Shown here in pieces: positions 1 to 64,000 of a stretch of DNA of 64,000 bases (positions are counted from its first letter, which is position 1; the number at the start of each line of letters is the position of its first letter). The stretch spans positions 372,001 through 436,000 of the forward strand of contig CDRNVI010000149.1 in the NCBI GenBank assembly GCA_977017575.1, read 5' to 3'. Both the position numbers and the translations under genes were made by a program. This DNA comes from Paramoeba atlantica (Eukaryota; Protista; Discosea). The notes below the pieces were generated by a model. It had not been told where the DNA came from, searched no databases, and saw only the letters and a list, made by a program, of their open reading frames with translations.

Positions 1-14826: not shown

Positions 14827-15719
14827 CTTTTTTTTTTCTTTTTGTTTTGTTTTTTTCCCTTCTGGTGGGTTGGTTTTTTTTCACTCACCAAAACCAAAAA
14901 TTCTTCTTTTTATTTTTTTCTTTTCTTCTTTTTCCTTATGAAATATTCAAAAAGCATAAATTTCAAGAGCTCACCATTTGCACAGATAGTCAAAAATTGA
15001 GATCCCCAAAATTCTCTTAAATCCCCAAAAATTTTATTGGTATGATGGAGGAGGCTTCAGTGAGATTTGAGATGATTGAACAAGCCAACAACTTGGTTGT
15101 AAAGAGTGGAAAAGGGGTCAATATCAAAGGAGAAATATTTATTTTGAAGTATTTACATACAAATGTAAAGATTCTTCTGTTCTTCTTCGTACCATTGTTT
15201 TCCTCCCTCAATAATATGAACCTCACCCACCATCCTGTTTACGATTCTCTTTCTTTTACTTTCTTTTCTTTTTCTGCTTTTTTGGCTTCTCTCTCTTGGA
15301 TTTTCTCGTCTTTCTTCAAGGCTTCATGGTCATCATAATCAAGCAAAGCAAAAGGTGAATGGAGAGAATGGAGACTGACCCGACCAACTCTTTCTCTTTT
15401 GGAGAGAGTTCAACTTTTCATTTTGTTCCCTCTCTTTCTGGTGATGCTCAAGGATCGATATCATCGCTTTAGAGGCTTTCTTCTTCTGCCAGATACCCAG
15501 AGGGATTTGATTCTTTTTCGAGAGTTTGGCATTAAATGGGAAGAGAAAAGGAATGGTTTAAAACAAAATTTATTTCTGCATTAGAATTCTCCAAACTGCA
15601 ACCGCAGAACTCCATGAGGAGAGCCAACGAGTTGCACAACAACACAACAAAGAACAACAAAAAGATGGGAGAAAACGAAAAAGAAAATCACCTGAGGAGA
15701 TTGAAGCTTAGACCCACAA

Positions 15720-17420
15720 CTATGTGTCCACTTTCCTCGAAAATAAGTGGGAAATCCTCTCCTCTCCTCCGAAAAGAAAAAAGTTCACTCCTCTTGTTTC
15801 TCGGGGTAGTACCAACTCTTGTGGAGCACAACCTGATCGACTCTTTTTGGAAGATTTTTCGTATTGACTTTTTTGAAGCCCTTGTCCAGGTTGTAAATCG
15901 AAATCTGGATGAAAGTTATGGAAAGAATCAAACAAAATGGAACCAAAAAAGGGTTGATGTTGCTGAAATCAAATATTTTTTTGGACTATTGATTTCTGTG
16001 GTCAATGTGCGATCAAAACAATATCCTGCCTTGAAAAAGAATTTTCGATGGATTATATGGGAGAAGGGAATCAAGGGATGGGGTGGAACCGATTTTCTGT
16101 GATTTGGCAGCCTTGTGTCCCTTCTGACGAAGAATTTGATGCTCTTGAAGAGGCACTCCGAAAAGCCTACCAAGACTCATGGATTCCTGGTCAAGAAGTT
16201 GTTGCTGATGAGAGTGTCTGGGCTTATAAACCAAGCAAGAACGTCCTTGATCAGCTGCGAGAGCTCAACATCCGAATTCCACTGGTTTACATAAACCCCA
16301 TCCAAACGGGTTGATGGCTTATCAACTCGCCACAAAATCATCCACAACTGGACTCCCCTATATCTTGGACTTTATTGTCCATTGTTCTTTCCCACTAATA
16401 TCCGCCCAAGAAGCAGGAGTTCGCGGACCAGTGGCCTTTTCCCACGAAAATGGAACTTGTGGCTGATTCTGCGTTTGGGTCCTTTTCGGTTTTAGGAGAA
16501 CTGTTGAAAAAGGGGCACAACGGAACGTTTTCTGTTCCTGCGAACGCCTCTGAGTGGCTTTGGCATTTGTTGGCTCGAGGAACTCACGATGCTCATTGGA
16601 ATGGAGCAATCAATTCTGAGGGATTTGTCTACACCCTGACTGTGGGAATTGATGATGAAGGTAAGCGGTCTTTTCATCGAGGTTTGAGTTCCTCCTTTGT
16701 TGTGGAACCCTCATCTTCCTCCTCCTCTTCTTCTTCTGATCCAACAACCACCTCTCCCACTCTCTCACCAACCCCTCCCACTGTTTCACTGTCCCCCCCC
16801 ACTGTTTCTCCAACCTCTCCCATTGTTTCTCCGACCTCTCCTGCTGTTTCTCCAACCTCTCCCACTCTGTCACAAACCTCTTCCACTGTGTTGTCAACCC
16901 CTCCCAATTCAATCCCTCCCATTCCAACTACAACTGCCTCTCCAACTTCTCCCACAACTGCCTCTCCTGCTGTTGCTCCAGCCCCTCCACCCACCCCTCA
17001 CTTGACAAGGGAGTACTTGAGTTTTTTGAAATGCCCACAACTCAGGAATATTTGTTGGGAATTTGAATGTAAGACAAGGTCAGAGGAAAGCTCAGATAAT
17101 TGAGTACATCCTCCAAAAAGCCTTCCCAAGTCAAGAAGAGGCCAACAAGTTTGAGACCACACTCCAAGCTGTTCCCACAATGGAGCACCCTGCCCCCTCC
17201 CCAATTTCATCTTTGTATAAGTCGCATTTTAATGTGATCGACCTGATGGATAAGAAGTGGTACCAATCTGCCGATTCATATCAAATTTCAGATTGGTGAA
17301 CAAAAATCCTTTTTTCATTGATGGATTGTGCCGCCCTCATCAATGCCCACACACATTGCACAATGAATCTGTTCGAATGGAACTGACAAATTTTCGAGAA
17401 TCAGTTGTAGCAAAACTATT
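15720..17420 (+). pseudogene. piggyBac-like DDD transposase, frameshifted, with a SAP-like insert
   Basis: Motifs in the expected order: FFEALVQVVNRN...EIKYFFGLLI, MGWNRFSVI, VVADES, NGLMAYQLA, VADSAFGSF..L.ELLKKG, FNVIDLMD. No TIRs found. Confidence 0.75.
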
Positions 17421-17689
17421 TGAGTGAAAACTCTCCCCTTTTCTTTTTTTTTTTGACATCAATAAATATTGATGAAAAACCACATAAACTTTTTTTTTCT
17501 TGTTTCTTTATTTTGTGACTGCTGTGGAAACAAACAAACATCCAACCATTCGGGGTGTGAACAAATTTTTTGAGGGGTGTGAGCCAGAGAGATATGGGAG
17601 GTATTGGGAATTAAACTCCAATAATGAGCAGCAAGACATAACAATGGAGACTAGGGTATTGAAGGGCCCACAGATCACAAAACTTCTTT

Positions 17690-18584
17690 AATATTTGGCA
17701 AATATAATATCATTTAGGTAGCCCTTGGTTGTAAAAAAAAAATTCGGGGTAAAATTGCCGCTCGAGTTCATCAGGCCACTTTTGGGAGTGTCAACTTTGC
17801 TGTCCCAGGTGTCCTCCTCATCGAATTTCGTGGCAATGATAAAATAGAGTGCCAGGATTGTCCCATCCGCAGTGACAAAAGGTAGGAATGTCCCACAGTG
17901 TGTCCCTTGCACCTTTGATCGATTTTGGAGCTTTGATTGGTCCTTTCAAGCCAGTCGCTTGATTTGTAATTTACCCTCAAGAGCGTTGAAGTCTTGAATG
18001 TTCCACAGAATATTCCCATGACAAACAATGAATCCGGAAATCACTTTTCTGGATCGCCGAACAACTTTCTGAGAAAATTTCCTTTTGCCGAAAACCCGAT
18101 CAAAACCAAATAATAAATCATTCTCATTTTTCCCATTTCAATTGGTCTCGAGGAATTAACGAAGAGTGAGGAAAACACAACACTCTTGTCATAGTTCACA
18201 AACATTTTGGGAAGGACTATTTTCGACTCCAAAAAGTTGCCTATTTTCTCAATAAATTCCATGACTTCCTCGTAGATGTTCAGGTTGGCTCAGTCATTTC
18301 GAAAGAGAGACAGATGCCCGAGACTCAAGTGCTCCTTGTGTTTCATAAAGAACCCTCTGAATTGTGCTTTTTGAGATTGACTTTCTGAACATCAATTCAG
18401 CAGCACTTTTGGTCTCCATAATCGACCATGGCTTTTGTACATTCGCCATCACAAGAATAATGTCCAGAAGTGCTTTGTCTTCATCCTCAGATAAGAGGGA
18501 ATTCCCATGGACTGTAGACTTTGGCTTCTTTCGATAGTAAGCCATGGTGATGGCTGTTGGCTTAGCTTTGTACACTTTTGACAA
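17690..18584 (-). pseudogene. pogo/Fot1-like (CENP-B HTH + DDE_1) transposase remnant
   Basis: LLSEDEDKALLDII helix-turn-helix region, FVNYDKS, TFLPFVTADGTILALYFII and TTKGYLND, spread over several frames. Confidence 0.6.
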
Positions 18585-20004
18585 TTTTGAAAAGGCCTCT
18601 TCATTTGTTAAACCTCACTTCACAAAGTTTGTTCCACCTCCTCCACCAGGTTCTGGTATTTCATCACCACAATAAAATAAAACAAACGGTTAGATGCAAT
18701 AATTTGAATTTTTTCAAACAAAGGAGTTTTTTTTTGACAAAGACACCACCTGTTCGAAACCAACTTCATCATCCACATCCTTGGTTGCTGAACAGAGTTA
18801 TTGCACCAAATGCTATCTTGACAAGTATTTGGTGATGATCAAGGATGAGAGTGATGCTGATGTATTTGCTTCAATTTCATTTGAAACAAAAGAATGATGT
18901 AGTGATGAGGGGAGCTCTGATGAGGGCTCTGAGGAAGAAATTTCTCAAAGGTGGCAGCAGGCAAAGAAACAAAAAGTTTGGATTTTTTTTGATTTTTTTT
19001 GTCTCTCTTTCTTATTCTTTCTCCCAGCAGCAACAGAGGAGGAAGCCACAAACAACCCCATCACTACCATCACCTTCTTCCCACACACGCACAGAAATGT
19101 CGGAGCGGACAAAAAAGTGATCACCCAATCCCAGTTCAATGCAAACATTGGAGTGAAAGGCTCTGTGAGAGGGCAGATCCTCAAATCTCTTTCTGGAGTA
19201 TGATCCAAAGAATCTTGTGAGAAAAGGAGGAGAAGCAACTTGAAATCCTTGCCTTTGTTTATAGGATAAACAGTTTTGGCCAATCCTTTTCTTTTGAAGG
19301 GTATTTGATTGTGCTGGGTGTTGGTCTTGATGATTGTTGTGTGAGAGGAGGCAAAATCAAAAAACTAAAACTCATACAGAGAGGGGAAAATGGATTGCAA
19401 AGCATGAGAGGGGAACTGGTGGGGGATCTGGGTTCAGTACCTCCTGGAGAACCAAAGCAAGATTCAATTTGACAGAACTTGATTTGTGGAGAGTGCCCCA
19501 AAGGGAGCTGATCAATCTCTTTGAGAGACCCCAGATTTGTCACCAACAAAATGGAAAGAGCAGTGGAGGAATTTATGTCTTTTCTTGAAAGGCAACAAGT
19601 GTTGATCAAATGAGGCATGGTCTTCCTTCAGAGTCCCTCTTTTCCTTTTCTTTGTTTTTCACTTGTTTTTTTCTGTTTCTCCTGACTGGAAAGCCAAAAA
19701 ATTGGTTCCTTTTGGCCGCTTTCCAATTAGGAAAGCGGGGTAACCTGTAGAGGGTGACTTTTCCCTCACCCGGGGTCTCCTTTTTTCTGGTAAGGTGGCT
19801 GACATCAGACCCTGTTGGTCTCTGAGATTGGAATCTCGACCAGTGTCACTGCTCTCGCTTCTTTCTTCTTTCTTTTTCACTTTTCTTTTTGTTCCTTCGT
19901 TCTCGTGAACGTTGTTTTCTTGTGTTCCGTTCGTGAGCCTGACACTATTGGTTTTTTGTGTTCTGTTTATTGGGTTTTTTGTTGCCTAGTGCCTTTTTTA
20001 CCCT

Positions 20005-21066
20005 TTGTTTTTCTGTTTGGCCGTATTGTGTACTACAATGTCAGACACTCACAATTCTGATACTGAATACAAGGTCGTGATGGGCGATGCCACACGACCC
20101 GCTGATCGTCTTGCTTCCTTGGAAAAGCGGTTTGATGCTCTCACTAGTTTGCTCCAAACTGTTGTGGACAGGGATCCAAGCGGTCTCAACTTGTCTTTGT
20201 TGTCAACCCCACCCTCAAGCAACCTGTCTCCAGGTTCTGGTATCTCCTCCTCCTCGTCTTCTACATGCTTGACATGGTCTCCTCTGGATCCTCCCTCGTC
20301 TTCTCCCAGCTTTGGTCAGAATACATTGAGTGCTCCCGCTCCTTCCCCCTCCCCTTTGCCACAGTCATGTACGCCAGCTGGGTCGAACGAAATTCCTGGC
20401 TTGTCCTTGCAAATTCCTCCTCCTGGTTTCATCAAACCGACTTGTGGTCATTCTACACTTAAACATGACCCCGCGCGGTTGTATATTTTGGACAACCCTT
20501 TCACCTGGCCTCAGTTTGAGCCTCTCAATCGTTGGGAGACGTGGGCCACATCGAAGAAGGCGGCAAGAAATGTCAATGAATTGTCTGTCCTCTGTACTTG
20601 TGATGCTCTCGTGGAGAAGGTCCTCGAGGAAGCCGCGTCGGGTGGAAATCCTGGTCACTATGCTAAGTTCCTGAGCCAGTTTATTCAGGTTCGTGCGGAC
20701 TTACTTCACGACGCTGATTTGAGAGGGTGGGACCTTGCCCTTCCTGCGCGCAGTATTGCTACCGCCAGACCAAACAAAAAAGGTTGTTTCTCCTGCGGTG
20801 AAAGTGGTCACTCATCTAGAAGTTGCCCTAATAAGGCCAAGGCTGCGGCGGCGCCTGCTCCGGTTGTCCCAAAGTCAGCTGAGCAAGCTTTGAACCAGAT
20901 CAATGGTTCTTTGAACCAAGTTCCTGGTCCAGCAGTTCCTTCTTTCCCCATGGGTTTCTGGCCACCTTTCCCCCCTCAGTTCCCTGGTCCGTATCAAATG
21001 CCTCCAGTCGCGGTGTTGCCTGTGCCGACTCCCCCCCTGTGCAGTCATCCGATACAACTGTGGTGA
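20005..21066 (+). CDS. gag: Gag-like ORF1 with CCHC zinc knuckle
   Basis: CFSCGESGHSSRSC motif, first ORF of the element. Confidence 0.8.
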   Translation: MFFCLAVLCTTMSDTHNSDTEYKVVMGDATRPADRLASLEKRFDALTSLLQTVVDRDPSGLNLSLLSTPPSSNLSPGSGISSSSSSTCLTWSPLDPPSSSPSFGQNTLSAPAPSPSPLPQSCTPAGSNEIPGLSLQIPPPGFIKPTCGHSTLKHDPARLYILDNPFTWPQFEPLNRWETWATSKKAARNVNELSVLCTCDALVEKVLEEAASGGNPGHYAKFLSQFIQVRADLLHDADLRGWDLALPARSIATARPNKKGCFSCGESGHSSRSCPNKAKAAAAPAPVVPKSAEQALNQINGSLNQVPGPAVPSFPMGFWPPFPPQFPGPYQMPPVAVLPVPTPPLCSHPIQLW

Positions 21067-21369
21067 AAAAGAAGAGTCGTAGGAAGCGCAGGAAGTCACG
21101 CAACAGGGCTTCCTCCTCTAGTTCTTCCTCTTCTGAGGATCATTCCTGACCCTTTGGCCCGGTTGAGGGTTATGACGCTGCCAAGAGCCCCCTTTTGCTC
21201 GCTTCATCCCCTCCCAAGCCGAACCAACCTTCCAGCACGATTGCACAGTCGTTGAAGTGTTTGGAACACGTTACCTCTACCTTCAGATGTCCTGGAGTGG
21301 GTCAACACAGGGGTACGCATCCCGATAAATGCCAGTGCTCAGCCTTTTCATGCTCAGAACAAGTTTCCG

Positions 21370-22866
21370 GTGGAACACACTGCGTTTGTCACAAACGAAA
21401 TTCAGAGACTTTGTTGTCTTTCTGTGGTGAAGGAGGTCAGCTCTCCCCCCTTTGCTGTAAATGCTCTCAAGACTGCACCCAAGAGTGGTTTGTGCCTGTG
21501 CAAGACTCTGAGACTGGTTGTTGTGGGTACACGAGTGGACAAACTTTATTCTCTGTATCAGAAGTTGAGGCTCAAAGTGATCCCATTCTTCTCCATGGTG
21601 ATAACAGAAGCAAGAAAGGCAAAGGCACTCACAGTCATCAAAAACACAATCGCTCTCTTGCTCTTAGGGAATGTCACAGCCCGGCAACTTGCCAAAGTGA
21701 TGGGGACGCTAACTTCTCTGGCACCAGCGTTGGACATTGTCAAGATTGCCAGCCCAGCACGAAAACCCTTGAGGATTCTGAGACCTACATGGATGTGGGA
21801 TTCTTACGTGGTGGTTCCACCAATGACAATCGCAATCCTGACCTTTCTCTGGACTCAGATTTACGAGAACAATGGGAGGCCATTCTCCCGCCCTCTACAA
21901 ACCAAGATTGTTGTCTCAGATGCTTCCAAGTCAGAACGTTGGACGGGATGGGGATTTGTGATAGATGCAGAGGAAGGTACAATCTCAGTGGCAAGCCGGT
22001 TCAGCGACGAGACAGCAATGTTCTCCATTGCAGCACTGGAACTCTTGGCTTTCATGGAGGCAATACAGACTTCCCTCAACCTGAAGGTGATTCGGAGGGG
22101 CGACGCAATCCAACCTCTCATAGACAATGTGGTGGCTCTTTATGCTCTAAAGAAGGGGGGAAGCAGGAACGATTTTCTGGACTCAATAGCAAGAAAGGCC
22201 GTTCTTCTTCTCCTACGGAACGATCTGCATTTGTGGAATCCTCGTTACATCCTGTCAGCAATAAATCCAGCTGACGCTCCTTCTTGTCTCAATGATCGGG
22301 GATCTTGGATGACATTACCTTGGGTTCAGTCACTTCTGCTGAGCATTGTTCCCCCCCTAGACATGGATCTGTTCGCCTGCAATCTGTCAGCGGTTGTTCC
22401 TTGCTTCTTCTCAATGACCCTTTGTCCAAACAGTGCAGGTGTCAATGCATTTGCAAAAACTTGGCCACAGAAAGTGTGGATGTGTCCCCCTCTGAGTATA
22501 ATCGCACCAGCATTAGCAACTCTGTTCAAATCTCAAACACATGCCCTGGTCGTTGCGCCATCTTGGAAATGTCCGTGGTTACAACCCCTGTTACGTGGAA
22601 GTGCTTGTTGGCTGCTCACTTTGGATTGGACATCAGGAACAATGCATCAACCAGTCAGTTGTTCAACAGAACTGTCACAGATTTCATTGACAAAATGGAT
22701 AGCAGTTTGGTTTTGCCCAAACCTCTTTGTGACCCGCTCGAGCCCTCCACCAGAGCCAGCTACCTCACGATATGTGCGGCCTTCGACTCCTGGGCGTGTG
22801 AAAGAGACTATTGCGCTTTCCCTGCGACAAATGCAGTGTTGTCAGAATATGTTCGGTCCAAACTAG
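21370..22866 (+). pseudogene. DIRS pol remnant: RT thumb, RNase H and Dam-methylase-like domain; RT palm missing
   Basis: SDAS..WG, ELLA, IDN, NPADAPS (RNase H); DLFAC...NAFAKTW..VWMCPP (methylase-like, NPP replaced by CPP). No YxDD. The upstream VLEWVNTGY segment is broken by a stop and a frameshift. Confidence 0.8.
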
Positions 22867-23615
22867 CTCATGGTCTGGGGGCAGCGGCTCTCAGCGTCAT
22901 TTCTGCGGTAAGAAGAATTCACAAAGATCTCGGCCTTACCCCACCAGTTGTGGATCAGTCAGTCGTCACTGCAGCCAGGAAGGTGCCAAGAAAACTCCCT
23001 GATGTTCAGCCATTTCCCATGTCTCTGGCAATCCATGCATGGGAAACCGGTTCCTCTTCAACCAAGTTCTATGCGGTCATTGCTGCATTGGCTTGTCATC
23101 TAATGTTACGCCCTGGTGAAATTGGTAAGATCCTCCTCTCGGACGTTCACCTCGCTCAGAATGGTGTTTGGGTATGTCTCAGAGCAAGGAAGTCTGATAA
23201 GATCTTAAAGCGGAATCCATGGCATCTTTTGTCTTGCTCTTCGGATTCCATTAGAACCTTTTGCCTTCCATGCGCTGTTTACTTACTGTGTATTGCTCGA
23301 TACGAAAATGGTACGGACGCAAGCCCACTGTTTGCAGATGCGAAAGAGTTTCCTCTTCCCCCTGGCATAATGGGCACCATTTTCAACTTCATTGCAGCAG
23401 TGGTGGATCCTTCCATGGGCTCCAGATTCACGGGAAAAAGTGGAAGGGTTGGCGGTGCAATCAGTGCAGCTCTGGGCGGAGCCCCTGAATTGGTCATCTG
23501 TACGTGTGGAGATTGGCGCTTGGACGCTATCAGGAGATACATTGCTGGCATTATGGCGTTGAAAACAGAACTTTTCTCCTTGATGGTCTTGCCAGGGACC
23601 ATGACCCAACCATAA
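22305..23615 (+). CDS. Tyrosine recombinase overlapping pol; the true start is probably internal
   Basis: LRPGE (Arg), RARKSD (Lys), GKSGRVG (His replaced by Lys in HxxR), GDW, RRY (Tyr). Confidence 0.88.
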   Translation: MDDITLGSVTSAEHCSPPRHGSVRLQSVSGCSLLLLNDPLSKQCRCQCICKNLATESVDVSPSEYNRTSISNSVQISNTCPGRCAILEMSVVTTPVTWKCLLAAHFGLDIRNNASTSQLFNRTVTDFIDKMDSSLVLPKPLCDPLEPSTRASYLTICAAFDSWACERDYCAFPATNAVLSEYVRSKLAHGLGAAALSVISAVRRIHKDLGLTPPVVDQSVVTAARKVPRKLPDVQPFPMSLAIHAWETGSSSTKFYAVIAALACHLMLRPGEIGKILLSDVHLAQNGVWVCLRARKSDKILKRNPWHLLSCSSDSIRTFCLPCAVYLLCIARYENGTDASPLFADAKEFPLPPGIMGTIFNFIAAVVDPSMGSRFTGKSGRVGGAISAALGGAPELVICTCGDWRLDAIRRYIAGIMALKTELFSLMVLPGTMTQP

Positions 23616-23743
23616 CTATTTGTGCAGTCCTCTTTGGATTTTTCCTTCTGTCTTTCTCTCCTTTTTCTTGTTTCTGTCTCCTTTTGTCTTCTCCATGAGT
23701 CTTGTTCCTTTAGAAAGGAACTCTCGGAGGGTTATCCGGAAAT

Positions 23744-23816
23744 GCTCGTTTAGCTTAGTTGGTAGAGCGCTGTGCTAATAATGCGGAGGTCACAGGTTTG
23801 ATCCCTGTAATGAGCA
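23744..23816 (+). tRNA. tRNA-Ile(AAU), degenerate copy
   Basis: Differs from the 39268 copy by four CG-to-TG changes, including T-loop TTTGA. Confidence 0.8.
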
Positions 23817-24062
23817 ATTTTTTTTTTTGAAAAAAAAATTGAAAAAAAAATCAATCTCATCTCATTGACTTCCTCCTTTTCCCTTGTTGTGGTTGGTTGG
23901 GAATTTGAATGGGGTTTTCTTTTGTCTTTGTTGGTCTTGAGATTCTGTGAGTGCTCAAGAAGGAATTAAAACCTTTTTTTTCTCTCTCTGAGTGTCCTTT
24001 TCTTCTTTTTCCTTCTTCCATCAAAATCACACTAAAATTTGATATCTTTTCAATATACATTC

Positions 24063-24136
24063 TCCTCCTTAGCTCAGTTGGCAGAGCGTGTGGCTGTTAA
24101 CCCACAAGGTCGGAGGTTTGAACGCTCCAGGTGGAG
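24063..24136 (+). pseudogene. tRNA-Asn(GUU) pseudogene
   Basis: Relative to 42315: extra C in the anticodon stem, TTTGA T-loop, T-stem mismatch. Confidence 0.8.
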
Positions 24137-24968
24137 TTTTTTTTTTTTTACCCAACCCCCTCACTCCACAACTTTTTGCAGCTCCATTTTTCAATAAGAT
24201 TGTGGATGCTTTTCAACATTCAGCTATTTTCCAGCTCAGAATGGTGCAGTCAAAAGATATGTTCAAGAAGCTAAAAGGTCTTTACTCTGTTAAATTGTTG
24301 GAGGGTGAAACAAAACAAGTTGGGTGAAATTTTTGCCAGTTGTTCAAAAAAATGTCTTTTAGTGCCAGAAACATAAGTCAACACCACCTCATTTGCTTGG
24401 ATGTCTGGAAGAGAGAGAGAGAGAGAAACCAGGCAGCAAATTATGAAGGGTTGAAGTTGGAAATTGCCCCACACTCCTGAACAACTGTTGGAAAGGAATC
24501 GAAAGATGGTTTTTGAAGTTTATCCAACCCTTGTGAAAATTGTCCAAAGAAATGAGTAAAAAAAGGCTGTGATTAATGTGAATGAAAGAAACCAAAAGCA
24601 ACAAAATCTTTGAATGCCAAAATTCTTTCGAATGGTCTGTTGGTGATGAAACTGAAGACCACCCTCACTCTCAACCTCCTTACCTTTACAAACACCAGTG
24701 GCTTGAACATTCAACTATTGCACCTTCAGTATTGGAGAATAATCCCCAAAAAGAGAAAAAAAAAATGACAGTATGACTTACTTTCAAAATTGTTTTTGAA
24801 AAGTTTCGAATTTTTCTTGGAAAAGGAAGTTTCTGAAGAGTTTGGTGATCCCACACAAAACAGATACACCATTTTGATAGAGAAAAACAAAAGAACAAAC
24901 AATGACTTCAAAAAAATAAGACCAATTCTGCCCCACCCCCTGCTGCATGGATTTGAAGAAAAAAAAAG

Positions 24969-25040
24969 CTCCCTTGCCGGGAATCGAACCCGGGGTGGCC
25001 GGGTGAAAGCCGACCGTGTTACCGACTACACCACAAGGGA
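24969..25040 (-). tRNA. tRNA-Glu(UUC)
   Basis: Reverse complement TCCCTTG...GTCGG-CTTTCAC-CCGGC...CAAGGGAG. Confidence 0.95.
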
Positions 25041-27799
25041 ATTTGTGAAAAAAAGACAAAAAAAAGCTGTTGTATTTTGTTGGGGAGAGGGGCAGGGGCG
25101 GGGGAGGAACAATTTCAACCAGAATGGGAGCAAATTCTGGCAGAGTGCGCTTTCTTTGTCCAAAAGACCATCAACTTGATGACTCTTTTCACAACTCCTT
25201 CCATTAAACGAAGAACCTCAGTAAAATGGAGATAAATCAGAATATTGTTGTGATTGGCATGTGTGTTCAAACACCCTCCCCCCTCCCCCCAAGAAGCGCT
25301 TCTCAGTTCTTTTGCCCTTTTGAACCTGAATGGACAAGAACTTTTGAAGCAAGGACACAGCAGAAGGAAGTTGTACATGTGAGGATTTGTCAGAATTCAA
25401 GGTTCCCCAATTGGCTCAGAACTCTAAAAACTGGAAAAATCAAGAAAACTGTTTTGTGGGGGTGTGTTTGATGATCTCCTCCAAAATAAAACTGGTTGTT
25501 GAAAAAAAGTAGGATGTGAAAAGAGGCAAATAACAGGAAAAAAAATATTTTATTTCTTCTGACCAATTCGAAAAAAAAAATATGCTTTTATTAAACTCAA
25601 CATCATCTTGCCTTTAATGAATCTTCCCCCTCTCCTCTCCTCAACTCAAGTCAAATACAATGTTCCCTGCCTGCCAACTGCTGGTAAATCTCTGATGAGA
25701 AAAAGGATAAAAATAAACCCTTTTTTGTCTGTTTTATTTTTTGGACTGAAACTAAAATACCCTCTTGATTTGAGAGGATTTCATCTTGAATATATATATA
25801 TATATATAAAATGGTAAAAATCCACAAGAAAAGAAAAGAAAAGAAAAGAAAAAACAAGAAAAAAAGGAACAGAAAAGAACAGAAAAAGGAAAAAAAACCA
25901 AAGGAAAAGACCCTTCTTAATTTCAACAACAACCAAAAAAAAACACAAAGTGGTTCCACAAAGTCTCTTTCTCTTCACTCTTTCTCCTCTTTCCCTTTCC
26001 CTCTTTCTTTCTCTTTCTCTCTTTCTCTCTCTTCTCTCTTTCTCTCTCTTCTCTCTTTTCCTTTCTCTTTCTCTTTCTTTCCTCTTTCCCTCTTTCCCTT
26101 TCTCTATTTCTCTCCTCTTTCTCTCTTTCTCTCTTCTCTCTTTCTTCCCTCTCTTTCTCTTCTTCTCTTGCCCCAAAACGAAAACCGAAAACAAAAAAAA
26201 GCGATTTTTGAGGTTTGTGATTTAGAACCTTAATTTTTCGGGGTGTGGAAAAGTGGAAAAGCTCCTCTTTTCGTCTTTTTCTGTCTCGTTTTTTTTTTGT
26301 TTTCCTCTCTCTCCTCTCTCTGCGCTTTTTTGTTGTTCTCTTTCTTTTTTTTTTGTGTTCGACAAAACTTGACATCATTTTTCTCATGTCTCCTTTCTCT
26401 TCTTTTCTTGACCCCCCACCCCCTTCTTATTCTCTCTTTTCTGACCCGGCATTTTGTCCGACCCCTGAGTGAACAAAACAAGAGAGAGAGAGGTCTTCTT
26501 CCTTCTTTTCTTTCTTTTTTCTCTTCTTTTTTCTCCTTTTTTTTCCTTCTTCTTCCTTTTCCTTTTTTCCCTCTTTTTTGGTCCTTTCTCTTTTTTCCCT
26601 TTTTTCTTTCTTTATCCGTGTTTTGATGCTGTCAAGGTTAATCCATTAGCCTGGTTTGGAATCTTTTGGTGTTTTGTTACCTTGAGATAAAAAAAATAAT
26701 CTGATTTTTGAAGATTATCAGGAATTTATTGCCTTTGCTGGGTGATTAAAATTTAATCCACCTGCAATTTAATCTCTTCTCCCGGGGAACTCCTTGGGGA
26801 ACTCCTTGGGGAACTCCTTGCGTTGAAATCTGCTGACCGATTTCTTATTCCTGAATTGATCGCGACAAAATGATTGGTTCAGCGAAAACAATTTATTTTC
26901 CAGAGAATGGAAATTTCATTTTCCAAGAATTACAAAACACTTTTCATTTTGATTTCATTCATTAAAACATTTTCCAAATCCAATTTGATTTGTTCTTTAT
27001 TCTCTTACCTTTGGCTACACGAGACTTTAACGTCTTGGGGAAATGGGGGCAATGTTAATTGTGACATTGATACCCACTTGAAAGATGTGAGGAACTTGAA
27101 GATGAGGAACTTGAGCTTCCAGCAATCAGGTTGTGCTGCCCGGCTGGAGTCTTGGATATAGCCCTGTGCAACATGATGGCTACTCCACGCACCTGACACC
27201 ATCAACTGGTCAGTTGTCCCCCCATTCTCAACAATGGCTGTGGCAGCAGCTCTCCTTCAAAAGGAGTGTGAGGCATAGTCGGATGGATCGCAATCAAGAA
27301 ACACAGCAATTTTTTTGGCAATTGTACTGATTTGGTTCTTTCCAAGGTGCTGGGCCACAAAACAACCATTCTGCAAAGTCTACACCAGAGGCGAGGTTGA
27401 TTCAGCACCAGGGTCAAGTGCTTCTCAAGTTGGACTGCTGTGTTAAAGAGACCGACTGCAGGGACAACAACTCAGGTTGTTCTCAAATTTCTTGATTTCG
27501 CACACATCTTTGAATGACCACCTCCACTGAACCCTCTTTTTTGTGGAAAATCACATTCTCACGTGTCAAAGTTGCGACCTCAGCCAAGAACTGTTGCACA
27601 GCCTTTCAAGTTTCATCAAGGTTTGGTTGCTTCCGCTAACAAGATTGGTTTGGCAACATCAGGGATCCCATTTTCGACATGACAACGCTCTCCCAGACAC
27701 AGTTTGAGCCATTTTCCAAACAAAAAGAGAAATGAAAAAATGAAAAACGTGAATCCAAATTTTTTAATCTCATATTTTAATCTATGCAGAATTTTCAGG

Positions 27800-28180
27800 T
27801 CCACTTTCTTTTTGGGACTTCTTTTGACAGCATCAAAAAGTGGATAAAATGTTGAAGCAATGGCTCGAAAAATGCAAATCAGTCTCAGATATTTTTGCTA
27901 AGTCTCGACTAGGATTCTTTGGATCTCGTGCCAATCAGAGATTGGCCCTCAACTCTCAAAATCAAAAACACCCTTGACGATTAACAGCATTTTTCAAGCT
28001 GTGTGTGGCTTAACTGCTAGAAAGTTGGGAAGATTAATATGCTCCTCTTTGTTGCTTGGAAAAACAAAATTGCCAGACAAAAAGATAAACCAGTCATTCT
28101 TCTTCTCGATGGACATTCTTCTCATTTCTCATTGGAGGATCTCTTCACAGCCTCAAAATGGAAAACCTCTTTTCTGGTCA
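27800..28180 (+). pseudogene. pogo-like DDE_1 transposase fragment
   Basis: KDKPVILLLDGHSSHFSLE motif at ~28075-28140. Confidence 0.55.
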
Positions 28181-28234
28181 AGGGGATCTGAAAATGAAAA
28201 GACATTCAATCTTTGCTTCAACTTTTCAAGAAAA

Positions 28235-28307
28235 GGGGGTGTGGCGAAGTTGGTATCGCGTCCGCTTAGCATGCGGAAGGTACCGGGATCGAAACCCGGC
28301 ATCTCCA
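28235..28307 (+). tRNA. tRNA-Ala(AGC)
   Basis: G3:U70 identity pair, TCCGC-TTAGCAT-GCGGA arm, A54 T-loop. Confidence 0.95.
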
Positions 28308-29045
28308 TTTTTTTTCTTCTTTTTTATTCACTTTTTGCTGCTCAGTTGAGGTCCAGACTGGGCGGGAAGTGGGATCTTTTTGTCTTTTCATCTGGAACTT
28401 TTGCAATGTCCAAGGTAGTGCAAGCCAAACATGAGGTTTGCCTTTAATTTCATCATTAATCCTCTCCAAAAGTTGGAGGTCAGCAATCACCCTCAAAGAA
28501 ACATTTAACTCAAGACATCTTTTTGGGTAAATGTGGAAATGAAGGCACAGTTCACATGTTGGTAGGAAGTCAAGGAATCCTCCAAAAATCGACTTTGCAA
28601 ATGATCAAGAAGTCGCTTCCCAATGGTCTTTGCTTCATTCACTGTTGAGTTTGAGAGGTCCTTCATCTTTGTTTTTGACAATTTAACAAGTTTTTGAAAT
28701 TTAGGAGGTGGTGGGATTGTGAAAGTGGATCACATGTTGTTGTTGTTTTTGTTTTGTTTTTTGACTTTTCATACTCTCTGGATGCTAATTTGAAAATTCG
28801 GACCCAGAGAGAATGAATGAATATATGATAAATCTCAAAAAAGGAGTTTTTTATTTATGTGGGGCAAAAAGAAAAAAGAGAGAGAAAAGGGGAAAAAGAA
28901 AGAAAAAGAAAGAAAAAAAGAAAGAAAAAAAGAAAGAAGGTCCAAGGTACCAACCATCAAGACAGAGAAAAAGAAGGTTGGTGGAGATTTAAGTTGTGAA
29001 AAAGTGAAAAAAAAGAAAAAAAAGAAAAAAAAAAAAAAAAGAGAA

Positions 29046-29164
29046 GGTCTTCAGCACTCGGGATTCGAATGTGGTCACCCACCATTCTACTAACCGAGCC
29101 CACAGCTGCTTAACTTCCGAGTTCTGATGGGATCGGGTGCTTTCAACTGGGTATGACCGAAGAC
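29046..29164 (-). rRNA. 5S rRNA, copy 1
   Basis: Reverse complement GTCTTCGGTCATACC...CCCGATCCCATCAGAACTCGGAAGTTAAGC...GGTTAGTA...GAAGAC, 119 nt, followed by a T-rich terminator. Confidence 0.96.
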
Positions 29165-31634
29165 ACTTTCCCTTCTTTTTTTTCTCCTTTTATAACCCCC
29201 CCCCCCCTTTTTTTTTCGAAAATTGATTTCAACATCTTTCCTCGTTTTTGATTGGTTTCGGAGAAGGAATTCAAAATAATGAGGGGTGTGTGTTTTGTGT
29301 TTTTCAAAAAAAAAAGACTCTCCATTCTTTTTGGGTTCTAATTTGAGAGTTCAAAGAGAAACCCAGAGAGCATGAATATACATCCAACAAATATCACACA
29401 CTTTAAGAAGTTCTTTCTTGTTTGGGGAGGCCGAATTTTAGCCGCAAAACTCTTAATTTTTTTGGGAAGTCAAAGAGAAAAATGTTGGGGTGTTTGAACC
29501 CAATTTAAAAAATAGCGCTCCCTCTTTTTATTTAGATCTCCAAAAACCGCTCCTCTTTTTTTGTGTTTTTTTTGTGAGAGGAAGGAGCGAGAGAGAGAGG
29601 AGGGAGAAAAGAAAGAAAGAGGGGAAGGGGGAAGGTGTTCATCATTGGTGTTTGTTTGACAGAGAAAAAAAAGAAAAGAAAGAGAATTTTTTTGTTTTTT
29701 TTTTGTGGGTCAGCCCACCTGGAAGTTATCCAGTTTCTGTCATCAGGTGGCTTGGGGACCGAAGGACTGACGGATGGATGGATGATGAGGGTGATGCAAA
29801 AGAGTGATATGAGGGAGGGAGAGAGTACATGGGAGGGACCCCCCATCCTTGAGATAAGAACAGTTTTGTTGAAGGTTTTTTTTTGTTTTTTCTCTTTTTT
29901 TTGTCCTTGTGTTTTATTCTTTTTGTGTCATTCTTTTTTGATTCCTCACCCATTCTGTTTTTCTTTTTTCTTGTTTATTCTTCCTTTGTTTCCTTTGTTT
30001 GATCTCTAAAAAAAGAAAGAGTGTTAAACTCTTGGGGGGAGGGGGGGTTGTCTTTTCTTCAAAACCCAATGGCTCTCTGTTTTTTGAGGAAAGAGAGGTG
30101 TGAAAATGGTTGGAAAAGGGATGCTCCCTGGGTTCTGTTCGGTGATTTCCCAGTTTTGTTTTGATTTGTATGTGTGGAACCTCTCACAACCTCAGGAAGA
30201 TAAGAAGAGTGACACTCCCCTCTTGTTATTTTAAAAGAAGAGGGAGGGTGTGTTTGTGGCAACCGATTTTTTTTTGGTTGTTCTTTTTTTGTCCTTCCTT
30301 CTTCCTCCTCTTCTTGGACACCCTTTTCTCCCTTTTTTGTTTTTGGTTGTTGATATTTATTTGGTTGAGGTTAGTTATTGCTGTATTGTTATTTTATTAG
30401 TTTGTGTTGTGATTATGATTGGTGATTGATTGTTGATTGTTGATTGATTGTTGGTTGTTGGTTGTTGGTTGTTGTTGGTTGTTGTTGGTTGTTGTTGGTT
30501 GTTGTTAATATCTTGTTGGTTGTTGTGTTGTTTATTGTTGTTCCATTGCTGTTTAAGTTTTTCTGATTATTGTTGTTTGTTATTTGTTTGCTTGTTTGTT
30601 GTTTGTTGATATTTGTTGGTCCTTTGTGGTACAGAAGGAGAATGATCTGTGTGTTATCAGCAAAGAGTGAAACACCCATTGAGACATTGGGTTCTATTTT
30701 TCTTTTTTCTTGTTTTTCTTGTTTGTTTTTCTTGTTTGTTGAGTTGTTTGATTTTGCTTTTGGTTGTTGATGTTTGTTTGGTTGGGGTTAAATATTGTTG
30801 TGATGTTATTTGTTTGTGTTGTGATTGTTGATTGTTGATTGTTTTTATTTTTATGTTGCTGTTTAAATTATTATTATTTGGTTGTTGGTTGTTGGTTGTT
30901 ACTTATTGGTTGGTTGTTGATTGTTGGTTGTTGGTTGTTGGTTGTTGTTAATATCTTGTTGGTTGTTATTGTTGTTGTCATTTTGTTACTGTTTAAGTTT
31001 TTCTGATTGTTGTTATTTGTTGTTACTACTTGTTGTTTGTTTGGTTGTTTGAGGGGGGAGAGAGAGGTTTGTTTGTTTGTTTGTTTGTTTGTTTGTTTAA
31101 TTGTTTATCATACCATGTTTTACAAGAAGGAGGAGGGAATCTGTCATCAGCAAAGATTTAATAAAAAGGTCTTTGTGCCCACCATTTTGGGTTTTCTATT
31201 TATTCCTTCCTTTATGTTTTGTTGGTCATTTATTTGTTGGTTAAAGTTTAAAGTTGACATGTCAGCCCCACACAAAAATTTTGTAATGTTTATAATTCCT
31301 TTTCCTAAATTGTTTTCCCAATTCCTTTTTCCTAAACAAAAGCATTTTTTAAAACCAAAAGAATAAAACACAACCAAGAGGCAGAGTTTGCCCTTGTACA
31401 TCGATGTGCCTGCTCTTTGTGGATTCTAACACAAAACAACAAACTTTCACCAAATCACAACAGTTCAAAATGTGTCAAAAATTCATTTTGAGAATATTTT
31501 AATCCCAAAAAACACTCAAAAACACAAAAAAGTGGTTTCAAAATAGGGAATTTTTGATGTTTTTCAAAGTTCCAATCAGACAATCCTCTTCACAAGTACC
31601 TGTGTTCCCAAAAAATGGTCTTTTTTCCAGAAAA

Positions 31635-31647
31635 GCCGAAATAGCTC
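31635..31647 (+). pseudogene. 5' part (nt 1-13, GCCGAAATAGCTC) of a split tRNA-Phe
   Basis: GCCGAAA pairs with the acceptor 3' strand TTTTGGC of the fragment at 37482-37539. Confidence 0.8.
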
Positions 31648-31730
31648 CAAAATACAATTTATTGAAAGATAAATTGCAAACAAAAGTTTGCATTCTCAAA
31701 ATACTACGTTAGGTTCTGTGATTTCCTAGG

Positions 31731-32200
31731 TCACAACAAGGTCCACTTTATCACTCTTGCATTTTCTGGGGAAGGATTAAATCGTCGTTTCCAAAGCCAT
31801 TGGGATCCTTCGATTACTGTCTCAAACATAAGCCGGAGGCAGTGTTGTACTCTTGTTGGGGGGACTCCTGCATTGATGAGGTTACCTCGCAAGTTTGAAG
31901 TCATTCCACCAAGCGATCCGATCACAATGGGGATCATTGTGACTTTGTAGGTGCGGTTTCGACTTTTCAGTGCTTCGACCAAGGGGAAGTATTTGTTTGT
32001 TTTGTTGATCTCACTCAATTCAGTGTTAGTATCATAGGGAGTCGAGATTTCGATAATTTCGATAGTTTGGCGAGCATGGTTGAGAATGAAGATGTCTGGT
32101 TTGTTTTTTGTGACAATTCCTTCATAGTGATGTGGAGGGATCGGTTTATCAATTAGAAGGAGATCATCAGGATGCAGACATTTAAAAGAGAGGAAGACAT
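31731..32200 (-). pseudogene. Restriction-like endonuclease domain, frameshifted from the RT ORF
   Basis: KNKPDIFILNHARQTIEIIEISTPYD...KTNKY...IPIVIGSLGG, a PD-(D/E)xK-type motif set. Confidence 0.85.
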
Positions 32201-33754
32201 TCTGAACTCGATATTGTGTCGATGGATCATATCTTGGATTCTTAGTTTACAACCATTTAGGACATGGAGTTGGGTTTCTGACTGCCCGCAGAGAGGACAC
32301 TTCCCATCACCCTTCTGTTGTGTAAAAACATAGTAGGATTTTGTTGGAAGTTGTTGCAGGTAGGCTTTCAACCAGAATCGGAGGTAGTGATTGTTGGGGT
32401 TCCATCGCTTTCGAGTGGTACTGTTAGAGTGTCCACCAACTTTCCAGCTTCTCAGGATTTGCCCTTGAACTTTTAATTCCTCAACGTGTTTGAGGATTTT
32501 ATTGTCCATCATCTTCTGAATCTTATCAACATCGAGATGCTCGAGTGCTTGGGTGTTCTCTGGGAAGAATTTACGAGCAATTTCGTGGGCAACTGTCCAA
32601 AAGCATCGCGCTCGGTCGAATGGGATGTCAGGTTTACCAATAAAGTTCTGCTGCTGGCCTCTTGCTTGTGCAGAGTCAAGTAGAGAGTCTTCAATGATGC
32701 TGACTGCTTTTTGGTCATATTCTTTGGACATCAGGTAGTTGAATCGTCTTGCTTGAAGGGAATAATACATCTTCCTGATGTTTGGGAGAGCCAAGCCACC
32801 ATTGCTGAAGGCAATGGTGAGCATTTCGATGTTGGTGTTGTGGGGGAGTCTGAACCAGGACCTGACTGAGTCATTGATGAGGAGCTGTATTTGGTCAACA
32901 TGGCCAAGGTTCGTCTTTTCATTGAGCAAGACATAGGTACATGAGCTTGCAACCCACTGGGAGAGGGCGACTATCTTGTAACGAAGAGGGAGATTCGCCG
33001 CAGTTAGAAGATCTAGTCGATTTTTGACCTTCTCGATGAGTTTTTCGATTGTTGTGCTCGATTTTGGTTTGTCATTGAAGAAGCTTCCAAGGTAGTGAGT
33101 GTCCTCTGTTTCACCTCTCTTGATGACTTCAACAGGTGATCCATCGATCTTCACAGTCCAGTCATCATGTTGTTGGATGTCTCCTTTGAAGGAGTGTTTG
33201 ATGAGGGCGCATTTGGAGGGGACAAGCTTCAGGCAAAGCCACTTCAAGAATTGTTCGAGCAGTTTGAGGGTGTCAAGGAGCATGTTTCGAGAGCCTGTAT
33301 TAAAGCACATATCATCACAGAAACCCAGTGATGGTATGACACTTTTCTGAGTAATCATCTGATATCCAATTTTACTTTTGTTGAGGAGTCGCCAGACAGG
33401 TTCAAGACAGAGGTTGAATATAATTCCACTCAGGGGATCTCCTTGTTTCACACCTCGAGATTGTGGGACATTGTTTTTTGTTTTTTCATGCGAGAAGATC
33501 ATGACGCCAGCTTTCATAATTCCCCAGATCAGGACACAAATCTTCTTTGGGAGGCCCAGGCCAAATAGGATGGTGATCATTTGCTTGTATTCAACAGCAC
33601 CAAAGGCGTTTTGGACATCAACAAACAGGCTTAGGAACTCGTTGGAGGACCGGTGTCGCGAGATGTTGTCTTTGGCCGCTTGAATCATTGAAAGATTGAG
33701 CATTGTCCCGTTCAGATTTGTGTATCCTCGTTGCTCATCGCTCCATATCTTGTT
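32153..33754 (-). CDS. Reverse transcriptase (from domain 2) with CCHC zinc knuckle
   Basis: EQRGY, FVDVQNAFG, GVKQGDPLS, FCDD, YLG, GGLAL, CPLCGQSETQLHVLNGC, RHN. The ORF-track N-terminus (33755-33877) is transposon TIR sequence. Confidence 0.92.
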   Translation of the reverse strand, partial: NKIWSDEQRGYTNLNGTMLNLSMIQAAKDNISRHRSSNEFLSLFVDVQNAFGAVEYKQMITILFGLGLPKKICVLIWGIMKAGVMIFSHEKTKNNVPQSRGVKQGDPLSGIIFNLCLEPVWRLLNKSKIGYQMITQKSVIPSLGFCDDMCFNTGSRNMLLDTLKLLEQFLKWLCLKLVPSKCALIKHSFKGDIQQHDDWTVKIDGSPVEVIKRGETEDTHYLGSFFNDKPKSSTTIEKLIEKVKNRLDLLTAANLPLRYKIVALSQWVASSCTYVLLNEKTNLGHVDQIQLLINDSVRSWFRLPHNTNIEMLTIAFSNGGLALPNIRKMYYSLQARRFNYLMSKEYDQKAVSIIEDSLLDSAQARGQQQNFIGKPDIPFDRARCFWTVAHEIARKFFPENTQALEHLDVDKIQKMMDNKILKHVEELKVQGQILRSWKVGGHSNSTTRKRWNPNNHYLRFWLKAYLQQLPTKSYYVFTQQKGDGKCPLCGQSETQLHVLNGCKLRIQDMIHRHNIEFRMSSSLLNVCILMISF

Positions 33755-34223
33755 GGGTACAGGCAGCAAAGTTGACAGTTGCGGTTGAGAAAAAGAAGTA
33801 TTTGATGATGTCATCTTTATCCATAATAAGAGTTGCTGAAAAGTTGCTGGCACAATTTGATTTATTCCTACTTCCACAAGAAAAATGAATGAAATAGACC
33901 AGACCTTATGATATGAGCAGGCGAAAAGTTGTTTTCAAAAGGACTCTTTCAAAGCCACAAAAAACACTTTGAAGCACAATTTAATTTAGGGTCCTGAAAA
34001 TAAAATTTATTCTTTTCAAAGGGGACAATTTTTTTTTCTTTTTTGGTGAAAAAAAATAGAAAACTAAATCCCGTGAATTTTTCTTGGAAAAGTTTTCTTT
34101 CTGTTTTCTTCTTTCTCTCTTTTCTCTCTTTCTTGTCTTTTCTCTCTTTTCTTTGTCTCTTTCTTTTTTCTGTTTGAAATTTTCATTCTTTTTGGAAAGT
34201 TGTAGAAACACAGAAGTTTCACG

Positions 34224-35192
34224 ATGAGTAACAAAGAGGATGAAGTTTCAAACCGAAAAAGAGGATCATTGAAAACACCAAGAGATCGAGTGGTCTTTAC
34301 CAAGTCAGAGGAAGATTTGCAACGGGAAACTGCTGATCGTTGTTATATCCACAACAAGAATGTGTATGTTGAGGTTCAGACTCGAGATGGAAAAGTGAAT
34401 CGAGCTCACTTTGTAAAACAGTTTTTTTCTGTGAAAGAAATGGAGATGCTCCACGAAACTCTTCATTCTTGCGATTATTGGAAAAGAAAAGAGGACAAAC
34501 GTGGAGATCGTCCTGAAACTATCATGGGAGTGTGGCCTGCTCGAGGCCATTGTAACCCTGGGGATCCAACTTATCCAGCAGGATTTGGAGGGAAATATGA
34601 AGATAAGCTACAATATCCAATATTGACTCCAGTTTTGGAGAGACTTGGAGAAAAGGCAACTTTGTTGGTGAAAGAGAAACGACCGGATATCTACAACCTT
34701 TTGAAGGGCGAGAACCAATTATGTTCAAATTTTGGCTTGTTTCATTTATTTCTCTCCCCTCTTGGATTCAGTTTGTTTCACAAGGACTCATTTGATTATG
34801 TTGCATTTATTTTTGGAGTCCATGTGAACCCAAATTCGACTGGAGGAGCTCTTGAAATTGGAGGATCTAAGAGAGCATTCAATATTAGAGTTGGAGATGT
34901 TTTGATGTTGGACTCTGATGCACTTTGGCATGGGAGTCGAGACTATCAGGGTGATGAAGACCCTTTCTTTCCTCATGAAGATGATCGTATGGTTGGAATC
35001 TTTGTTCTTCACCGAACCTTTTTAAAGTTGCGTGGTGTGGAGTGGGATACAATGTTGCGTGAAGATTTTGGAAGTCGAACCATCCCGAATGTGAAGGAAC
35101 CACCAAAAAAAAAAAAAAGAGAATGTCACCTGCAGAAAAGAAGCAAAGAAAGAAGGAAAATAAAAAATAAAAAACTTTTATTTAAAAAATAA
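34224..35192 (+). CDS. TET/JBP-like 2-oxoglutarate-Fe(II) dioxygenase
   Basis: FHKDSFD (HxD), GGALEI, GDVLMLDSDALWHGS (distal His), DRMVGIFV (2OG-binding Arg); spacing like protist TET/JBP enzymes; basic C-terminus. Confidence 0.8.
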   Translation: MSNKEDEVSNRKRGSLKTPRDRVVFTKSEEDLQRETADRCYIHNKNVYVEVQTRDGKVNRAHFVKQFFSVKEMEMLHETLHSCDYWKRKEDKRGDRPETIMGVWPARGHCNPGDPTYPAGFGGKYEDKLQYPILTPVLERLGEKATLLVKEKRPDIYNLLKGENQLCSNFGLFHLFLSPLGFSLFHKDSFDYVAFIFGVHVNPNSTGGALEIGGSKRAFNIRVGDVLMLDSDALWHGSRDYQGDEDPFFPHEDDRMVGIFVLHRTFLKLRGVEWDTMLREDFGSRTIPNVKEPPKKKKRECHLQKRSKERRKIKNKKLLFKK

Positions 35193-35699
35193 ATCTTTGT
35201 TCTTCTTCAAACTTCTTTTGTATAATTGATTCAAAATAAATGGAGAACTTGGAAGAAAAAAAAAGAATAAAAAGAGAATAATGACTTGTGCAGAAAAGAA
35301 GGAAAGATAAAAAAAAATTCTCAAAAATAAAAACTTTTCTTTCATTTCATTCATTAGAATTCATGTGAAGCGAACCACTGAATCTTTCTTGACTCACTCC
35401 AAGTTTCACTTCCCTCAACAGGAATTGTCATTGGGGAACGTTTTCTCTTTCGAGGAGGAGAATCATCAGGAGAATCAGGAGCATCAGATGAACCAAGGGA
35501 ACCAGATGAAGATGAAGATGAAGAAGAGGAAGATGATGAAGAGGAAGGCGGAGGTACAACTGCTTCGATCGAACAATCAAAGTCATTATGGGGAGGATTG
35601 AGAAATTCTCTTGTTTCCAAAACATCTTTTTTTTTGCTTGAATCCTCCTTTTCCTTTTATTTATTGTACTAGTCTAGAATAATAACATTATTATTTTAT

Positions 35700-36834
35700 T
35701 TTAAAAAAAAATCATTCAAAAATGAAAAATAAAGAAAAAACCTTTCTTCCGAGAGAAATTGAGAGATTTTTTTCCAACAAGTGTTTTGTTGTATCTTTCC
35801 TGTCCACTTCTTCTGAAAAAAGAAGTTGTTCCTCGAAAACAATCTCATTTGTATGTTCTTCTTCTTTGGGTGGGGGCACCAGAACAGTTTCTAAAATTGA
35901 AAAATATCGACTAAGGATGTCAACAACTGTTGCAGCATTGGAGTATGTTTGACCCCGAAAAAGAGTTTCTTTCAGGTATCAATTGAACCTCTCAATCAAA
36001 TTATTCGTTTTTCCTCCAATCCATTGTGACAAACGAGGAATTATCCATTTCTCCATATACTCAAGCCTAAAAACAAAAAATAAAATATAAATTTTACTTT
36101 ACACACTTGTTTCATTTTTCAAAGGAAAAAAAAAAGAATAAAATAAATCAAAATCCAAACCAAAGCTTTCCTTTTGGACAAGTAACAGCAATTTGAACCC
36201 ATACATTTTCTGCTTGTTCTCATCTTTTTGTTCTTTCATTTCCTTCAATACCCCAAGATAAAAAGAATAAGTTTCTTTCGGAACCCCAAGGGCTTTTAAC
36301 TTGTCCTTAGCATTCATGATCATATGGAAGTAACATAACTTCCATTCAGACTCCTCCCACATTACTTTTCCTATTAAAACAAAACAAATCAATAAAAGTA
36401 AAAAAAGAAAATAATTGTCATTCAAATAATCAACCTGCATTTCCAATACCAAACTCCATATCAGTTAAAATAGAACAATCATTCAATTCCAACCCAATAT
36501 ATTTGAGGTCAGCAAACCACCGGAGATAGGTGAATTCAGTTTTTCGATTTGTTAATAAACAAGATAGAGGACAAAAATTTGTTCCATGTATTTTATCTTT
36601 TGTATCCTCTAACATGAAAAAGAATTATCAAAAAAATGAAAATGAATTAAACTTTTCTTTTCAAATGGAAGATAACAAACCTCTCAGGGGAACACCAAGA
36701 ATCATCAGTTGTAGAGAGGGGGATAATTTAAAAACACCATCAATGAAAAATTCTTTCATATCTGGTTTTACATAATTGGCAATTAGGATCTTCGAACCAA
36801 GTTCAATGAAGACAGAAAGCTGATTGTCTTCCCC
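35700..36834 (-). pseudogene. Intron-containing MULE transposase, decayed
   Basis: Exons 36834-36681 (FFIDGVFK..QLMI), 36608-36435 (PLSCLLTNRKT..Y...ILTDME), 36370-36161 (LCYFH) with GT-AG introns. A later exon reads TNNLIERFN*YLK, with an in-frame TGA. Confidence 0.82.
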
Positions 36835-37105
36835 CTGAGATTAGAAGCGGCGGGGAAAAAAGAAGAAGAGAGAGCAACGGAAAAAATAAAAAAAAGAATT
36901 TTGGAATGAATTAAAAATCAATTTTCTTTTTTTTGACGACTTCAAAACAACTCTTATTATCTAGCCATCAAAGTCTCAAAAAAAGTTTTTTCTTCCTGAC
37001 AAAAAGAATTGCGTTGTTTTTGTGTTGTTTTAAAAGGATAAGGGTTGATGAAAAGTTGAAGCAACTTTCGAACAACAGCAACTATCAACTTTGCTGCCTG
37101 TACCC

Positions 37106-37382
37106 GTTCAAAACGATGGACACCAGCGTTGGGTTTTAGCGCTTCAGGGAGAACCTTGACTTTTTCACTCTGACTCAGGTTAAACCGGGTGTTTAGTTTT
37201 TCCAGTTTCTTTTTGTACCTAGCATGATAACATTTCACTGAATTAATCGATCGATCTTTAAAATAAAGTTTTTGAAGGAGAGAGGGTGTGATGGATGGTT
37301 TTTCCAAAACAATCTTCTCATAGAGCTGCGTCTCGTCCTGGGTCCACCTTTTCCGAGATCTGCCATTACCGCTGGTTGTCAT
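37106..37382 (-). CDS. Myb/SANT-like N-terminal domain of the R2-like element
   Basis: RKRWTQDETQLYEKIVLEKP...FKDRSINSVKCYHARY. Confidence 0.7.
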
Positions 37383-37481
37383 ATGGGAAAGTCCGCGAGT
37401 TGCCTCGTTGTCTCCGCTCCTGAGGGGTGATAGGTGACAATCAATGATGATGTTGGAAAACGGAAAGGAACGTGAAACCCA

Positions 37482-37514
<33 letters not shown>

Positions 37515-37539
37515 ACGTGTTCGATCCACGTTTTTGGCA
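37482..37539 (+). pseudogene. 3' part of the split tRNA-Phe(GAA)
   Basis: TTGGGAGAGCG-TCAGA-CTGAAGA-TCTGA-AGGTC-ACGTG-TTCGATC-CACGT-TTTTGGCA followed by a T-run. Confidence 0.9.
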
Positions 37540-37805
37540 TTTTTTTTTCTTTTTTTTTTCTTTTTTTTTTTTTTTTTTTTTTTTGAAATTGAATCAGTTT
37601 TGTGTTTTTGATGTTCAAACTCAAAGATATCTTTTTTTTTTTCAAATCAACTCTTTGGGGTTCACCTTCTTTTGATTCAAAAATTATTCTTGATTCTTTG
37701 GGAAAGATTATCAAAAAAAAAAGAAAGAAAAGGAACAAAGAACACATTTGGAGAAAAAGAAACAACACAACACATCAGAAAAAAAAAAGGAATTGAAAAA
37801 AAAAG

Positions 37806-37877
37806 CTCCCTTGCCGGGAATCGAACCCGGGGTGGCCGGGTGAGAGCCGACCGTGTTACCGACTACACCACAAGGGA
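37806..37877 (-). tRNA. tRNA-Glu(CUC)
   Basis: Identical to the Glu(UUC) genes except at anticodon position 34. Confidence 0.95.
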
Positions 37878-38488
37878 ATTTGTTGAAAAAACCAAAAAAG
37901 AACTGTTGTGTTGTGGTGGGTTGTTTCATTTTGTTGAGAATCTCACTCTCTCTCTCTCTCTCTCTGCATGTGACAGTTCTCCACACATGGGGGTGGGCTC
38001 AAGCTGCTGCACTTGCAGTTGGGGCGATTTGTGGGTTTGAATCGGACCACTGGAGAGGTTTCAACACCCTGAAAGTTAGCTGATGTCATTGCCCACCTCA
38101 GCTCACAAACAGCTCAACTTGATCTTCTTCCATTGTCCAAACTTTTGACCATCGAAAAAAACCCAAGAAAAACATCAACCGTCGAAAAAATAACTTCAAT
38201 GGTCGAAAAAAACATCAAAAATTTCGACCACTGAAAGAAAAAAGTCAATCAAAATTTCGACCGTCGAATTTTGAGTCTTTTGTCTTTTCTTTCTTTTGTC
38301 CTTCTGCTTTTCTCCATCTTTCTCTTTATCATCTGTCTCTTCTTCCTGTTCTTCCTCTTTTCAAGAAATTTAAAACTTTTTTCAAACTTTTACAGACACT
38401 TTCCCCCCTTGTTTTTGGTTTGCCCCTTTTTTTTCTCTCCTGCTCTTTTTCCTTATTGTCTGCTTTTTTTCACTCATTTTTATTAAAT

Positions 38489-38572
38489 GTCGGAATGGTC
38501 GAGTGGTCTAAGACGTGTGACTAGAAATCACATCCTGGAAACGGGGCGTAGGTTCAAATCCTGCTTCCGACG
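38489..38572 (+). tRNA. tRNA-Ser(AGA)
   Basis: TGTGA-CTAGAAA-TCACA arm and long variable arm. Confidence 0.95.
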
Positions 38573-38789
38573 ATTTTTTTTTTTTTTTAAAATTTTTTTT
38601 TCTTTTTTCTCTTTTTTTGGCTTGCAAATTTTTTTTTTTTTATTTTTTTGAGATTCCCTGTAATTCTCCCTAAATTAGGGGATTATCTCCCCCCTCCCTA
38701 ATCTTCCTTTTTTGGTCATTCTTTTTTGGAATTCATTTCTTTTCTTTTTTAGTGGAGTGTGTTTTTTTTTCACTCATTTTTTATGAAAT

Positions 38790-38873
38790 GTCGGAATGGT
38801 CGAGTGGTCTAAGACGTGTGACTCGAAATCACATCCTGGAAACGGGGCGCAGGTTCAAATCCTGCTTCCGACG
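38790..38873 (+). tRNA. tRNA-Ser(CGA)
   Basis: TGTGA-CTCGAAA-TCACA arm; two nucleotides different from Ser(AGA). Confidence 0.95.
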
Positions 38874-39267
38874 AATTTTTTTTTCTTTGTTTTGTTTTTG
38901 AATTTTTTCCTCTTTTTTTTGACTGAAAACATTTTTTTTTCTTTTACTTTTTTTTTTTGAATGAAAAATAATCTTTCAATTTTGATTTTGAAAAGGTTTT
39001 CCCTTCCCTTTGAAAAAGAAAAAAAAAAGAATCTTTGGGAAATCCTGAAAAATAATATTATTTGGGGAAATCAGACTATGTTTTTTCCTCCATTTTTTGT
39101 GAATTAACAATAAAAATTGATTTTCACCTTCATTTTCTCCAATCACTTTTTTCATTTGTATATTTTTCCTTTTTCTGCTCTTTTTCTTTGTTTTTCACTT
39201 TGTTTTTCTGTTTCTCCAGAAATTTTTCCCACTGGAAAGCCAAAAAATTGGTTCATTTTTCAGAAAT

Positions 39268-39340
39268 GCTCGTTTAGCTTAGTCGGTAGAGCGCCGTGCT
39301 AATAACGCGGAGGTCACAGGTTCGATCCCTGTAATGAGCA
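39268..39340 (+). tRNA. tRNA-Ile(AAU)
   Basis: CCGTG-CTAATAA-CGCGG arm, intact A and B boxes. Confidence 0.95.
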
Positions 39341-39579
39341 ATTTATTTTTTGAAAAAAAAATTGAAAAAAAGATAAATCTCGCTGACTTCCTCCTTTTCC
39401 TTGTTGTTGGTTGTTTGGTAATTGAATGGGGTTTTCTTTTGTCTTTGTTGTTTTGCTCAAGAAGGAATTAAAAACCTCTTTTTTTTTTTTCTCTTTGTGT
39501 GTCTTTTTCTTCTTTTTCCTTCTTCCATCAAAATCAGCCCCCCCATCACACTAAAAATTTGACTTTTTTTTCAACAAAT

Positions 39580-39652
39580 GCCACTATAGCTCAGTCGGTA
39601 GAGCGCTAGGCTTTTAACCTAGTGGTCAAGGGTTCGAGCCCCTTTAGTGGCT
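39580..39652 (+). tRNA. tRNA-Lys(UUU)
   Basis: CTAGG-CTTTTAA-CCTAG arm. Confidence 0.95.
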
Positions 39653-40858
39653 TTTTTTTTTTTAATTTTCAAAAAAAAAAAAAAAGAAAAAAAGTTTCCC
39701 CACTGACCCTCTTTTGCTCCAATTGAAGTTTGTTTGTGACACTCAAATTCATTTTGGAAAAATTTGGTTTTCTCTGTTTTTCTCTTTTTTTTGGGTGATG
39801 GTAACAAATTGCTTGGAAAGAAACAGAAAAGGGGTAAAAAAAAATTTCTTTCCAAAAAATGAAAGGCCCTCTTCCATTGCACAACAAAGTAATTGGAGAA
39901 TGGACCAAAATTTTTGAAACAACTCACTGAGAGGAAGGTTTTCAAACAGCTTTTGATCTGGTGAATAAGAAAAAACAAAAGATTTTCATACACAATCTGT
40001 GGAAGCGAAAATTTTTCACATGAGATGATTTCAATTTTTTGTTGGCAAGAGAATGATTGTTGTCAAGGGTGAATATATGGTGATTGTTCACTTTGCAATA
40101 GAAGAAACCAAAGAAACCAATTGAAGTTGAACTTTGTGGCTGTTGAAGTTTTATGATATCACAAAAGTACTGTTCCAAAAAATAATTTGGGGTTTGATAT
40201 TTTGGTTCTTTTTATTTTGTTTTAATCCAATTTGTTTTTGAGTTTGTTTTAAAGTTCCTTATTTTTTTTTGAGAATTATTCATCTTTTTTTTTATGTTGA
40301 AAAATAGATCTTGCATCCTCTTCTCTCCTCTTTTTCTCATTTTTGGGTGAGTTGCTCCTCTGATTTTTTCAACATTTTCTTGTTTTTGACTTCAATTATA
40401 AAAATAAGTCTTCTTCAACAAAAAAATTTTTGGGAAAAAAGGATGAAGAATGGAAAAAACCAATCCTAAAATCAAAACAAAAAGAAAAACAACAAAAAAC
40501 GGATAAAAGAAGATAGAAAGAGAAGAAGAATAGAAAGAGGAAACCCAAAAGAGGAGAAAGAAGAGATCACCATAGGCATTGGAGTTTGCAAAACAGAGAC
40601 CTTTCATATCTTGTGATTTATTATTATTAGTGTGAGTTCAAAAGAAATCAGAAAAAAGGAGAGAGAATCAAAAAATAAAAATAGAAAAAAAAAAGAGAAG
40701 AGAAAAAAGAGAAGAGAGAAAAAAAAAAAGAAAAAAAGAAAAAAACCATATCACTTTGATCTTTTGAAGACACAAAATTTGAAGAATTCCTCTTTTTTTC
40801 ATGTATTTTTGGATTGAATCAAAAAAAAGAAAAAGAAAGAGAAAGAGAAAAAAAAATC

Positions 40859-40930
40859 CTCCCCGACCGGGAATCGAACCCGGGACTCCCGCGTGACAGG
40901 CGGGGATTTTGCCAACTATACTATCGGGGA
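40859..40930 (-). tRNA. tRNA-Asp(GUC)
   Basis: Reverse complement CCCGC-CTGTCAC-GCGGG arm. Confidence 0.95.
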
Positions 40931-41599
40931 TTTGTTGAAAGAGTGAAAAAAAGTAAGAAGGATTACCAAAAAAATCAATCAAAAAAAATCAAAAAAACAA
41001 AAACCCTCTTGAAGAAGAGAAAATAAAAAGGGAGAAAATGAAAAAGAATAATAAAAAATCCCTTCCTCTCTTCCAAATTAGTTCCAAATGAGGTTCACTC
41101 ATGTGAAAATCACCAAATAAAAAAAGAAATGTTCCTTCCTTTCTAAAAACACCCTCATTCTCCCATTTTCTGAATCACAAACAACAATTCTACCTTCCCC
41201 ATCCACATCAACACCTCCCTCTTGGACCATGGAATATTGAGAATCACACCTGAACCTTCTGTTCCAAAACATCAAATAAAATTCCCTTCATATTCCATCA
41301 CTTGAATTTGATGATTCTCAAAATCAGAAACAAACAACAATATTCCCATCCCCCTCCTATCAATGCCAACATTGTAAAGATTGTTAAACTGACCCCTTCA
41401 GAAGAATCTTCCGACCAATCATTATCAATAATAATTAAACACTTGAATTCAATGATTGGAAATATCAGCAACAATAATTCGACCTTCTTCATCCACATCC
41501 ACACCCACACTGGTTCATCATCAACCTGACCATCTTCAGAACCTTTTGATCCAAAAGATTTGATCAATTCTCCTTCTCTTTGTTTAAGATTACAACCTT

Positions 41600-42270
41600 T
41601 GACTCCCATGATACAAATATCGAATTGAGTGAAATTCAAAAAACAAATACTTCCCCTTGGTCGATGCACAAAAAAGTCGAAACCGCTCTTACAAAGTCAC
41701 AATGATCCCAATTGTCTGATCAGATCACTTGGTAGAATGTGACTTCAAACTTGCAAGGTATGTCAGATCGACTGGATCTCAGGAGAGATGGACAAAACAA
41801 AAGCAAAGCCAAACCAAAGATCAAATCGAAAATGTAGATTTATTCAAGGAAACAAACAAGGTGAACATTTGCTCAAGAGAGAGAAATGTGAGGGCAGTGA
41901 AAAGACAGTTGAGATGTGATCGTGACAAGAATAAAAAGGAACACAAAAACAGCGTTTTTGTGGAAGGAAACAAGGACAAAATCAAATCAGGAAGGGATAA
42001 AATAAACATCAGGAAAAATAGGAAAAGGGAAAATAATACAAGGGGAAAAATACAACAGAGAAAGGGAAAAGAGAGAGAGAAAGAGCAGTGATCAATCGGA
42101 GGAGCGGAGCGACAGGATGGCATCAAATTGAATAGAAGACAACCGAACAGGGTTCGTAACAAGGTAACCTCATCAATGCAAGAGCTCCCCCCAACAAGAG
42201 TACAACACTGCCTCCAGCTTATGTTTGAGACAGTAATTGAAGGATCCCAATGGCTTTGAAAAATGTGATC
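41600..42270 (+). pseudogene. Decayed second copy of the RLE C-terminus of the R2-like element
   Basis: Matches the reverse complement of ~31790-32040, split by a solo LTR. Confidence 0.85.
41761..42161. mobile_element. Solo LTR, 401 bp
   Basis: TGTCAG...GTAACA termini with AGGTA duplicated at 41756-41760 and 42162-42166. Removing it restores the host sequence. Confidence 0.85.
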
Positions 42271-42314
42271 AATCTTTGTTTTGAATCTAAAAAATTGACA
42301 TCTTTTCAATACAT

Positions 42315-42387
42315 TCCTCCTTAGCTCAGTTGGCAGAGCGTGTGGCTGTTAACCACAAGGTCGGAGGTTCGAACCCTCCAGGTGGAG
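42315..42387 (+). tRNA. tRNA-Asn(GUU)
   Basis: TGTGG-CTGTTAA-CCACA arm; U4:U69 mismatch in the acceptor stem. Confidence 0.92.
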
Positions 42388-42417
42388 TTTTTTTTTTCTT
42401 TTTTTACACAACAAAAT

Positions 42418-42798
42418 GCCGCTGCAAAGGTTTTGGCCAAAGAAAGTGTGGATGTGTCCTCATGGCTTGGGCGTGGCTGCTCTGAGTGCCATTGCTGCAA
42501 TTAGAAATGAAATCCATGTTATGCATCACTCAATATGGAAATGGCTCTGCTTCAAGTGATGAGAAGGAACTGGAAGGGTTGGTGGTGCGATCAGTGCGGC
42601 TCTGGGTCTGCAACAAGACCATTGAGGGAGAAAAGATGTGTTTTCAATGACATAATGCCTGCAATGGATCTTCTGATGGTGTCTTATGGTGCCGCCATAA
42701 CTATTATTTTGTGGCATTCCCTTTGGACTTCTCCTGTCTTTTATTGTCTTCTCTCTGTGTGTGTGTGGTCTCTTTAGAAAGGTGCTCTTGAAGGGTAA
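42418..42798 (+). mobile_element. Deleted, diverged copy of the DIRS-like element (methylase and YR pieces plus right end)
   Basis: Matches 22450-22490, 22875-22920 and 23440-23475; ends CTTTAGAAAGG...GAAGGGTAA. Confidence 0.75.
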
Positions 42799-42811
42799 TT
42801 GTCATATATCT

Positions 42812-42928
42812 GGTTGGGTAGCGAAGCGGTCAAACGCGCCAGACTCAAGAGTTAAATCTTGGCTGTAAAAATACAGTGTTTAGTCTTCTGGTCCTTCGGG
42901 TTCGTGGGTTCGAATCCCACCTCAACCA
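42812..42928 (+). tRNA. tRNA-Leu(CAA) with 36-nt intron (42850-42885)
   Basis: CCAGA-CTCAAG[intron]T-TCTGG; long variable arm. Confidence 0.93.
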
Positions 42929-44069
42929 TTTTTTTTTTGATTTATTTTTTTTACGCCTTTCATTTCAAGGTGCTGTGTTTTCTTTTTCTTTTTTTTTTTT
43001 GAAATTTGGATGTTGAAAAAGGGAGTGTCAAGGATTATTGAACCTCACTGCTCAATTGGTTGGAGGAAAATGGAGGGAGAACTTTAGGGAAACCTGAAGG
43101 TCTCAAGGGGAAGGCAACCAAGAAAAATTCAAGAGGAAAACCTGAGTGAATTAATGTCTTATTTCATCAAGAAGTGGGTGAAGCAAAGGATGCGCCAACA
43201 AAAATTCATCATCTTTTGTTGGGAGATTTTCCCCAATCCCTTTTTGTGTCCTTTTTCCTCTTGCAATGTGAATGAGGAGTGGGTGGGTTTTTGTGTTCAT
43301 GGAACAGAACCAAATTGATGACTGAAACTTCTTCGCAAAGATCACGAAGAAATCCTCTGATGGTGTGATGTATCTTTGCTAATTAAGATCCAAACATCTC
43401 TTTTGGCCTACCACACCCCCTGCTAATTTTGGAATAATCAAGAAATCAATTCATTGGGGGGGGGGGGGGGTGTTTTGATGATCTCCTCCAAAATAAAACT
43501 GGTTGTTGAAAAAAAGTAGGATGTGAAAAGAGGCAAATAACAGGAAAAAAAATACTTTTATATAAAATCAAATCATCTTGCCTTGAATGAGTCTCCCCCC
43601 TCTCCTCTCAATACAATGTTCCCAGTGTAAATAAGGAAATCCTTTGCAGCTTCAAAAACAAAACTCATCCCAACACTTGTCGGGCTCCTCTGGAGCAAAA
43701 GGGACACCCACCATTTGTAGCTTTCGAACGCTTTCATCTGACAGACATCTCAGAAAACTGAAAAAACCAAGATTCTCACCGATATCTACTTGATGGTCTT
43801 TCACCTGTCCATGGAAATGGGAAAGATGAGGCGCCCTCTTATGAAGAGCTCCAGAATAGTTTTCTTCAACTCTGAGAAGAGAGATAGCTGATGAACAAGG
43901 ACTCGGATGGTATGAGAAGACAAATCTCTCCTGGCTCAGCTCAATGTTGATAGCTCAACCCTTCCCATCTCAAGACTTTGGAACATCTAGTAAGGTTGCT
44001 CAAAGAGAGAGAACCTGAGAGAACTGGTGAAAGAAACGAACAGACCCTTGTTCAAACTTCTCATCTCTA

Positions 44070-44399
44070 TCACGCGCATTCCTTCAAAGAGATTTTGTTC
44101 TTCTTCAAATACAGATCGAGAAAATGAGTGGCATACTGCCGGAACTCGCTCATTTTCGAATTAGGCATTCGAAAATTTTGGTACCTGAACAAATCTGTCA
44201 ATCTCCTCTTCAGTTTGTCCAAACATCCTCCACAAAAAGCCTCAAGCGCAATAACAAATGGATCTTGGAACTTGCTCATCATCTTCCAACTAATTGAATT
44301 AGGCAGTTTGAGAAACAACGCCAGATCCCTACCAAGGGTGCCACATTCAACCAGACTTTTGAGTTGAGCTTCTCTCTCACAACATATAACAGAAATCAT
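44070..44399 (-). pseudogene. Gag-like fragment, inverted paralog of 45241-45594
   Basis: YQNFRM...FLDLYLKK versus YNQFRI...FVDLYLKK. Confidence 0.45.
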
Positions 44400-44635
44400 T
44401 TATTTGGGAAAAAAACTTGATTGGGAGGATACCGTGAAGAGATTGTGAATAAAGGCTATTTTTAACCCTTGAACTTTCGGCCCAACTTTCAGCCAACTTC
44501 ACCGAACACCCTTGATAGGGACTGTTTGATGACATCACAAAGGCGACGCGACGCGATGCGCTTTTCTTTTGTCGTTTTCCCTTTTGGTTTCTAAAGATCA
44601 GTTTTTCACACACCACTTTGTTTTCAGTTTTTACA

Positions 44636-46780
44636 TTGGCGATGCTGGTAGATCGATGGCTCTTTTCTGGGATGAGTTAAAGGAGACTTACTTGGTAGAA
44701 AACCCTGATGGGGATAGTGATTTCTGCTGGCAGTGATCAAGAAGGTTGAGCCCGCCCCGAGGAAAGGCAAGAGCCTGAAAACCCCCAAGAAAGAGAACTG
44801 TTTCCACCAGGAAGAACTTGAGGAACAGGAAGAACCCCCAGAGGGAGAAAGGATGGTACCCCCAAGTGGAACCCACCTTCACCAGGGATGAAGCCAAAGA
44901 GATGCTCTCAGAGATGGAAGGGAGGCTTTTGGCATCGATCACTATTCAGATAAGGACCTATTCCCAGCGGTCTCAACAAAGCCCATCAGGAACCCCCCCT
45001 CAGTAAGAATGGGAATCAACCCATCAGCCAGGCAGTAACCACCCACAAGGGATGGAAGAGTAAAAGATGATTTGAAGGAGAATAGACACAAAATTCGAAC
45101 TACAGAGTTGGAAAGACAGACTTTGGATCCAAGCCAAAGTAGCCAATTTTTGTGTCTGGGTGCAGGATTGCATAGCCAGTACCACCTGTGGGAGAAGGCA
45201 GTCGCAATGGCAGACGTCCTGAAAGGGAGGTGGATCTCCCTTGCAGTGTCTCTCCTCTGGGGCTCAATTGGAGCAGTGCCACAAGATGACCTCCAAAAGA
45301 CAATCCCACATCTTCAAGAGGCTTACGGGGATTCCAGAGTACAGAAACCCGATCAGTCAGTATAATCAATTTCGGATTGATGACAGCTACGGGGATCTGA
45401 CCTTTAAGAAGAAAGCTCTCAAGTTTGTTGATCTCTACCTCAAGAAAGAGAGGAAAGAAACAATACCAAGTCTCAGACCGGGAACTCATCTCAGACAGAG
45501 ATTGAGCACAAAATCGAGGTGGACACTCAAACAGAGGCTCAGTATCAAATTTACAAAAGCAGAAAAACATGGACTGACTTTGTTGAAGTCATGAACGCCC
45601 TGAGGCCCTCTTTTTCTTTTTGGTAGATGATAATGTTACCAAAACCAAAATGAATCGGAAAACTGGGAAGAAAGAATTTTGGGGACAACTTGATCTCCCT
45701 TCACAAATACGAAAGAAGTTGGGGGTCATTGCCTATCAGAAAATTTTTCGAGATGGGTCCAACCGCGACCGACAGTGACTGGCCCTGTGAAAATCAAATT
45801 TTCACAAGGAAAAAAAACTGTTATCTATTTCTGGTGGCTATTTTCTTTGAAACCAAGATGGAAGGCCAGCAAGGGGGATGGTTGAAAACTGGAAACTCCC
45901 AGTCGCCCCAGTTGTTGTTGTGAAAGAGGAGAGAGCTCTCAACAAATAGACTTTTTTTGCAAAAATAAATTATTTTTTTTTATCTGAGTCACCGCCTTTA
46001 TTTTTTTCTCTTTCTTTCCATCCTCCTTACTTTTTAGGATGAGTTTTCCACAACTTCAGTCCACCTCGTGGATCTAAAGCGCTTCCAACCTCTCCTAGAA
46101 ATTTTCAGGCCTGTGGTTTCCAGAGAAAAGAACTACCCTGAGCCAAAAATCGTTCCTTTTCTGCGCGTAAACTCTTCTCCAACTCTTCTCAAATGAAAAC
46201 TCCTAGATTTTTTGTTCGCTTTTTTTTCTTTTTTTGGGGTTGAAAAAGATCTCCAACAACTCACACACTGGATACACACTAACTCAGAAAAAGAGAGTGT
46301 TATGGGTTGCACTGGGTGATGGAAAAGTTCAAAGAGTTCATTCAAAGGATGTGATGTGGTTGCATTCACCAACCACCACAGCTTGAAGGACTTGAGCAAT
46401 TCGATGAAGAAATCAAGAAGTGGCATGATAAACAATTGGTTAATTATAACATCTCTCAAATGGTGAGAGAGACAAGTTCTCCATAAACCAGGAAAGACAA
46501 ACTAGTAATTCCAGATGCCCTCAGCAGAGCGCAATACACATATAAGCCCTTGATATAATTCGGCCCTGGCTTCACTGTGGAAGACCGAAAATTGACAGTG
46601 GTAGAGGGACAAACAGAAAAAAGGATGAAAAGAAAGAATGACACTTTGGCCGGAAAAGGAAACTGGCTCAGGGTGGGAGCACATATATTATAAAAGTCTT
46701 GTATTACTTTGGCCCTGGCTTCACTTCAAACTGACAAAACATGGAGTGTCCACCAGAGGGGGGCAGAAACAGACCCAGGA
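44636..46780 (+). mobile_element. Ty3/Gypsy LTR retrotransposon remnant
   Basis: Possible LTR end and PBS (TTACA-TTGGCG at 44635); RNase H pieces REKNYP, FTNHHSL and HKPGK...IPDALSR (~46100-46540); integrase zinc-finger-like piece with LWPW. Confidence 0.6.
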
Positions 46781-46854
46781 AACCAGCCAAGGACAAACTT
46801 CATCCAATGGATGTTCTGCTTGGAAAAGCCCTGTTAATCCTCAGCATCCCCACC

Positions 46855-46972
46855 TGCATGCAATCTGTCAGCGGTTGTTCCTTGTTTCTTTTCAATGACC
46901 CTTTGTCCAAAAACACTGCAAGGTGTCGATGCATTTGCAAAGGTTTGGCCAAAGAAAGTGTGGATGGCTTCT
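46855..46972 (+). mobile_element. DIRS-like element fragment (methylase-like domain)
   Basis: Matches 22375-22485. Confidence 0.8.
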
Positions 46973-47548
46973 TGGGTGCAGTCGAAAGATCTGTTCGAGA
47001 AGTTAAAGGTCTTACTCTATTAAATTGTTGGAAGGTGTGATTGTCCAGAAACATAAGTCAACACTACCATTTGCTTGGGTGTCTGGAAGAGAGAAAGAAA
47101 CCAGGCACCAAATTATGAGGGGGGGGGGGGTTGAAGTTGGAAATTGCGACAATCGAAAAATGCTTTTTGTAGTTTAGCTCTTGCAAAATTGTCCAAAGAA
47201 ACAGGTAAAAAAGGCTGTGATGATGTGAATGAAAGAAACTGAAAGAATAAATCTTTGAGAACCATACCATTCTTTCTAAAATGGTGGTACATTGGTGATG
47301 AAAGAGGACCACCCTCACCATCAACCTTCAAAAAAAGATGATAGTGTGACTTACACTTTCAAAATTGTTTTTGAAAAAAGTTTCAAATTTTTCTTGGTTT
47401 TCTGGACCCACAAACAGATACACCATTTTTGATGGAGAAAACAAAAGAACAAACAATGACCTCAAAAAATAAGACCAATTTCTGCCCCACCACCTCCACA
47501 CACATGGTGTGGTGTGGTGGTTCCACAAAATTGAAGGTAAAAAAAAAG

Positions 47549-47620
47549 CTCCCTTGCCGGGAATCGAACCCGGGGTGGCCGGGTGAAAGCCGACCGTGTT
47601 ACCGACTACACCACAAGGGA
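47549..47620 (-). tRNA. tRNA-Glu(UUC), second copy
   Basis: Identical to 24969-25040. Confidence 0.95.
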
Positions 47621-47629
47621 ATTTGTGAA

Positions 47630-48245
47630 TAACCCTCCGAGAGTTCCTTTCTAAAGGAACAAGACTCATGGAGAAGACAAAAGGAGACAGAAACAAGAAA
47701 AAGGAGAGAAAGACAGAAGGAAAAATCCAAAGAGGACTGCACATTTATTCCATCCCGACCCACCCTACATGAGCCAAGTGCATTGACATAACAGACAAGC
47801 CAAAAGGGCTTGGAAGTGAAATGATCACCAGATCCAAGAAGAATCTGGAAACCGAAAGGTTGAATGGTTCTACCCGAGACATGTATCCACACATCTGATG
47901 CTCATCGACGAATCCGTACTCCAAAGTGGAGAGTCCAAACGCATAGTCCAATGCCAAAGTCCAAGGTGCAAGACCAAGGAGCAAAAGGAAAGAACAAAGG
48001 AGAGCAAGCAGCAAGGGTGGGGTGGACGGGATGAACACAAGAAAACAACGTTCACGAGAACGAAGGAACAAAAAGAAAAGTGAAAAAGAAAGAAGAAAGA
48101 AGCGAGAGCGGTGACACTGGTCGAGATTCCAATCTCAGAGACCAACAGGGTCTGACGTCAGCCACCTTACCAGAAAAAGGAGACCCCGGGTGAGGGAAAA
48201 GTCACCCTCTACAGGTTACCCCGCTTTCCTAATTGGAAAGCGGCC
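47630..48245 (-). mobile_element. Non-autonomous 616 bp derivative of the DIRS-like element
   Basis: Retains ~210 bp of the left end (19714-19925) and ~115 bp of the right end (23620-23734); absent from the paralogous site at 25049. Confidence 0.92.

Positions 48246-64000: not shown

Follow-up and report, generated by a model that had tools for sequence, protein, structure and literature searches.

In the genome of Paramoeba atlantica we found a family of tyrosine-recombinase (YR) retrotransposons whose insertions lie at the 5′ ends of tRNA genes. Placing the ends of the family across the genome, all 11 right and all 13 left ones, gives about 13 copies, which go back to at least eight independent insertions. 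Each insertion whose 3′ flank can be read adjoins the 5′ end of a tRNA gene, always in one orientation, with the terminal repeat B towards the tRNA. The data as a whole are best explained by a low-copy, recently active family of the DIRS order, PAT-like by structure, and we consider this explanation likely to be correct. Precise homing to tRNA genes is already known for yeast Ty3 and for Dictyostelium elements. The earlier note on this DNA took this not to be known among YR retroelements, and we too found no paper describing a tRNA-targeting YR retrotransposon in the literature covered (subscription journals and Repbase lie outside it).

The window, that is, the whole 64,000-nt stretch of DNA analysed, contains one long copy of the element together with its target:

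19714..23734, + strand: element copy A-gag-pol(RT core deleted)-YR-B, 4021 nt, without the A2-x-B2 module
19714..19927, + strand: Repeat A, 214 nt, common to this copy and to a 616-bp module
20038..21066, + strand: gag-like ORF with a CCHC zinc knuckle (94% identity; PF00098 on the C170 copy)
21256..22863, + strand: pol remnant, with the N-terminal part and thumb of RT, RNase H and MT-like domain
22296..23615, + strand: tyrosine recombinase ORF, open, about 439 aa
23621..23734, + strand: Repeat B, 114 nt
23735..23743, + strand: junction T and 8-nt leader, between element and tRNA
23744..23817, + strand: target tRNA-Ile(AAT)

The right end, ...GGAGGGTTA, stops at 23734 and is followed by the 9-nt spacer TCCGGAAAT (23735-23743) and then by tRNA-Ile(AAT), which starts at G23744, in agreement with the 9-nt distance first reported. 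This copy is defective: The x module is missing, and at ~21590-21602 the RT core has lost about 400 bp, with the xVDD motif among them. The copy measures 4021 nt, versus 4429-4432 nt for full copies of the family. Repeat A carries a terminal 9-bp hairpin (19716-19738; DNA fold z = -3.6) and Repeat B an 8-bp palindrome (23704-23721) located 13 nt from the end. Repeat B is 99-100% identical in eight of nine full-length right ends; the ninth, at C170:57447, has 96% identity. Within the single window copy there are no terminal inverted or direct repeats, only short chance pairs, and terminal repeats appear only once the A2-x-B2 module is included in the comparison.

Two further insertions adjoin tRNA genes elsewhere in the window:

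47548..47620, − strand: target tRNA-Glu(TTC), with its spacer at 47621-47629
47630..48245, − strand: solo A-x-B module, 616 bp, 98-99.5% identical to four other modules
47630-47743, − strand: B of this module
47744-48032, − strand: x of this module, ending in AATAAA
48033-48245, − strand: A of this module
~42420..42802, + strand: degenerate remnant of an older subfamily, with YR C-terminal pieces and the B end GAAGGGTAATTGT
42812..42928, + strand: target tRNA-Leu(CAA) with an intron, read directly; spacer at 42803-42811

As the earlier note observed, the unit at 47630-48245 ends in the same way as the long copy, with TTCACAAAT and then tRNA-Glu(TTC) in matching orientation. The remnant ends GAAGGGTAA(TTGT) ahead of tRNA-Leu(CAA), an intron-bearing gene for which ARAGORN made no call at 42812. 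The distance of 13 nt previously given for this diverged third copy holds when counted from GGGTAA; it becomes 9 nt if the end is set by the B-A junction that the subfamily itself shows, GGGTAATTGT directly followed by GGCCGC (C143:287817).

Searching the genome with both termini, as had been proposed, puts all placed right ends at tRNA 5′ ends, with a modal distance of 8-9 nt. The insertions at Ile, Glu, Ala, and Leu genes lie 8-9 nt upstream, those at Asn and Asp genes ~10 and 7 nt upstream, the one at His between -1 and +1, and the one at Thr between +2 and +3, inside the gene. The fixed distance originally suggested is therefore best described as a mode found in most events, within a range that runs from +2/+3 to about -10. 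In a small sample, about eight events in one genome, each of the eight independent events falls at a different tRNA, within about -10 to +3; the chance expectation is ~2e-3 per insertion even at the tRNA density of the window, and ~4e-22 for eight events. Four Asn copies are duplicates of one insertion, as they have an identical left flank. Otherwise the adjacency reflects independent insertions, as the earlier note argued, since the eight tRNA species have different flanks and each has its own empty paralog. Empty paralogs with matching left and right flanks exist for Ile, Glu, Ala, Asp, Asn, His, and Thr.

Both empty sites cited from the window do exist:

39240..39267, + strand: paralogous empty Ile site, a T-run followed by CAGAAAT
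25041..25060, − strand: paralogous empty Glu site, a T-run followed by CACAAAT

These sites are paralogous, however. An exact empty site lies in C143 at ~209.7 kb, where each flank is matched over 1.5 kb, with 99.2% and 97.6% identity, and the sequence reads ...GGTTCCTTTT, CCGGAAAT, and tRNA-Ile, with TTTT immediately before CCGGAAAT. By comparison with this site, the inserted unit is the 4021-nt element with one T added, placed at T-run^CA; insertion in a T-run without target duplication is thus borne out, with nothing duplicated beyond one ambiguous T. A T is common to every left junction and to the internal B-T-A junction. A contig of run X3 that joins 19712 to 23735 was considered as an empty allele, a reading rejected because the 99% identical empty C143 copy can explain the contig; the joint 19713>23739 corresponds to the paralogous Ile site at 39240..39267. 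The tRNA-rich contigs C143, C144, C149, C170, and C177 are full of large duplications.

The tRNA genes here carry TTTTCAAnAAA at -12 to -1. Integration falls where the T-run meets CA, 7-9 nt ahead of the mature 5′ end, which probably places it 1-2 nt away from where Pol III starts. The 64-kb window has 213 occurrences of TTTTCA, of which only the tRNA-linked ones are used; the His and Thr targets are without this motif yet are hit at the gene 5′ end. Apart from 1-2 T, we found no attP/attB-like core shared by the B-T-A junction and its targets.

Comparisons of the predicted proteins confirm the earlier assignment to YR retrotransposons of the DIRS order, with a CCHC gag, an RT/RNase H/MT-like pol, and a YR. 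The gag of the C170 copy matches PF00098 (CCHC knuckle, E = 2.2e-5). RVT_1 scores 28.8 bits, just below the cut-off of 29.6, but full copies contain the xVDD and DAS motifs in pol, and pol aligns with P0003, a DIRS-like pol bearing RVT_1 (PF00078), over 601 columns with 26% identity (E = 3e-42). This alignment runs on past RNase H through a block DLFA...N...NAF...W...PP...P.W, which would represent the MT-like domain; the Atlas neighbors of pol include Dam-annotated clusters, one with PF05869 Dam. The YR alone has no match to Pfam even at E = 10, so its identity is taken from its relatives, 26 out of 40 of which carry PF00589, and from a PDB profile search, in which the family profile matches Cre (E = 8.5e-42). 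The catalytic residues R, K, K(H), R, W, and Y, here R177-K204-K286-R289-W312-Y320, are conserved, and no rve (DDE integrase) domain was matched in the element proteins. Word-indexed homolog searches returned only six matches for pol and two for YR, and a JGI metagenome scan with the close-clade alignment found nothing.

Three relatives in other assemblies, with 49%-57% YR identity, are found at tRNA genes. One of them (L032) lies 8-9 nt before tRNA-Lys and another (L076) 8-9 nt before tRNA-His; the end sequences of both differ from those of the window family, while the 8-9-nt position is kept. In a third (L086), tRNA-Val begins 167 nt past the YR stop codon. No recognizable tRNA lies downstream of the relatives L075, L087, and L088 or of the more distant L084, although L075 has A-box-like and B-box-like words 9 nt past B2 (no tRNA by ARAGORN or Rfam, E up to 10). 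The targeting is family-specific: For a second, distant YR family, at C164, the 1.6 kb downstream contain no tRNA. A hairpin analogous to that of Repeat A, but with an unrelated sequence, is present in L032, L075, and L084.

The complete unit, seen whole at C170 and C144, is A1-gag-pol-YR-B1-T-A2-x-B2 and spans ~5.05 kb: a full copy, a T, and a module. In both tandems B1 equals B2 (114/114) and a private extra T is present in B1 and B2 alike; A1 and A2 within one copy are 1.4%-2.3% different. The unique 288-nt segment x ends with a G-rich block and the sole AATAAA of the element, which stands immediately before B2 in all four lineages. Two of the four other modules follow full copies, as A2-x-B2, and those at Glu, Asp, and His, three in all, are solo. 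Because the complete unit has split direct repeats, we class the family by structure, not phylogeny, as PAT-like rather than Dirs1-like; no terminal inverted repeat was found, and Dirs1-like elements are marked by inverted terminal repeats together with an internal complementary region. The MT-like domain that appears to be present in pol would set it apart from Ngaro, which has split direct repeats without an MT domain, and the gag and RT/RH alongside the YR set it apart from Cryptons, in which a YR is the only enzyme. The 616-bp unit, described earlier as a derivative, is not a simple deletion derivative: It is rather the A2-x-B2 module of a split-direct-repeat element, or a solo remnant of it. 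The AATAAA in x would be a polyadenylation signal, with which transcripts would run past B1 and terminate in B2. With replication as in the accepted DIRS/PAT model, the joined ends of the intermediate would have their template or equivalent in the internal B1-T-A2 junction, and the YR would then recombine this junction with the chromosome. A1xA2 or B1xB2 recombination could produce solo A-x-B modules and A-ORFs-B copies such as that in the window, much as solo LTRs are formed. A-ORFs-B units may also insert as such, since the window copy, without x or RT core, fills a site that is empty in C143.

The anatomy could also be read differently, with the 616-bp A-x-B as an independent non-autonomous element moved in trans and the tandems as two successive insertions. 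A second insertion at the regenerated T^CA would yield exactly the B-T-A junction seen, and the three solo modules, the difference between A1 and A2, and the module-less window copy at a recently filled site all fit. We nevertheless regard this as rather unlikely. The order B1-A2-x-B2 following the ORFs recurs in L032, L075, and L084, and repeated insertions at one target cannot explain this layout because L075 and L084 have no tRNA. In addition, the sole AATAAA of the element lies in x, the private B variant is common to B1 and B2 of both tandems, and the module is on the tRNA side in every case.

For the choice of target, we lean somewhat towards a Cre-like YR that the Pol III initiation complex would direct to where transcription of tRNA genes starts, a mode of integration that would be conserved across several related lineages. 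The YR, or another protein of the element, would be brought to tRNA genes by TFIIIB, TFIIIC, or Pol III; local choice would then prefer T^C. Integration itself adds exactly the element and one T, without target duplication and with B facing the tRNA, and where the motif is missing it falls at the very 5′ end of the gene, as at His and Thr. We infer tethering by TFIIIB/TFIIIC as the most economical and best reading, because TTTTCA is far too common to account for the restriction to tRNA genes and because His and Thr are hit without it. Against tethering, the motif conserved upstream could belong to a DNA recognition site; the relatives with no recognizable tRNA downstream and the small number of events also count against our explanation. 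A purely DNA-directed YR would read the T-run, the CAA initiator, and the first tRNA bases with no Pol III contact, much as a phage or ICE integrase reads attB. Bacterial YR integrases often use tRNA genes as attB, most events here fall exactly at T-run^CA within the conserved TTTTCAAnAAA, and a T is shared by all left junctions and the internal junction. This reading is unlikely, though, given that none of the non-tRNA TTTTCA among the 213 in the window is used, that His and Thr lack the motif, that the eight tRNAs have nothing in common beyond general tRNA features, that the B-T-A junction resembles the targets in 1-2 T only, and that relatives with different ends keep the 8-9-nt position. 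Random or regionally biased insertion followed by survival at safe sites, or the spread of one insertion by segmental duplication, is scarcely credible. It would draw on the large duplications in the five contigs named above and on the descent of the four Asn copies from one insertion, but it is at odds with eight tRNA species that have different flanks and their own empty paralogs, and with the identical position in other assemblies; nor can selection make a 1-2-nt window, with nucleotide-precise position and a single orientation.

Ty3, a Ty3/gypsy LTR retrotransposon of Saccharomyces cerevisiae, inserts at the Pol III start site, ~10 bp upstream of mature tRNAs, and keeps there to a window of a few nucleotides (PMC5911963, PMC8632968). 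The element here resembles Ty3 in that many different tRNA genes are used, and it is counted, like Ty3, as leaving the tRNA gene body intact. However, Ty3 has a DDE integrase tethered to TFIIIB, a 5-bp duplication, LTRs, and a tRNA primer site, and it inserts in either orientation, whereas the present element has a Cre-like YR, no duplication (one ambiguous T), one orientation, and split direct repeats. In dictyostelids, where tRNA-gene targeting evolved repeatedly as a safe-site strategy, DGLT-A inserts ~15 bp and NLTR-A 2-6 bp upstream of tRNAs, and TRE5 and TRE3 also target tRNA genes; the YR element DIRS-1 goes instead to centromeric DIRS clusters (PMC5006619, PMC5911963). The dictyostelid tRNA-targeting elements are LTR or non-LTR elements and ours a YR element. 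With DIRS-1 of Dictyostelium discoideum, a member of the same order, it shares gag, RT/RH, apparently MT, and YR, besides frames that overlap and a copy of the joined ends within the element, but DIRS-1 combines inverted terminal repeats with an internal complementary region and goes into other copies of DIRS-1, whereas we found no inverted terminal repeats here. PAT, Toc, kangaroo, and Ngaro are split-direct-repeat YR retrotransposons (PMC4157794). The element matches them in its A1...B1-A2-B2 layout with internal repeats downstream of the YR, and PAT in its gag, RT/RH, apparent MT-like domain, and YR; it differs in the unique 288-nt x between A2 and B2 and in the hairpin at the first bases of A, and tRNA targeting is described for none of these groups. 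It also resembles bacterial phage and ICE tyrosine integrases in its YR, a circular or junction-bearing substrate, a tRNA-gene landing site, and the lack of duplication. Those enzymes, however, use one specific tRNA sequence, usually at the 3′ end, with a core common with attP, whereas the present family lands at the 5′ flank of many tRNAs and has only 1-2 T in common with its targets.

Homing to tRNA genes is the textbook case of a transposon finding a safe site and has so far involved DDE integrases (Ty1, Ty3, DGLT-A) and LINE endonucleases (TRE, NLTR). If our interpretation is true, a third, enzymatically unrelated integration chemistry reaches the tRNA niche, with a Ty3-like outcome from a different enzyme, and one could then test what positions a site-specific recombinase whose core homology is almost nil (one T). 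Scar-free, fixed-orientation insertion beside a multicopy, harmless locus combines properties wanted in targeted-integration tools. With few young copies, exact empty sites, and solo modules, the family is also a clean natural system for the poorly understood replication of split-direct-repeat YR elements. From the sole candidate RNA run came only three partial contigs, all of them weak. The target tRNA-Ile(AAT) of the window copy has four CpG>TpG changes with respect to the copy at the empty site.

The copy beside tRNA-Ile in the window is a tyrosine recombinase (YR) retrotransposon of the DIRS order.

Window 19714-23734, + strand: retroelement copy, 4021 nt

It starts with GGCCGC, its nt 3-25 form a perfect hairpin of 9 bp, and it ends in ...GGAGGGTTA, after which come TCCGGAAAT and tRNA-Ile(AAT) from G23744. 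The coding region comprises a gag-like gene whose product has a CCHC knuckle (PF00098), a pol, and a 439-aa ORF, which overlaps the end of pol in another frame. Full-length copies at other genomic sites measure 4429-4432 nt; the one in the window is ~400 bp shorter, having lost the RT core with its xVDD motif, and is therefore defective. All three frames are open in the copies on contigs C170 and C144, and frame breaks are found in those at tRNA-Asn.

The RVT_1 score of pol falls just below the Pfam cut-off, and pol aligns with the PF00078-bearing pol of a gag/pol/YR element in another assembly (E = 3e-42, 601 columns). This alignment spans RNase H and a C-terminal block, DLFA...N...NAF...W...PP...P.W, at the position of the DIRS/PAT "MT" domain; among the ESM Atlas feature neighbors of pol, one cluster is partly annotated Dam. 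The last ORF alone has zero Pfam matches. An exhaustive HMMER search, however, recovered 245 relatives of it, PF00589 is present in 26 of the 40 that were aligned, and the family profile matches Cre at E = 8.5e-42 and XerD at 2e-18. R177, K204, K286, R289, W312, and Y320 are conserved among the 40 aligned relatives, position 286 being H in most and K in 14.

A whole-genome search with both termini and the YR found 11 right ends, 13 left ends, and six copies with a YR; all of them map to the tRNA-rich contigs C143, C144, C149, C170, and C177. The junctions lie at eight tRNA targets.

Position of the element end relative to the target tRNA gene
Ile: 9 nt away (8 after the junction T); window copy
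Glu: 9 nt away; solo module in the window
Ala: 9 nt away; full copy plus module, C170
Leu(CAA): 9 nt when measured from the subfamily's own end and 13 nt when measured from GGGTAA; old remnant in the window
Asn: about 10 nt away; single old insertion, represented today by four copies that were duplicated and rearranged
Asp: 7 nt away; solo module
His: between -1 and +1; solo module
Thr: inside the gene, between +2 and +3; full copy plus module, C144

Every copy is co-oriented with its tRNA, the end repeat B lying beside the tRNA 5′ end. The proposal of the earlier note that these elements end upstream of different tRNA genes in one orientation is thus upheld: at the tRNA density of the window, one random insertion falls in this oriented 16-nt target interval with a chance of ~2e-3, and the expectation for eight insertion events is ~4e-22. 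The 9-nt spacing that it described holds for Ile, Glu, Ala, and Leu(CAA) but not for Asn, Asp, His, and Thr. Duplication of a single ancestral insertion, which it named as a possible source of the adjacency, accounts for the four Asn copies but not for eight events at different tRNAs. At His and Thr, exact matches of both flanks to many empty paralogs identify true insertions and rule out an origin of the junctions by deletion. The genome contains about 3400 tRNA (RF00005) candidates, and those that were scored cluster on a few contigs (C137-C185), suggesting that the tRNA gene complement is very large and clustered.

Empty sites define the inserted unit. Contig C143 carries at ~209.7 kb a counterpart of window 17716-25210 without the element (block at about 208.2-211.5 kb, stretch L078), with flanks 99.2% and 97.6% identical. 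With ^ marking the insertion point, its site reads ...GGTTCCTTTT^CCGGAAAT-tRNA-Ile, and the filled site reads TTTT, element, T, CCGGAAAT. The empty Ala site is ...CTTTT^CAAGAAAA-G and gains one T when filled, as does the Asp site. What is inserted is therefore the element and one additional T, and insertion into a T-run without target duplication, as first noticed at the window's own sites, is confirmed at all three. A T precedes every left end, and tandem copies are joined internally as B-T-A, which fits a crossover at or beside a T in which a joined-end (B-T-A) intermediate recombines with the target. The C143 block may be a haplotig or have arisen by a recent segmental duplication (C143, C144, C149, C170, and C177 have many such tRNA-cluster blocks in common); for this reason, a contig of sequencing run X3 that joins both flanks without the element was rejected as a sign of insertion polymorphism.

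Targeting could in principle reflect pure DNA recognition. In P. atlantica, positions -12 to -1 of tRNA genes hold the conserved sequence TTTTCAAnAAA(T) (in the window, for example, at 28223-28234, 39255-39266, and 40931-40942), probably the Pol III start-site region, and the majority of insertions are exactly at T-run^CA. This explanation is weakened, however, by the 213 occurrences of TTTTCA in the window, of which only tRNA-linked ones are used, and by the His and Thr targets, which have no motif at -9 and carry the element at the 5′ end of the gene instead. It is therefore chiefly the tRNA gene, or whatever occupies it, that determines the site, and the upstream motif only refines the position.

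A position next to a tRNA recurs in some relatives. In the assembly of locus L032, two copies end ...CTCTCA(T)+CACCACAA+tRNA-Lys and ...CATCTCA(T)+CGCAATAA+tRNA-His; in another sample, tRNA-Val lies 167 nt beyond an element with a 52% identical YR. No tRNA was seen downstream of three other relatives (L075, L087, and L088). Nine nucleotides past the last B of L075, A-box-like (TGGCTAAGCGG) and B-box-like (GGTTCAATTCT) words occur at 9335-9400; ARAGORN and Rfam call no tRNA there, and a Pol III gene may have decayed at this place. Another YR retroelement of the genome, only distantly related (C164, ~158.4-162.4 kb; L047:4412-8391; YR 28% identical; 991-aa ORF) has no tRNA downstream.

The 616-bp unit at tRNA-Glu, previously read as a derivative, is a family member but not a plain derivative: It is a module of A (214 nt), x (288 nt), and B (114 nt), where x is unique sequence ending in a G-rich block and AATAAA. 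On C170 and C144 such a module follows the full copy in the order A1-ORFs-B1-T-A2-x-B2-tRNA, with B1 equal to B2 (114/114) and both with an extra T absent from solo modules. The order A1-ORFs-B1-A2-x-B2 recurs, with unrelated sequences, in three other lineages, and in each of them a hairpin of 7-9 bp lies at the start of A.

Related elements sharing the layout
L032: pol 44% identical; A 208 nt at 96%, B 148 nt at 97%
L075: YR 51% identical
L084: YR 36% identical

Repeated insertion at one tRNA cannot explain this layout, since neither L075 nor L084 lies beside one. In all four lineages a GGGTGGGT-like G-rich block and then AATAAA stand just before B2, the other non-coding sequence being unrelated; they may act as a poly(A) signal or in cis in some other way.

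G-rich block plus AATAAA
Window 47744-47775, - strand
L032:9630-9657
L075:9160-9191
L084:4530-4559

No inverted terminal repeats were found in the window copy, so a Dirs1-like assignment was rejected. Under the structural scheme based on MT domain and split direct repeats (PMC4157794), the family is PAT-like; its split repeats agree with PAT-like elements, the block after RNase H is a putative MT domain, and the x segment is unusual. Recombination of A1 with A2 and of B1 with B2 would leave solo modules and A-ORFs-B copies as expected leftovers.

We consider this a real, well-delimited family of tRNA-gene-targeting YR retrotransposons. It joins two known things, YR retroelements and homing to Pol III genes, with tethering as the candidate mechanism. 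A 2018 review of Pol III-directed retrotransposons covers LTR and non-LTR elements only (PMC5911963), a dictyostelid survey places DIRS-1 in centromeric clusters only (PMC5006619), overviews of DIRS1-like and nematode YR elements are silent on tRNA targets (PMC3266345, PMC4157794), and the published Paramoeba genome paper does not cover transposons of the host (PMC5601477). A full-text literature search, with subscription journals and Repbase outside its coverage, found no tRNA-targeting YR retrotransposon. Replication would proceed through an RNA spanning A1 to B2, the B1-T-A2 junction serving as the equivalent of joined ends, as in the accepted DIRS/PAT model (for DIRS-1 cDNA, see PMC7192593); the YR would recombine at the T, and the Pol III initiation complex would recruit the element to tRNA genes.

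The tRNA-Ile beside the element differs from the empty C143 copy at four positions (23760, 23771, 23782, and 23799), all CpG>TpG and one in the B box; the next 1.4 kb has only two substitutions. Among element copies, transitions make up 94% of substitutions, and 55-80% of these transitions are at CpG. These patterns point to cytosine methylation of the elements that may spread into the adjoining tRNA gene.

The Asn-group copies at C149:536391, C177:203995, and C170:57447 look like products of one rearrangement: In two, the element is cut 30 nt before its end and fused to the tRNA-Asn D-loop, and in the third, a 10-nt spacer follows the full element end and tRNA-Asn stops after its first 14 nt. 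The copy at C144 ~52.47 kb (L030) is truncated at element position 494 and followed directly by two units of TTTAGGG, a telomere-like repeat.

Follow-up and report, generated by a model that had tools for sequence, protein, structure and literature searches.

The window, a stretch of 64,000 nucleotides from the Paramoeba atlantica genome, contains a tRNA-Phe gene that is split by an insertion into two parts (Table 1). Of the 16 tRNA genes that ARAGORN found in the whole window, none spans positions 31635-37539, and joining the two parts, with or without two filler bases, yields a tRNA-Phe(GAA) call. The right part is followed by the T-run for Pol III. The preliminary description had already placed nucleotides 1-13 of the gene at 31635-31647 and the remainder 5.8 kb away, and both pieces are present there. 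Its right part, given as nucleotides ~16-76 at 37482-37539, does end at 37539, but it starts with nucleotide 17 at 37483 and comprises nucleotides 17-73. Intact tRNA-Phe paralogues have a C at nucleotide 16, and seven uninterrupted loci match the window only from 37483 onward, which places the T at 37482 outside the tRNA. TAGCTCAGCTGGGAGAGC is the sequence of one intact paralogue, located in C177, whose flanks on both sides match those of the window locus. According to the intact paralogues, three target nucleotides (AGC, nucleotides 14-16) are missing at the insertion, and not the one or two proposed previously. The inserted element is antisense to the tRNA and has neither a target duplication nor a poly(A) tail, as had been described.

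Table 1 Features of the interrupted tRNA-Phe gene and of the DNA inserted into it, in positions of the window.
Feature	Position	Strand or location
tRNA-Phe nt 1-13 (acceptor 5' strand, T8, A9, D-stem GCTC), left target flank	31635-31647	+
RLE-type non-LTR retrotransposon, whole insertion span	31648-37482	antisense to tRNA-Phe
Retrotransposon 3' segment, bases 2463-4567 of the intact C137 copy	31648-33755	-
RLE	about 31734-32130	within 3' segment
RHN	32213-32221	within 3' segment
CCHC motif	32249-32299	within 3' segment
RT FCDD	33302-33325	within 3' segment
RT motif A	33599-33625	within 3' segment
DNA transposon with ~30-bp terminal inverted repeats (GGTACAGGCAGCAAAGTTGA...)	33756-37104	.
Retrotransposon 5' segment, C137 bases 828/829-1205	37105-37482	-
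Myb-like three-helix domain	37194-37355	within 5' segment
First ATG of the window copy	37382-37380	within 5' segment
tRNA-Phe nt 17-73 (D-loop onward, GAA anticodon, B box, acceptor 3' strand), right target flank	37483-37539	+

The 5.8 kb between the tRNA halves had been read as one element. A retrotransposon is indeed located there, but it is divided by a separate DNA transposon, which is unrelated to it and takes the place of 1257 bp of its middle. The 3' segment of the retrotransposon also holds the 3' UTR with AATAAA, and the 5' segment holds the conserved 5' end ATGGGT and a 99-nt 5' UTR. The reading frame of the window copy is shifted after RHN and again close to the stop codon. Elsewhere in the window, a fragment at 41602-42262 is related to the RLE region and adjoins a tRNA-Asn gene; because it lies in sense orientation and off the D-arm junction, it was not used as evidence for the target.

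The protein encoded by the family consists of a three-helix Myb-like domain, a reverse transcriptase (RT), a CCHC motif, and a restriction-like endonuclease (RLE). The RT matches RVT_1 (E=5e-22), and the structures of R2 proteins (9nl3, 9nl2, R2Tg, and R2Bm) are matched with E values of 1e-23 to 1e-28, the alignment with 9nl3 and R2Tg spanning the RT, CCHC, RHN, and KPD...E...K. The CCHC motif (C-x2-C-x7-H-x4-C), KPD, E1100, and K1116 are invariant in all eight family members. APE (PF03372) has no match in the family proteins, and the family alignment and Pfam reveal neither a Cys/His motif or zinc finger N-terminal of the RT nor a Ulp1 domain. A single ORF in which the RT is followed by CCHC and a PD-(D/E)XK RLE, without APE, places the family among the site-specific RLE-bearing non-LTR retrotransposons, the Repbase 'R2 group' in its wide sense (R2, R4, NeSL/Utopia, and HERO).

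The RT, CCHC, and RLE parts of the originally proposed Myb-RT-CCHC-RLE order are confirmed, and the Myb part is a plausible but weak assignment. Pfam Myb_DNA-binding matches one of the eight members (E=0.015), and Atlas scores for the N-terminal domain are below 0.9. AlphaFold predicts three helices for residues 11-60, with pLDDT of about 88-90. The predicted fold compares with a Z of 5.9 to T. vaginalis Myb2 and of up to 7.1 to homeodomains, in VIA, homeodomains, POU, Myb, and SANT all score a Z of 5-7, and a Foldseek search with the domain returned no match at E<=0.001. The modelled domain is thus homeodomain-like, with Myb not singled out.

The P. atlantica genome contains four copies of the element, which originate from at least three separate insertions: three in tRNA-Phe genes (the window and two paralogues) and one in tRNA-Asn. 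All are antisense to the tRNA and abut GCTC at nucleotide 13. The copies in the window and in C143 derive from one event that was copied by segmental duplication (flank 99.6% identical). The window and C137 elements are 99.2% identical and their flanks only 87-95%, a contrast that speaks for two insertion events, and their junction bases are not the same (G and C, respectively). The C137 copy has a length of 3.74 kb and an open frame of 1178 codons. The copy in C170 is 5'-truncated and occupies tRNA-Asn at the same base, within unrelated flanks. The number of independent events in this genome is only three or four.

An exact search of the genome with the last 15 bases of the element produced eight matches, four of which are element copies, all abutting GAGCTA, the complement of tRNA nucleotides 8-13. 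The remaining four (C141, C144:412988, C169, and C184) lie in AT-rich DNA that otherwise has no similarity to the element. The 3'-junction search had been set as the refuting test of specificity, and it uncovered no junction of the element outside tRNA genes among the eight exact matches. The base preceding GAGCTA is G, C, A, or none, depending on the copy, which makes the distinction between an exact 3' end and an untemplated base ambiguous. The proposed specificity for the D-arm/A-box sequence TAGCTC^AGTTGG (the caret marks the junction) agrees with the use of the same base in several tRNAs, but that sequence is the tRNA-Asn form, and the interrupted tRNA-Phe genes read TAGCTC^AGCTGG. The assembly contains 45 occurrences of the target motif TAGCTCAGYTGG, as opposed to 8 of the reversed control.

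Relatives with 40-47% identity were found in metagenome assemblies and in the transcriptomes of two amoebae, Flabellula and Copromyxa. In two other assemblies, their junction is at the same base in tRNA-Tyr (L067 and L150), tRNA-Phe (L151 and L152), an Arg-like tRNA with TGGCTC (L068), and one unidentified tRNA (L066). Every 3' junction therefore follows tRNA nucleotide 13, in at least five tRNA species and at least three organisms. Elements L066 and L150 do not differ over 3.2 kb (100% identity) but reside in different tRNAs, and L067 and L151 are 99.5% identical with tRNA-Tyr and tRNA-Phe as their hosts; single subfamilies insert in two tRNA species. The full-length 5' junction CCCA^ATGGGT is shared by the window copy, L067, and L152. 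Full-length copies start with ATGGGT, have lost target nucleotides 14-16, and end ~10 nt past AATAAA without poly(A), and the 5' UTR of family copies is 12-99 nt long. L150 deviates: its tRNA-Tyr is intact, and ~250 bp of flanking sequence are duplicated upstream, a structure that a simple 3-bp offset does not explain. A metagenome scan with the family profile added no new members and identified only distant RLE elements of 21-34% identity. A consensus fold of five 3' UTRs, which align poorly except for the AATAAA-plus-T-rich end, contained no shared pairs. Complete-ORF transcripts from Flabellula and Copromyxa, together with the intact 1178-codon ORF of C137, suggest that the family is active.

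The element in the window is very probably a dead copy of a sequence-specific RLE non-LTR retrotransposon, the target of which is the D-arm/A-box DNA of tRNA genes. This reading draws on what was observed: where the junctions lie, how the copies are oriented, the order of the domains, insertions that occurred independently, and conservation between species. By analogy to R2, the protein, with its N-terminal Myb-like three-helix domain, RT, CCHC, and PD-(D/E)XK nuclease, would bind the DNA of the tRNA gene and nick the tRNA-sense strand between C13 and A14. The 3'-OH at the nick would then prime reverse transcription from the exact 3' end of the element RNA, which would lie ~10 nt past AATAAA and lack poly(A). 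Priming from the tRNA-sense strand would result in elements antisense to the tRNA. A break of the second strand 3 bp further on would produce full-length copies that start with ATGGGT and lack target nucleotides 14-16, and 5'-truncated copies would be joined irregularly. The nick sites are read back from the junctions, and the cleavage order and the DNA-reading domain are likewise putative. The sequence that would be recognised, T[A/G]GCTC^AG[C/T]TGG, is common to many tRNA species, which would enable one subfamily to use several tRNA gene families. It is unlikely that the tRNA-like flanks are cargo of the element RNA, since in every copy the two flanks together make up a single tRNA, which differs between copies.

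The targeting could also be mediated by tethering to the Pol III machinery, to TFIIIC on the A and B boxes or to TFIIIB, as in Dictyostelium TRE or yeast Ty3, in which case the nuclease itself would have little sequence specificity. Every target is a Pol III gene with the site inside the A box, and tethering is known for tRNA-associated elements of amoebae (review PMC5911963). However, tethered elements insert outside the gene at variable distances (PMC5911963), whereas here all 3' junctions are at the same phosphodiester bond after GCTC, and the nuclease is an RLE with CCHC, as in sequence-specific R2-type elements, and not an APE. We consider tethering very improbable. A lack of true specificity, with one old tRNA-Phe insertion spread by segmental duplication of the tRNA cluster, is extremely improbable. 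The window and C143 are colinear over ~15 kb with 96-99.6% identity, including the interrupted gene, and tRNA clusters of the genome are highly duplicated. Nevertheless, duplication as the only process is already refuted by the C170 copy in tRNA-Asn with its unrelated flanks, by C137 with its diverged flanks, near-identical element, and other junction base, and by the relatives in other organisms that occupy other tRNAs at the same base.

The description of the element as R2-like holds for its architecture and junction style, and the question is whether the family belongs to the R2 clade proper; it would then be the first R2 not from an animal and would have exchanged 28S rDNA for tRNA genes. 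An N-terminal Myb-like domain has been called an R2 hallmark and is absent from Utopia (PMC13580325), the junctions are alike in the missing poly(A), small target deletion, and precise 3' end, and the best matches among solved structures are R2 proteins. Nonetheless, all copies occupy tRNA genes instead of the 28S rDNA R2 site, and the N-terminal C2H2 zinc finger ZnF1, universal in R2 and there combined with Myb, is absent, with the three-helix Myb-like domain present. Three full-length members, searched for ribozymes at E<=1, yielded no 5' HDV-like or other ribozyme, only tRNAs and chance miRNA matches to a low-complexity stretch. The family scores 101 bits to R2 structures, compared with 187 for NeSL-like Ulp1-bearing proteins and 246 for the ZF-bearing relative P0008. 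Two of the three strongest matches outside the family in a word search carry a NeSL-type Ulp1 protease, and the Ulp1-bearing P0010 and P0011 are among the best matches outside the family (168 and 161 bits), but the tree places them apart from the family. In it, the family forms a monophyletic group (100) with a long stem and is not sister to the only bona fide R2 sampled, in a tree with no named R4, HERO, CRE, or Utopia references, open deep nodes, and an APE outgroup that is not monophyletic. In addition, Kojima et al. never found R2 outside animals (PMC5035012). Membership in the R2 clade is unlikely, and we do not claim it; the family has a long branch of its own in the tree and belongs to the RLE elements in the wide sense. 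It is possible, and we propose it tentatively, that it represents a deep, unnamed RLE clade of tubulinean amoebae, in which a lone Myb-like domain and the nuclease read the near-universal A-box/D-arm, opening many tRNA families to insertion. If so, the Myb-first architecture, a hallmark of animal R2, would predate animals or have arisen twice.

Like R2 (R2Bm and R2Tg), the family encodes an N-terminal DNA-binding region, RT, CCHC, and PD-(D/E)XK RLE in a single ORF. As in R2, insertion takes place at one precise bond of an RNA gene present in many copies, poly(A) is missing, full-length copies have lost a few bases of the target, and truncated ones vary at the 5' junction. In contrast to R2 of animal 28S rDNA, the amoeba family has a very divergent RT, and its antisense orientation rules out co-transcription with the host gene, because the tRNA promoter is unable to drive it. 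Other RLE non-LTR retrotransposons with a fixed site inside tRNA genes have already been published, namely the NeSL-related NeSL-1_TV (tRNA-Pro), LIN15_SM (tRNA-Arg), and LIN25_SM (tRNA-Glu) (Kojima and Jurka 2015, PMC4640811). Each has been assigned to one tRNA gene family, whereas the amoeba family uses those of Phe, Asn, Tyr, Arg-like, and other tRNAs. LIN15_SM is oriented in sense and inserted deeper in the tRNA gene (PMC4640811 supplement). As described, these elements differ from the amoeba family, which is always antisense, has a Myb-like N-terminus, and lacks the N-terminal zinc fingers of the NeSL/Utopia clade and the Ulp1 protease of nematode NeSL. Utopia, including Utopia-1_ACa of Acanthamoeba, is likewise an RLE element of a small multicopy RNA gene and occurs in Amoebozoa, but its target is the U2 snRNA gene, and it has N-terminal zinc fingers and no Myb. 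In compact genomes, Dictyostelium TRE5/TRE3 and Dada likewise find safe landing sites at tRNA genes; however, TRE5/TRE3 are APE-type elements of the L1 clade that bind TFIIIB and thereby integrate outside the gene, and Dada are DNA transposons. The features new to the amoeba family are the target common to many tRNAs, the antisense insertion, and the amoebozoan hosts.

Site-specific RLE retrotransposons serve as the model of target-primed reverse transcription, and genes are now being written into safe genomic sites with them. The amoeba family adds a target of ~12 bp that is common to many tRNA species and conserved across eukaryotes, and that is reached with a minimal N-terminus of one three-helix domain and no zinc finger. 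The insertions also matter for the host, since 7 of 14 near-identical tRNA-Phe loci among these contigs, about half, bear the scar. Since the antisense orientation means that the elements do not rely on the promoter of the host gene, the family provides a compact system for studying how such proteins read DNA and how the elements are transcribed. It extends Myb-bearing R2-style elements to Amoebozoa, R2 itself having been reported only from animals (PMC5035012).

ARAGORN called 16 tRNA genes in the window and none across 31635–37539. The two tRNA pieces bordering this interval were called as tRNA-Phe when rejoined in silico, and an uninterrupted tRNA-Phe paralogue on contig C177, with the sequence TAGCTCAGCTGGGAGAGC, has the same flanks as the window locus. 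The gene split by foreign DNA, proposed in the preliminary description, is thus real and not a chance resemblance. The seven uninterrupted tRNA-Phe loci align with the window from 37483 onward but not before; the T at 37482 therefore lies outside the tRNA, and three target bases (AGC, nt 14–16) were lost; the second tRNA part had been placed from 37482, and the loss at the 5′ junction put at 1–2 nt. The insertion has neither a target duplication nor a poly(A) tail, as had been stated.

An antisense element with RT, CCHC, and RLE regions does lie between the tRNA halves, but it is not the single continuous 5.8-kb unit initially described. The block separating its two segments has terminal inverted repeats of ~30 bp and occupies the place of exactly 1257 bp present in the other copies; it is a DNA transposon and no part of the retrotransposon. 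It contains a 322-codon plus-strand open reading frame at 34224–35192, for which Pfam gave no match, and its first 145 bp recur at C149:570768 and C143:397278 with 99% identity. The replacement of 1257 bp, rather than a plain interruption, would fit two insertions and then recombination, or a deletion at insertion. Frameshifts downstream of RHN and ahead of the stop codon disrupt the window copy, which is therefore dead.

Positions of the split gene, the element copies, and related loci. Positions without a prefix are those of the window; C, contigs of the assembly; L, extracted loci; a slash marks a junction.
Feature	Location	Strand	Description
tRNA-Phe nt 1–13	31635–31647		Foreign DNA begins directly after
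Retrotransposon, 3′ segment	33755–31648	minus	RT from motif A, FCDD, CCHC, RHN, RLE, 3′ UTR
Foreign block	37104–33756		Between the 5′ and 3′ segments
Retrotransposon, 5′ segment	37482–37105	minus	5′ UTR, first ATG, Myb-like region
Rest of tRNA-Phe(GAA)	ends 37539		B box, acceptor 3′ strand, Pol III T-run
Old fragment of the RLE region	41602–41760 and 42162–42262		85% and 95% identical to C137 copy
C137 copy	L034:829–4567		Complete, 3739 bp; in tRNA-Phe gene
C143 copy			Frameshifted; in segmental duplicate of window region, at least 15 kb, flank 99.6% identical
C170 copy			635 bp, 5′-truncated; in tRNA-Asn gene, between ...TAGCTC and GGCAGAGCG...
L153, L155, L156	G000:C170:80410, C244:16369, C144:71010		Duplicated tRNA-Phe 3′ parts, ~10 nt of element 5′ end (GAAACCCA), then unrelated sequence
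L154	G000:C143:295280–295500		tRNA-Phe 3′ part, break at nt 17 joined to own inverted copy (GACGCTCTCCCA/TTGGGAGAGCGTC)
L067 (relative)			Intron-bearing tRNA-Tyr; 5′ junction CCCA/ATGGGT, 3′ junction /GAGCTATAGTCGGA
L152 (relative)			tRNA-Phe; 5′ junction CCCA/ATGGGT
L151 (relative)			tRNA-Phe; 5′ end 8 nt shorter, 6-bp duplication
L150 (metagenome relative)	2700–3000 and 7263–7520 of the locus		tRNA-Tyr; intact intron-bearing tRNA-Tyr and ~250 bp of its upstream flank before the element, same flank after the 3′ junction
L066 (relative)			Another tRNA; 5′-truncated
L068 (relative)			Arg(ACG)-like tRNA with TGGCTC; 5′-truncated
L069 (relative)			Contig ends in ...TTT/GAG

DNA and protein searches identified four element copies in the assembly, on C137, C143, C170, and in the window. 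The C137 copy has an open frame of 1178 codons from the first ATG, with a 5′ UTR of 99 nt and a 3′ UTR of 103 nt, and the 5′ join of the C170 copy shows GTT microhomology. The window and C137 copies are 99.2% identical within the element, whereas identity falls from 95% to 87% along one flank and is 90.8% in the other, and the base preceding GAGCTA is G in the window and C in C137. Therefore, they are separate insertions in paralogous genes. The exact terminal 15-mer of the element occurs eight times in the whole genome, in the four copies and at four unrelated AT-rich sites, and this search revealed no 3′ junction of the element outside tRNA genes.

Seven of 14 near-identical tRNA-Phe 3′ parts carry an insertion scar: three long copies, three remnants of ~10 nt, and one palindromic junction. 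The short remnants are those of an older insertion, the remainder of which was deleted or displaced. The palindromic junction coincides with the target site of the element and may be the trace of an insertion that failed or was resolved through a hairpin. Across the assembly, the motif TAGCTCAGYTGG has 45 occurrences, and the reversed control eight. An insert of ~400 bp splits the old fragment at 41602–42262. An intact tRNA-Asn begins ~50 bp downstream of this fragment on the same strand, and copies of the fragment stand between tRNA-Asp and tRNA-Asn genes at no fewer than six loci (L005–L008, L013, L014). It was rejected as a D-arm insertion and belongs to a duplicated tRNA cluster unit. Two ARAGORN calls in the window, at 14742–14827 and 24062–24137, are 'tRNA-???' with four-base anticodons; the latter resembles tRNA-Asn (~96% identity with the 3′ part of the tRNA-Asn gene on C170), of which it may be a decayed or unusual copy.

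A word-based protein search found relatives with 42–47% protein identity in the EukProt transcriptomes of two tubulinean amoebae, Flabellula baltica and Copromyxa protea, as well as in one JGI soil metagenome and two ENA assemblies. L066 and L150 are 100% identical across 3.2 kb, and L067 and L151 are 99.5% identical, and the members of each pair lie in different tRNAs; thus, in each case, one subfamily used two tRNA species. The arrangement of L150 reflects either a very long duplication of the target or recombination. All copies are antisense to the tRNA, and in all of them the 3′ UTR ends 7–10 nt past AATAAA without poly(A). With junctions in tRNA-Phe, tRNA-Asn, tRNA-Tyr, and Arg-like genes, the proposed target, a D-arm motif common to many tRNAs, is borne out.

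The anatomy of the element, together with the established R2 mechanism, suggests a scheme of insertion. The cDNA strand would be the tRNA-sense strand, running on directly from C13, which would put the priming nick in the sense strand, at the bond that joins nt 13 to nt 14. In three independent full-length insertions, which represent two subfamilies, the element begins with ATGGGT and the target is kept from nt 17, so the second break would be 3 bp away, with the bases between lost. The comparable offset in R2Bm is 2 bp. At the 3′ junction, the one base that varies may have been added without a template. The element runs opposite to a Pol III gene and has a 5′ UTR of 12–99 nt; a ribozyme search of three full-length members (E ≤ 1) found none. 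We speculate that, in the way suggested for R2, a read-through transcript carrying the complement of tRNA nt 1–13 could pair with the primer strand.

RVT_1 is the only domain detected by Pfam across the element protein, apart from a weak Myb match. The best matches among solved structures are the R2 proteins 9nl3, 9nl2, R2Tg, and R2Bm (E 1e-23 to 1e-28), and the alignment with 9nl3 and R2Tg runs from the RT fingers through CCHC and RHN to the KPD...E...K nuclease motifs. The CCHC, RHN, and nuclease residues are invariant across eight family members, the alignment of which contains no Cys/His motif upstream of the RT. The N-terminal W-x3-E...R-[ST]-x3-[AV]...R region is confidently predicted to be a three-helix bundle (residues 11–60, pLDDT ~88–90). 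Its Atlas neighbours are Myb families only (scores 0.81–0.87), whereas structure comparison gives Z of 5–7 to homeodomains, POU, Myb, and SANT alike, and Pfam Myb_DNA-binding matches a single member (E=0.015). It is best described as a homeodomain-like DNA-binding domain of three helices, probably Myb-like. Of the Myb-RT-CCHC-RLE order in the preliminary description, the last three hold and the Myb label is plausible.

The family lacks two of the defining features of R2, the 28S target and the zinc finger ZnF1. We file it as RLE-type, or 'R2 group' in the wide sense, rather than as R2 proper; 'R2-like' is apt for its architecture and junction style. Against R2 structures, the family reaches 101 bits, the Ulp1-bearing NeSL-like protein P0011 187, and the zinc-finger-bearing P0008 246; P0016 from Xylocopa, with 560 bits to R2Bm, is a bona fide R2. 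A quick maximum-likelihood tree, built without named R4, HERO, CRE, or Utopia references, recovers the family as a monophyletic group (100) with a long stem and three subclades. No supported node unites it with either R2 or the NeSL-like proteins, the deep nodes are unsettled, and the APE outgroup is non-monophyletic. According to one paper, R2 has never been found outside animals (PMC5035012); another calls the Myb domain the hallmark of R2 (PMC13580325).

Searches of the assembly confined the family and its tRNA-Phe type to contigs C137–C244, which contain dense tRNA clusters. Contigs C1–C136 contain other RT families with frames of 1500–1600 codons and an 89%-identical tRNA-Phe with AGTTGG. 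Two genomes, from different organisms, may be mixed in this assembly; the taxonomy of the relatives suggests an amoebozoan host of the element.

RLE elements specific for tRNA-Pro (NeSL-1_TV), tRNA-Arg (LIN15_SM), and tRNA-Glu (LIN25_SM) have been published (Kojima and Jurka 2015, PMC4640811), and tRNA genes were thus already known as targets of such elements. We found no published family combining the shared D-arm motif, antisense orientation, a Myb-like domain without a zinc finger, and Amoebozoa, the inventory of Fell et al. being outside the scope of this search. That the element family is a real and distinct variant among RLE elements targeting tRNA genes is well supported.

Follow-up and report, generated by a model that had tools for sequence, protein, structure and literature searches.

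A shortened copy of a Mutator-like transposon family in Paramoeba atlantica carries a predicted TET/JBP-fold dioxygenase that may counteract cytosine-methylation silencing

The clearest example of mobile DNA that encodes its own means of erasing a host silencing mark is provided by transposons with a TET/JBP gene, documented so far in fungi and Chlamydomonas. A stretch of 64,000 nucleotides from contig CDRNVI010000149.1 of the amoebozoan Paramoeba atlantica (here called the window) raises the question of whether such a transposon is present there, which superfamily it belongs to, and what its additional gene may do for it. The explanation that we favor, with a probability of roughly 60%, is that the element is a shortened copy of a Mutator-like terminal inverted repeat (TIR) family, whose TET/JBP cargo would act against silencing by cytosine methylation. 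An earlier sequence-only reading of the window had described two convergent genes, and this arrangement was confirmed, with a dioxygenase open reading frame (ORF) on the plus strand facing an intron-split transposase on the minus strand (Table 1).

Table 1. Features of the element, with positions counted from the first nucleotide of the window
Feature	Position	Strand	Remarks
GTT beside left end	33752..33754	.	Partner at 37106-37108; chance match
Left TIR	33755..33787	.	33 nt; same end in five other copies
Intronless dioxygenase gene, 322 aa	34224..35192	+	Uninterrupted ORF; predicted TET/JBP fold, 2-oxoglutarate/Fe(II)
HKDSFD motif (putative Fe(II) ligands H186 and D188; D191)	34779..34796	+	Conservation in 37 homologues
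Putative second Fe(II) ligand H236 (34929-34931) and 2-oxoglutarate-binding R255 (34986-34988)	34929..34988	+
Transposase remnant (DDE type, Mutator-like by motifs)	35354..36816	-	Six-frame reading, GT-AG junctions, long copies L003-L006
Transposase exon remnant	36816-36681	-
Transposase exon	36608-36435	-
Transposase exon, frameshifted	36370-36161	-
Transposase exon	from 36066	-	In-frame stop after RFN
Ser/acidic C-terminal transposase exon	stop codon 35354-35356	-
Internal-deletion junction, ~1.4 kb	36816..36817	.	Long copies have ~1,400 extra bases; junction read base by base
Right TIR	37073..37105	.	Pairs with left arm

The 33-nt TIRs recognized earlier held up on inspection, with 31 of 33 positions paired between the two arms (94% complementary). 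The 21-nt end sequence occurs at two sites in the 64-kb window, both at the element ends, where none would be expected by chance. The family-wide left end is probably at 33756, beginning with GGTACAGG. GTT does stand at both ends, as first noted, and a 3-bp target-site duplication would suggest a Harbinger or CACTA element. However, GTT was ruled out as the duplication, because that of the family is 8 to 9 bp long and because the sequences on either side of the element are not continuous within the host retroelement. With the element start set at GGTACAGG, perfect 9-bp target duplications were found in copies L003 (ATTCTTTGG) and L005 (TCTTTTGGG), and in L004 the duplication was 8 bp long, with a single C/T mismatch. 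No 8- to 9-bp duplication was found at the ends of the window copy, which is explained by the rearrangement of its flanks. These are nonadjacent parts of a host retroelement, and approximately 120 to 180 codons carrying conserved reverse-transcriptase N-terminal motifs (APGWDG, VRPI, and NLYK), which in retroelement homologues sit just 5′ of WSDEQRG, are absent at the junction.

The family was found at six loci, namely, the window (L002 is the same locus), L001, L003, L004, L005, and L006. Full copies are 4.8 kb long. The element at 33755 to 37105 is a nonautonomous copy that has lost about 1.4 kb internally, and this deletion accounts for the loss of the N-terminal exons and the start of its transposase. 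The transposase had been described as spliced and decayed, and both descriptions are correct, but it is not merely decayed, as its N-terminal part is deleted. The identical deletion junction is present in L001, a separate locus 99.9% identical to the window copy, indicating that the short form moved after the deletion arose. The right 290 bp are about 80% identical between the short and long forms. A separate subfamily was considered as the reason and rejected, since most of the difference comes from an additional subterminal repeat, about 57 bp long, in the long form. The sequence-only reading had proposed to test whether the dioxygenase gene always lies inside the TIRs, and it does so in every copy in which both ends are visible (the window copy, L003, L004, and L005). 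L001 and L006, which are partial copies, contain the ORF as well.

Three introns, 72, 64, and 94 nt long, interrupt the transposase gene, with GT-AG borders and matching phases. By inspection, the motifs FIDGVF, ILTDMEF, LCYFH, and KTNNLIERFNRYLK were located, and their spacing fits across the spliced exons: FIDG is followed by TDxE after about 70 residues, then by CxxH, and then, after about 110 residues, by the E within TNNLIERFN. The catalytic layout of Mutator transposases is D...D...C(2)H...E, with the E in an N-x-x-E-x-x-N type motif about 110 residues past the second D; Yuan and Wessler reportedly described this layout in 2011. Mutator and MULE elements make target-site duplications of 8 to 11 bp, typically 9 bp, and the duplications of this family fit that length. 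The length of the duplications and the catalytic motifs make assignment to Mutator plausible. The MULE label of the sequence-only reading agrees with these two lines of evidence but found no counterpart in Pfam, as none of the 11 transposase pieces scanned matched MULE (PF10551) or Transposase_mut (PF00872), eight of them at E values up to 10, in a domain that is split by introns and in copies that are all decayed. With a 173-aa piece, the only homologue recovered was a fragment of the same genome, two pieces searched against PDB sequences yielded only noise, and tblastn and tblastx searches of environmental contigs with the Paramoeba transposase region found no relative. The missing Pfam match for any exon-sized piece and the lack of informative homologues and PDB sequence matches speak for membership in another DDE superfamily with 8- to 9-bp duplications, such as hAT, P, Zisupton/KDZ, or Merlin. 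We nevertheless consider this unlikely, given the 9-bp duplications in two copies, motif spacing that fits the Mutator layout, and a transposase with neither the hAT C-terminal dimerization region nor a C(2)C/H(3-4)H motif pair.

The dioxygenase ORF proved as uninterrupted as first read, and it is transcribed: its 90% cluster includes a complete 315-aa transcript from Paramoeba atlantica MMETSP0151. The catalytic domain spans approximately residues 12 to 275 and is followed by a Lys-rich tail. An exhaustive HMMER search yielded 99 homologues of the ORF, and a word-indexed search found nothing beyond its own cluster. The AlphaFold model of the 322-aa protein (pLDDT, 89.6; pTM, 0.84) showed strong structural matches to 2-oxoglutarate oxygenases of the double-stranded beta-helix fold without exception. 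The best 25 Foldseek matches were TET/JBP structures only (E values of 1e-10 to 3e-7), followed by ALKBH3 (1e-6), and four TET/JBP representatives ranked at the top of an unfiltered structural search of 48,161 chains. Solved TET/JBP enzymes thus came nearer in structure than AlkB, prolyl hydroxylase, TauD, and similar families. Judged by its predicted structure, the ORF is a very divergent TET/JBP-fold dioxygenase carried as transposon cargo, and so small a TET could be of use in comparative enzymology.

The TET/JBP identity proposed from the sequence was therefore supported by structure prediction, but the Pfam search did not recover it, and no family matched the window ORF at E values up to 1. 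Tet_JBP (PF12851) was touched by 10 of the 37 homologues scanned, the best at 17.9 bits over profile positions 31 to 145 of 164, and none of the 37 reached the gathering score of 34.9 bits. A phmmer search of PDB sequences with the ORF gave only noise. Pfam and profile searches provided some evidence for a 2-oxoglutarate oxygenase that does not act on nucleic acids, of the TauD/TfdA family, the WelO5 halogenase type, or the prolyl hydroxylases: eight homologues touched TauD and five touched WelO5 (best E value, 2.9e-7), and gamma-butyrobetaine dioxygenase came first in a profile search of PDB sequences (E value, 0.004). The last match was rejected as a sign of relationship, being a local motif match that spans only 31 residues, and the fold comparison largely refuted this alternative, which we regard as highly improbable.

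The HxD...H...R triad claimed from the sequence was well conserved. In an alignment of 37 homologues, H186, D188, and H236 are invariant, and R255 and D191 are at least 90% conserved; the homologues are only 24 to 49% identical, yet all catalytic residues are kept. HKDSFD was aligned by profile to HKDNLD of NgTet1 (chain 4lt5), and in this alignment D191 takes the place of the Asp/Asn with which TET enzymes read cytosine N4. The NgTet1 enzyme of Naegleria gruberi (PDB 4lt5, 5cg8, and 5cg9), which to our knowledge is not transposon cargo, shares only 15% sequence identity with the Paramoeba ORF. Its base-stacking aromatic residue F295 appears, from the spacing, to be replaced by an aliphatic residue in the Paramoeba enzyme. 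The Asp/Asn three residues past the metal-binding Asp (N1387 in TET2, D234 in NgTet1, and D350 in CMD1) bonds cytosine N4 and disfavors T and 6mA (PMC7854593, PMC11040006). The TET/JBP fold might instead have a different job and make a mark, such as 5hmU from thymine in the manner of JBP or a CMD1-like glyceryl group, or it might act on an RNA substrate. Since thymine is reportedly disfavored when the N4-reading residue is an Asp, and since the element is without a glycosyltransferase or other partner gene, we think such a job improbable. CMD1 makes 5gmC using vitamin C, unlike the 5mC oxidation proposed for the Paramoeba enzyme.

Next to this enzyme stands a record of decay. Among the ORF copies, 81 of the 86 distinct substitutions (94%) are C>T or G>A, and of the 44 CpGs in the ORF, 36 are affected in one or more copies. 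Along the 3 kb that the copies share, the window copy has 42 CpGs, compared with 8 to 17 in L003 to L006; the old copies have lost 60 to 80% of their CpGs to C>T changes, and the window copy has kept its own. These older, C>T-riddled copies bear out the suspected CpG decay of host repeats. Because C>T changes are also frequent outside CpG, the host process could be deaminase based or RIP-like rather than plain 5mC. The young CpG-complete and old CpG-depleted copies offer a natural contrast for testing protection from methylation-driven decay. The old copies decayed despite carrying the dioxygenase gene, which speaks against an anti-silencing role.

From these features, we infer an anti-silencing function for the dioxygenase. 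The host would methylate cytosines in repeats or otherwise target them. The enzyme would flip out 5-methylcytosine, read cytosine N4 through D191, and oxidize the methyl group, by which the silencing mark would be removed or altered on the element and, in trans, on other copies. The element would then stay transcribed and mobile, and its deamination-driven decay would slow. The short form, which retains the dioxygenase, would have to borrow the transposase from a full copy.

The sequence-only reading had also proposed to look for purifying selection on the TET gene across copies. The differences between copies are nearly all post-insertion C>T changes, with too few substitutions between active lineages for a dN/dS comparison, and they look like neutral post-insertion decay. 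Rather than being intact in most of the six copies, the ORF is intact in only one or two, the window copy among them; that of L001 is truncated at the 5′ end, that of L003 is split by a 1.8-kb insertion, and those of L004, L005, and L006 carry stops or frameshifts. Neutral-looking differences and mostly broken ORFs give no sign of selection on the cargo within the family. The window copy lies only 0.4% from the consensus, and its young age as a whole largely explains why its ORF is unbroken. All of this would suit a passenger gene, picked up from the host or a foreign source in the manner of Pack-MULEs and transcribed with no benefit to the element. That account has a low probability in our assessment, because the gene is full length and keeps its catalytic residues among such diverged homologues, because the deletion derivative lost its transposase yet kept the ORF, and because members of the same family adjoin at least three other kinds of transposase, repeating the fungal pattern (PMC12730594).

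A search of the literature found no Mutator-type carrier of TET/JBP and no amoebozoan host. The presumption that a MULE-TET pairing was unreported agrees with this, whereas a transposon-borne TET is not in itself new, having been published for fungi and Chlamydomonas. The VANDAL (MuDR) elements of Arabidopsis encode VANC anti-silencing proteins. They are likewise Mutator-type elements with an additional gene directed against the DNA-methylation silencing of their own family, but VANC binds specific DNA sequences and is no enzyme, and its fold is unrelated to that of the Paramoeba dioxygenase. In 2014, Iyer et al. reportedly found TET genes in fungal KDZ and Plavaka transposons. TET/JBP genes have since been described inside DNA transposons in 11 fungal lineages (Kojima 2025, PMC12730594). 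The fungal elements resemble the Paramoeba element in being cut-and-paste transposons with TIRs, target duplications, and a TET/JBP gene beside the transposase, in having one dioxygenase clade across several transposon superfamilies, and in the role proposed for the enzyme, by which the element would evade methylation or C>T hypermutation (PMC12730594). In contrast, the Paramoeba element has an amoebozoan host and a Mutator-like carrier, a superfamily absent from the fungal list, and its ORFs are mostly broken where the fungal TET ORFs are described as mostly intact (PMC12730594); moreover, its dioxygenase has diverged beyond the reach of the Pfam Tet_JBP model. An amoebozoan host and a Mutator-like carrier would show that TET capture by transposons recurs across eukaryotes. 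In Chlamydomonas, CMD1 lies in DNA-1_cRei, and TET/JBP genes occur in Helitron2 families (Craig et al., bioRxiv 10.1101/2022.06.16.496473). DNA-1_cRei is also a TIR element outside fungi with a TET/JBP gene, 8-bp duplications, and a large internal deletion in one copy (bioRxiv 10.1101/2022.06.16.496473). However, it is 18.4 kb long and has four genes and no recognizable transposase, whereas the Paramoeba element is 3.4 to 4.8 kb long and has two genes.

Relatives of the ORF in environmental contigs adjoin piggyBac, Harbinger-like, and IS3EU-like transposases, which also points to recurrent capture. The closest homologue, P0016, directly follows a piggyBac transposase (DDE_Tnp_1_7; E value, 4.7e-32), P0017 lies inside 29-nt TIRs starting with TATGG, as in IS3EU, and P0060 belongs to a contig that is bounded by TIRs and gives a weak match to DDE_Tnp_4. 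A related-locus search of metagenome contigs with a narrow alignment found nothing. A broader reading, which we put forward tentatively as possible though doubtful, is that a distinct TET/JBP clade undetected by Pfam circulates as a counter-defense in at least four or five transposon superfamilies of protists, and that dioxygenase-only derivatives survive because their enzyme serves all members of the family in trans. If so, the deletion derivatives would be "helper" elements and not mere parasites of the autonomous copy. The superfamilies concerned would be Mutator-like, piggyBac, Harbinger-like, IS3EU-like, and CMC-like, with amoebozoans and related marine protists as hosts, and the counter-defense would be aimed at a system that methylates repeats or subjects them to C>T hypermutation.

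Sequence alone had suggested that the 322-residue open reading frame (ORF) of the element encodes a TET/JBP-like dioxygenase. A Pfam scan of the ORF gave no match, but the comparison of structures supported this assignment. An exhaustive HMMER search recovered 99 homologues of the ORF, nearly all of them from environmental assemblies. In an alignment of 37 of these, H186, D188, and H236 were invariant, and R255, D191, and several glycines were nearly so, which upholds the HxD...H...R triad of the sequence-only reading. Weak Pfam Tet_JBP matches were obtained for 10 of the 37 homologues, over ~107 residues and with scores far under the cut-off, and TauD and WelO5 matches of homologues spanned only ~37 residues around the second histidine. 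The AlphaFold structure of the ORF was confident (pLDDT, 89.6), and its best 25 PDB matches by Foldseek were all TET/JBP enzymes (CcTet, CMD1, NgTet1, and TET2). In a Foldseek-independent search of 48,161 representative chains, the four TET/JBP representatives again ranked first, and WelO5 scored 10.9. In addition, the ORF motif HKDSFD aligned with HKDNLD of NgTet1. Based on these structural matches and this alignment, the ORF protein is predicted to belong, as a divergent member, to the TET/JBP fold group; the modeled structure, not sequence searching, was decisive for its identity. The last residue of the motif is Asp234 in NgTet1, Asn1387 in TET2, and Asp350 in CMD1, where it hydrogen bonds the N4 amine of 5-methylcytosine and disfavors thymine and 6mA (PMC7854593, PMC11040006). 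Cytosine is the likely base acted on by the ORF protein, judging from this motif. An A-run toward the ORF's 3' end (window 35103-35116) contained 14 A in the window copy and 15 or 16 in the other copies and the transcript. The difference between 14 and 15 A changes the frame of the last 20 to 25 residues, so that the C-terminal tail of the window copy is unlike that of the transcript and still Lys-rich; in both versions, the tail is rich in Lys/Arg and is not part of the catalytic domain.

The inverted ends and the two convergent genes described previously were both recovered; one of these genes is a spliced, decayed transposase whose three GT-AG introns join the exons in correct phase.

Features of the window copy (window coordinates)
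Feature	Position	Strand	Description
Left inverted end	33755-33787		33 nt; 31/33 positions pair with right end
Right inverted end	37073-37105		33 nt; 31/33 positions pair with left end
Dioxygenase ORF	34224-35192	+	322 aa, uninterrupted
DDE transposase remains	convergent to ORF	-	exons split by short introns
Transposase introns	36680-36609, 36434-36371, 36160-36067	-	GT-AG; phases join exons correctly
Internal deletion junction	between 36816 and 36817		relative to long form

The end sequence had no further occurrence elsewhere in the 64-kb window, where zero matches are expected by chance. When the transposase exons were read across copies, the first D was found in FIDGVF and the second in ILTDMEF, ~70 residues on, followed by LCYFH and then by KTNNLIERFNRYLK, whose E lies ~110 residues past the second D. 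Together with 9-bp duplications, this D/D/C-H/E spacing forms what we take to be the Mutator layout. HMM, homologue, and PDB searches with the transposase did not confirm Mutator; the domain is intron-split, and all copies examined are decayed. The proposed Mutator type thus fits the motif layout and the duplications but drew no confirmation from these searches, and we consider the element probably Mutator-like on the former grounds (probability of roughly 0.8). AAAGTTG-like motifs, which could be transposase-binding sites, were repeated near both element ends. A subterminal repeat of ~57 bp near the right end was present in one more copy in the long form than in the short form (window 36900-37072 versus L004:5085-5400).

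With the element start taken as GGTACAGG, perfect 9-bp repeats flanked two other copies (L003 and L005), and an 8-bp repeat whose two copies differ at a single position (C/T) flanked a third (L004). The window copy had no 8- to 9-bp flanking repeat of this kind, and the GTT previously proposed as its target-site duplication is a chance match, given these family repeats. Both flanks (window 33355-33754 and 37106-37529) resembled a non-LTR (R2-like) retroelement and were noncontiguous. On the left, the reverse transcriptase of the host retroelement picks up again at WSDEQRG, which in three homologues (43 to 49% identical) is directly preceded by ~180 conserved residues, including APGWDG, VRPI, and NLYK; none of these three motifs was found in the 141 right-flank codons. 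Because about 120 to 180 codons with conserved N-terminal motifs of the reverse transcriptase are missing at the junction, one flank must have been lost or exchanged since insertion. A deletion or exchange thus accompanied or followed the insertion of the window copy.

For copy comparison, six loci (L001 to L006) were fetched, of which L002 is the window locus, with identical flanks. L003, L004, and L005 were complete long-form copies (~4.8 kb), L006 ran off its contig, and L001 was cut at its left side. The window copy lacks ~1.4 kb of the long form, comprising the N-terminal exons and the transposase start. L001 and the window copy share 99.9% identity and the same deletion junction, yet lie in different flanking DNA. 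This indicates that the deleted form moved after the deletion arose, and its transposase must therefore have come from another copy. Within the 90%-identity cluster of the ORF, 15 members came from ENA assembly ERZ24900291, spread over about ten contigs. The cluster also contained two Paramoeba atlantica MMETSP0151 transcripts, one with a complete 315-aa ORF, indicating that the dioxygenase gene is transcribed and that its host is this amoebozoan or a closely related one. In L003, the dioxygenase ORF was broken by a 1.8-kb insertion (L003:6145-7968), at whose borders 17 bp of the ORF are duplicated; the 550-aa product of the insertion matched RVT_3 (RNase H-like).

Among the 86 distinct substitutions in the ORF copies, 81 (~94%) were C>T or G>A, 3 were transversions, and only 2 were of the T>C or A>G type. 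The 22 CpGs of the ORF comprise 44 C/G positions, on which 36 of the substitutions fell. In the shared 3-kb region, 42 CpGs were retained by the window copy and 37 by L001 in a shorter stretch, versus 8 to 17 in L003 to L006, bearing out the CpG decay noted earlier in host repeats. Relative to window 33755-36824, these four old copies had lost 60 to 80% of CpGs, and each carried 23 to 31 CpG transitions and 41 to 53 other C>T changes, versus 4 to 9 changes of all other kinds; non-CpG C>T was ~10 times commoner than all other types. The one-sided spectrum and the CpG loss indicate strong cytosine-directed mutation pressure on repeats in this genome. CpG is the most affected context, though other contexts are also affected. 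The spectrum fits repeat-directed cytosine methylation with 5mC deamination or a RIP-like process in the amoeba. Such pressure offers a TET enzyme an obvious use, without proving that use. That the window copy has an intact ORF mainly reflects its youth, because the whole copy is only 0.4% from the consensus. The window feature is real and its identity is well supported, and the proposed anti-silencing function is plausible.

The element belongs to an already known kind of TET-carrying transposon. Eleven lineages of TET-carrying DNA transposons have been described, every one in fungi and with no MuDR among them (Kojima 2025, PMC12730594). In Chlamydomonas, CMD1 is located in the TIR element DNA-1_cRei and further TET/JBP genes in Helitron2 families (Craig et al., bioRxiv 10.1101/2022.06.16.496473). 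Our literature search, of incomplete coverage, found no report of an amoebozoan host of a TET transposon or of a Mutator-type carrier.

As in the fungal TET transposons, the dioxygenase clade is repeatedly tied to different transposases, as indicated by the contexts of four homologues on environmental contigs. The closest homologue, P0016 (302 aa, 49% identical to the window ORF), sits 150 bp past an intact 563-aa piggyBac-type transposase on the same strand (DDE_Tnp_1_7, E 4.7e-32; L011:1144-3897). The 5.7-kb contig of P0060 (L012:1-5732) is bounded by 22-nt inverted repeats, with a terminal TTA followed by GGCCCTGTTCG. Besides P0060, it holds a PHD-finger gene and, in convergent orientation, a gene that weakly matches the Harbinger-type DDE_Tnp_4 model; the whole contig resembles a full Harbinger-like element with TET-type cargo. 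P0017 and a 1037-aa gene are enclosed by 29-nt inverted repeats starting with TATGG (L009:3-4493), the end motif of IS3EU according to Kojima (PMC12730594). P0116 faces a convergent 801-aa protein (L007:3894-6302) that had no Pfam match; its motifs SDLK, CPFC, CTLH, and HLLMCH resemble, by eye, the C(2)C and H(3-4)H signature of the CACTA/Transib type.
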